Program-made: the position numbers and the translations under genes | In this document: positions 1 through 64,000 of the stretch, one piece after another | Layout of the letters: every line of letters begins with the position of its first letter | Numbering within the stretch: the first letter of the stretch is position 1 | From: Flaccisagitta enflata | Lineage: Eukaryota | Direction of reading: 5' to 3' | Assembly: GCA_965153355.1 (NCBI GenBank) | Contig: OZ231126.1 | Span: 41,602,001 to 41,666,000 of the forward strand | Length of the DNA: 64,000 nt | The notes under the pieces: generated by a model | Database searches by the model: none | Seen by the model: only the letters and a program-made list of their open reading frames with translations | Told to the model about the DNA's origin: nothing

Positions 1-19
1 AGAAACACGGCCTAGTCAC

Positions 20-117
20 CTTGAAGCAAATGTAGTCGGAACCGAAGTCTTTGTAGGGATGTTTGGGGAACGAAGATGAATCCACCAGAATCTTCGTTTG
101 CAAGGCCGACGGAACCA
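20..117 (-). CDS. Exon of RIM-BP-like gene, FN3 C-terminal half (V)VPSALQTKILVDSSSFPKHPYKDFGSDYICFK; gene continues beyond left edge
   Basis: Acceptor ttattttcctctccAG at 119-118, donor AAG|GTGACT at 19-18; 98 nt, phase 1 to phase 0, in frame with exon 664-756. Confidence 0.8.
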
Positions 118-147
118 CTGGAGAGGAAAATAAGGGATTGATGAAAT

Positions 148-149
<2 letters not shown>

Positions 150-246
<97 letters not shown>

Positions 247-377
247 AGAAAGAAAGTAAGAAAGAAAGAAAGAAAGAACGAAAGAAAGAAAGAAAGGAAG
301 AAAGATAGAAAGAAAAAAGAAAGAAAGGCAGAAAGAAAAAAAGAAAGAAAGGCAGAAAGAAAGAAAGAAAGGCAGAG

Positions 378-448
<71 letters not shown>

Positions 449-477
449 AAAAAAGAAAAGAAAAGAGTAAGAAAGAC

Positions 478-524
<47 letters not shown>

Positions 525-530
525 GTGAAA

Positions 531-606
<76 letters not shown>
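150..606. repeat. Intronic compound microsatellite (AG)n then (AAAG)n
   Basis: Directly visible. Confidence 0.97.
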
Positions 607-663
607 GTCATGCTCATATAGAAAATGACAAAGACAAAAGAGCCTTGAGATGTTTGTGGTCAC

Positions 664-756
664 CTTCAACTAATTCGTCGTTGACGAAGATGCGATAGCC
701 TTTAACTTGTACTCCGTTGGAATATCCAAATTCGTCCATCGGTGGCATCACCCATC
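664..756 (-). CDS. Exon of RIM-BP-like gene, FN3 core (G)WVMPPMDEFGYSNGVQVKGYRIFVNDELVE(V)
   Basis: AG at 758-757, donor GAAG|GTGACC; 93 nt, phase 1 to 1; W..P and SNG..V.GY..F pattern recalls RIM-BP FN3 repeats. Confidence 0.88.
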
Positions 757-767
757 CTAAGGTTTGA

Positions 768-1590
768 CAGAGTTCCTCCATTTAGAGACTCTATACCAAG
801 TTTCAACCAATTTGGTTGAAAAATATCAAAATTGGGCAAGTTTTTCACTTTCGGGCCGGTAGGCTGGTTTAGTGGTACGCTGCTTAGGCCGGTTAGCATA
901 TTCAAACGCATATAAATCACATACATGTGTTGAATCCCTCCATTTAGAGACTCCAAAACAAATTTCAACCAAATCAGTTGAAACATGTCAAAGATATGCA
1001 TTTTTTTCACTTTTATGCTGGTAGGCTGGTTGGGTGGTAGGCTGGTTTGACAGGATAAATAGTGTGCAAATGTTGAGTTCTTCCATTTAGAGACTCCATA
1101 CCAAGTTTCAACCCAATTGGTTGAAAAATGTTGAAGTTATGCAATTTTTTCACTTTTAGGCCGGTAAGCTGGTTGGGTGGTAGGTCGGTTTGGCTGGTTA
1201 GCATACTCAAATGCATATAAATCACATACATAATTACATATGTTGAGTCCTTCCATTTGGAGACTCCAAACCAAATTTCAACCAAATTGATTAAAAAATG
1301 GCAGAGTTGTGCACGTTTTTCACTTTTAGGTCGGTAGGCTGTTTGGGCCAGTTGGGTTGGTCGGATCACAAAAATTGGATAGGATGTAAAGCGCCTTACC
1401 CTAGTACAACTCTCCACCAAATTTGAACCAAATCGGTCAAAGCACAAAAAAGTTATCCATTTTTCAAAATGAACACGACAATGAAAACAACAACGACAAC
1501 GAAGACGACGACGACGACGACGACGACGACGACACCCACCCGCCTTGAATTATAGTCCGCGTCGGAATGATATTCCGTCGCGGACAAAAA
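768..1590 (-). mobile_element. HINE/DINE-like non-autonomous element with about 4 internal 140-170 bp tandem units, a (GAC)n tract and a terminal hairpin
   Basis: Unit ccatttagagactc..caaatttcaacc recurs near 770, 931, 1073, 1243; hairpin gtccgcgtcggaat-gat-attccgtcgcggac at about 1555-1585 followed by an A-run. Confidence 0.65.
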
Positions 1591-1690
1591 GTACGCTTGT
1601 GCATTTGATACTTATTTAATTCGCCGACATGTGTTACTTAAAATAAGTTATGTTTGGAAGAGCGTCCTTAGTGCGAGGTGAACTACAGTT

Positions 1691-1738
<48 letters not shown>

Positions 1739-1755
1739 GAAACGACGACGACGAA

Positions 1756-1800
<45 letters not shown>

Positions 1801-1842
1801 AACGACTACCGTACCGGAAAACAGTTTCGAATTTCAAATTAC

Positions 1843-1921
1843 CCAAAAGAATGGAGAAATCCGAGAGAACTCGTTGAACGAAGACCTTGGATGGCGAATG
1901 AGGCTGTCCGGCTGACGGGAG
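1843..1921 (-). CDS. Exon of RIM-BP-like gene, FN3 start LPSAGQPHSPSKVFVQRVLSDFSILL(G)
   Basis: Strong acceptor ctctccctctcctccAG, donor TTGG|GTAATT; 79 nt, phase 0 to 1; joins the next exon to give ILLGW. Confidence 0.85.
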
Positions 1922-1937
1922 CTGGAGGAGAGGGAGA

Positions 1938-2808
<871 letters not shown>

Positions 2809-2852
2809 CCATCATTCCATCAAGTGGCAGTCTTTTTCGTCCATCCCCAAAC

Positions 2853-3205
2853 CTCATTTTTTGCAGAACATTCTTCGGTTTTATATTTGCCATCTATTGA
2901 AGGCAAAGATGCGGCCATGTCCTTGTTGTCCTTGTTGTCCCTGTTGTCTTTGTTGTTATTTCTCTGGGCGCTTTGATGGGTGACGTCGGTGTCGTTTTTG
3001 TTGTTGTCGCTCGCAGCGAGTAGATTGTTGTCGTTGTTGTTCTCATTGCTGTTGGTTTTGTTGTTATCTCGGTGGATGACGTGGTCGTGACCGAATGCCG
3101 CTTCGGCGGAGGAGGAGGAGGCGGCGGAAGCGGCTTTGTTAAGAGGAATTAAGTAAGCCGCCGGTACCAAGCCTTTGTTGCCGCACACTTGCGCGTACAA
3201 ATACC
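2853..3205 (-). CDS. Exon of RIM-BP-like gene, SH3 C-terminal half (G)YLYAQVCGNKGLVPAAYLIPL plus Ser/Asn-rich linker
   Basis: Acceptor cttcatgtctacAG at 3207-3206; GLVP..YL SH3 signature; donor GAG|GTTTGG at 2852 gives phase 0 matching exon 1921 (this donor is less certain). Confidence 0.85.
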
Positions 3206-3647
3206 CTGTAGACATGAAGGGGAGGAAGGAGAAAAAGAGGGAGGGAGATAGCGGACGAAGGGTGTTGACTTTGCCAGTGATATATTTGCACCGCGAAAAA
3301 TGTTTTTTCCCACATCTCGTTCTGTTTGTTTGTTTGCTCAGCGAAAACGTGTTCAGTGTTCAGGCAGATGGGAGGAAAAAAAAATCCCCGCAACGAAACT
3401 TGAAAGCGCATCCTCTAAAACACCCACCATTCAAGTGATTCAACACTGATCACTTAACACTCAACACTCTTCAATCAACGTTTATCAATCGACACTCATC
3501 TAATTGGTGATATTGTCCATATGTCGTCGAATTTTCGAAGGAAAATTAAATTTTTCACCATACTTTTTGCATCATAATCTGGACAATGATGGTTGAATGC
3601 TTATAAAAGAAAATTGGTGTATACATTTTATCATATTCTGACCTTAA

Positions 3648-4174
3648 CAGTCAGTGGACAAAACACAATAGGTAGAGAGCTTAACCCGTTGGCTTTGATT
3701 TAACCTACTGTTATTAAACAGCCGGCTGTAAACAACAACTGGTTGTAATAATTACAGCCGGCTGTCATGCTACAAAGTTGGCAAAAATCCAACTTTCACG
3801 AAATAGAATGAGACCTGCAAATTCATAATTCTGGTGAAATTCTGACAAGTTTGATACGTCACAACATATACTTTTATATGAAAATAAATTTTTTTTATCA
3901 ATGTTTAATAAAGTTACAATGTAATGTTAAAATATCATTTCTTATAAAAAGCATTAAGTGTGACATGTCAAACTTCTCAGAATTTTATCAGGATTATGAA
4001 TATGCTAGTCACGTATTATTCTATTTAGGTTGGATTTTTGTCGACTTTGTAAGATGACAGCCGGCTGTAATTTTCACAACCAATTGTTGTTTACAGCCTG
4101 CTGTTTAATATCAGTAGGTTGGATCAAAGCCAACAGAGTGAGCTCTCTACCTATTTTGTTTTGTCCACTGACTG
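3648..4174. mobile_element. Foldback MITE with TTAA flanks
   Basis: TTAA|cagtcagtggacaaaac ... gttttgtccactgactg|TTAA; the arms are inverted over most of the element; second copy at 50700-51010. Confidence 0.88.
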
Positions 4175-4488
4175 TTAAAAACAATTTTAACTCTACAATT
4201 CACAGAAAATTTTTTTTTCTTGCGGTTGAAATTCTTAGACTCTATAATGCAAAACAATTTGCATTTTCAAAAACATAGTTCTCTCTGTGATTGTTTTTGG
4301 AAGAGGACTATGTTTTTTATTTTCTCATTCTTTTATTTCCTATGAAATCTTAGAATTTCAACAGGCCTCCAAACAGCGAATAAAATAATTTTTTCAGAGA
4401 TTTGCAATATATTTTCTTTGTTAATCTTTGTGTAATTTAGTTCTATTTCATGATTGAATGCAAATTTTGCAATAAAATAAATGACATT

Positions 4489-4668
4489 CAGTTGAGCTTC
4501 ACTAGAGTCTAGAGCGCATGCCCAGGGACTGGGTCAAATTATGCCTTGTAGTGAAGCTGCCTTATTGCCAACAAAGAAAAACTACAAAATATCTCAAGGG
4601 ACTGTAAGTTAGATGCCTTATAGGTGGGCATGCCTTATTAGCGGGTACGCTCTAGCGGTGCTCCACTG
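4489..4668. mobile_element. Degenerate Tc1/pogo-type MITE
   Basis: cagttgagcttcactagag ... ctctagcggtgctccactg|TA; related sequence starts at about 38901. Confidence 0.55.
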
Positions 4669-5387
4669 TATCTCAATTATTATTTTGGTGTAATCATTCA
4701 GTTTTATTTATTTTCAATTTTTGATTTTAGCTCTTGTTGAAACACAAGGACGCCGTCATATGTCAAATTACCAACATGACCTAAACCCCAACAATCTTAT
4801 AACAAACTCACCATCTCATAACAAACTCCCAGATACATCCTTTTCTCATATTTTTTCATATATAATTCCTAATGTTTATTTTCAATTCTCCATTTTACAT
4901 AGAATAGATTTGCCGTCATCATCACACAGTCACAACCCGGGGACGCAGGAAATTTCCTTTAGTGTAAAAAACTGTTCAGCATAAAAACGATGTCAATTGA
5001 CAATTGCAACGCTGGACAGATAAAAGATAGTTGGTGTAGGCACGAAATCGAAAAGCAAGGCAGTCTGTCTCTCCTGATTTTCTTGATAGTTGATTTCACC
5101 ATCTAGAACTACAATGTAACAACACAATAGAAGCAATTGAAAACATTTCCTCTGATCTCTTTTTGACCTTTTGGCAACAACGTAACAACCTTCCCATTAA
5201 CAAAGGTCAACAAGTCAACCAGACAATGGAAAAGACAGACAAAGAAAAAAATCTTTTACGGGTAGGCTGAGGTCGACGTTTCACCACTTAAAACTTTTTT
5301 TGCACTTGTTAGACCCCTGCTTATCTTTTTCCTAATCCGCTCTTCCCCCTACCCCTTGCCACTTGCCGTATGTCTGTCATGTATCAG

Positions 5388-6056
5388 TTTTTGGGCAGCG
5401 GCCCCATTGCCCCAAGGCGTCGATGACCTATGCTTGCACACAAATGGGGAATTTTCTCTTCTTTCTTCTTCTTCTCCCCCTTCTCCATCCACCCTCCCTC
5501 AAATCCCAGTCTCGAGGCCCAAATCCCAGTCTCGAGGACCAAATCCCAGCCTCAAGACCCAAATTCCAGCCAAGAGGCCCAAATCCAAGCCTGGAGGCCC
5601 CGATCCTGGCCTTTAGGCCCAAATCTCAGTCTCGAGGTCCAAATCCCAGCCAAGAGGCCCAAATATCAGCCTCGAGGTCCAAATCCCAGCCAAGAGGCCC
5701 AGATCCCATCCTCAAGTCTGAGAATTGGGCCTCAAGGCTGGGATCTGGGCCTCCAGGCTTGGATTTGGGCCTCTTTGCTGGAATTTGGGCCTTGAGGCTG
5801 GAATCTGGGCCTTGAGGCTGACATTTGGGCCTTGAGCTTGAGACTGAAATTTGGACCTCAAGGCTGGAATTTGAGGGGGCAGGGACGGAGGAGGAGGAAG
5901 AGGAGAAGAAGGAGGAGACAATTCCCCATATGTGTGAAAGCATAGGTCATCGACCCCTTCCGGGCCGCTGCCCTGCTTCCCCTTCAACTTCAAGCACAAC
6001 CTTTTTCGGCAGGACACGGATACCGCTGACCATCTAACACTTTTGCGACTATTGTT
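5388..6056 (+). mobile_element. Foldback HINE-like element (family F): long palindromic body plus unpaired tail
   Basis: gggcagcggccc..gatgacctatgc at the left mirrored by gcataggtcatc..gggccgctgccc; inverted 21-bp ggcccaaatccc arrays inside; tail taccgctgaccat..ttgtt. Confidence 0.8.
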
Positions 6057-6074
6057 CCTGTCCTAATGTCTCTG

Positions 6075-6119
<45 letters not shown>

Positions 6120-8158
6120 TTCTCTCTCCTTCCTCCTTTTGCAATGTCCTTGAATTCCTCGAGTGACGCTTTAAAAGCAGAAATGAAGTACGCGGTCGGT
6201 TTGTCCCAGCTCAGGCTTGACAAAGGCAACCTCGGTTTTCTCTTTCTCTTCATGATTTATCCTCCTTTCTTTCATGGTGGACATTCCCCATATGACATAA
6301 ACCTGAGAGATGAATGACCTCAACACAAGCAAAACCTCCTATGTCATCCCTTTGATTTAATAAAACTGGCGTTAACGCTGGATTGTTTGATTGTTGGAGT
6401 GTAAGATCTACGCAGAAATCAAAAAAAAATTGTGACTTTATAAAGCAATGAATTTAAAAGCATAAGTCAGGGTGCAAACGAAGGTCAAGTTTCGGTTTCA
6501 GACTCTTTCTATAACTATATCAATGACCCGATTATAATTTTGTAATGCAATTTATGGTTTTGTTGTTTAGAATTATCTTATTAGTAAAAAAAAATCTATT
6601 ATGATAAAGGCATTGCTTCGTGTAATTGATAAAGACAAGAAATGATGACTCAAAGTGATAGATTCTTTCAAAATGATAGAGCAAAAATTCAAAACCTGTG
6701 AGGGGAAAATTCTAAGACTTGAACAAATTGAACAATTTTGCATTTCTAAGAACATGGCTCTCATCTTATATGTTCTTAGAATGAGGCTATGTTTTTGAAA
6801 ATGCAAAATTTTACATTCAGAGAGAGTCTTAGAATTTTCCCTAAGACAAATTAAGTGGGGAGGGTCGGTCATTCAGAACTATCATGATTTCTAGGGTTTT
6901 ATGGAGTCTAAGGACTCAATGGGCTTGATATGAATCACATTACATGAAAAAACTCGAACTTGAGTTATCCCTCATCTGAAAACATCTGTTTTCTCACCTC
7001 TTGGAAAAGAAACAACATTTAAGCTGCTCTTGAGGAAAAGTTGATAAATTTTAGAGTTTAGTCACTGACGTAAATTTCTTGTACTGATGCAAATTCCCTG
7101 ATTAGCTGCTTAAACATTCTAAGCTATGCCATTGGTTGCCACGATTTTCCCTATGTAACATAAAATTTAACAACATATGATGCACCAACCAATGAGCGTT
7201 CATGACATGACCCAACAACCAATCACCGCTCAGCCTGAATGTGGCGCTAGTAGTCATGTTAGTCGGGCCACACTCTGGCTTGAGAACAACCAGCCTCATA
7301 GAAAGTGAGGACCTAATAAATTATAAAAAACCTCCTGAGAAGGATCGCGAATAATAGCATTGGAGTGAATTCGACAATTAATAAACAGTAGAGAATTGAA
7401 AAAACATGCCAGCTTCTTCCTGATCTTGCTACAAGCCACGCAATTCTCCCAATGCTCAGCTGTCATGTTATTGAGGAATGGAGGCAGAGATTGCTTTGGT
7501 GCTTTGAAAAAAAACATAAAGCTAATTACGGTCTCCCTAAATTAAGTTGCAAAATCATTTCTTTTTAGAATTCCTTCATATTTTCTCCCTTTTTTACTTT
7601 CTCAGCGCTCTTTTTTTTTTCTACCAAAGTTTTTCCATGCAAAACTAAAATAAATACCACTTAATAATTACATTTTTTGATGAAAAAATCTAAATTAATA
7701 AAATTTACAATATCGAAAAAAATGGTTTGACTTAGGAAATTTGATCTTCGTTTGCACCTCGACATAAACTGCAAACGACGTCATCCAAAAACCAAATTTG
7801 GTCATCAAATACGCCAAATGCACTTCAATGCATTGGCCCCTTCATTCATTGGCCAAACATGACCCATAACCGAGGGCTCATTCTAACCTATTTTAATTGG
7901 TTGTAGAAATGGGAATGTCACTTTCGGAGATGTTAAGGAAGTAATGGGAGTGTTATCAAGTGTTAGGGGATTGGATGGAAAATACAAAGGGAAGGGGAAT
8001 GTTGGATTGCGACACAATCAGAAGCTTGTCTGATGGCCATGAAAGTTGGCACATTTCATTATTATGATTTATGATATGATAAATAATGGCAGTTTGTAGA
8101 GTAAGATAGGTTTCTTTTAGTAAGATAACAATCTCCTCCCTATTGTCCGCGTTATTAC

Positions 8159-8270
8159 CGGTCGAATCGACGTTGGTCAGTGGCTTGACAACGTCTCCTT
8201 CGACGAGGGAAAGCTCCTCCGTCGACCGCCCAGAGTGAGAAAACAGAATCGGGTTGTATGAGCACACCGC
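8159..8270 (-). CDS. Exon of RIM-BP-like gene, SH3 N-terminal half AVCSYNPILFSHSGRSTEELSLVEGDVVKPLTNVDST(G)
   Basis: Acceptor ctcttcatttAG, donor ACCG|GTAATA; 112 nt, phase 0 to 1; Y.P...S.....EEL....GD with the long RT loop typical of RIM-BP SH3 domains. Confidence 0.9.
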
Positions 8271-8379
8271 CTAAATGAAGAGCAATGAAATAAGGTTTCC
8301 AAGTGTAGAAAACTAAGGTTACATGTTTCCTTACACAGTCAGCACAGGGCACACCGCCTAAATGAAAATCAAAGGAGTA

Positions 8380-8572
8380 CAGTAACATCCCGGATTTCAA
8401 AATACCAACAAATCTTATTTATTACAGGCGGAATTCTATTGAAGCCAGTATAAGAAATAAACAAAGGTTAACAAAAATAAAGGTAAATAGAATCAAGTGT
8501 GAGGACTATGAACTTAAATCATTAAAAGCGGAATTCCGTAAGTGGCGGGTCCGTTAGAGCGAGGATCAACTG
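8380..8572. mobile_element. Degenerate pogo/Tigger-like MITE
   Basis: TA|cagtaacatcc ... ggatcaactg; similar to 14943-15093. Confidence 0.45.
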
Positions 8573-8653
8573 TTTTTTCTAGTTTGTTTGCGATCGTCTG
8601 ATTGGCTGTATGTCTTTCTTAGTCTGACCGTCTGTCGGGATTTCTGTCCGTCT

Positions 8654-8978
<325 letters not shown>

Positions 8979-9519
8979 AATTCATGCACGGCCCAGACAC
9001 CAATGTAACGTTATCTAAGTGATTCAGTTGCCTACTCTGACACACCGCATATACGGCAATAACTATACCGATCCAGGCTTACAAAAAAATAAAAAATAAA
9101 TAAGCAGGAAAGAAAGTCCCATTAAAAATGCATCGATTTTCCGAACGAGCACAGGATTGGCCCGGGTAAACACAAAAAAATGGAATTTGAATAACAAAAA
9201 AAAGAAAAAAAAAAAAGAAGAAAGCCCTCGAACCAATATTGCAGCTGCCTGACAGAGAGAGAGTATATCCTGGATAAATTGCCGCCAGTACTGGGAGAAA
9301 AAACAGTCATCAGTGACATGAAGTTTTATGCAATGCATAGTATTTGCTATTGATTTTAAGGATTACCAGTAATGGCGGCTGTCGCCGTGAGGAAAAAAGT
9401 CGTAAGCATTGGTCACTTTTCGCTTTTCTACCAAGCTTGTCACTGCAATCTTTTTGTCGGTTAGATCAAATCAAGAGCAATTGTATGCATTGATTGCACT
9501 GAAAATCAGAGAAAAATAT

Positions 9520-9965
9520 AGGACTGAGCCAAATGAGCAAGATGAGCTAAAATGATCAAAATCCCTCAACCAGACAACCAGCTATGCTCACTGACATGCT
9601 TTTTTGTAATTGCATGCTCACATCAAAACAATTATTCATTTAACCCATTAAAAATCAGAAAAAAACCCAGCTAAATGAGCTAAGTGAGCTAGAATACTTA
9701 AAAATACCCTCACTGATAAGCAGCTATGCTCACTGACATGCTTTTTTGTATCTGCTTGCTTTAACATGTACCAAAATATTTATTCATTTATCACATTTGA
9801 AATCAGAAGAAAAAAACCTGAGCTAAATGAGCTGAAAAAGCTAGAGTGATAAAAAACACCCTCGCAGATAAACAGCTATGCTCAATTGCTCATAAACATG
9901 TTTTCTTGTATTTGGATGCTCAAACAAACATAAATAAACTCTTTTTTGATCCTACTTGAAATCAA
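9520..9965. repeat. About 3 diverged tandem copies of a ~140-150 bp unit
   Basis: cagctatgctcactgacatgctttttt at about 9579, 9721, 9874; aaatgagc motifs repeat. Confidence 0.75.
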
Positions 9966-11099
9966 AATAAATCGAAAAAAATCAATTTGAGTTTTTCATA
10001 AGTAAATCTTTAAAAAATCATAGCACAAAAAATATTTGTCGTAGAACATTCTGCTTAGCGCCAAATGAAAGAGAATTATCAAATTTATTTACCCTATCAA
10101 TTTCGTCCGAGGGTGCGATCAGCCCTATGAGTTCCGAAACTGAAGGATAAGAAAATGAACACCCTATTTCTCTCAAATATGTCAAAAAGTCGAAGACTGA
10201 CTTCAACTTTTTTCCCGACGATGGCTTGTGCAAATGTTCAAATGCTTTAGCGAATGTTACTAGAAAAAAAGAACTGAAAAGAAGAAGCATGATAGAAACA
10301 AGACTTTTCTGGCGACAGAAAATCTCAGATGTAGGGAGCAAGAGTAAAAAAAAAATGATCAAAAAAGAAACTGAGGGCAGACATGCCTCATGGAAGAAAA
10401 CAATGCGCGATGCGGAGAGAGGGAGAAGGCGGGGCGGGGCCTACAGAAAGGTAGGGGGGAAATGAGTTTGTGAGGGTGATAACATGTCATGGTTATAATT
10501 CCCCTCATTTTATACTGAATGGATATGCCATCTAGGTGATCAAGCTACCTCAGTGTATGCAAATTTTTTTGAAAACCTTGGTGTTCTAGAAAAGAGTCCA
10601 TGTACATGCTTTGCTTCAACGCTTAGCGCTGACTCAGTCAAGCTTAGTCACCACTACGAACCGGCTCAACCTCCCACCACATCCCTTTTAGCTTTTAGGT
10701 CTACGCCCACCGGCATATCTTTGTTGGTTCAACATCCCACCCCACCCCCTGCCCCATCCCCTTTTGGGTAATTCAGTTGGTCATCGCCTACCCGCGTATC
10801 TTTCATGGCTTAACATCCCATCCCACCCCATCTCCTGCCCCAGCCCCTTTAGGTCGACATAGTTGGTCACCGCCCGCTCGCCTATCTCTGATGGCATCCA
10901 CCAAAAGCAGAAGTGGGAGCATTCGTCCTTGTTAAAAGTCTCCAAGGATGAACTCGAAATGAACAAAAGCCAATCGATAATCGCATTAAAACGGACGCGG
11001 CTTCGTCTACCAAAAGAGTTTCTGGGTATCGATGACCTTTAAGAGAAAATTGTGATTTTGTATAGTTCAACAATTTTTTTCTTTGAACGCGCGCAAACG

Positions 11100-11370
<271 letters not shown>

Positions 11371-11730
11371 TCGTGCATACAAACAAGCACCCTTTTAAGC
11401 GCGTAGTAACTAGTGAGGACTAAGAAGGGAATAGTGAGGGATATTGTTCCATCTGTCATACAAGATTATATCACGCATAAAGGCACACCCACGGTCCCAC
11501 AATCACAATGTAACGCCTGAGGATCATCATGACTAATGGATCACGTCCAACTTTGCTTGGAAGTGGTTGCGTTACCAAACGAATATGTAAATTGCTCTAG
11601 AGTTGCCAGAAATCACATAGCTGGGGCAAAGAAAGTATGAGCTCTGTCGAGAATTGAGAATTCTGATTCAAAATTTTTTTGCATAGCCGGGGGCTTCAGA
11701 CAGAGTTAATGAAGCAAAGGGGGAAGGAGG

Positions 11731-11838
<108 letters not shown>

Positions 11839-11962
11839 GAATAGATTGAAAATGAATAAACAGATAGACAGATAGATAGATAGATAGATAGATAGAAAAG
11901 TGCTTGAATAGATACTAGATAGATTAATAGATAAACAGATAGATCGGTAGATAGGAGGAAAA

Positions 11963-12225
11963 AACAAGGCCAAGTAGGCCAATAAGGTGCGACGTGTGGA
12001 TCGTCGAACAAATGCGTTACCGACCGACCAACCGACCAACCAACCAACCGACGGACACAGCCAGTTATAGAGGTGCTTTGTCGCACCTAAAAAGGAAAAG
12101 AATCATATAACAAGGCCAAGTAGGCGAACGAATGCGTTACAGACAGACCGACCGACCAACCAACCAACCAACCAACCAACCGACGGACAGAGCCAGTTAT
12201 AGAGGTGCGTTGTCGCACCTAAAAA
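11963..12225 (-). mobile_element. Head-to-tail dimer of a short HINE-like element (family D)
   Basis: Two units aacaaggccaagtaggc..(accg/acca)n..ttatagaggtgc-ttgt-cgcacctaaaaa at 11963-12093 and 12109-12225. Confidence 0.85.
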
Positions 12226-13233
12226 GTTGAGAGAGAACAAGACAAAATAAAAGTTGGAGTAGAGGAAATGCAGAAAGGGATCTCAGTAACAAGATATAGG
12301 GCAAATATAATCAAAAAGTCACCGAAGAAATTGAGGCGAACGATGTTGTCTTGCCACCGATGGGCAGGGGGGAACCATTTTAGGCCAGATTTCGGACTAG
12401 AGTTAAGACTGAAACCACTATAGTCAGATTCGGACATGAGTGGAATAAATTAGAACATCCCTCATTTCAATTCTGACTAGAGTGGTTTTTATTTTTACTT
12501 ACTCATTGGAATTGTAAACGTCTGATTAATTTCATTTGTGAAAAAGAATAGTTTATCATTTTTTCTTCAAATTCTGAATTTATTTTCACTACTGAGCTTT
12601 ACTCCTTTTTGAAATCATTTTTTTATCTATTTCAAATAAATAGAATTTTGAAATTCTATTTGAGAATCAAACAATTTATCATGAAAAATAATCTAGGAAT
12701 GAAAAAAAATCTCCATTTGTCCTTCCCTGTTTGATATTTCTATGAATTTTAAGGGAAATAATGATTATTTAAAAAAAAAAGATACTATTGTTTTGAAATT
12801 TTTATCTTAAAATTTTCAGAAATTAATAATTATAGATTGCATTGAAAGATGATATAAAAAAGATTAAAGAATGATGCAAGTTAGAACTTAATGAGGCCCT
12901 AGAAAACATTTTTTTTTTTGAAGGTGAATTAAAATCCACTGTAGTTATAAGAAGCAGGTAGAGTTGAAAACTACAAGGCCGATTCTGCATTGAGTGGTTA
13001 GGGAGCTTACTGCCCTCATTTTAAAATGAGGATTCGGCCTTTAGTGCCCTCCTCATGGGGAGGAATTGCAAGCATAAGCACGTATCACAGAGCCTACTGA
13101 TAGATGCAAAAAAAAGGGCAATTTTTCTTCATTTCTTCTCATTTTCCGCTGACTTAAACAAGATTTTCCAATTGTTTGCTTCGTCTGTACTTGCTGGGAA
13201 AACACTGGTTCCCTTGTTTTCCTACTTTTTGCG

Positions 13234-13234
<1 letters not shown>

Positions 13235-13308
<74 letters not shown>

Positions 13309-13338
13309 ACAACAACATCAACATCAACATCAACAACG

Positions 13339-13386
<48 letters not shown>

Positions 13387-13393
13387 ACAACAA

Positions 13394-13467
<74 letters not shown>
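13235..13467. repeat. Intronic (CT)n then (AAC)n microsatellite
   Basis: Directly visible. Confidence 0.97.
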
Positions 13468-13509
13468 GCGCCAAACTAACATATCCCCCTCCATTAATAC
13501 CGTATTTAC

Positions 13510-13805
13510 CTGGTAGAGTTGCGACGAGTCCAGCTGCGCCCCTTCCATGGCGATAGTTTGTGTGTTGCGTCTTTGTTTGCTCTTTTGTCTCTTCTTTTTC
13601 CCGCCGCCGCCGCCGCTGGCGCTAGTGTTGTTCGTCGTCATCGGGATTTCCCAGGCGGTAGAAGTGGAACTGGAAGAAGAAGAATTGCCGCCACCGGAAG
13701 TCGGCACAAAGGCTTCTTCTCTTCTGGCGCCACATTTGACTATTTTATCTCCATCGGCGTCGTCGTTGTCGTCCGCGTAGACCGATGGTAAAGACGCACT
13801 TTTCA
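13510..13805 (-). CDS. Exon of RIM-BP-like gene, low-complexity region leading into SH3 (KSASLPSVYADD...GGGGGKKKRQKSKQRR...SSQLYQ)
   Basis: Acceptor ctctctacttttcAG, donor CAG|GTAAAT; 296 nt open, phase 1 to 0; the join gives LYQ|AVCSY, the first SH3 strand. Confidence 0.85.
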
Positions 13806-13831
13806 CTGAAAAGTAGAGAGTCAAGTGGAGA

Positions 13832-14113
13832 TTTTTGGTCGCCTGCTACGCGACTCTACAACCCGCTTTGTCGGTCCGTCCGTCCGTCGGTCTGTCCGTC
13901 TGTCCGTCAGTCCGTCCGTCCGTCCGTCCGTCCGTCCGTCCGTCCGTCCGTCCGTCCGTCCGTCCGTCCGTCCGTCCGTCACCCTTTACTTTTTTTGTTT
14001 TTTTTTTCCTGCGGTTTTTGGCCTCACTGCTCCTGCCCAAATGATTAAGTGACCTCAAATACAGCCCCTGCCCACCCGCACGCGACTGGGGTAGCCGTGT
14101 ATCCGGCCTTGGT
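13832..14113 (+). mobile_element. HINE/DINE-like element family A
   Basis: T-run, hairpin gtcgcctgctacgcgac, (GTCC)n, subterminal cacgcgact, stem-loop gccgtgtatccggc, then ttggtt. Confidence 0.85.
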
Positions 14114-14213
14114 TTTTTTTAAGACGGCGGCCGCGGCGACAATGCAAGTGCGGTGGTAGAAGAATGATAATGGAGGAAGAGGAGATGAAGGAGGAGGAGG
14201 AGAATGACGAGTA

Positions 14214-14644
14214 CACTCTTTTATTTTTATAAGAACCTAGTTTATAAGAACATCAAGGCTTCAAGTGGCTTCAAAATTAAGAACATCTTAAGAACATACG
14301 AAGGCTTTAAATCTTGAGAAAAAATTCCGCTTACAATATTATTTGAAGAACGTTAGGAAAACACTTGAATTTTAGTGTAATTAAGATGATGTTTTATATT
14401 TCTTAAATAAACATCATGAAAATATCCCCAGACTTTAATAATTGGCGTTTTTTTTTAACATTATTTAATAGAAATGTGTTTAGTGTAATTGATTAATAGT
14501 ATATTATAAGGTTTCTTATAGTTTATATAGTATTTGAAATTAAGAACTCTCTAAGAACGTTGAAGGCTTCATTTGGCTTTGGAAATAAGAAAATGAAGCC
14601 TTTGAAAAAAAAATGACGTTCTTATAAAAAAAAAAAAAAGAGTG
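14214..14644. mobile_element. TA-flanked MITE (Tc1/mariner type)
   Basis: TA|cactcttttatttttataagaac ... gttcttataaaaaaaaaaaaaagagtg|TA. Confidence 0.85.
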
Positions 14645-15316
14645 TATAGGGGAAAGCAGTATGAGGAGAAACAGTAGAAAGATGATGCGGTGGGGGTTGG
14701 AGAATGGAGATATAGCGATGAAAAAAGAAATAGGGAGAGGCATTTTGTAGGGAAGAAAAGATGTGTTGAGAGCAGATAAGAAAAATTTAGAATTGATTGT
14801 ATGGGAACATGAAAGAGTAATTTGAGTGTAAAGCTAAAACAAAATAGTGGAAAACAAAAGGTATGGAAAGTGAAAGTGGAGGTAGCGATACAGGTGATAT
14901 TGGAGACAGGAAAGCCGCATGAAAGAGAATCAAATTGTTACAACAGTAAAACGCTGCAATAAGGAAACTTCGAGTAACGGAAAATAGCTTAAAATAAGTT
15001 AAATATCTATTTTTTTTTCTTTCTTGGTAATATTAGAAATTTGACAGATGAAGTTTGTTTATTACTTGACGTCGGGTATTGCGGGGTTAAACTGTAACGC
15101 TATTGACTAACACCTGTACACTTATTATTGTCAAAAGATCAAACAACTGTCAAATCTAAACATACATATTTAGCCATATGCCAATTTTTCCACCAGTCAG
15201 AGCTGGAAAAAATCTTCACTTTGCTCATGAATTTCACCTTGTTTGCTTCGTACAAAATCGAATAAAATCAAAAACAGTAAAAACATTCCCTCTGCAAATA
15301 ATGGCAAAATTACCAG

Positions 15317-15618
15317 AACAAGCCCGACCGGGCAACGATGCGTCCGGGCTGTGTCTTTGCATGTATTGATCATGTGATATATATGGAGAGACAGGTGGAC
15401 GAGCAGAGGGGTGGAATGACAAAATAGTAAAGGAGGCTCTCAAAATATGTTGGTTGATCATTTGTTTCAGTAACGAATCTCAACGCGGCAAAAAACAGCT
15501 GAAAAACGCGGTTTTAGCACTTGCGTAACGGACGGACATACGGACGGACCGACGGACGGACGGACGGACGGACTGACCGACAAACCTTCTTATAGAGATG
15601 CGAGGACGCATCTAAAAA
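15317..15618 (-). mobile_element. Full HINE-like monomer family E, parent of the satellite
   Basis: aacaa-gcccgaccgggc stem-loop, subTIR gatgcgtcc, (GACG)n, hairpin agatgcg-agga-cgcatct, AAAAA; inverted homolog at 62736-63021. Confidence 0.88.
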
Positions 15619-16047
15619 CGTTAAGAGGCTCTCAAAGCAGTATATAAAGTGCTCGGTCTAGCATGTGACATCACTGCAATCGTAAGGTGAAGATAACTGC
15701 GTTGTCCTCTGTATTTCTTGCAGACAAAAACGTTCACCATTGATTAATGAGATTTGCATAAAGCAGTGCTAGTCGTACTCAAATATCACATAGTTAACAT
15801 AACAGATTGATTATGATTCAATAACCTGGCCTAAAAAACTTTATATTTCGTAAAGAAAACAATGACAAAAACACATGATAATTCAGTTTACAACATCCGG
15901 ATAAATTGTTTAGCATAGAAACCGACAGAACAGAGATAATTCATGAATTGTTTTGTAAAAAAAATTGAAACATGGAGGTGGGTGGGATGGGGGCAAGATC
16001 CAAGCAATCAGAAGTAATGTTAAGTGGGATAGCTGTCACGTAACTCA

Positions 16048-19000
16048 AGAGATGCGAGGACGCATCTAAAAATGCTTGGGAGTGGTTTGGGAGGGATTGG
16101 TTTGGTTATTGATTGATTTTCGAGAAAGGGTAACGGACCGACGGACGGACCGACGGACGGACGGACAGACCCTCTTATAGAGATGCGAGGACGCATCTAA
16201 AAATGCTTGGGAGTGGTTTGGGAGGGATTGGTTTGGTTATTGATTGATTTTCGAGAAAGGGTAACGGACCGACGGACGGACCGACGGACGGACGGACAGA
16301 CCCTCTTATAGAGATGCGAGGACGCATCTAAAATGGTCAGGGGTGGTTGTTGGGTGATTTGAGATGGATAGATGTGATTTAAGCAGAAAAAGGTAACGAC
16401 CTAGACGGACGGACCGACGGACGGACGGACAGACCCTCTTATAGAGATGCGAGGACGCATCTAAAAATGCTTGGGAGTGGTTGGGGAGGGATTGGTTTGC
16501 TATTGATTGATTTTCATAGCTGGTGACCGACGGACCGACGGACGGACCGGACGGACGGACGGACACACCCTCTTATAGAGATGCAGGACGCATCTAAAAA
16601 ATGTGTTGGGGAGGGTTTGGGAGGGATTGTCTACATGATTGATTTTCGGAGAAAGGGCAACGACCGAACGGACTGACCGACGGACGGACGGACAGACCCT
16701 CTTATAGAGATGCGAGGACGCATCTAAAAATGCTTGGGACTTGATCCTTGACCTCCTCGCGGCTGAAAAGGGCCAAAAACTGTGATTTTCAAGGAGGCGT
16801 AACGGACCGACGGACGGACCGACGGACGGACGGACAGACCCTCTTATAGAGATGCGAGGACGCATCTAAAAATGCTTGGGAGTGGTTTGGGAGGGATTGG
16901 TTTGGTTATTGATTGATTTTCGAGAAAGGGTAACGGACCGACGGACGGACCGACGGACGGACGGACAGACCCTCTTATAGAGATGCGAGGACGCATCTAA
17001 AATGGTCAGGGGTGGTTGTTGGGTGATTTGAGATGGATAGATGTGATTTAAGAGAAAGGGTAACGACCGACGGATGATCGACGGACGGACGGACAGACCC
17101 CTCTTATAGAGATGCGAGGACGCATCTAAAAATGCTTGGGAGTGGCTTGGGAGGGATTGGTTTGGTTATTGATTGATTTTCGAGAAAGGGTAACGGACCG
17201 ACGGACGGACCGACGGACGGACGGACAGACCCTCTTATAGAGATGCGAGGACGCATCTAAAAATGCTTGGGAGTGGTTTGGGAGGGATTGGTTTGGTTAT
17301 TGATTGATTTTCGAGAAAGGGTAACGGACCGACGGACGGACCGACGGACGGACGGACAGACCCTCTTATAGAGATGCGTGAGGACGCATCTAAAAATGCT
17401 TGGGAGTGGTTTGGGAGATTGGTTTGGTTATTGATTATCAGATTTTCGAGAAAAAGGTAAACCCAGACTCCACGGACGGATTCCACGGACGGACGGACAG
17501 ACTTTCTTATAGAGACATTTTGTGACTCATCTAAAAATGCTGGAGTGGTTTAGAGGGATTACTTGCTATTGATTGATTTTCGAGAAAGGGTAACGGACCG
17601 ACCGGGATCTTTATCGACGGACGGACGACAGCACTCTCTTTATAGAGATGCGAGGACGATCTAAAAATGCTTGGGAGTGGTTTGGGAGGGGATTGGTTTG
17701 CTATTGACTGATTTTCGAGAAAGGGTAACGGACCGACGGACGGACTGACGGACGGGATTTGACAGACTCTCTATAGAGATGCGAGGACGCATCTAAAAAT
17801 GCTTGGGAGGGTTTGGGAGGGATTATCGTGTATATTGATTGATTTTCGAGAAGGGTAACGGATCGACGGGACGGACCGACGGGACCAACGGAGACAGACC
17901 CTCTTATAGAGATGCGAGGACGCATCTAAAAATGCTTGATCCTTGACATCCTCGCGGCTGAAAAGGGCCAAAAACTGCGATTTTCAAGGAGGCGTAACGG
18001 ACCGACGGACGGACCGACGGACGGACGGACAGACCCTCTTATAGAGATGCGAGGACGCATCTAAAAATGCTTGGGAGTGGTTTGGGAGGGATTGGTTTGG
18101 TTATTGATTGATTTTCGAGAAAGGGTAACGGACCGACGGACGGACCGACGGACGGACGGACAGACCCTCTTATAGAGATGCGAGGACGCATCTAAAAATG
18201 CTTGGGAGTGGTTTGGGAGGGATTGGTTTGGTTATTGATTGATTTTCGAGAAAGGGTAACGGACCGACGGACGGACCGACGGACGGACGGACAGACCCTC
18301 TTATAGAGATGCGAGGACGCATCTAAAAATGCTTGGGAGTGGTTTGGGAGGGATTGGTTTGGTTATTGATTGATTTTCGAGAAAGGGTAACGGACCGACG
18401 GACGGACCGACGGACGGACGGACAGACCCTCTTATAGAGATGCGAGGACGCATCTAAAAATGCTTGGGAGTGGTTTGGGAGGGATTGGTTTGGTTATTGA
18501 TTGATTTTCGAGAAAGGGTAACGGACCGACGGACGGACCGACGGACGGACGGACAGACCCTCTTATAGAGATGCGAGGACGCATCTAAAAATGCTTGGGA
18601 GTGGTTTGGGAGGGATTGGTTTGGTTATTGATTGATTTTCGAAAAAGGGTAACGGACCGACGGACGGACGGACGGACGGACGGACGGACAGACCCTCTTA
18701 TAGAGATGCGAGGACGCATCTAAAAATGCTTGGGAGGGGTTTGGGAGGGATTGGTTTGGTTATTGATTGATTCAGAAAGGGTAACGGACCGATGGACGGA
18801 CCGACGGGATCGGACGGACAGACCCTCTTATAGAGATGCCAGGACGACGCATCTAAAAATGCTTGGGAGTGGCTTTGGGAGGTGGGATTGGTTTGGTTAT
18901 TGATTGATTTTCGGAAACAGCCGCGAAAAGCAGTTTTTGTACAGATATCTGACGGACTGACGGACGGACGGACAGACCCTCTTATAGATGTGCTATACGC

Positions 19001-22000
19001 ATCTAAAATGCTTTCAAGGGTTTGGGAGGGATTGGTTTGGCTATTGATTGATTTTCGAGAAAGGGTAACGGACCTCTACGGACGACCGACGGACGGACGG
19101 ATAGACCCTTATAGAGATGGTGACGCATCTAAAAATGCTTGGGAGTGGTTTAGAGGATTATTGTTTATTGATTGATTTTCGAGAAAGGGTAACGGACCGA
19201 CGGACGGACCTACGGACGGACGACAGACCTCCTATAGAGATGCTAGACGCATCTAAAAATGCTTGGGAGTGGTTTGGGAGGGATTGGTTTGGTTATTGAT
19301 TGATTTTCGAGAAAGGGTAACGGACCGACGGACGGACCGACGGACGGACGGACAGACCCTCTTATAGAGATGCGAGGACGCATCTAAAAATGCTTGGGAG
19401 TGGTTTGGGAGGGATTGGTTTGGTTATTGATTGATTTTCGAGAAAGGGTAACGGACCGACGGACGGACCGACGGACGGACGGACAGACCCTCTTATAGAG
19501 ATGCGAGGACGCATCTAAAAATGCTTGGGAGTGGTTTGGGAGGGATTGGTTTGGTTATTGATTGATTTTCGAGAAAGGGTAACGGACCGACGGACGGACC
19601 GACGGACGGACGGACAGACCCTCTTATAGAGATGCGAGGACGCATCTAAAAATGCTTGGGAGTGGTTTGGGAGGGATTGGTTTGGTTATTGATTGATTTT
19701 CGAGAAAGGGTAACGGACCGACGGACGGACCGACGGACGGACGGACAGACCCTCTTATAGAGATGCGAGGACGCATCTAAAAATGCTTGGGAGTGGTTTG
19801 GGAGGGATTGGTTTGGTTATTGATTGATTTTCGAGAAAGGGTAACGGACACTCGGAAGAGCACACGGACGGACCGACGGACGGACGGACAGACCCTCTTA
19901 TAGAGATGCGAGGACGCATCTAAAAATGCTTGGGAGTGGTTTGGGAGGGATTGGTTTGGTTATTGATTGATTTTCGAGAAAGGGTAACGGCTCTTACGAT
20001 CTCACGGACGGACCGACGGACGGACGGACAGACCCTCTTATAGATGCGAGGACGATCTAAAAATGCTTGGGAGTGGTTTGGGAGGGATTGGGTTTATATT
20101 GATTGATTTTCAGTAGTAACGACCGACGGACGGACCGACGGGACGTACCTGGACAGGCCCTCTATAGGAGATGCAGGACGATCTAAAAATGCTTGGGAGT
20201 GGTTTGGGAGGATTGGTTTGGAAGCTATTGATTGATTTTCGAGAAAGGGTAACGGACCGACGGACTTGGACTTAATGGACGGACGGACAGACTCCTTTCT
20301 TATAGAGATGCTAGACGCATCAAAAATGCTGGGAGTGGTTTGGGGAGGACATTGGTTAACATTGATTTTCTATAAAGGGTAACGGACCGACGGACGGACC
20401 GACGGACGGACGTACAGACTTTCTATAGAGATGCGCAGACGCATCTAAAAATGCTTGGAGTGGCTTGGGAGGGATTGGTTTGGTTATTGATTGATTTTCG
20501 AGAAAGGGTAACGGACCGACGGACGGACCGACGGACGGACGGACAGACCCTCTTATAGAGATGCGAGGACGCATCTAAAAATGCTTGGGAGTGGTTTGGG
20601 AGGGATTGGTTTGGTTATTGATTGATTTTCGAGAAAGGGTAACGGACCGACGGACGGACCGACGGACGGACGGACAGACCCTCTTATAGAGATGCGAGGA
20701 CGCATCTAAAATGGTCAGGGGTGGTTGTTGGGTGATTTGAGATGGATAGATGTGATTTAAGTAGGGCGGTAACGGACCGTACTGACGGACCGACGGACTG
20801 ACGGACAGACCTTCAGGAGATGCAGTACTTGATCCTTGACATCCTCGCGGCTGAAAAGGGCCAAAAACTGCGATTTTCAAGGAGGCGTAACGGACCGACG
20901 GACGGACCGACGGACGGACGGACAGACCCTCTTATAGAGATGCGAGGACGCATCTAAAAATGCTTGGGAGTGGTTTGGGAGGGATTGGTTTGGTTATTGA
21001 TTGATTTTCGAGAAAGGGTAACGGACCGACGGACGGACCGACGGACGGACGGACAGACCCTCTTATAGAGATGCGAGGACGCATCTAAAAATGCTTGGGA
21101 GTGGTTTGGGAGGGATTGGTTTGGTTATTGATTGATTTTCGAGAAAGGGTAACGGACCGACGGACGGACCGACGGACGGACGGACAGACCCTCTTATAGA
21201 GATGCGAGGACGCATCTAAAAATGCTTGGGAGTGGTTTGGGAGGGATTGTTTGGCTGAAAAGGGCCAAAAACTGTGATTTTCAAGGAGGCGTAATGGACC
21301 GACGGACGGACCGACGGACGGACGGACAGACCCTCTTATATAGAGATGCGAGGACGCATCTAAAAATGCTTGGGAGTGGTTTGGGAGGGATTGGTTTGGT
21401 TATTGATTGATTTTCGAGAAAGGGTAACGGACCGACGGACGGACCGACGGACGGACGGACAGACCCTCTTATAGAGAGATGAGTGACGCATCTAAAAATG
21501 CTTGGGAGTATTTGGGAGGGATTGGTTTGGCTATTGATTGATTTTCGAGAAAGGGTAACTGACCGACGGATTGACCGACGGTCGGACGGACGGACAGACC
21601 CTCTTAGAGAGTTGCGAGGACGATCTAAAAATGCTTGGGAGTGGTTTGGGAGGATTGGCTTGGTTGGTTGGATTGATTTCAGAAAGGGCAACGGACCCGA
21701 CGGACGGACCAAGGGACGGACGGACAGACCTCTTATGATGAGACGCATCTAAAACAAGTTGGGAGTATCAGAGGATTGGTTTGGCTATTGATTGATTTTC
21801 GAGAAAGGGTAACGGACCGACGACGGGATCCACGGGACGGGACGGACAGAATTTTATAGAGATGAGACGATTCTAAAAATGCTTGGGAGTGGTTTGGGAG
21901 GGATTGGTTTGGCTATTGATTGATTTTCTAGAAAGGGTAACGGACTGATTGACGGACCGACTGGACGGACTGACAGACCCTCTTATAGAGATGCGTGACG

Positions 22001-24362
22001 CACCCAAAATGCTTGGGGTTTGGGAGGGAGCTTGTTTGGTTATTGATCATTTTCAGAAAGGGTAACGGACCGATTTAATGACCATTGAGGACGGACAGAC
22101 CTTCCTATAGAGATGCGAGACGATCTAAAAATGCTTGGGAGTGGCTTGGGAGGGATTGGTTTGGTTATTGATTGATTTTCGGCAAAGGGTAACGGACCGA
22201 CGGACGGACCGACTGACGGACGGACAGACCCTCTTATAGAGATGCGAGGACGCATCTAAAATGCTTGGGAGTGGTTTGGGAGGGATTATTTGGTTATTGA
22301 TTGATTTTCGAGAAAAACTGACCGACGGACGGACCGACGGACGGACGGACAGACCCTCTATAGAGATGCGAGGACGTCGCACCAAAATGCTTGGGACTTG
22401 ATCCTTGACATCCTCGCGGCTGAAAAGGGCCAAAAACTGTGATTTTCAAGGAGGCGTAACGGACCGACGGACGGACCGACGGACGGACGGACAGACCCTC
22501 TTAAGATGCGAGGACGCATCTAAAAATGCTTGGGAGTGGTTTGGGAGGGATTGGTTTGGCTATTGATTGATTTTCGAGAAAGGGTAACGGACCGACGGAC
22601 GGACCGACGGACGGACGGACAGACCCTCTTATAGAGATGCGAGGACGCATCTAAAAATGCTTGGGAGTGGTTTGGGAGGGATTGGTTTGGTTATTGATTG
22701 ATTTTCGAGAAAGGGTAACGGACCGACGGACGGACCGACGGACGGACGGACAGACCCTCTTATAGAGATGCGAGGACGCATCTAAAAATGCTTGGGAGTG
22801 GTTTGGGAGGGATTGGTTTGGTTATTGATTGATTTTCGAGAAAGGGTAACGGACCGACGGACGGACCGACGGACGGACGGACAGACCCTCTTATAGAGAT
22901 GCGAGGACGCATCTAAAAATGCTTGGGAGTGGTTTGGGAGGGATTGGTTTGGTTATTGATTGATTTTCGAGAAAGGGTAACGGACCGACGGACGGACCGA
23001 CGGACGGACGGACAGACCCTCTTATAGAGATGCGAGGACGCATCTAAAAATGCTTGGGACTTGATCCTTGACATCCTCGCGGCTGAAAAGGGCCAAAAAC
23101 TGTGATTTTCAAGGAGGCGTAACGGACCGACGGACGGACCGACGGACGGACGGACAGACCCTCTTATAGAGATGCGAGGACGCATCTAAAAATGCTTGGG
23201 AGTGGTTTGGGAGGGATTGGTTTGGTTATTGATTGATTTTCGAGAAAGGGTAACGGACCGACGGACGGACCGACGGACGGACGGACAGACCCTCTTATAG
23301 AGATGCGAGGACGCATCTAAAAATGCTTGGGAGTGGTTTGGGAGGGATTGGTTTGGTTATTGATTGATTTTCGAGAAAGGGTAACGGACCGACGGACGGA
23401 CTGACGGATGGACAGACAGACCCTCTTATAGAGATGCGAGGACGCATCTAAAAATACTTGGGAGTGGTTTGGGAGGGATTGGTTTGGCTATTGATTGATT
23501 TTCTAGAAAGGGTAACGGACTGACGACGGACTGGACGGACGGACGGACAGACCCTCTTATAGAGATGCGAGGACGCATCTAAAAATGCTTGGGAGTGGTT
23601 TGGGAGGGATTGGTTTGGTTATTGATTGATTGAGAAAGGGTAACGGACCGATGACGGACCGACGGACGGATGGGGACAGACCTCTTATAGAGATGCGAGG
23701 ACGCATCTAAAAATGCTTGGGAGTACTTGGGAGGGATTGGTTTGGTTATTGATTGATTTTCGAGAAAGGGTCACGGACCGACGGACGGACTGACGGACGG
23801 ACGGACAGACCCTCTTATAGAGATGCGAGGACGCATCTAAAAATGCTTGGGAGGTTTGGAGTGATTGATTTGGTTATTGATTGATTTTCGAGAAAGGGTA
23901 ACGGACCGACGGACGGGATCGACGGATGGACGGACAGACCTCTTATAGAGATGCGAGGACGCATCTAAAAATGCTTGGGAGTGGTTTGGGGGAGGATTGG
24001 TTTGCTATTGATTGATTTTCGAGAAAGGTCACGGACCGACGGACGACCGACGGACGGACGGACCGACAGACCCTCTTATAGAGATGCGACGCATCTAAAA
24101 ATGCTTGGGAGTGGTTTGGGAGGGATTGTTTGGTTATTGATTGATTTTCGAGAAAGGGTAACGGACCGACGGACGGACCGACGGACGGACGGACAGACCC
24201 TCTTATAGAGATGCGAGGACGCATCTAAAAATGCTTGGGAGTGGTTTGGGAGGGATTGGTTTGGTTATTGATTGATTTTCGAGAAAGGGTAACGGACCGA
24301 CGGACGGACCGACGGACGGACGGACAGACCCTCTTATAGAGATGCGAGGACGCATCTAAAAA
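16048..24362. repeat. Satellite of about 63 copies of a 131-bp unit derived from the hairpin end of HINE family E
   Basis: Period measured at 18061, 18192, 18323; each unit is a G/T-rich spacer, (GACG/GACC)n, then ctcttatagagatgcgaggacgcatctaaaaa. Confidence 0.97.
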
Positions 24363-24812
24363 CCTAATCAACATCAGGTGCTCACCAAATCTCCATAAAG
24401 ATAGAAAATTGGATACGGATTTCACAACTAAAAAGCTTATGAAAAGTTCTTTAATTTGGCCATAGATTTCAATTGATTTTGTGAAAGTGAATGCTTTCAA
24501 AATTGAAATCAAAGTTATGGAGAAAATTGGTACCTGGGTGTTGATTGTTGGTTGTCAAGGGTTGATAAAGGTTGAAATAATCATCCAAAACGGGGCAAAA
24601 TATAGAAAACAATGCGGAATATATTGAGAAATAATCATCTAATACCCTATATCAAGGATTTGTATTGTTCCTCACCAGCAGTAGCGAGGCATCTATAGTT
24701 GTAGCACTACTTTGACAATAATTAGTGGACAGGTGTTAATGAATTATTTGAGTATTACTTATAAGTAACCCGGGGTTGCAATATCGTTGCGAATGGGTGG
24801 GTTTAGGCTTAC

Positions 24813-24843
24813 ATTCCCCGTTCCGATCCGCACCCCGACCACG
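24813..24843 (-). CDS. Candidate 31-nt upstream exon RGRGADRNGE(L) of the RIM-BP-like gene
   Basis: tatttttAG acceptor, T|GTAAGC donor, phase 1 end compatible with exon 13805; no homology support. Confidence 0.35.
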
Positions 24844-25418
24844 CTAAAAATATACAATTCGCAGAATCACCGGCATTCAATCCTTATCGACCAAAAAGAC
24901 TTATCGTTTACAACCATCTGAGCTACAGGATGAGTTTTGGAGTCGCTTTAAAACCCGGATTAGGCTACTAAAACGCGCCAACTCAGAGAAATCGAGGGAG
25001 AGAAAAAAGTTGTCAGAAATTTTAATGTCCCTCAACCCTAGCGTATCTGCTACAAAATTTAAGAAAATATCATTATTTTTATCAGACTTTGCTAAATTTA
25101 TCACAGAGTCAGACCATAGTGCTTTTTTTGGCGATGAAAATAGTATTAAATAACAGAAATTAAAAAAATGCTTGAGAAACCTCGTTTTGACTGAAATCAG
25201 AGAACCGTGGGGTCATGTTCGCCCATAAGCCTTGTAGATTAAGCTATGTTGATTCTAAATCTGTTTTTAAAAATCTCGTGCGATATGGCGGAAAATGGCG
25301 AGAGGCGAAACTGTGAACCCTTTTCATTAGAGGTAGGAGAATGAATATGGTCATGGAATCGACGCGAAAAACTGACGCAGATGATTCATGCATCGTATTC
25401 CCGATGCTACGCATTTTC

Positions 25419-25648
25419 ATTTTTAGTCACGTGCTACGCGACTCTACACCCTGCTTTGTCGGTCAGTCTGACCATCTGTTGGTCCGTCCGTCTGTCTGTC
25501 CATCCGTCTGTCCGTCCATCACACTTTACTTTTTTTGGGTTTTTGCAGTTTTTGGCCTCACTGCTTCTGCCAAAATGATGGAGTGACCACAATTATGCCC
25601 CCTGCCCACCCACACGCGACTGGGGTAACTGTGTATCCAGCCTTGTTT
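25419..25648 (+). mobile_element. HINE-like element family A
   Basis: ttttagtcacgtgctacgcgact ... cacgcgactggggtaactgtgtatccagccttgtt. Confidence 0.85.
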
Positions 25649-25785
25649 TAAAACTCTTTATTGTAAGTTTCAAACTGAAAATAAGATATAGAAAATAAGA
25701 TATATCAATAGAACTGACTTTTATGGGGATTACCCGACTTTTATGGGGATTACCCAGGACAAGTTGTCCAAAGAAAGCACGCCAA

Positions 25786-27135
25786 TTTTCAGTTGCATGC
25801 TAGGCGACTCTACACCCCGCTATGTCGGTCGGTTGGGCGGTTGGTTGGTTGGTCAGTTGGTCCCCTTTTTGGGCAGCGGCCCCAAAGGGTCAATGTCCTT
25901 TAGGACTCAGGGTTGAACCATTCATTGTGTACGTCTGTCCATCCCCCCCCCCCAGCTCAAATTCCTCAAATTCCAATTGAATAACATGGGAAATTGATAA
26001 TATGCAAACTTCCCATCAAATAACATGGAAAATTGATGAAAAAAAGAAAACAAGGCCAGATACACGGCCACCAGTAGCGGACGGGTGGGCAGGGGCGGAA
26101 ATGCGCGTTTTCACACTTTTCGACTCGTGGTCACGGACCGACCGACGGACGGACCGACACAGGCTCTTATAGAGTTGCGTGTCCGCAACTAAAAATGTGA
26201 AATTCCCATTGAATAACATGGCAAATTGATGAGAAATTGAAGAAATGCAAAACTCCCATTGAATGTCATGGAAAATTGCTCCAAAGGCCTCAATTATGCC
26301 CCCTAAGAACATATGGAAATTCACTTGTAACCTACAGGACATCGGCTTTACTGTGCTGCTCTCTTTCCACTTCTTTAGCCATCACTCCAAGCAGAGCATT
26401 GGGTAATGCTGACCATGTGTGATCCTTGGATGACTTGATCTTCTTCTTCCTTCTTCCCTTTCTACTTTAGTTCTTTCTCTTTTTCCTCTTTCTGAGCGGC
26501 GGCCCCAAAGGGCCAATGTCCTGTAGAACACGGGGGAATTTGAGACGTCCATCCTTCCCTCCGTCATTCTGTCCATTTTTCCGTCCGTCCATCCGACCAT
26601 CAAGGCCTAAAATTACCCCTCCCAAGCCTCAATTTAGTCCTCCAGGCCTCAAATTAGCCCTCTTGGCTTTAAATCAGCCCCATATGCCTCAAATCTGCCC
26701 TCCAGACCTCAAATCTGCCCTCCAGACCTTCAATCAGCCCTCTGAGCATAAAATCAGCCCTCTAAACCTCAAATCTGCTCTCTGAGCCTTAATTCTGGCC
26801 TCCAGCCCTCAAATATGCCTTCAGTGGCCTAAATCAGCCAACTAAAGCCTGAAATATACCCCCTCAGGATGGATGGAAGGACGGACGTCTCGAAATTCAC
26901 CCCCGTGTTCTACAGGACATTGGCCCTTTAGGGCCGCTGCCCTCCTCTCACTCCACTTCTTTACTGGATCATTCCCAGCAGGGCATCGGGTACCGCTGAC
27001 CATGTGCTGATCCTTGGATGACTAGTTACTTTTTTGGCGTTTTTGAGCATTTTGAGCATACAGCTCCTGCCCAGATGACCACCTCCTGCTCCTGCCCACC
27101 TGCACGCGACTAGGGTAGCCCTGTATCCGGCCTTT
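25786..27135 (+). mobile_element. Family A HINE split by two family F foldback elements (about 25866-26437 and 26493-27023); the first contains a family C HINE (26049-26194)
   Basis: Family A head at 25786-25865 and tail at 27027-27135 together match intact copies such as 25419-25648. Confidence 0.75.
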
Positions 27136-27324
27136 TTTTTACAATGGCTGAAATTCATTCTTGCCAAGACCTTTCCATCTTTCAAATTGTCATATGGAAA
27201 AGTAAGCTAGGTGCGCGTGAACTGTTATCCTACACAGACCGCTGCCCTCAGTCGTTGAAAGAAAATTCCCTCAAAGGTGCAGACATGAACATCAAAATCA
27301 CGATCAATCATAAAACCATTGAAA

Positions 27325-27482
27325 AACAAGGCCGGATACACGGCCACCAGTTGTGACGCAGGGCAGGGGCGGAAATGCGCGTTTTCCCACTCTTCAACTT
27401 CGAGCGTGACGGACCGACCGACAGACCGGACCGGACCGAATCGACGGACGGAGTTTTATAGAGTTGTTATTCATAACTAAAA
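27325..27482 (-). mobile_element. HINE-like element family C
   Basis: aacaaggccggatacacggc..gcaggggcggaaatgcgcg..(gacc)n..tatagagttg..aactaaaa. Confidence 0.8.
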
Positions 27483-28431
27483 TTTACAAATGTCCTGTGA
27501 TTTAACGAAGTTTTGATTTTCTTATTGCTTTAATGAATTTGTTTCTCCAATTTTACATTTTTTGTGGGGCAAAATAGTAAATGAAGTGAATTTACTCTTC
27601 CACATACATGGGCGTGCGCAATGGCGTGTGGATGCGTTTTGGAAATCGTGGAGGTGAATATTTCAATACCGCTTCTTCAATACGCGAAGTAAATGAGTCG
27701 AGATCCGAGAGAGACTTTGCGGTTGACGACATGGTCATCGTCATGGGCGAAACGCTGCCTAAATCTAGTGGAGTTTAGGACGTGTCATGGGCGTCGAAGG
27801 ATCATCAGCTCACATGTCCGGAGGGAGCTCATATTCGGCCTTAAGATAGGAAGAATCGTGACGAAAGACCACCACCAAAGCTCGTGCGGCTGAATTCAGA
27901 CTCTAAAAAACGGCAGTTTTGAGAGAAAAAAAGCGCATGGGCCTGTCCATAAGTAACTATAGATATGAGTGATTGAAACTCTGACATGTGGTATTTACAA
28001 AGAGTTTATTTAGCCTTCATGTTGGTTCACTGATTATCCATGCTTTCATCTTTCCTCTTGTCAATTATGTTGTCCATTTCCATTCACACATTACAAAACA
28101 CTGATTCATTCGCTCTGTCTATATGTACATATGTGTGCCAAAATCCGTTCTTACCATTATCAGTTCTTCATCACGAACATTTCAAAGCTTCCGCTGACGA
28201 CGTCATTCCATCTACACAGTCAGTTACATCTTGGGGTAAGCTCGTCGAGTCAAGATGTCCGTCAACAGCGTCTGGAAACGAAGCGGCGATGTCGGCGTGA
28301 TGCGGATCATGGTCTCCATCGACTCTTCAGCGGCTCCTGAGAAGGATCTGCTTCTGACGTCGTTCGGGGCGGAGGAAGGTATGCGCGTTGGCAGCCTTCA
28401 GCCATGACCGTTCGTTGTGAAGGCATCAAAA

Positions 28432-30312
28432 ATGGCGAATAAAAAGCGTCAACAAGATGATGCGTTGGAAAAACGTCAACAGCCATCCAACGCCGTTGAT
28501 CCCGCGTCACTTCCTCCATTGGTGGTCATCAAAGATGGAGGTTCGAGGCGGATCTCGATCAATCGGCCGTCGGCAGGTTTATCCATCACTTCCGCGTCGG
28601 CGTCATCAGCATCGGATTTGCCCCCATCGCCTCGCCAATTCTGCCTTGATTTGGCCATTGGCGTCGTGATCAAGCGTCTGCCAACTGCAAATCACACAGC
28701 GGGGCAAAGAAGAGAGAGAGAGAGACTGGTCAATGATGGAGCAGGAGGCGGAGGAGGGGATGGAAACAGAGGAGGAGGTGTTGGTGAATGGGGAGGTGGT
28801 GGAGAAAGGCATTGACCCGGAAGTGGACACTGCGACGCGCCGGAGAAGCACCAACGGATGCAGGCGCGTTGGTGGTAGTCGTATCATCAGTCCGGACGTC
28901 GGAGTATCTCTCCTCTTCCAAGAGTTTGAAAAACTTTCAGTGTGCTGCAATAAACAAACTCTCATGCGCTCGCCGGCTAATCAAACAGAGCTTGCTTCGG
29001 AGACTCTGGAGCGCAAAATCCAAAGCAATAAAGAAGGAGGGAGCATGATAAGGAGGTTCGTCGCATGGTCCAGGCGACGAAGAGGAAGAATGCGGCTCGA
29101 ACCTCTGATCACAACTGCGCTTCATCCGCAACCTTCCGTGGCCTTCCGCAACTCCACAGCGGTATTTATTGCTGTTGGCAACCACCGCAGCTACATCAGC
29201 GGCAATTCACTCTACAGCATCAGGAAGTCGTCAATCGCGCCCTGGATTGGTTCATCCCCCAAATCAGCAGCAACAGGGTCCTCGTGGCATCACTCCCTCA
29301 CAACAATCGAAGAGATCCGTCAGGAAAGAAGACTCCACAAACGTGCAATGTGCCGAGTCAACAAAAGGGCCAAATTCCAGCAAAGGCCCCTTCAAGCGCC
29401 TCAAGCGCCTCTAACAGAAATGCTTAAAGGCCAAGGAAGCTTCAGAGTGGTTCGTCAGCGTAGCATTGTAACAGCCAGAAGCTGAATCAGGTGCCTGGGG
29501 CAGCAGCAGCAAAAGGGAAGAAGACCAAGAGAGCTGGAAAAAAGCATAAAGCAGCAACCAAGGGAGGTTCTACTTGCGGTGCTTCGGACGTCCGCTGTTA
29601 AACCTCAAGTCTCTGGTCAGCAGGCGGGAGCGTCTTCCTTTCACTCGCAGCCGTCAAAAGCAGCGGTAGGAAGACTAGTTGGCCCCAGTGCTTCACAACA
29701 TCTGTTAAGCTGGTGTAGCGCCTCGTGTCGCTTGGAGAGTCTGCCCAAGGTCTGCAGCAAGTGCCGAACCCGCCTCCCCCGTCGGATCCAGCCTTTGACC
29801 CTGCGCATGGACACCACATCGCCGAGTCTTTGCTACGGGAAGCCTCTTCACTGACCTCAAACGCTCCATTGGGTGTGGTGAAAAATTTAGTTAGCATCAA
29901 GGCTAAAGACTTCTTACAGCGATCGCTCAATCCGCGTCAACGAGTTGAAGCGGCTCGTCAAGTCTTAGACGAGCGGATTCGTCGCAACATCCAAAAGGAG
30001 AGAGACGATGCTCGTCAAACAGCAATGGCTGCGGACAATGAGGTGGTCAAAGGCAATAAGAGAGTCGTGGAACTGGAGAAGCAGCTTGAAAGGAGCAGGC
30101 CTATGCGATATGAAGGCCCCAGAAGAAAGAGAGGAAGCCGTGGAACGCAAGAGCGGCCTGTGGCCGTGACTTCTAACAGCGTCCGCCGTGCGTCCCAAAT
30201 TTCGACTAGCGCCGAATTGCGATGCAGCATCTCCACCTTCAGCGTCTTCTCCTGCACAAAAAGTCGGTCAGCAGATCCTGTCGCATGGCTTCGCTCCCAA
30301 GCCTGGAAATAA
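28432..30312 (+). pseudogene. Frameshifted long ORF of unknown family; low-complexity, basic, with a coiled-coil near the end
   Basis: Overlapping plus-strand ORFs 28417-28815, 28733-29485, 29065-29427, 29579-29854 and 29725-30312 hand over between frames; GC-richer and almost repeat-free; heptad-like VEAARQVLDERIRRNIQKERDDARQ..RVVELEKQLE. Confidence 0.55.
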
Positions 30313-30408
30313 GAAAAATCAGGCCAGGCATGGAAAAATCAGACCGTCAGTTAAACACTGATTGGTGCCACGCCCAGTTGCTGTTCAATTTAACTACCAA
30401 TTTGCAAC

Positions 30409-32349
30409 ATGGCGTGGAGAGCGCCGCCATTCGCTGAGGATCGTATTCCACCATTACATCCTCATCCCATCGATGGACAGGCCGGCCAAGTCGGGGGCGC
30501 TACCCGGGGCGTGGGAATGACGTCCGCCCCGGGGCCTGGCGAAAAACGCCCGCGTAAGTATCATGGTTTGGGAAGGGTTGAGGTTGAGTTTTTGTGGTAA
30601 ATTTGAATCTGTGTACGATAAGAACTTTACTAATCAATCTGCCCCCATTCTTCCTCTTTCTTTTTCTTCCCTTCGGGGAGGATACATTCTCAGACGGCTG
30701 CAGCACCTGCGCCTTTCGATGCGGTTGCCGTTGACGACATCATTCATTGCCTTTCGCCCACGGATTGACGGGGTGTTGGAGCTTCTGGAGTGACCCGCTC
30801 GTCTCTGTAATGGAGAAGGAGCATGGTGATGTAGCCGTTCCCATGATACTTGCTATTTTTTACACTTACAGTCGTTTTATATATAGTTGTACTTATTTAT
30901 TTTGTCTTGTTTTTGTTTGGTTCCTTGGAACATGTACATTCTTGTTGTGTTTGTTTTAGACATGGTCTTTTTAGTCATTATTACGAATACTGTGTATATT
31001 TTAGTAGTATGCCCCTACTCATTATCTTCCACTCTCAAGTCAAATCCCAGGCTTGCAGGTGCTCCAATCCCGTTCCCTTTTCCCCCCTTTCCCCTTACTT
31101 TTACAGAGGCAGGTGCCTCAACCTCCCTCGTCGCGCCTCGTCTCCATCCGCGTCATCGTGATCGTGAAAATTTGCTGGTGGTGGATCCTTTCCGGACGGG
31201 AATCATCATTCATGCAGTCGTCGATCTGTTGATAGTTAGGGTGGGGATGTAAGAGCGTGGACAGGGGAGGGCGGGAGCTGTGTCTATGTAAATTTTTAAG
31301 GAAGGTAGTATCGGTTTTTTTAGTAGGGTTTCCCCGACTGGAAACTAGATGTCAGTTTTGAAATTCGTGAAGAATTCCAAAAAAATGGGGCATGAGTGTG
31401 TTAGAAATGTATGTCCGTCCGTTTATTAAGTATGTGTGCTTTTGTTTCTTTTGTGTGCTTTTGGTTTTTCTTCTTTCTCTATTATTCAATGCCAGCGTCT
31501 TTTGTTTCTCGCCATTTTTCATAATGAACGCTAGATGGGTAACCATATGGTTGCGCCTTGTATTTTGTGCCATTGTTTTTATTACGTAGGCAAACATCGT
31601 AACTCGTCTTCGTATCATCAATTTTGGATTGATTGCTTTTTATTTATTTCGACATTGCTTCCTAAAGTGATTGATTGATTTTTTCGTGATTGATTGAATG
31701 TGCCCTTGGAATTCACTAATTTCAATAATCTCTCATCTTTTTTGCAGATAATAAACATGAACGGACAATGAGCGTTAGTTTTGACTTACGACAGACTGTG
31801 GGTTGAAACCAACGAAAGTGGGCTAAAAGTAAGTTTTATAGACGTCTTTGCTTTTATTAACGTTGTTTTTATTTTGTCTTCCGGTCTGTTATTCTTGTCT
31901 TTTGCATTTCATTTATCGCCGGATTTTAGTATGGTTTTATCGCTTGCCCGATCAGCTTACTATGGGGATGATATGGATGAATCTAATGGGATAGGCCGGG
32001 GCAGGGGCAGGTATTATCAGGTGGCATGGGCTCTGAAGAAGATGAACATGTTGTCATGTGCTGTTTCTGTCCTTTATTGTGTCCTGTCTCGATTTCATGT
32101 TATCTTTTGCGTTTGCTGATCACCATTAACGCCCACTTTCCCTTTCATTTTTTCCCCTCTCTTCAGTTGTTGAAATTTTTATGGAATAAACGAGACGATC
32201 GCCTTCCTATTTTCCAATCGGCCAACTTTCTTTCACCACAAGTCGTCAGTCAGATAGACGCTCATAGACAGTGCCAGTTGAAACTCGTGGGCGTAAATTA
32301 TAGGAGGTCTACATCACCGTACGAAGGGAAAAAGCGAAGCTTACGATAA
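30409..32349 (+). other. Putative spliced transcription unit with 4 exon-like segments: 30409-30553, 31107-31248, 31748-31828, 32167-32349
   Basis: Donors C|GTAAGT, T|GTAAGA, A|GTAAGT; acceptors ccccttacttttacAG, catctttttgcAG, cccctctcttcAG; exons 1-2 and exons 3-4 are phase compatible. Confidence 0.5.
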
Positions 32350-32595
32350 TGCCACCGTCACTGCGCATAGACGGACATGGACAGTTCAATGCCGACAATT
32401 AGTGCGGACACACATTTGCCAGGCCAATTCCAGTGAAGTTAAAAAGAGATAACTTGAAAAAAAAAGAAAATAGAACGATTGTTAGAAATTTTGGTTATGT
32501 TCATCAAAAAATCATCAGAAAATCATCATGATAATGAAAGTGAGAGACGAAGAAATGCCTCGTCGAAAAAAAGTGAGGCAAAATTGTGCTTCACA

Positions 32596-32718
32596 CTAGA
32601 ACTTTGCCCGTTACACTGGCGAAAGAAGGCGGGCTAATACTATATATTATATATATACTATTATACTATACTATACTATTATCGTTATACTATTATATAT
32701 ATACTATATTGGTCTAGA
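32596..32718 (-). mobile_element. Candidate miniature Helitron (123 bp)
   Basis: Minus strand reads A|TC..AT-rich..gcccg-loop-cgggc-aaagtt-CTAG|T, matching Helitron termini and the AT target; stem is only 5 bp. Confidence 0.45.
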
Positions 32719-32913
32719 TTCACCGAATCGACTCAATCTAGGGTTTGAACAAGTGACGCTGGGTCACAATATCGTGTGCGGACGGGTAGGCAGGGGCATT
32801 ACGTTGATTCAGCCTGAAAAAATCTCAAATTCCGTCATGCTTCAGACGCTCCATCGATTAGACATGGCAAACTGAATTGAAAATTTAAACCTTGCAGTCT
32901 TAGCATGACGGAA

Positions 32914-35615
32914 CCCTTAGGCGCAGTGAGACCTATGTTTGAGCTGAAGATAAGAAAGGGGCTGGGATTAGGTTATTGAGGCTAGGAGTAAATTTCTGAG
33001 GCAGGGACTAGGTTGCTACCTGGATAAGGTCTCTGAGGCTGGCATTAGGTTGCTTACGCCGGGATTAGGTCAGTGAGGCTGGGATATGGTCAGTGAGGCT
33101 AAGATAAGTTGACTTGTTGGAAGCAGGATTAGGTTGCTGAGACTGGCATTAAGTTGCTGAGACTGGGATTAGGTTTCTAAGGCTGGCATTAAGTTATTGT
33201 GATATGGATTAGGTTGCTGAAACAGGACTTTGGGTGCAAACGCAGGTATTAGGTTGCCAAGGTCACTATTAGGATGTTGAGGCTATAAGGTTGCTATGAG
33301 GTTGCTAGGGCTATAATGAGGTTGCTGATGCTGGTATTAGGTCGTTGATGTTAGGATAAGGTCTCTGAGGCTGGCATTATGTTGCTTAGGCCAGTATTAG
33401 GTCGCTGAGGCCATCATTAGGTCGCATAGGCTTAGATTAAGTTGCTGATGCCCTAATTACACTGCTGAGGCCCAGATCAGGTTGCTGAGGCTATGAGTAG
33501 GTTGCTGGGACCCAGATTAGGTTGCTGAGTCTAAGAGTAGGTTGCTGAGACCCAGATTAGGTTGCTAAGTCCCAGATTACGTGGCTTAGGCCCACAAGAC
33601 CCCAAATAAGGCCTCTCAGACCCCAAATTAGGCCACTCAGACCCCAAACTAGGCCCACAAGACCCCAAATAAGGCCTCTCAGACCCCAAATTAGGCCACT
33701 CAGACCCAAGACTAGACCTCTCAGATTCCAAATTAGGCTTCTTAGACATATCAAGACTCTCAGACCCCAAACCAGGCCACTCAGATCCCAAATCAGTCCA
33801 CTCAAACCCAAAATCAGGCCAGTCAGACCCAAAATTAGGCCTTTCAGACACCAAATCATGCCTCTCAGACCCTACATTAGACCTTAAGACTCAAAACCCT
33901 CCCTCTCAGCCCTCAAAACCAGCTTCTCATCATCTCAAGTCCCAAATATACAAAGCTTAGGGGCCCCCTTACAGACATACTATGGAAGAAATCATGCTCA
34001 ATTTGACTGAGCAATGTTATAAATATCCTCTGTTTGAAATATTCACATTTTAGCAAAAATAGAGATGTGTTCCTATGGCAGCCGCCCATAATGGAAAATG
34101 AAACATCCTTCTGTTTTTTTTAGGCAGTGGCCCCGAAGGGGACGAAGTCCTGTAGAACACAGGGAGAATCTGTCCGTCCGTACGTACGTCGGTACATCCG
34201 TACATCCATATCCCCCTATCTTCATTGTCTCCTTCAAGCCCTATTTTGACCAAAATTCTGCTAAATAGCCCAAATCCAAGCAACATGGCCCAAATCTAAG
34301 CAAAATAGCCCAAATCCAAGCATAATGGCCCAAATTCAAGCAAAGTGGCCCAAATCTAATGAAAACTGGTCTGGCGAGGTCTATCATTTCTGGCCCAAAT
34401 TCTACTAAATAGCACAAATCCAAGCAATATGACCTAAATCTTAGCAAGATGTCCTAAATCCAAGCATAATTGCCCAAATTCAAGCAAAAAGTTTAAAATC
34501 TAGCCAGAAAACCCCAATACTAGGTCCATCATATTGGCCCCTTAGACCTATGTTGTGGCCTCCAATATCTAGGTTCTGACCAGATTTTGCTTGAATTTGA
34601 GCCATTACGCTTGGATTTAGGCCATTTTTGGGCTTTTTGGCAGAACGGATGGACAGACGGATGGATGGATGGGCTGATCTCCCCTGTATTTTACAGGACT
34701 TCATCCTCTTCGTCCCCTTCGGGGCCGCTGCCCTACTCCCCTTCCTAAATCAAACACTAATCAAGCAGGGCATGGGTACCGCTGACCATTTACTGCCTTT
34801 GGGCTGCTATTTCTTTTTGGGCAGCAGCCCCAAAGGGGACAAAGTCCTGTAGAATACAGGGTGAATCTGTCCGTTCGTCCATCTGTACATTTGCTCGTCC
34901 CCCACCCCGCCTCATATTCAGGGCTTCTTCTTTGGGGCCTCCTCTGACCTAAATTCTGCCAAATAGCCTAAATCCAAGCAATATAGCCAAAATCAGAACA
35001 AAATGGCCCAAATCCAAACATATTGGCCCAAATCCAAGCAAAATGGCCAAAATCTAAACCATAAAATCCTGAGGTCCATCATTTTGGCCCTTTAGACCTA
35101 TATTGTAGCCTCCAATACCTACCTATACCGACCAAATTTAGGCCATTTTACTTGGATTTGGCCCATTTTGCTTGGATTTGGCCCATTTTGCTTAGAATTT
35201 AGCCCATTTGCTTTAATTTGGGCCTAGCCCTTTCTGGAATTTGGGCTATTTGGATGGACAGACAGACAGATTCTCTCCCCCCTTGCTTGGATTTGGGCAA
35301 TTTGGATGGACTTTGTCCCCTTCAAGGCCGCTGCTCTGCTCCCCTTCAACCTAAATCATACGCTAAGTACTCAAGAAGGGCATAGGAACCGCTCACCATT
35401 TTTTTGCCTTTAGGCTGCTATTTTAAGTCACTTAGTGCTCTAGTTTTTTTCACCGTTATGCTTGGCTGAATCATCTCACATCTTAATGTATTTCCTACTT
35501 TCTCCAATGATCTGGTAAACTAAGCAGAATGACACAGAATGTAATTGGAGAAGTAAAATTTTGAAAAAGGTAAAAAATGATTTCATTCATTTTTTGCATG
35601 CTCTGCGCCTAAGGG
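32914..35615. mobile_element. TIR element with piggyBac-like CCCT ends, carrying 20-21 bp arrays (about 32960-33900) and nested family F elements
   Basis: aacccttaggcgcag ... ctgcgcctaagggtt, a 15-bp perfect inverted repeat; TTAA TSD not intact. Confidence 0.5.
34114..35424 (+). mobile_element. Two head-to-tail family F foldback elements (34114-34812 and 34813-35424)
   Basis: Each starts ttttt(a/g)ggcag..gcccc.aaggggac.aagtcctgtagaa and ends accgct.accat...gcctt..ggctgctatt. Confidence 0.8.
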
Positions 35616-35740
35616 TTTAGGATTCTCACTGCAATGAGATTTGAACTTTAAAATCAATTCGCGGAGATCTATAAAATGAGCTATTGATCATGGTGGTAAG
35701 ATAAAAGCAACATATTCTGACTCAGCGTCAGGGGGCATAC

Positions 35741-37055
<1,315 letters not shown>

Positions 37056-37056
37056 C

Positions 37057-37092
<36 letters not shown>

Positions 37093-37206
37093 TGGAGGAA
37101 AAACGGTTGAGTGAAAAGTGCGCTTGAAAATCACTGCAGGGGATGGAAAAGTCATTGGAAAAGAAGAGAAAAATAAATGCTGATGAATTAATCTTTAAGA
37201 CCAATA

Positions 37207-37261
<55 letters not shown>

Positions 37262-37314
37262 ATATGGAGATATGGAGAAGCAGACAGGAAGGAAAAAGAA
37301 AGACACACACACAA

Positions 37315-37389
<75 letters not shown>

Positions 37390-37504
37390 GTACTTGCAAA
37401 GTGAATTAATCTTCCCCTTCAAGATAGGTTGAATCGAACGATTGGCACACAAGGAACACTACTGAAAAATTCAAGCACAAATAAACAATTATTATCAATA
37501 CATA

Positions 37505-38102
37505 CAGGGTGTATCATGCCAAATTAGATAGAAGAAAACAATGGTATTCTGCTTCTAAAAGTGCAAAAATAATTTTGAAAAAAGATTCAAAGAGCAAATG
37601 AGCTCCAATTTTTGTGAAAAAATTTCATGGGTCTGGGTCAAATATTCTTGCCACAACATCAATATGAAGTAAATTGAGCATTTACAGGAGAGGCACTTTA
37701 GAAAAAATTTTGATTTTGAAAGTTTTTTTAGAATTGCTCTTAAGGTCTCCCTGTAAAAAAATCTCATGATAGCTTAAGTAACAGGTGCCAGATTGGTCCC
37801 ATATTAAAGCTTATCAAACTTTCTTTAATTTGAGACCAATCTGGACTATTACCTCAAGCCGTTTAGAAATACAAGAGCAATTCAAGGGAAAGCTTTCAGG
37901 AATCAAATGTTGTCCAGGCTTTCTCCTCTAAATATCAGTTCCTTTAAATTGATGTGTGTGAATGTTCACCCAGACCCATGAAATTTTTACACAAAAAACC
38001 GGAGCTCATGTGCTCTTTGAATCTTTTTTCAGAAATATTCTTTTACTTTTAGAGGCAAAATGCCATCGTTTTCTTACAGCTAATTTGGCATGATACACCC
38101 TG
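37505..38102. mobile_element. TA-flanked Tc1/mariner-type MITE with long (~170 bp) TIRs
   Basis: TA|cagggtgtatcatgccaaattag ... ctaatttggcatgatacaccctg|TA. Confidence 0.92.
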
Positions 38103-38564
38103 TATATGTTGTATGCTTCAGAGGCAAACGACTGTTTGAAACCGCTTTTTATTTAAAAAAAACATACGACTTAAAAATGAAATAACCGAGCCAGTTTGAG
38201 GTGAATCCAACGTAAAAAAAACATGAGTTCAATTCTTGTCTCACTGAGATAGATATAGGTACGTCTAGAGTCCAAATCCTAGTGAGTAGTGTATCCATAA
38301 ATCGATAGCCTAAGATAAACAAAGGAGGGAGTATGGACCATGAAAGTGTAGATGAATCTGAAAAGAGCATCAGAGATCGTCGGGAATGGGAAGCCATTGT
38401 GGGAAAATGCTTTCAGCAATCCACGCTGAGATGAAATTTCATGAATGATGCAAGTTGAGGATGGTTTATTGGAATCATTAACAGAGCACACAGATCAAGT
38501 TATTGGTAGTCTGTTAAATCACTTACTCAAAGAGGAAAGATCAAAGGCGGTGATTTTTACAGAT

Positions 38565-38773
38565 AACAAGGCCGATACACAGCTACCCCAGTCGCGTGTG
38601 GGTGGGCAGGGGCTGTATTTGAGGTCACTTTATCATTTGGGCAGGAGCAGTGAGGCCAAAGACCGCAAAAAACAAAAAAAATTAAGTGTGACAGATGGAG
38701 CGACAGACGGACCGACCAATGGACTGACGGACTGACAAATTGGGTGTAGAGTCGCGTGGCACGCGACTAAAAA
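38565..38773 (-). mobile_element. HINE-like element family A
   Basis: aacaaggccgatacacagc..cagtcgcgtg ... agtcgcgtggcacgcgactaaaaa. Confidence 0.88.
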
Positions 38774-39892
38774 TCTCATTATAGTTCCAGCTGAGTGAGC
38801 TCACCTATGACAATCCTCCAATATGTCAAATCCAATCTAAAAGTTCATAGAACCGGTCATACATTGATAAAAAGCTAGATAGAATGTTATTTCAAATGTA
38901 CAGTAAAGCACCACTAGAGTGCAACCGCTAATGAGGCATGCCAGCCTATACTAGCATAACAAGAGTTCATGCTAAGTCCAAGGGAAGTTCTCTATCAGAG
39001 GGATGTGACTCAAAATCATGTATACAGAAAAACCACAACAGAAATTTGGTCCTGGGACCTCTAAAAATTGCTGCCGCCACCCCCCTCATATCCCGTAGAA
39101 AATGAGGGATTTTAGCCTATGTTTTAGGGGGCAGGTGTCGGCGCCAATTTATAGGGGTTTCAGGGCTAATTTTTTTTCATTGACCATCTGTAAACATGAT
39201 TTTGGGCTATATCCCTTTGATAGAGAATTTTTCTATGACATTGCATGAATTATTGTTAGGCTAGCCCATACCCTTCGCCTACAACCTACTGTCCCATGAG
39301 AGATTTTGAAGTAATGTAGTTACAAGGCATAATTTTGCTCTGTCCCTTGGCAACGAGATTATTCATACCATACATCATGAGAAATGAAGAACTGATAATA
39401 TTCAGGGAAACAATATCAGCTTAACTGTTAGGATTTAAGCACAGAATTTGTCATAAGCGGAAAAATAAACAAAAGAAAATCACAAAAAATATTTGATAAC
39501 TGCTAGAACTTTTGGCAAAGTTTGATGATATTTAGTAAGAAGGTAGTTTCAAAAGTAGACGACCATATGATTGAACTATGTAAAGATATAGTGTCTCTAT
39601 CCCATGTTCCAAATCCGATCACTTCATCTCACAGTACATACATATAGATCTAACCGCTTATATATCGTTCAAACAAAACGATCGTTACCGAGTGCCGGTC
39701 GGCTGGTCGGCTGGTCGGCTAGTATAGTCTGCGGCAGATTTATAGGTCCCACTAACCATCATCCCGTTGGATGAGCAAATATTACCACCGACGGGAAAAA
39801 CGACGACGGGGAAAACCCCCTCCTGGGAGATGCACAAGGCCTGGAAAAGGCAATCAAACTAACGCCGCTAAAATATGACTGCGCCAACGATG

Positions 39893-39966
<74 letters not shown>

Positions 39967-40128
39967 TTTACAGACAGACAGACAGACAGAAAGACAAGCG
40001 AACCACAGATGACTGGAAATGAGCATGACAGATATAAACACACACTTATTTACCAAATGTCTTCTTAACACATATATACCTTTATTATTTAAATCAAGGG
40101 CTGTATGATGAGAACAAGCTGATATTTT

Positions 40129-40471
40129 AACAAGGCCAAGTGAAGGCCAATAAGTGCGCCTCGCTTGATTAAGATTTTGTGGATGAACGTTTTTGATGAA
40201 TGAAGGAATACATGAATGAATGAATGAATGAATGAATGAATGAATGAATGAATGAATGAATGAATGAATGAATGAATGAATGAATGAATGAATGAATAGA
40301 ATATGATTATGTGGTAGGCATGAAGGTAGTAGAAATGAAAATTGCATCAGAATCAGCCGTTTTGCGCATTTCAAACGTTTGCGTGACCGACCGACCAACC
40401 AACCGACCGACCGACCAACCAACCGACTGAAGGACATGACCTCTTATGGGAGTGCGAGGACGCACTTAAAA
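40129..40471 (-). mobile_element. HINE-like element (family D variant) with internal (GAAT)n
   Basis: aacaaggccaagtgaaggcc, subTIR aagtgcgcctcgc, terminal hairpin agtgcg-agga-cgcact, A-run. Confidence 0.82.
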
Positions 40472-41157
40472 ACATGAAAAACCTGTTCCTTGTTTTTGTA
40501 TGCTCTGTGAAACAAAACTCTTATCAGCACATACATTCAATGCATGACACGGACAGAAAAACAAATCCGGAAACAGAAATGAAGATGATAAAGAAAAACA
40601 GAACATAAGAATAGAAAATGAAAAACAGAAGTAGAAAAGAAATATAGATGGGCTGTAAAAAAAAATAAAAAGCAAAGACAGAAAGCGAGATCAAATGGAT
40701 TGAAATGTTTTTCTCTTTTCCCTTTTATCAGATATTCTATGACGAGCAATTGCGGCCTCTGATGGGACAAAGAGGAAAATGAGAAAAAGTTGGGAAGAAG
40801 AGAGAGAGAGAGACAGAAAAAGCAAAGAGAATAAAGTAAATAAAAAGAAATGTGCGCAAACAAACAATATATCTTCTTTGTTTGGAAAAAGTACGCGGTA
40901 CCGCAGAACCGATCTGCTCATAGATATTACGGATAAACTTGAAAATACATTATATCTTTATGAATAGTTTTTTTACATGGTGTCGGTAGGTATTATCAAT
41001 GTAGAATATTTCCCTCAAGACTAAAATAAAACAGAGAGAGAGACCATACAATCACAAAACAATACGAAGCATGCATCTTAATTCACACAGAGATGTAACA
41101 GAAACACACACACACACACGCACGCACACACAACACACACACACACACATTAACACA

Positions 41158-41258
<101 letters not shown>

Positions 41259-41548
41259 ACACACACACGAAAAGTCATAAGAATGCGAGGTAGATGGAGA
41301 AAAAGGAAAGCAATTGATAGGAGACTGGGATCTTTTTATGGCATCATCAGAATCCTGGGATGAGATCAAAAGCGAGGTTGATGGTGCCGCAAAAAACCAA
41401 AACCATCATAAATGCTCTCATTCTTTGGAAGAAGAAAAGAAAAGGAAGAAAAGAAGAAAAGAAGAAAAAAACCTCTTTTTTCCTTTCTTTGCCATATATG
41501 CAGGTCCTGATTGATGTAATATTTATGCTAACAACTATATCGTAAAGA

Positions 41549-41678
<130 letters not shown>

Positions 41679-41908
41679 TTTCTGTCCCTCTATCCATCTA
41701 ACATCTATGCGAACCTTTCCCTTCCGTGTGCAGATTCCTTGTATTGAATGTGCCATAGGCAAAGGATATATAAAATTGCTTGGAGAGAAAAAAGAAAGTA
41801 AGTCTTGAACGGAGGTCAACTCAATATAAGAATGTGTCACAGATAACAGCGAAGATTTTTTTCCTTCTACCTTGCTCCTCCTTTCTTTTCCTCTTTACCT
41901 TTTTTATG

Positions 41909-42455
41909 AACAAGGCCAACACCTTTAAGTCGCGTGCGAGACTTAAATAATTACTTTATTACATAACCACATAACTAAAATGACTTTCATCGAATTTAAT
42001 TGATGTAAGGTTACTTAAAATGATTTAAAATGACCTAAAAATAACTAAATGACCTAAATTGATTTGAATTGACCTAAAATGACTAAAATGGCTTAGTGAC
42101 AAAAATGACTTAAATTGACTTAAAATGACTTAAAATGACTTTAAATGACTCAAATTGACCTAGAATGACATAAATTGAACTTAACAGACCTAAACTGACT
42201 TAAATTGACCTAAAATCACCAAAATGATTGAAACTATTAAAATAACTCAAATGACTTAAATTGAAACAACTGACTTTAAATGACTAAAAATGACTTGAAA
42301 TGATCTAATTTGACTTTAAATGACCTAATTGACTAAAAATGACTTAAAGAAATAAAATTAATAAAAAAAAGTAAAGTGTGACCAACCGACCAACCGACCG
42401 ACCGACCGACGGACAAAGCGGGTTGTAATGAGTCGCGCAGCACGCGACTAAAAAA
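41909..42455 (-). mobile_element. HINE-like element (family A2) with an internal ~10-bp aaatgactta array
   Basis: aacaaggccaacacctttaagtcgcgtgcgagac ... agtcgcgcagcacgcgactaaaaa. Confidence 0.82.
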
Positions 42456-42524
42456 GAAGAAAGAAGATTGAGCGTCCTGCATCGAGTAAAGTGACGATCA
42501 ATGTGTGTAAAGGCTTCGACACAG

Positions 42525-42565
<41 letters not shown>

Positions 42566-42781
42566 AAGCGCCTGTCCTCGAAAATTTTCCTGTGGCCTAA
42601 TTTCGAAAATTTATTTTGGCCTGATAGTGAAAATTTTTTTTTCTCCATTAGGCCAATTTTAAATAAAAAGTTATGACTTGGATACAAAAAATCTATGCGC
42701 CTAACTAAGAAAAAAAAATTGGGAGAAAGGCGAGAGAGAAAGAGAAAGAGAGAGAGCGAGAGAGAGAGAGAAAGAAAGAGA

Positions 42782-42838
<57 letters not shown>

Positions 42839-43567
42839 TGACAGAGACAGAGAAAAAGGATTTGAACAATAAGAGATTAAAAGTAATAATATAAAAAAGG
42901 AGAGCCAAAAATACTAAGCTGCTGTAAAAAAATGCCATAGCCAGCACTTTTTATAGCTGCCTCTCTTAGGGTAGCAGCTTGTATCATTTGCTGTTATTTT
43001 TATATATTCGCCAAAAATCATTGTTACTAACAACATCACCATTACCCTTTATTAGTATTTTTCAAACCCAATCTAAAAAAGCAACCAAATGTGGCAAAAA
43101 ACACTTAAATCAACCCAAAGCAGTTTTTTTCTCATTTATTACATCATTGCATATTTTTGTTTTACTCTCTAACCAGCCTATCTTTTGCGCATTACATTTT
43201 CTTTTCTTATCTTTTTAATAGCATGCTGTGTAATAAATCTTTTATTTATTATCTGTATCTGTCTGTCTCTTTGTCTGTCTGTCTCTCTATATCTCTATAT
43301 ACCTACCTATATATATCTCTGTCTCTCTGTCTCTCTCTCTTATATATCTTCTCTTTCTCTCTACCTTCTCTCTTACTCTCTCCTCTCTTTCTCTCTTTCT
43401 TTTAAATTCTCTTTGTTCCCTTTTTTTTATCTTTTAAAATACAAGCAGCATCCCCAGATGAAAATTTTCGCGCGAAATTGGAGCTATGGTGAAAAAATGT
43501 ATTTTACAATGGGGCCAATTACAGTGAAGATATTTTCATAGGTGGTAGTTTTTCGCCATTAGGAGAT

Positions 43568-43619
<52 letters not shown>

Positions 43620-43774
43620 AGAGTGAATGTGAAGGAATTAGGAATGGGGAATTTTGGGTGTCAAGAGAGGGTTGTGACGTCAGATCATCTCTACTTGATG
43701 GGATTTAATAATGTATGAGGCTCTGTCTATGTCTGTTACTCTTACAGACTCTATTTTCCCCATCTCTGTTTTAT

Positions 43775-43929
<155 letters not shown>

Positions 43930-44337
43930 CCTATTTTTTCTAATCTTCTGGGAAGCAAAAAGTCAAAATCCCAAATGTGGAACAGGATAGTGAAAAAAAG
44001 TCGTCACGTAACTAAAAAAAAATGATGGAGGAAAGATAGACAAAAACACAAAGAGACAGAAGAAAGAGGACACACGACGAGTCAGCAAGACAATTGAAAA
44101 GGGAGTCAGAGAGAGAGACAGAAACTGCACTGAAATTTGTTTCCTACAAATTACTCAACTTGAGAGAATTTTACAACTTCATTTTCAGTCTGAGGTCTGA
44201 TTGATGAGCGTAAAAAAATCAGGAAAGAACAATAAAATTTTTGTCTCCTCTTCCAGAATGTCATAAAAACTTGCCTAATTTGCTCGGGCGCATCCCAACG
44301 AGGAATCGTTACGGAGAGAGAAAGAGAGAGAGAGTTA

Positions 44338-44388
<51 letters not shown>

Positions 44389-44418
44389 CACACACACACA
44401 AGCACACACACACACACA

Positions 44419-44486
<68 letters not shown>

Positions 44487-45120
44487 CTCTCTCTCTCTCT
44501 TACACTGGACACAGTACATACAAAGACAAATATACAGTTGAATCCAATGAGAGAAAGCCTCCATCTGTTCTATCTGCGATTCACCCTCCCTTTCTTTCTC
44601 CTTATTGGTTATTTCCTCCATTATTCTGTCTCTATCAATTATTCCACATCTTATCCAATGTGGGAGGGCCTCATCGAGAAGTTTTTTTTGCTCAAGTATA
44701 AAAAATCACCCCGACCTTTAATGGTGCAACCTCTTTAGCACCCCCTGAAGCTACGACTAGCCCACCCCTCACAGACCATTGACACTGTATTTGCATAACC
44801 ACCGCCACGAACATCACAACCACCAGATTAAATTAAAAATGAAAACCACAAAATCCGAATGTCGCTTTATCCACATCCATAATTGATGTTACCAAGCAAT
44901 CGAACAACATACATCGCAACTTAATCAAAAGTAGCGCACCATAACCTACCGCCACTCAATATCATCTTCCACTCCAACCGACAGCAACGGATTTTATCAA
45001 CAATCGAGAATTCGCAAAATTGACGCTACGGAGAATTGGTGTTTTTGACGCAATAGAGAATTCTCTATTGCGTCAAAATGGTAGAAAGATTTCCATACTC
45101 ACTACTGAATATCTCTCTTT

Positions 45121-45256
<136 letters not shown>

Positions 45257-46457
45257 GTCTGTCTCTGTTCTTCTTTCTTTTTTTCTTTTTTTTTCCTTTC
45301 TTTCTTTTTTTCTTCCTTTCTCTCTTTTTTTTTCTTTCTTTCTTTTTCTTTCTTTCTATCATTGTTTTTTCCTCTTTTTTTTCCTTCCTTCTTTCTTATT
45401 TTCTTTTTTTCTTTCTTCCTTTTTTTCTCTCTTTCTTTCTTTCTCACTCGCACACTCACTCATACACACGCTAACTCTTCCTACAGACAAGTACAATTGA
45501 AACCCAGAATAACACATGTTGAGGAAGCAATAAGTTGGATGGGTGGATGGATGGACAGAGGGATGGAAAGATAGATGGATAGATGGATGGATGTATGGAC
45601 AAAAAAACAAATGGATGGATATGCATCTTAAACCTGATATAGCTACTTATAAATGTATTGTAAATATAGAGGGGGATTTGACATAATCCATGAGGAAAAA
45701 ATTGTAACCCTGAGTTTTATTAATTTCTTTACTTGATGGATATAAAAAAATGTTGAAAATTAAAAAAAAAATCATCAAAATATATGATTATCTAATTAGA
45801 AAAATTCAATGATTAACAATTCTTTAAAAAAATCGAATAATAAAAAGTATATGATAAAAAATGAAATATAGAAATTAAAAATTAAAAAACGGTGAAGAAT
45901 AAAAAGGGAGGCTTGAAAAGTGACAAATTATAAAGGTGAAAAATGAAAATTCAAAAATGAACAGTAAAAAATAGAAAAAAGTTAGATATAAAAAGATGAA
46001 ATATGGCCTGAATAAAAAATTAAGTGATTATAAAGTCTATAGTAAAAGAGTTGAATAAAGTGAAAATGAAATTTAAAGATAGAAATAAGAAGAAAAAAAA
46101 ATTTACAAGTTACTGCTAAACAATATAAAACTATATAAAAACCCTAAGGATACATTTTTTTCCAGGTTGGTTTAGACAATCCGCTTAGGTCCCTCCACTG
46201 AGAAAGAGAGATAGAGAGAGAGAGAGAGAGAGAAAGGAGAAAACTATTCTCAGTAGTGTCAATCAGTAGTTTCAAAATCATTACAACAGAGAATAGATAT
46301 TGACGCTATAGAGAATTCTCAGTAGCGTCAAAATGTGTAGTTGTCATTGTTGACGCTACCGAGAATTCTCGGTAGCGTTAGCCACTCAAGCTACCAGAAC
46401 AATATCCAGAATCCACTGCCACTACCATACCTACCACCTTCGATGCTTCCATTCCTC

Positions 46458-46514
<57 letters not shown>

Positions 46515-46522
46515 GACGTTAG

Positions 46523-46667
46523 TGATGATGATGGTATTGGAAGATGGTTAGAGTTTGGGTTTATTGTTGGGTTGGCTGTCAATGCGGCCGTCAATCTGTT
46601 TATTTACGTCGCGATTTCTGCTTCTTTTCGTCAAGTATTGGTGGGATATTTCAGACCTCTGACGTAA
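46523..46667 (+). CDS. Putative terminal exon or relic of a class A GPCR: TM7 plus helix 8
   Basis: WLEFGFIVGLAVNAAVNLFIYVAISASFRQVLVGYFRPLT*; N..xN..IY and S..FR pattern; (CT)n tract followed by gttAG acceptor. Confidence 0.6.
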
Positions 46668-46802
46668 CTTTAAGGGCTGACTTCAGAAGCACAGCATCTG
46701 GTAGCCAACAAATACTTACTTCGATGTAAAGTAAGAGAATGCACTTTTTCCGCACATCCCCTTGCACCTTGTAAATTACAAGTGGTATTACGCATTTTAT
46801 TC

Positions 46803-47067
46803 AAATCTATTTTCTAAATATTGAGACAGGATCAAAGAACTGTCAAATCTAAACAGAGATATTTAACTACGTGTAGATGTTTCCACCCGTTAAAGCGTGA
46901 CTTTATTTTGCTCATAAATTTTGCTTTGATAGATCTGGGAAAAACAGTTGTGGAAAATACCAGGAAATAATTATTTGATATCCAATATCAGGGTTTTTAT
47001 TGATTCTAATCAGCAATAATGAATAATCTACAGCTATCTACTGTCTCAATAGTAAGTGAATAGGTGT
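46803..47067. mobile_element. Short diverged relative of the 15110-24736 TIR element
   Basis: gatcaaagaactgtcaaatctaaac matches 15138-15162; right end caatagtaagtgaataggtgtta matches 24716-24738. Confidence 0.7.
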
Positions 47068-49136
47068 TATGCTACAAAAAGTTAGTAATACTCTTAATAA
47101 ACGAACATTGTCATGGCCCATGAGCGTAATATCAATAATTACAAAATCTCTGCAAAATTTCTTGTCTTTCAATAAGTTGGAGAGGTCCATAAGATATCAT
47201 TGATGAACCAGTAAAAGGTTGTATTAAATGCTACTTTCGTTACATAGATTTTGATTAGAAGACCGGTGTCCTAGGCTGACTGCTGAATGGGAAGAAAAAT
47301 TTTAAGGAAAATTATTTCTTTTAAATCATTTGAGTAATAGCAATCGCACGAATTGCTCCAACATGCAGCGATAAAAAGAGCAAGAGAGAGAGAAAGAAAG
47401 AGAGAGAGAGAGAGAGTCCATTTGGGGTCCTTCCGGCGTTGAGATGGGATTCATTGAAAATAATCGGGCAACGTGAGTTCGCAAATCGTCAGAACATTCA
47501 TCATGACAAAGGCTTCCTAAAAATGAGAAAGAGGTCCGCCTGAGAGCAAGATTGGCGAGTTGGCATGGTGCGCCTGCTCTGCTAATAATATGAGTAGACT
47601 AATTCCGAGTTTCGCCAAGTGTCATCGCTTCTTCTGCTGAATTGCATAAGGTCACAAAGGTTGGGTGACATACCTAACTATCTGGTGTGCCAAACCAAAC
47701 CAATTTTTGCCACACCGACTGCCCATATGGGGTCCAAAACAGGCCTGTCCCGATTTTGTCCCTGCAAGCAAAATGCAAGCTTAACCAATCAAAAAATGTC
47801 AATGAGGGTCATCCAATAGCTTGTAAGCAATCACTATCAATCCATTGATATGTGAAGAAAGTTTGAATTCAATATTTCAACTGTAAGATGACAAAAAATG
47901 AATTTGAATTTAGGTACTCTTCCCCTTTATTTTTCTGTCATTCTTTACTAAAAAGGAGTTAGGTGGACAGCTTTTTTGTAAGCCTATCTTTATTCAATCA
48001 TTAAGCATTTTTTCTTTTTCCATTGCATTAAGGACTAGTTAAAAGACCTTTCCTCCGATTTTCAAGGATTTTTTCCATTTCATTCAAGAGAAATAAACAT
48101 TTTCCTGGAGCGTTACAATTCAGAGGGGCTCCTTGTTGTAGCTGTCACATTCGTGTCACATTATGATTCATACTACGCCACGCCATAGTAACATGAGTGA
48201 CGGAAAATTCATCAACATGATGGTAAACAAGGTCAAATTCTGTACTTGCACCTATAATTTCAACTCTTATCTCCAAATTGTTGATTCACAGTGAAATTCC
48301 AAAGTTGATCACTCCAAAGATAAGAATTGAATTGTAACGCTCGCCGACCAAGTCTCGTAGTTAATTCTTTGTTTCCACACAGCGCTTCTCACACAAATGT
48401 GCGATGCTTTTAAGTTTTAATTTGGTAAAATTTCTCAAAATTCAAATTCGCATATCTCAAGAACTATTTGAGTTAACCCGATGAAATTTTGCATGGTTGG
48501 TATCTGGATCTAGAGAGTCCTTTGCCTAAATTCTGATGCGACCTAAAGAATGTCGAGGAGTCCAACCAGACCAACCTGCCTACCAGATGAAAAAATGAAA
48601 AAATGGCATAACTTCTAAAATAATGAACCGATCTGGTTGAAATTTTGCATGAAGCTTCCTTAAAGGATTTCTCGTCACTGGCATAAAAAAAGAGCTTGGG
48701 GAAAATCTTTTTCTTCCAACAGCCTACCCAGCCAGAAATGGTACTAATAGAGATTTTTTTTAAAAACTAAAAGAATTCAAAAAAATTTCAGAAACAGGAT
48801 CACACATGTTTGCTTGAACGTAATAAATAAGAATTTTACTGTCATATTGATTTCTTAATTGTATCTAGCTAAATTTTCTAATAATGAAATTGCCAAAAGT
48901 ATCTATTTAAGCCTAATTTGCATGAAAAATGAGCTTACTTAAGAAAATCTAAGTATGGATTCATATGTAAGAATAGGTAAGCTACATGATGACATATGGA
49001 TTTGTTCAATTTTCAAACATGTAAAATTTATGAATTTCATCCTGTCCACGGTCGGCTTTGTGTGACACTAGTCAGTACTATCTTGCTAATAAATATATGG
49101 GCGAGCGTTATCAGGCATAACTGCTAGATAAACAAT

Positions 49137-49289
49137 AACAAGGCCGGATACACGGCTACCGAAGTTGCGTGGGGGTGGGCAGGGGCCATATTTGAGGTCA
49201 CAAGACCATCTGGGCAGGAGCAGTGAGGTCCAAAAATAAAAATCATAAAAAAAGTAAAGTGTGTAGAGTCGCGTGCAGGCGACTATAAA
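49137..49289 (-). mobile_element. Internally deleted HINE family A (further copies at 50403-50580 and partial at 51030-51130)
   Basis: aacaaggccggatacacggc ... agtcgcgtgcaggcgact. Confidence 0.8.
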
Positions 49290-49571
49290 CATAGAAAAAT
49301 TGGTGAGATTCAGAAACTATATCGAATTTCTGATCAAATGGCGCTAACCGCATCACTCTGGCTCAATCCGTTTAGAAATGACAAGCAAAATAAGATCGCT
49401 ACAGTATGTTTAGTTCAAAGACGGCTTTTTTGGAGGGTCCCCTCATAGTCACATCTTTGCACAAACTGTCATAATCTATATATTTTCTGAAAGCTTACGC
49501 TTGACTTTGTTGCCTGAAAAAATTTCAGCTCAATTGGAGCACCTTAACCTTGAGAAAAAGAAATTCGAGAG

Positions 49572-49667
49572 TTTCCCCCCGGTTCGAACCCGCGATGTGA
49601 CAAAGAGAAACTTTATCACTTTGAAAATTGAAAGTCTAGTGCGTTAACCACTAGACCAAACCGCGAG
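49572..49667 (-). promoter_or_regulatory. tRNA-derived Pol III internal promoter (A and B box); not a foldable tRNA
   Basis: Minus strand TGGTCTAGTGG ... GGTTCGAACC followed by a T5 run; CTTTCAA at the anticodon-loop position. Confidence 0.7.
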
Positions 49668-49966
49668 ACATTTTAAACGGCAAATTTTCTTTTATTTATC
49701 TTCAAATGGATCCCATCGAACGAGCACAGCCCTAATTTGTGAAACGAACATTTCGAAACCGAAGATTCGTGACAAAGCATCTTTGAAAGCTTGCAATATC
49801 TGCTACATTAATGATAGAAACATGCGGATTTTACCATTGGAAAGCTCTCGACGAGCTCTATATGAAAGTCATGCATACGTTTGGACTTAATCTACCTCTA
49901 AATGTTCGCAATTGACAAAAAACATTCCCGCGGAAACCTAATTGCGGAAACAAAATTGCGGACATG

Positions 49967-50051
<85 letters not shown>

Positions 50052-50699
50052 CTGTGTGTGTGTCGGTAAGTGTGGGTGTGTGTCGGTAAGTGTGTTTGTC
50101 TGTGTGTGTATGTGCGTGTCGGTGTGTATGTGCGTGTCGGTGTGTATGTGCGTGTCGGTGTGTTTTTGCGTGGTGTTAGTGTGTGTCAGTGTGTATGTGT
50201 GTGGTGTCGGTGTGTGAGTTTCAGTGTGTGTATGTCTGTGTGTGTCTGTGTCTGTGTGTCTGTGTGATGAAGAGCCTGTAGAGATAGATAAATCAAGTCC
50301 GATACACGGTTAACAAGAAGTTGCTTGTGGGGGGGCAGATACGGTATTTGGGTGGGCGGGGACTGTAACTGCTACATGGCTGGGCCAGGGCCGTAATGCT
50401 CAGAACAAGGCCGGAAACACGGCTACCCCAGTCGCGTGCGGGTGGGCAGGGGCCGTATTTGAGGTCACTAGGGCTGGAGCAGTGAGGCCAGAAACCGCAA
50501 AAAATAAAAAAAAGTAAAGTGTGACAGACGGACCGACGGACCAATGGACGAACCGACAAAGCGGGATGTAGAGTCACGTAATATTTCGGCCGATTTTGCG
50601 TCATCCAAAATTTTACGTTTTGGACCTTCTTTCAAACCTTCCTTCTGACGAACAAATCATCTTATAAAGTCCTATAGAGTCGCTTAGAAAGCGACTTAA

Positions 50700-51010
50700 C
50701 AGTCAGCGGACAAAACATAATAGGTATATATATCATGCTATTGGTTTTGATCCAACATGCTGATAGTGGACAAAATATTGTATCAAATAACTAGTGGTTT
50801 AAATAACACTCGGCTGTAATGTTACAAAATTGTAGCATTACAGACGGCTGTAACTCTAACAACCCGTTGTTGAATATAACATTTTGTTTGTTACAGCCGG
50901 CTGTAACTTAAGCAACTGATTGTCGCATACAATATTTTTTTTTTTAGCAATATGTTGGATCGAAGCCAGTGGTATGATATATATACCTATAGTGTTTTGT
51001 CCACTGACTG
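50700..51010. mobile_element. TTAA-flanked MITE, same family as 3648-4174
   Basis: TTAA|cagtcagcggacaaaac ... gttttgtccactgactg|TTAA. Confidence 0.88.
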
Positions 51011-51134
51011 TTAAACGGACACTGAAAGAAAAAGGGCCGGAGACACACCTTCCCCAGTCGCGTGAGGGTGGGCAAGGGCCATATTTGAAATTGTCCCTAG
51101 ATCATTCGGGCAGGAGCACTGAGGTCGAAGAATA

Positions 51135-52704
51135 AACAAGGCCAACACCTATAAGTCGCGTGCGAGACATAAAAAACTGAATTGACCTGACTTCTTATTA
51201 TATCTTTTGAATCAACATGACTGATTAGGGAGAAATATCAGAAATGAATAAAATGATTTAGTTGACTAGATTGACTTGAATAAATTGATGAATAAATCAG
51301 CTTAATGAGGTATTGGTGGCCGTGGAAACCCACCCAGTTACAGGCCGAGACCACTGGAAAAAGTGGTGACTTTTGTAATTGAGTCAAATTAATCAACTCT
51401 ATCAACCCAATCAACGAAAAATGAATAAACCAGACTTAAACCAGCAGACCTTAACCACCAGACTTTAACCACCAGACTTAAACCAGCAGACTTAAACCAG
51501 AAGACTTAAACCAGCAGACTTAAACCAGCGGACTAATACCAGCAGACCTAAACCAGCAGACCTAAACCAGCAGACTTAAACCAGCAGACTTAAACCAGCA
51601 GACTTAAACCAGCAGACTTAAACCAGCAGACTTAAACCAGCCAACTTAAACCAGCCAACTTAAACCAGCCAACTTAAACCAGCCAACTTAAACCAGCCAA
51701 CTTAAACCAGCCAACTTAAGCCAGCAGACTTAAACCAGCAGACTTAAACCAGCAGACTTAAACCATCAGACTTTAACCAGCAGACTTAAACCAGCAGACT
51801 TGAAATGACATAAAAGACCAAAACATACCAAAAAGCATAAATGACCAAAACATAACAAAAAACATAAATGACAAAAAAAGCCAAAAAACCAAAAAACCAA
51901 AAACATAAATGACCAAAACATACCAAGAAACCATGTTAAATGACCAAAAACCAAAAACCAAAAACCAAAAACCAAAAAAAAACTAAAACCAAAAACTAAA
52001 AACCAAAAACAAAAAAAAAACATAAATGACCGAAGCATACTGAAAAACCATGTTTAATGACCAAAAATGACCTGAAATGTCCCAAAAAAACAAAAAAACA
52101 AAAACCAAAAAACCAAAAAACCTAAAACCAAAAAACCTAAAACCAAAGAACCAGAAAACCAGAAAACCAAAAAACCAAAAACCAAAAGACCAAAAACATA
52201 AATGACCAAAACATATCAAAAAACCATGTTTAATGAACAAAAACCAATATGAACAAAAACCAATAAAAACAAAAATCAAAAAACCAAAAATCCAAAAAAA
52301 CAAAGACCAAAAACCAAAAACCAAAAAACCAAAAAACATAAATGACCAAAACATACCAAAAAACCATATTAAATGACCAAAAAAGACCAGAAATGTCCCA
52401 AAATGATTTAAAATGACTTAAAACTACCTTAAATGCCCAAAAACAACACAAATGACGTAAATCAAAAAAGTGACGTAAATGATCAAAAATGACCAAAAAT
52501 GACCAGAAGCAACCAAAAATGACTAAAAACAACAAAAGATGACTAAAAACAACAAAAAAATGACTCAAAATAACTCCAGACGACCCAAAATGACCAAAAA
52601 CGACGCGAAAAAGCAAAGTTTTAAGGACCGACCGACCGACCAACCAACCAACCAACCGACCGACCGACAGAGCGGGTTGTAGAGTCGCGTGCACGCGACT
52701 AAAA
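51135..52704 (-). mobile_element. HINE-like element (family A2) expanded by a 14-bp array (aaaccagcagactt, about 51430-51800) and A-rich repeats
   Basis: Same ends as 41909-42455; perfect hairpin agtcgcgtgcacgcgact. Confidence 0.82.
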
Positions 52705-52800
52705 ACACAAAAAAAGTAAAATGTGACTAACAAACGGAAAAAGCGGGGTGTAGAGTCACATGGCATGCGACTAAAAATGATCAAAGAAGTAATGGTAGAA

Positions 52801-52948
52801 AACAAGGTCGGATACACGGCCAATACCAGTTGCGGACGGGTGGGCAGGGGCGGAAATGCGCGTTTTCACACTTTCCAACCCGATCACCATGACCGATGGA
52901 CCGACGGACGGACAAAGGCTCATAGAGTTGCGTGGCCGCAAATAAAAA
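52801..52948 (-). mobile_element. HINE-like element family C (plus-strand relative at 56467-56606)
   Basis: aacaaggtcggatacacggc..agttgcggac ... agttgcgtggccgcaa. Confidence 0.8.
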
Positions 52949-53069
52949 TATGAGAGCAAAGCCGAACTGATTAAAACATTCCAACACAATCTTCAAGTCT
53001 GCTGCACGCGCGAGCAGGCAGGAACAGTGATGCACAAAGTCGGTTTGGTCATTTGACTGGAGCAGTAAC

Positions 53070-53102
<33 letters not shown>

Positions 53103-53725
53103 TGCAAGGACGCAGAGAGCCAGAAAAAGCAGTGTACCCGACCAATAAACCAGCGGTTGGCTGATGGACCAACATACAGACCGACATAGTTTTTGCGTTC
53201 AAGCGACTTAAAAAAACGGAATGAGCATGAAAAAAATGTTTTTACTTTTTTGGTGCGCGAAGGCACCTTAGAGGCTCTGTCCATTGGTTGGGTTGTCAGT
53301 TAATGGGTTGGTTGGTCCGTCGGTAACGCATTCATTCAACGATCCACCTGGCATACCTTTTTGACCTGCTTGGCATCGTTTTCAAATTCCCCATAGACGC
53401 CTTGTCCCCACATTCTCACCCATCAATACTGCATACTGTTTCTATTTTCTACTCGCGACAATCGCGTTTTTAACGGGCCACTCGGTCGCTCGGGAAAGCC
53501 GACGTTCTAGGAAAGAATAGAGATGAAAAACGTACGCTGATAAAGAAACAAGTGACGCGCGGTCACAATATCATTGCGGACAGGTGGGGAGCGGCATCCA
53601 ACCCCGATCCACACCCCAACTCCCACCCCACACGCAAACATACACAATAAGTATCCAAACGCTCGTTTTCTCAACTTTTCGACTCGATCATTACGGACCT
53701 CTCTTATACACTTCGACGCGTAATA

Positions 53726-54105
53726 CAACGTGAAGATTGCAAAAACCGTAAAAAACGGTTAGCACCCCTACCTACAGCTTAGGACAAAGCTTCAACAGGG
53801 TCATATGGGGTATCATTCTGTAGCTTGTCACAGTACAATTTACGCCACCGGGGCGATTTTCTAATTTCAATCACATTCTTGAGAAATTCTACCCCGAACA
53901 TTGGCGGGGGACACCCCCTTAAAAAGCAAAAAAAATCCACTTTTTGGAGTGAATATCTCTTGAACGGAAGCGAAATTCAAAATTCGCCTCGGTGGCGTAA
54001 ATTTTATTGAGATAACTTATTAATTGATGCCACACATGACCATGTGGCTATGGCGATATGAGCTGCAAGGGGGGGTGCTATACCTTTTTCGTAATCTTCA
54101 CGTTG
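53726..54105. mobile_element. TA-flanked MITE nested in a family C-like HINE (53547-54147)
   Basis: TA|caacgtgaagatt ... aatcttcacgttg|TA. Confidence 0.82.
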
Positions 54106-54335
54106 TATTCAACGTGCGTGTGTAGAGTTGCGCGTGCGCAACTAAAAAGATTCAGGCCTCATGGCTGCGAAGAAAACTGTTTTAAGGGCCAACAGAGACG
54201 TTCTAATGCAGTCCAAAAGAAAACCGCGAGACTGATGCAGGATCCAAAAGTAAAAGAAATCTTTAACATGGATGGACAGACCCAGCAGGGCTTCTCCCGG
54301 TCACCCAGTCTCCGTCATCCCAACCAGCCGACACA

Positions 54336-55809
54336 CACTTTTTTTTTATAAGCACGCACTTTTTTTGGCTGAGGCTGTGTGTGCTTAGCAAAATATTATT
54401 TTTAAGGCTGAAATGTGTTTAAATGTGTGCTTATCATTTAACAGTAAGTAATTATCCTATTCAGTATAGAACAAAGTATACAGTAGGGTATAGAAAACAG
54501 TATAGCATATAGTATTGAATAGTAGCGAATAAAATATAATATGAAATACAATAATCAGGCCTTTATTTAGAGCGTGCCCGCGTGCCCGAGGCACTTTGTT
54601 TTACTGTCGGGCATGCTGTTTTTGCTGATGGCGATCCCGGCTGGCACTCTCACCACATCAGGCTAAATGCCTTTTATAAGGATTGATATTTTCTATATGA
54701 TTGCTAAAAGAAAGATCATTGATTCATTTGATTCTTTGGTTTGTTCATCCATACATTCATTCATTCATTCATTCATTCAATCATTCATTCATTTTTTCAC
54801 TCATGGATTTTTTCTTTCATTCACTCTTTCATTTTCCTTTCATTTATTTTTCCATTGACTCATTCATTTTTTTTCTTCATTTTCTGAAAAAGGAGTTTAA
54901 TCTCTTGAATTTCATTAACAAATCTGAAATCTTTTTTAATTAAGAACTTAATCAAATGAATGGATCATGGATCTTGGATTCTTTAACTCATTCATTTGTT
55001 CATTTATAAATTGATTCATTTGTTCATATGTTTTTAAAGGAGAGTAAAAAATTTCCTATGTCTGTTGATAAAACAAAAAGAAAATTATTATCATTTGACT
55101 AATTATGTCATTTGCGTTCATTCTTTCCTGAATGAATGCACAAATCCTGGAGAAATCGCTTTTATTATGTATATGTTTGTATCATTGTATGAAAGAGTTC
55201 AGTGTGACTGGAGAAGAGAGGTTGAAAACCAGGCACGCTCATCCTCTGACGGGCTGGCTGAAATTCTAAGGAGCGTGCCCGGCGTGCACACTCAACAGAA
55301 TCACTAAATTAAGGCCTGACAATAATGAATGTATTTTGTATAAAAGATGTACTTTATCTTTCACTGACGTTGTCTTATTTTCATACAAACCATGGGATGA
55401 GACTAGTATCTTTATATACTATAAACTTTTTAAATTTGTATGGTTATTTAGTATCATATTTTTTTTTGGTGGTCCTTGTTACAGCAATAAATTCTTATAA
55501 ACAATGGTATTTATGCAATAATATTCTTAGATATTTTTTGAAATTCAATTATTTTCATCAGTTTAAAAATCCTGAATATACTGACAAATTGATATTATTA
55601 ATAATTTCAATTTCTATTAAAGTTTTTATTGGTTTATGTGAAATTCCAACCAAAAATGTTTAAGAATTAGCAAACTTTTGTAAAATTTACAACAAAAAAA
55701 ATTTCAAATCAAAAATCTCAGCCTGGATTGTGCTTAGCAGTGTGCTCAAATGTTCCCAATATTTGTGGCTGGGCGTGCTTTTAAACGAGGTGCTTATAAA
55801 GAAAAAGTG
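54336..55809. mobile_element. MITE related to 14214-14644, interrupted by a hAT-type element
   Basis: cactttttttttataagcac ... gtgcttataaagaaaaagtg|TA. Confidence 0.75.
54556..55318. mobile_element. Non-autonomous hAT-type element
   Basis: TIR caggcctttatttag / ctaaattaaggcctg (14/15) with perfect 8-bp TSD acaataat on both sides. Confidence 0.9.
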
Positions 55810-56639
55810 TACCAAGGGATGCGACACAGTTTCTACGTGCTTTGGCGCACTTTTGTTTTCATAAGCGCAAATAATTAACAGATCTTCCCGATTTACGTAA
55901 CCGATTTCCTTCTTTTTTACTGTTACGTCTGCTTGACCAATCTTTTAGGACGAAACGATGCTTAAAGTCTCTTACACGGCACGGCATGAAGGGAGGAATG
56001 AAGATTGGATGAAAAGAAGGGAGGAATTGGAAGGAAAGGGAAGAAGGAAGGAAGGAAGGAAGGAAGAAAGGAAGGAAGAAAGGATGAATGAAAGGAAGGA
56101 GTCAAAGAAAGGGAGGAAGAAGGGGGAAAGGAAGGTATGAGGGAAGGAAGAAAAGAAAGGAGGGAAGAAGAAAAGAAGGACTTGAGAAGTATGTATCTAG
56201 TTGTGTGTATAATTGAAAACTGGACACGCAACTGTTGGCCTGTTGGGCTCGAAGTTCTTTAAGTGATTGTCCGTTGGTCCGTCTAACAATCCACCCGGGT
56301 GGATTGTATGTATGCTGAATGAATGAATGAGTGTATGAAAGAATGAATGAATTCAATTTACGATTACAAACAAGAATTACTTTTTGTGTAATTGTAGAAA
56401 GCCTTCATTAACGGATAGCCTATGAAAGTCAACAAATCTTTATTTTCTAATATCGAATGTTTATATTTTTAGTCGCGGGCAAGCGACTCTATAAGAGGCT
56501 TTGTCTGTCCGTCCGTCGGTCCGTGGTGATCGAGTTTGAAAGAGTGAAAACACACATTTCCGCCCCTGCCCACCCGTCCGCGACTGGTATTGGCCGTGTA
56601 TCCGGCAATTTCTACAATATGAGTGTTTGACTATCAAAT

Positions 56640-57545
56640 TGTTATTTTTTGATATCGAAGTTTATGTTTTAATTTCGAGTGTTTGTTTTAACATTGGATG
56701 TTTGTTTTGATATCGAATGTTATTGTTTTCATATGAAACATTTATGTTTAAATATCGAATATTGATATTAATATTATTGAATGTTTATGTTTTAATATCC
56801 AATGTTTGTAATCTGATATGGAATGTTTTGTCTTAATATCGAATCTGTTTTAATATCTAATGTTTATGTCTTAATATTGAGTGTTTATGTTTATGTTTCT
56901 ATATCGAATGCTTTTTTTAGTATCGAATGTTTATGTTTTACATCGAATGTTCATGTTTTTATATCAAATGCTCTAGTTTTGATATTGAATTTTTATGTTT
57001 TAACATTAAACGTTTATGGTGATTGTTTAAATATACGTTTAAATGTTTATGATTCAATATTGAAGGTTTATGTTTTGATATCGAATCTTTGTTTTGATAT
57101 CTAATGTTTTTGCTTTAATATTGAATGTTTATGTTTTATGTTAAATGTTTGTTTTATATTGTATATTTTTTATATTGAATGTTTAGGTTTTGAAATTGAA
57201 TGTTTGTTTTAATATTGAATGTTTGTTTTAATATTGAATGTTTTTGTTTTGATATCTAATGTTAGTTTTGATATCGTTTGTTTATGTTTTGATATCGAAT
57301 GTTTATTTTTTCAATATCGAATTTTAGTTTTAATAGCTAATGTTAATGTTTTAATATCTAAAGTTTATGTTTAGTATCGAATGTTTATGAATAAATATCA
57401 AATGCTTATCTTTCAATATTGAATATTTATGTTTTATGTTAGTACTGAATGTTTGTTTTGATAACAAACTTTTATATATATGTTAATATCGAACGTTTGT
57501 TTCAATATGGAACATCTACGTTCCAATGACGAATGTTTGTTTCTT
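56640..57545. repeat. Degenerate ~20-bp AT-rich minisatellite (atatcgaatgtttatgtttt)
   Basis: Directly visible. Confidence 0.9.
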
Positions 57546-57825
57546 TTTTTTTTATGCTCATGTTCCTTTTTTTTGTCACATACACTTACATGCTTGTTTA
57601 TGCACATGTTTACACATGCACATGATTACACCATACATTGAATAGAGCTTCTCAAGGTCTATCCGATGGTGAAATCCGCATGTCTCTATCTTCCTTTGTT
57701 TGCATTTCGCAGCCTCTTAAAGTAGAGACGTGCTTGTTACGCATTTGGAAACGTTCGTTTCGCAGTCGCGGTTGGGAAAGAAGCAGGAAGGTATTTAAAC
57801 AATGACTTTCGCTGTGATGCCACGG

Positions 57826-57946
57826 CTCGCAGTTTGGTCTAGTGGTTAACGCGTTGGACTTCAACTGAAAATGTTTCTTATTGCTGGTGACATTTCTTTG
57901 TTGAGCTGCGAGTTCGAACCTGGGGGAAATTATCGAATTTCTTTTT
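57826..57946 (+). promoter_or_regulatory. tRNA-derived Pol III internal promoter (A and B box) with T5 terminator
   Basis: TGGTCTAGTGG at 57835-57845, AGTTCGAACC at 57911-57920, TTTTT at 57942-57946. Confidence 0.7.
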
Positions 57947-58244
57947 CTCAAGGTTAAGGTATTCCGATTGAGCTGAAATTTTTTCAGGCAACAAAGTCAA
58001 GCATAAGCTTAAAGAAAATGTATAGATTATGACAGTTTGTGCAAAGATGTGACTGAGAGGGGACCCTCCAAAAAAGCCGTCTTTGAACTAAACGTACTGT
58101 ACCTCATGGCGAAAATGGCGAAAAAGTTACATTCTGAATTACATGATTTTCAGCAATAAGTTGTCATAGACAAACAACTTGTTCGGTGAGCCGTTATGAT
58201 ACAGAAATGGCACTTTAAACTGTAGGCATAGTCTGGGATTAGTT

Positions 58245-58440
58245 TGGTCTTGAATCCAAGTCTTTACTATGGTCCAATATGGCCAAGATGCCATGTCAAT
58301 GTCAGGACTAAAAGATGAATAAATGTCCCTCCATGATGTGGGAGAACATCAAGCCCTCTTACTAACAATTTCGCTACGAAAGTCTAATGAGGCGCATGGA
58401 GGCAATAGTCGATGGTAACAGAGGTCTTACCAACTACTGG
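58245..58440 (+). pseudogene. Tc1-family transposase C-terminal relic
   Basis: VLNP..(shift)LLWSNMAK...MWENIKPSY*QFRYESLMRRMEAIVDGNRGLTNY resembles the Tc1 DLNPIENLW ... W..I ... SM.RR..AVI...G..TKY pattern; in-frame stops. Confidence 0.7.
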
Positions 58441-59259
58441 TCGTAATTCTAAAATTTTTTCGGTGTTTATTAATGAATAAATGAACTACAACCCATCTCG
58501 CCGATATACTTTTTAGCAAGATAATACGCGTACGCGAATTAATTCAACATTGAACGTGTCAAAATTGTTTAACTCAGTCTTGGTCTCAGGTACGATAGGT
58601 GGAACGATATCCCTCAGTGAGGGACCCTCTCTATACCCAAACTGAAAAATTTGGAAGAGGGCCTTGTGAGCCCTTACTGACTAGTCACTACGTTCATCAC
58701 TCCTAGTTTTCAATTTAGCAAAACTAACTTAGAAAAAATCCATTCTGAGTCTAACCCAAAACACTAATGCGTACCAAAATATCAAAGGGCAAATGACTGT
58801 GAAGTTTGCTAACCCACACTACATCATGTGTGTCAAAAACTGTTGTTTGTCGCAGCCTCAAAATGTCATGGTACGCCTCTTCCGATGTTGAATAACATGT
58901 GTACGTAAATGATCACATTATTCAACATGTAATAAGCTGCCGAAACTTGTATGTGATCTCCATTGCAGCCTCAAAATGGGCTTGTCTTGAGGTATGCAAA
59001 TATGAAGTATGGCAAATATGTACGTTACCATCAAGCTCATAAAATACGGACACCTGGAAAGAAGCACAAACTTTGGAACGGTGCTTTTTCTAAAGGCATA
59101 AGTGTATGGCGCTGAATCTCAAAAGGCCGTCGGCAACCAGTTTTAAGTCCGAAAGAGTACAAAGCTCGAGAGAGTTTCTTACTTCTTTAGTCTCATACAA
59201 GAAGTGACAGCCCAAATTGATAGAAAGGCACACTTTCTCACTCATTCTCCCCCTCATGC

Positions 59260-59757
59260 TTTTTGGGCAGCGGCCCCGAAGGGGTCGATGACCTATGCTT
59301 TCACACAGGGGGATTTTCTCCTTCTCCTCCTACTCCTCCTTCTTCGTCCCCCCCCACCTCCAGGCCCATATCTCAGCTTCAAGGCCCATATCCCAGCCTT
59401 GAGGCCCAAATCCCAGTCTTGAGGCCCAAATCCCAACCCCAAGGCCCAAATCCCATCTTAAGGCCAAAATCCCATCTTCGAGGCCCAAATCCCAGTCTCA
59501 AGGGATTTGGGTCTCAAGACTGGGATTTGGGCCTCAATGCTGGGATATGGGCCTTGAGGCTGAGGTATGGGCCTGGAGGTTGGGGGAGGGGGACGGAGGA
59601 GGAGGAGGAGGAGGAGGAGAAGGAGAAAATCCCCCTGTGTGAAAGCATAGGTCATCGTCCCCTTTGGGGCCTCTGCCCTGCTCCCCCTCAACTACCAGCA
59701 TAACCTACTCAGGCAGGGCACGGGTACCGCTGACCATCTAACGCTTTTGCGACTGTT
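59260..59757 (+). mobile_element. Family F foldback element, close relative of 5388-6056 (a further degenerate copy at 60935-61405)
   Basis: Near-perfect palindrome 59265-59678 plus tail ggcagggcacgggtaccgctgaccatctaacgcttttgcgactgtt. Confidence 0.85.
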
Positions 59758-62735
59758 TATCCTGTTTTTCTTTTTCTTTTATTCTTTTTCCACAATCCAC
59801 ATGGGCTTAAGTCCGACAGGAGTGTAAGTCTGACAAACAGGGACGTCGGCTGACTTCCCTCCCCTTTTCACCCATGCCTAAAGGCAGGGCGGGGGTAGGG
59901 GGCGTGGAAATATGTCAATATCTTCATATCATAGTATCTTAATATCTGTGTATCTCGATATTTTTGTATCTTGATATCTTACATCTAAAGAAGACGCATT
60001 TACTGGACATCTCTTGGCCTTCTTAAGAGGGGTGAAACCCAAAAAACTGTAAAGAGAGTGTCAATTTCAAAATTGGTCCATTCCTGGTTTAAGATTGTAG
60101 AGTAATCCTACCTTATGAAGCCCAATTTACTGGTTGCTTGGGGTTGCTTGGGCTTGCGCAGGAGTGCACTAGCCCAGACCCTCTGGGTTGCTCGGGGAAA
60201 CATCGTTTGCAAAAACTAGTTTGTGTGACATGATTTAAAGAAAACTGGGTGGTGTGACATGAAAAGGAAGATTTTGGGCTATGTGACCTACATTGGTGAA
60301 AACTGGGTGATGTGACATTCATCGTAGAATTTCGGGCCGTGTGTCATACTATCTTGCTAGTAAGTATATCAACATCTGAAAACAAGCTTTAACTTTGCAA
60401 GAAAAGTGCTCCAAAACAGATAAAGTTACAATTACCAGATTGGTCGCAATTTAACGAGTTAAAACAATTATTCAAAATGAGACCAATCTGGTAATCATAG
60501 CTAGCTTTAATTGTTTAGGAGCAACACTCTTCCAAAGTTGATGCTTCTTTTGAGATGGTGATGTATTCATTAGCAAGATAGTACAGTGGAGAAATCTGAA
60601 TTGCGTGACACATGCACGCACGTACGTATGTACGAGCATACTTGTAGACAACTCTGCAACTCTCAAACTTCGGTGTTCCACTAACATGAGACACAAAAAA
60701 AAATCTTTTAAGAGAAACTTTTAACAAAAGTTAATGAAGGACTTTGATGGGCCGAAAACAGATGTTTAAAGATTTCAAAAACGTGTTCTCTCTTCTTTTT
60801 TTTTCTTCATTTTTGGTCTCTGAGTAGCGATTTTATAAGAGACTTTGTCCGTCAGTTGGTCCGTTGGTTTGTCCGTTTGTTTGTCGGTATGTTGGTCCGT
60901 CGGTTACTCCTGAGTTGGAAAATTAGAAATTGCGTTTTTGGGCAGCAGCCTGAAGGAGAACAAATCCTGTAGAACACAGGGGGAATCTGCATGACTGTCC
61001 TTCCTGCCCCCTGCCTCATCCCTATGTAGGTCCTAGCCCTCCAGGCCCAGATCCTGGCCTCCCAGACCCATGTTCTCACCTCCCAGATCTCCAAGAACCC
61101 GACACTAGCCTCAAAGAACCAGATACTAAGCCTTCAGACCCGGATTCTGGCCTCCAATACTCGGATCCTATCATCTTTCACACAGATCCCAGTCTTAGAG
61201 ACCCAGATTTTGGTCTCAACGGCCCTTATCTTAGTCTCCAAAACTTTCCATGGTACAGATCTCAGCTTCCAACACCCAGATCCCAGTCTCTGGGACCCAG
61301 ATGATGGACGGTTGGACAGACAGATTTTGTCCCTTTCATGTATGCTGCCCTGCTCCTCCCCTCAACTCAAACAACTAAAGCAGGGCGCAGGTACCGCTGA
61401 CCATAATCTTAATTTTAAGGCACACCAAGTGTTGGGAGGAGGGGCGGGTTGAAGAAGGGGGTATGGAAGGGGGAAGGGATAGGTCAGAAAGCAGACCAGA
61501 AAACAGGTTTAAAGGGTCAACCATTTTCCAACCTTATTTTGATAAAAAAAAACTCGTTTTTTCTTTCAAAAAATGTTGTGGACATGTCATTTGGTTGCAT
61601 ATTACTAATTAGAACGGACTTGGATCCTTTGATAGACACTAGATGTACTGTACAGGACAACAAAGCGGTAAAAACCTCATCAAAATTGTCATTTGATGTG
61701 ACAATTTGTTTCTCAGTTGCTTACATCCACGATGATAACGCAATTAAAAAATCGGATCATAGTCATTTTCTCTTTTTATCTCCCCTGAGTAACCTTTCAA
61801 GATATGCCAAAAATTTTCACCAAGATTTTCTCCCCCTCCAACTATGGAAATACACTTAATTCATTGAAAAGGTCATGTGACAAATAAAAACTAAGAAATA
61901 TGGAACTTTCTTTTTTCTCGGCTTAATAACCATACTTCCCGTCCTCCGATTAAGTTGAGATTTTAGGACAAGATAATGTATTAACTAAGGCTGGTCCATG
62001 TCAAATTTCAAGTTATTCGGTCAATATTAAGTGGGGTTTTGATGTCATTTTGTGTAATTTTCAAGCAAATTTTAGATTTTCGAAAAAAACATTTATTGAG
62101 CGGGAAATTGCCGATCTTGGGATAGGATAATTTTTTTGCATAAACAAAAACATACGTTCCTTATGAATCAATTTTTGGGGGTCTGTATGTTCTTGGATTT
62201 TGCAATTTTTCAATTTCTATGCAAAACGGCAATTTCCCGTGAAGACTGTCAAGTAATAAAAAGAAGACAACTTTTTTGCACTTTTTGAGTATACAACAGA
62301 CGTAAAGTTAGGCCCCCATATTAGAAAAGTTATTAGAAAAGTTATTTCAGGTCTTGTTGATGATTTTCTACCTTCCCTGGAGTAACAGATTTGGTTTTAC
62401 CATCATGGGTAAAAGGTGATTTCTGGGAAGATGTCCAACTTTGGCCTCAAAATAAAAAAACTTTGCCTAACCATGTATTTTGCATTGATTTTTGTTTTTT
62501 TAGTGTCCTAATACATAGCTAGACCATATTCCAAGAGAGTTATGACCCATATGAAGATTTCATTATTTAGACCCTCTGAACGCCTATATCGGCTCCTTCC
62601 TTTGCACCATGTCATAGGGAGTCGTGCGCCCCTGCCGACGTATTCGCGTTACTTGTTAACTTGAACTGTCATAAATGATATACGCTGTCTGTCTCGGGTG
62701 AACTTTAGAGCGGGATACACGGTTGTCACGGCAAC

Positions 62736-63021
62736 TTTTTTAGATGCGTCCTCGCATCTCTATAAGAGGATCTGTTGGTCCGCCCGTCCGTCCGTCGGTC
62801 CGTCGGTCCGTAACGCCTGTGCAAAAACTGCGTTTCTCGGCTGTTTTTGGCCTCCGTGAGATCCTATACTGAATCAAATGATCGACAAACATGTTTTGAG
62901 AGTCTCCTTTACTTCTCAGTCCTCTCATCTGTCAGTTCGTCCATCTGTCTCTCCATTCATGTCACATGTTCAATACACGCAGAGACACAGTCTGGATGCA
63001 TCGTTGCCCGGTCGGCTTGTT
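62736..63021 (+). mobile_element. Full HINE-like monomer family E
   Basis: ttttagatgcgtcctcgcatctctataagagg..(GTCC)n..ggatgcatcgttgcccggtcggcttgtt. Confidence 0.88.
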
Positions 63022-63384
63022 CATGGACGGATGGGCAGGAGCGGGAATCTCGAAAAAGCGATTTTTTGACGGAGAGATGGACGGACCGGCAGACCGATGG
63101 ATGGACCGATCGAAATGTGGCTTTTAGGCTAAGAATTATAACTGGATTGTTTTTCAAAGTTACGATCCCGACCATCAGAGGCCGCATGTTTGTAAATTTG
63201 ATTGTCGACCCTTATCTATGACTTACTATAAAACATGTTTGCCCGATTTACGTTACAGTTTCTCGAATTCTAAGCTGCCCGAATCCAAATTCACGTTCTT
63301 ACATTTAATAATCAATCAGACCAACGGTTCTTTTACAGAGAATTTTCGTTTAAAGCATCAATTGTCCTCACACGAAAGGAAAGA

Positions 63385-64000
<616 letters not shown>

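What the first reader, a model, noticed from the sequence alone, without database searches (positions are those of the whole stretch)
16048..24362. 8.3-kb satellite made only of the hairpin end of a HINE, with interchangeable spacers
Seen: about 63 units of 131 bp. Each keeps a constant module, (GACG)n plus the hairpin agatgcg-agga-cgcatct plus AAAAA, matching one terminus of the dispersed ~300-bp monomers at 15317 and 62736, but the other terminus (aacaag stem-loop, subTIR) is absent. The segment between constant modules comes in distinct versions: major type A; type B (ggtcaggggtggttgttggg) near 16333, 17003, 20712; type C (cttgatccttgacatcctcgcggctgaaaag) near 16740, 17935, 20828, 22397, 23060; and one piece resembling the monomer body near 18913. 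Known: Helitron/Helentron derivatives can seed satellites. Inference: repeated re-initiation or template switching at the hairpin among sister subfamilies built a constant-repeat, variable-spacer array, later amplified as higher-order blocks.
Basis: partly seen in the sequence, partly recalled or inferred. Interest (0 to 1): 0.72.

Follow-up and report, generated by a model that had tools for sequence, protein, structure and literature searches.

The report
Satellite made of Helentron 5' ends
An 8.3-kb tandem array in a marine animal genome consists of about 63 copies of only the starting end of a small rolling-circle transposon (a HINE), an arrangement already described for plant Helitrons, so it is a good example and not a new kind of thing.

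Summary
Window 16048-24362 is a 131-bp tandem array of 63 units plus one terminal hairpin. Each unit carries the hairpin AGATGCG-AGGA-CGCATCT, an A-run and an (ACGG)n microsatellite. That module is identical to one end of two complete ~300-bp dispersed elements at 15317-15618 and 62737-63021. The other end of those elements is absent from the array.

By the published HINE anatomy (PMC7492417), the repeated end is the 5' end (LF: subTIR, complementary IR, GTCC microsatellite) read on the minus strand.

"Interchangeable spacers" is overstated. 54 of 63 units are type A or A-like, 3 are B, 5 are C and 1 is an A/C chimera. No higher-order period exists.

Short contigs from four public runs carry hairpin+A and hairpin+B junctions, short of the tool's bridging rule. 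They show C next to ordinary HINE body sequence.

Best reading: a concatemer of a 3'-truncated HINE, as proposed for plant Helitron arrays with many 5' ends, later patched by recombination.

Array length is unverified. Illumina adapter pieces sit inside two units, so parts of the assembly are artefactual.

Verdict: real, new member of a known kind, moderate interest.

The parts
16048..24362 (-). Tandem array of 63 units of about 131 bp plus one terminal hairpin. Each unit is the 5' (LF) part of a HINE in canonical orientation on the minus strand: T-run, subTIR AGATGCGTCC, IR CGCATCT, CTATAAGAGGG, (GTCC/GTCG)n, then about 58-69 nt of internal sequence.
   Evidence: HINE anatomy from PMC7492417
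24338..24362 (-). Canonical 5' boundary of the array. A complete LF terminus (T-run plus hairpin) abuts unrelated flank, as in the dispersed copies.
   Evidence: (flank|start strings of the array and both monomers)
16048..16074 (-). Canonical 3' boundary. A solitary T-run plus hairpin plus 2 nt, with no microsatellite, followed by unrelated sequence.
16872..17002 (-). Reference type A unit (131 bp). 17 of 62 segments are letter-identical to it, and two more (units 1 and 2) differ only through my boundary placement.
17003..17131 (-). Type B unit. The others are at 16334-16466 and 20712-20827. B shares the 23 nt next to the microsatellite with A.
23050..23191 (-). Type C unit (142 bp). The others are at 16730-16871, 17932-18066 (7-nt deletion), 20828-20959 (preceded by a truncated hairpin) and 22377-22525. 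C starts with A's first 10 nt and then carries sequence found in dispersed HINE bodies.
21222..21365 (-). A/C chimeric unit: about 40 nt of A at the left in + coordinates, then the C part next to the microsatellite.
18859..19008 (-). Unit 22. It is A-like but carries a 26-nt piece of HINE body next to the microsatellite, matching the 62737 copy at 23 of 26 positions.
15317..15618 (-). Complete short HINE, same orientation as the array and 430 bp from it. LF is at 15594-15618. The 3' subTIR GGACGCATC, the palindrome GCCCGGTCGGGC and the TTGTT end are at 15317-15350.
62737..63021 (+). Second complete short HINE, opposite orientation, about 79% identical to the first but identical in LF.
19852..19866 (.). 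15-nt exact match to an Illumina adapter (adapter sequence recalled), inserted in the microsatellite of unit 29. This is an assembly artefact.
19990..20002 (.). 13-nt match with 1 mismatch to the complementary adapter stem, at the same phase of unit 30. This is an assembly artefact.

Best explanation
The array is a satellite whose monomer is a 3'-truncated HINE, the non-autonomous partner of Helentron rolling-circle transposons. Each unit holds only the cis-acting 5' end (T-run, 5' subTIR with its complementary IR forming a 7-bp hairpin, GTCC-type microsatellite) plus about 60 nt of adjoining internal sequence. This much is shown.

The origin is inferred. A copy that lost its 3' subTIR and palindrome, the terminator, was copied round and round as a small circle or read through repeatedly by the Helentron Rep-helicase. 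That gave a head-to-tail concatemer that starts at a true element 5' terminus and stops just past a hairpin. This is the scheme proposed for plant Helitron arrays with many 5' ends and lost 3' ends.

Later changes are also inferred. Unequal exchange and gene conversion within the ~70-bp constant part homogenised runs of A units and brought in single B units, which come from a sister version of the same satellite. A microhomology junction brought in C, a piece of an ordinary dispersed HINE body.
For: Shown:
- Unit anatomy equals the published HINE LF: 5' subTIR, IR, microsatellite GTCC/GTCY, then a 10-500 bp highly variable segment (PMC7492417 Results).
- The hairpin folds in A, B and C units.
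- The dispersed copies have the matching 3' subTIR and palindrome. The array has none.
- LF hairpins of other HINE families in the window keep the stem through changes on both sides (AGATGCG/CGCATCT, AGTTGCG/CGCAACT, AGGTGC/GCACCT, AGTCGCG/CGCGACT). This argues that the hairpin is a functional cis element.
- The 23-nt LF module is exact in 14 metagenome loci that have unrelated bodies.
- The canonical 5' boundary of the array is a bona fide element terminus. The 3' boundary lies 2 nt after a solitary hairpin.
- Blocks of perfect 131-bp periodicity run 283-649 bp.
- Small versions of the same thing exist: LF-LF 71 bp apart at 52680/52751, and LF-LF 140 bp apart in metagenome locus L014.
- In four runs, contigs of 59-100 nt contain the hairpin end followed by the A or B spacer.
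- Loose ends before the start of C in 4 of 4 runs read HINE-body-like sequence.

From the literature:
- Plant Helitron arrays have multiple 5' ends, and the 3' terminator is lost from a circular template (Xiong et al. 2016, seen only as described in PMC12628747 and PMC8268682 passages).
- In Helraiser the LTS is essential, the RTS is dispensable, and circles form and transpose (PMC4778049 passages).
Against: - No 3' end adjoins the array. The nearest RF belongs to a separate complete element beyond 430 bp of sequence that is not similar to the element (score 24 against shuffle mean 18.7 and maximum 30).
- The hairpin-array-hairpin boundary pattern is also what unequal exchange between two nearby LF copies would give.
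- No circle, no solo 131-bp unit and no second array was seen. Spacers A, B and C have no match elsewhere in the window or in the 14 metagenome loci. The scans of prokaryote genomes and viral contigs found nothing.
- The Helraiser and Xiong data concern Helitrons, not Helentrons.
- The array contains 24 noisy A-like units. If these are real, they show age and decay, not one recent burst.
- Adapter fragments show that the assembly is locally wrong.
- The array's length rests on the assembly alone.
Confidence: 0.5

Rival explanations
1. Purely recombinational satellite. Two HINE 5' ends came to lie about 131 bp apart in the same orientation, by adjacent or nested insertion followed by deletion. 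Unequal crossing-over or replication slippage between them then expanded the interval into an array, with no rolling-circle step. Ectopic conversion later introduced B and C.
For: - Head-to-tail pairs of HINEs or LF modules are common here: two complete mini-HINEs at 11963-12225, LF-LF at 52680/52751 and L014.
- Such a seed (R-S-R) expands to (R-S)n-R, which is exactly the observed hairpin-bounded array.
- Homogenised runs alternate with diverged blocks, and substitution variants are shared between units (80 of 167 substitution states shared by 2 or more units). Both are classic for unequal exchange.
- HINEs prefer T-rich targets, and their own T-run is one (PMC7492417 Results; PMC4067079 passages).
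Against: - It needs an unexplained 27-nt LF fragment (T-run, hairpin and 2 nt, with no microsatellite) at the far end.
- The unit contains no trace of a 3' end, whereas the tandem pair at 11963-12225 consists of complete elements.
- It does not explain why the 5' end, and not any other part, is what gets multiplied here, at 52680/52751 and in L014.
Confidence: 0.3
2. Repeated re-initiation or template switching at the hairpin among sister HINE subfamilies assembled a constant-repeat, variable-spacer array, which was then amplified as higher-order blocks.
For: - Three spacer versions share one constant module.
- Junctions of C with A lie at short microhomologies, and one unit is an A/C chimera with its breakpoint inside the spacer.
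- One B-to-C junction has a truncated hairpin.
Against: - 54 of 63 units are A or A-like. B and C are 3 and 5 single units.
- There is no higher-order periodicity at offsets 1-30.
- The three left junctions of C can derive from one ancestral junction by a 7-nt and a roughly 25-nt deletion, so one entry event suffices.
- The breakpoints that can be seen lie in the spacer, not at the hairpin.
Confidence: 0.08
3. Largely an assembly artefact. A short or different repeat was inflated or scrambled by long-read assembly and short-read polishing, so the length, order and many variants are not biological.
For: - Adapter fragments lie inside units 29 and 30 at the same phase.
- 24 noisy units have 158 indel events against 138 substitutions, spread over spacer, microsatellite and LF alike.
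- 104 of 139 indel states are singletons.
- Letter-identical blocks alternate with noisy blocks.
- No read or contig spans the array.
Against: - Short contigs from four public runs in three studies contain hairpin+A and hairpin+B junctions and the C spacer, though they fall short of the tool's bridging rule. The best holder may be the source sample. The tandem arrangement and the variants are therefore probably real.
- B and C units are clean and recurrent.
- Many substitution variants are shared between units, for example GCTATTG in 11 units.
Confidence: 0.1

Closest known systems
Tandem arrays of 3'-truncated Helitrons in plant genomes (Xiong, Dooner and Du 2016, Plant J; known to me only through the descriptions in PMC12628747 and PMC8268682)
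   Same: Head-to-tail units that each begin with the element's 5' end. The 3' terminator is missing from the units. Copy numbers run from several to hundreds. The proposed origin is rolling-circle copying of a template that lost its terminator.
   Different: Those are Helitrons in plants, often centromeric, and many arrays keep one 3' end. Here the element is a Helentron-type HINE (subTIR/IR hairpin plus microsatellite) in a marine animal. The unit is only 131 bp, and the array ends in a solitary 5' hairpin with no adjoining 3' end.
Cg_HINE / Pearl / DTC84 elements of bivalves (PMC7492417, Results and Discussion read)
   Same: The same terminal anatomy: 5' subTIR, IR and GTCC-type microsatellite, a variable segment after it, and a 3' subTIR plus palindrome. 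They also show T-rich ends and no target duplication. The dispersed copies at 15317 and 62737 fit this fully.
   Different: In those elements the tandem repeats are central 140-180-bp repeats lying between LF and RF, and the longest array found had 29 monomers. In six oyster satellitomes, Helitron-like satellites always corresponded to the central repeats (PMC11136912 section 13). Here the repeated unit is the LF itself. The hairpin and spacer strings were not found in the held supplement of PMC8268682. In that of PMC7492417, one 10-nt string matched once, inside an unrelated repeat array.
DINE-1 / DINE-TR1 derived satellites of Drosophila (named in PMC7492417 Discussion, and PMC12628747)
   Same: A Helentron non-autonomous element gives rise to long satellite arrays.
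   Different: There the internal tandem repeats expand. Here the terminal cis-acting module is the monomer.
One-ended transposition of IS91-family rolling-circle insertion sequences (recalled, no call)
   Same: Loss of the terminator end of an HUH-nuclease element gives read-through and tandem multimeric products that all start at the origin end.
   Different: That is a bacterial system shown experimentally. The parallel here is inference only.

Membership tests
HINE (Helentron-associated interspersed element) | 5' subterminal inverted repeat a few nt from the 5' terminus, followed by a complementary IR | tested here: met
   On the minus strand, each unit and both dispersed copies read T-run, AGATGCGTCC, T, CGCATCT. 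A 7-bp stem folds in units A, B and C. Definition from PMC7492417 and PMC4067079.
HINE (Helentron-associated interspersed element) | Short microsatellite after the 5' subTIR/IR (GTCC, GTCY or GTCK in several Cg_HINEs) | tested here: met
   TRF reports (ACGG/ACCG)n of about 38 nt on the + strand in every unit, which is GTCC/GTCG on the canonical strand.
HINE (Helentron-associated interspersed element) | 3' subTIR complementary to the 5' subTIR, followed by a palindrome near the 3' end | tested here: not met
   Present in the dispersed copies: GGACGCATC plus GCCCGGTCGGGC plus TTGTT. Absent from the array units: monomer positions 1-204 give only chance 10-nt hits. The units are therefore truncated derivatives, not complete HINEs.
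HINE (Helentron-associated interspersed element) | Insertion in T-rich or TT sites without target-site duplication | tested here: inconclusive
   The flanks of both copies and of the array show T-runs at the ends and no duplication. No empty site was available, because no genome is held.
HINE (Helentron-associated interspersed element) | Autonomous Helentron partner (Rep, helicase, endonuclease) with matching ends in the same genome | not testable with these tools
   No genome is held. 11 of the 40 open frames of 130 aa or more were scanned and gave no Pfam hit.
Rolling-circle-amplified truncated Helitron array (Xiong-type) | Head-to-tail units that each start with the element's 5' end and lack its 3' end | tested here: met
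   63 units, all in one orientation, each with LF and none with RF.
Rolling-circle-amplified truncated Helitron array (Xiong-type) | A single 3' end closing the array (reported for many, not all, arrays) | tested here: not met
   The array ends 2 nt after a solitary LF hairpin. The nearest RF is part of a separate complete copy beyond 430 bp of dissimilar sequence.
Rolling-circle-amplified truncated Helitron array (Xiong-type) | Circular or concatemeric intermediates, or integration of the concatemer at a new site | not testable with these tools
   Only assembled contigs of public runs were available. There are no circle-enriched data and no empty-site allele.
Classical satellite with higher-order repeats | Periodicity of unit similarity at a multiple of the monomer | tested here: not met
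   Mean unit identity is 0.84-0.86 at all offsets 1-30.

The most novel reading that the evidence does not exclude
In this Helentron family the 5' hairpin module alone is both start and stop signal for the Rep-helicase, as a plasmid origin is. Any two neighbouring 5' ends would then define a 131-nt (or multiple) single-stranded circle. That circle can be copied into concatemers and re-inserted, which would make the LF-only satellite a self-propagating, transposase-driven repeat and not a dead by-product.

Hints:
- The array starts at the exact element terminus and stops 2 nt after a hairpin.
- 5' ends, and not other parts, are what occurs in tandem at two further places.
- Hairpin-to-B-spacer junctions occur at contig depths of 36-300 in three runs, although the window holds only three B units.
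Probability: 0.2. Interest if true: 0.65.

Novelty: new member of a known kind. Interest (0 to 1): 0.4.

Why it matters
Satellites born from rolling-circle transposons are usually traced to the elements' internal repeats. The oyster satellitome studies state this for every Helitron-like satellite they found.

Here the monomer is almost nothing but the cis-acting 5' end of a Helentron-type element. This locus is therefore a clean animal counterpart of the plant arrays with many 5' ends and no 3' end. It is also a natural substrate on which to test what a Helentron needs to start and to stop.

If such arrays turn out to be common in this genome, they would also be dense clusters of transposase nicking sites, and so candidate fragile or recombinogenic spots.

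On the practical side, the adapter fragments flag an assembly that needs re-polishing in its repeats.

Tried and rejected
- Whole-genome search for spacers attached to full-length copies: no genome is held.
- Spacers A, B and C: no match outside the array in the window, none in 14 metagenome loci found with the LF module, and 0 hits for spacer A or the LF module in prokaryote genome contigs and for the LF module in viral contigs.
- Homology of the spacers to each other and to the element body. Local alignments are only weakly above shuffles: A-B 36 of 1000 shuffles reach the score, C-body 29 and 116 of 1000, and A-body and B-body are not above chance. I therefore claim only the shared 23 nt next to the microsatellite (A-B), the shared first 10 nt (A-C) and the read evidence for C.
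- Similarity of the 430-bp interval 15619-16047 to the element: none.
- Higher-order repeats: none.
- Cover of the noisy units by public contigs. Bins 20063-20357 had almost no cover in the four runs.
- Depth figures could not be turned into copy numbers.
- Whether the noisy blocks are sequencing noise or old divergence stays open. Indel events exceed substitutions, yet half the substitution states are shared between units.
- Taxon or gene context: 11 of the 40 open frames of 130 aa or more gave no Pfam family, and there is no Rfam family in the window. Run labels are coded.
- Earlier notes of this scan: nothing by place, by sequence or by words.
- Text searches for the hairpin and spacer strings in held supplements. 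PMC7492417 gave one unrelated 10-nt match and PMC8268682 none.
A 131-bp satellite of this kind in those five oysters is therefore not excluded.
- Papers describing a Helentron or HINE 5'-end-only satellite: none surfaced in four full-text searches, whose listings I scanned by title and abstract only. Xiong et al. 2016 itself was not read.


Full report
**What is there**

Tandem Repeats Finder reports one array at 16048-24362 with period 131, 63.2 copies, 84% matches and 7% indels. The region stands out by composition: GC 0.50 and GC skew +0.31 to +0.35, against about 0.37-0.43 GC around it.

Splitting the array at its constant module gives 63 units. There is also a solitary hairpin at the left edge and one truncated hairpin before 20828.

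Read on the + strand, each unit has four parts:
- an internal segment of 57-69 nt;
- GTAACGG followed by an (ACGG/ACCG)n tract of about 38 nt;
- CAGACCCTCTTAT;
- the hairpin AGAGATGCG-AGGA-CGCATCT and four or five A.

The loose pattern TAGAG-N12-20-TAAAA occurs 69 times in the window against 1.96 expected, and 0 of 100 shuffles reach that count. Of these, 54 lie in the array, and 41 of the 54 are the exact 25-mer.

**Which end of which element**

Two complete elements of about 300 bp lie at 15317-15618 (+ reading) and 62737-63021 (opposite strand). They are about 79% identical overall but identical across the last 31 nt, the hairpin module.

The published anatomy of bivalve HINEs is as follows (PMC7492417, Results read in full):
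- a left flank with a 5' subTIR, a complementary IR and a microsatellite, often GTCC/GTCY;
- a segment of 10-500 bp that is highly variable;
- central repeats;
- a right flank with a 3' subTIR and a palindrome.

Read on the minus strand, the window's module is exactly such a left flank: T-run, AGATGCGTCC, T, CGCATCT, CTATAAGAG, (GTCC)n. The dispersed copies end with GGACGCATC, which is the complement of the 5' subTIR, then the palindrome GCCCGGTCGGGC and TTGTT.

The RF and body (monomer positions 1-204) have only two chance 10-nt matches in the array, E = 9.4. The hairpin folds as a 7-bp stem with a 4-nt loop in A, B and C units.

Thirteen further LF modules of other HINE families lie in the window. 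Several keep the stem through changes on both sides: AGTTGCG/CGCAACT, AGGTGC/GCACCT, AGTCGCG/CGCGACT. This marks the hairpin as a conserved cis element.

The exact 23-nt module also occurs in 14 metagenome contigs. Each has a microsatellite but a different body, and the flanks after the A-run are unrelated.

**The spacers**

The unit types, in order along the array, read aaBnnCABAannnnCAAAAannnnAAAAnnnnnaABCAAxannnnnanCAAAACAannannAA. The counts are:

| Type | Units |
|---|---|
| A, at least 98.5% identical to the reference | 20 |
| Near-A | 9 |
| Noisy A-like | 25 |
| B | 3 |
| C | 5 |
| A/C chimera | 1 |

Seventeen of 62 segments are letter-identical. Two more differ only through my boundary placement.

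A and B share the 23 nt next to the microsatellite and differ further out. C units begin with A's first 10 nt and then change. Statistical support for deeper homology among the spacers is weak.

Unit 22 carries 26 nt that match the body of the 62737 copy at 23 of 26 positions, and 0 of 1000 shuffles reach its score.

There is no higher-order period. Mean unit identity is 0.84-0.86 at every offset from 1 to 30. The picture is therefore one dominant monomer with a few single variant units, not a repeat-spacer system.

**Independent reads**

No genome is held. Sixteen public runs were listed, of which 14 hold part of the stretch. The best holds 0.30 of its sampled words, and all are kept as assembled contigs.

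I laid four runs on 19650-21400: two labelled with the coded organism and two marine metagenomes.
- Contigs of 59-100 nt contain the end of the hairpin followed by the A spacer (X3 record 17, X2 record 16 with no differing letter, X5 record 29).
- Others contain the hairpin end followed by the B spacer (X1 records 2-5 at depths 67-300, X3 record 18, X5 record 30).
- Most X1 depth at 20707 has one more A than the window.
- C-spacer contigs occur in X1, X2 and X3.
- In all four runs the loose ends to the left of C's start read a sequence ending in GAGTGTTTG. One includes the motif GAGGCTCTCAAAA, which the dispersed copy at 15317 also has in its body.

So C comes from ordinary dispersed HINE bodies. 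B was seen only directly behind a hairpin, which suggests that B-type tandem units exist elsewhere in that genome. The best holder may be the sample the window was assembled from, so this support is only partly independent.

**Quality of the assembly**

Positions 19852-19866 are a 15-nt exact match to an Illumina adapter. Positions 19990-20002 are a 13-nt match with one mismatch to its complementary stem. The adapter sequences are recalled from memory. Both are inserted at the same microsatellite phase of neighbouring units 29 and 30. These are technical sequence.

Twenty-four A-like units are noisy, with 138 substitutions against 158 indel events, spread evenly over spacer, microsatellite and LF. 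Of 139 indel states, 104 are singletons. But 80 of 167 substitution states are shared by two or more units, for example GCTATTG in 11 units.

Part of the divergence is therefore real and part may be unpolished noise. I cannot separate the two. No read spans the array, so its length is unverified.

**How it most likely arose**

The array has two telling boundaries.
- On the canonical strand it begins with a complete element terminus: unrelated flank, then the T-run and hairpin, as in both dispersed copies.
- It ends 2 nt after a solitary T-run plus hairpin that has no microsatellite.

Tandem arrays of truncated Helitrons with many 5' ends and lost 3' ends, of several to several hundred units, have been described in 27 plant genomes. 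They are explained by loss of the 3' terminator from a circular template followed by further rolling-circle copying and integration. This is Xiong et al. 2016, which I know only from passages of PMC12628747 and PMC8268682.

For the bat Helitron Helraiser, the left end is essential, the right end and its hairpin are dispensable and act as a terminator, and circles form and transpose (PMC4778049 passages).

The window's array fits that scheme for a Helentron-type element, and I take it as the best explanation at 0.5. Its weak points are:
- no 3' end adjoins the array;
- no circles or solo units were seen;
- unequal exchange between two neighbouring 5' ends would give the same hairpin-bounded structure (rival, 0.3).

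Small tandems of 5' ends at 52680/52751 and in metagenome locus L014 show that seeds of either kind arise repeatedly. So does a head-to-tail pair of complete mini-elements at 11963-12225.

The later history is inferred from the block pattern and the junctions: homogenised runs of A, single B units, and C entering through a short microhomology and then spreading.

**Comparison with what is known**

In six oyster satellitomes, every Helitron-like satellite corresponded to the element's central repeats (PMC11136912, section 13 read). The longest HINE-borne array in Crassostrea gigas had 29 monomers.

A satellite whose monomer is the LF itself did not surface in four full-text searches, whose listings I scanned by title and abstract only. 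The architecture is, however, the one already described for plant Helitrons.

I file it as a new member of a known kind. The organism is not known to me. The runs are labelled with a coded organism and marine metagenomes, and the hairpin and spacer strings are absent from the held supplement of PMC8268682. In that of PMC7492417, one 10-nt string matched once, inside an unrelated repeat array.

**Verdict**

- Observation: confirmed.
- Interpretation: partly supported.
- Interest: 0.4.

The boldest reading not excluded is that the 5' hairpin serves as both start and stop for the Rep-helicase. LF-only units would then be a transposase-propagated satellite. I give it a probability of about 0.2.

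Noticed in passing
window 19852-19866 and 19990-20002: Fragments of the two complementary Illumina adapter stems (15 nt exact; 13 nt with 1 mismatch) sit at the same microsatellite phase of two neighbouring units. The adapter sequences are recalled from memory. This indicates untrimmed short reads in assembly or polishing.
   Followed up: partly
window 11963-12225: Two complete mini-HINEs of about 130 bp each lie head to tail, 15 nt apart. Each has a palindrome end, a subTIR, an ACCG/ACCA microsatellite and an AGGTGC..GCACCT hairpin. They belong to a family different from the array's.
   Followed up: partly
window 52620-52947: Three 5' hairpin modules lie in one orientation, at 52680, 52751 and 52923. 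The first two are only 71 bp apart and the second lacks a microsatellite. The third closes a full element that starts near 52800.
   Followed up: partly
window 25421-25446(-), 26170-26194, 38747-38772, 54123-54147, 56467-56491(-): These are 5' modules of further HINE families. Their hairpin stems differ from the array's on both sides yet stay complementary. The window is dense in such elements.
   Followed up: partly
L014 (metagenome contig), oriented positions about 240-505: Two 5' modules lie 140 bp apart in the same orientation, with related spacers (about 70% alike by eye). An RF-like palindrome lies about 230 bp further on. This may be a small case of two 5' ends with one 3' end.
   Followed up: partly
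L013 (metagenome contig), oriented positions about 110-265: A roughly 150-bp mini-HINE has a 17-nt perfect inverted repeat between its two ends. It shares the exact 5' module of the window's elements.
   Followed up: no
window 5500-5836, 26603-26855, 33000-35220, 36249-36772: There are many 20-bp minisatellites, some in both orientations, and a 55-bp repeat of 9.5 copies. TRF gives 219 rows in 64 kb. Eleven of the 40 open frames of 130 aa or more were scanned and gave no Pfam family. There is no Rfam family in the window.
   Followed up: no
window 16048-24362, noisy blocks (for example 17396-17931, 18726-19258, 19926-20450, 21498-22130): Blocks of 4-5 indel-rich units alternate with blocks of letter-identical units roughly every 1.2 kb. 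Whether this reflects patchy polishing or patchy homogenisation is unresolved.
   Followed up: partly
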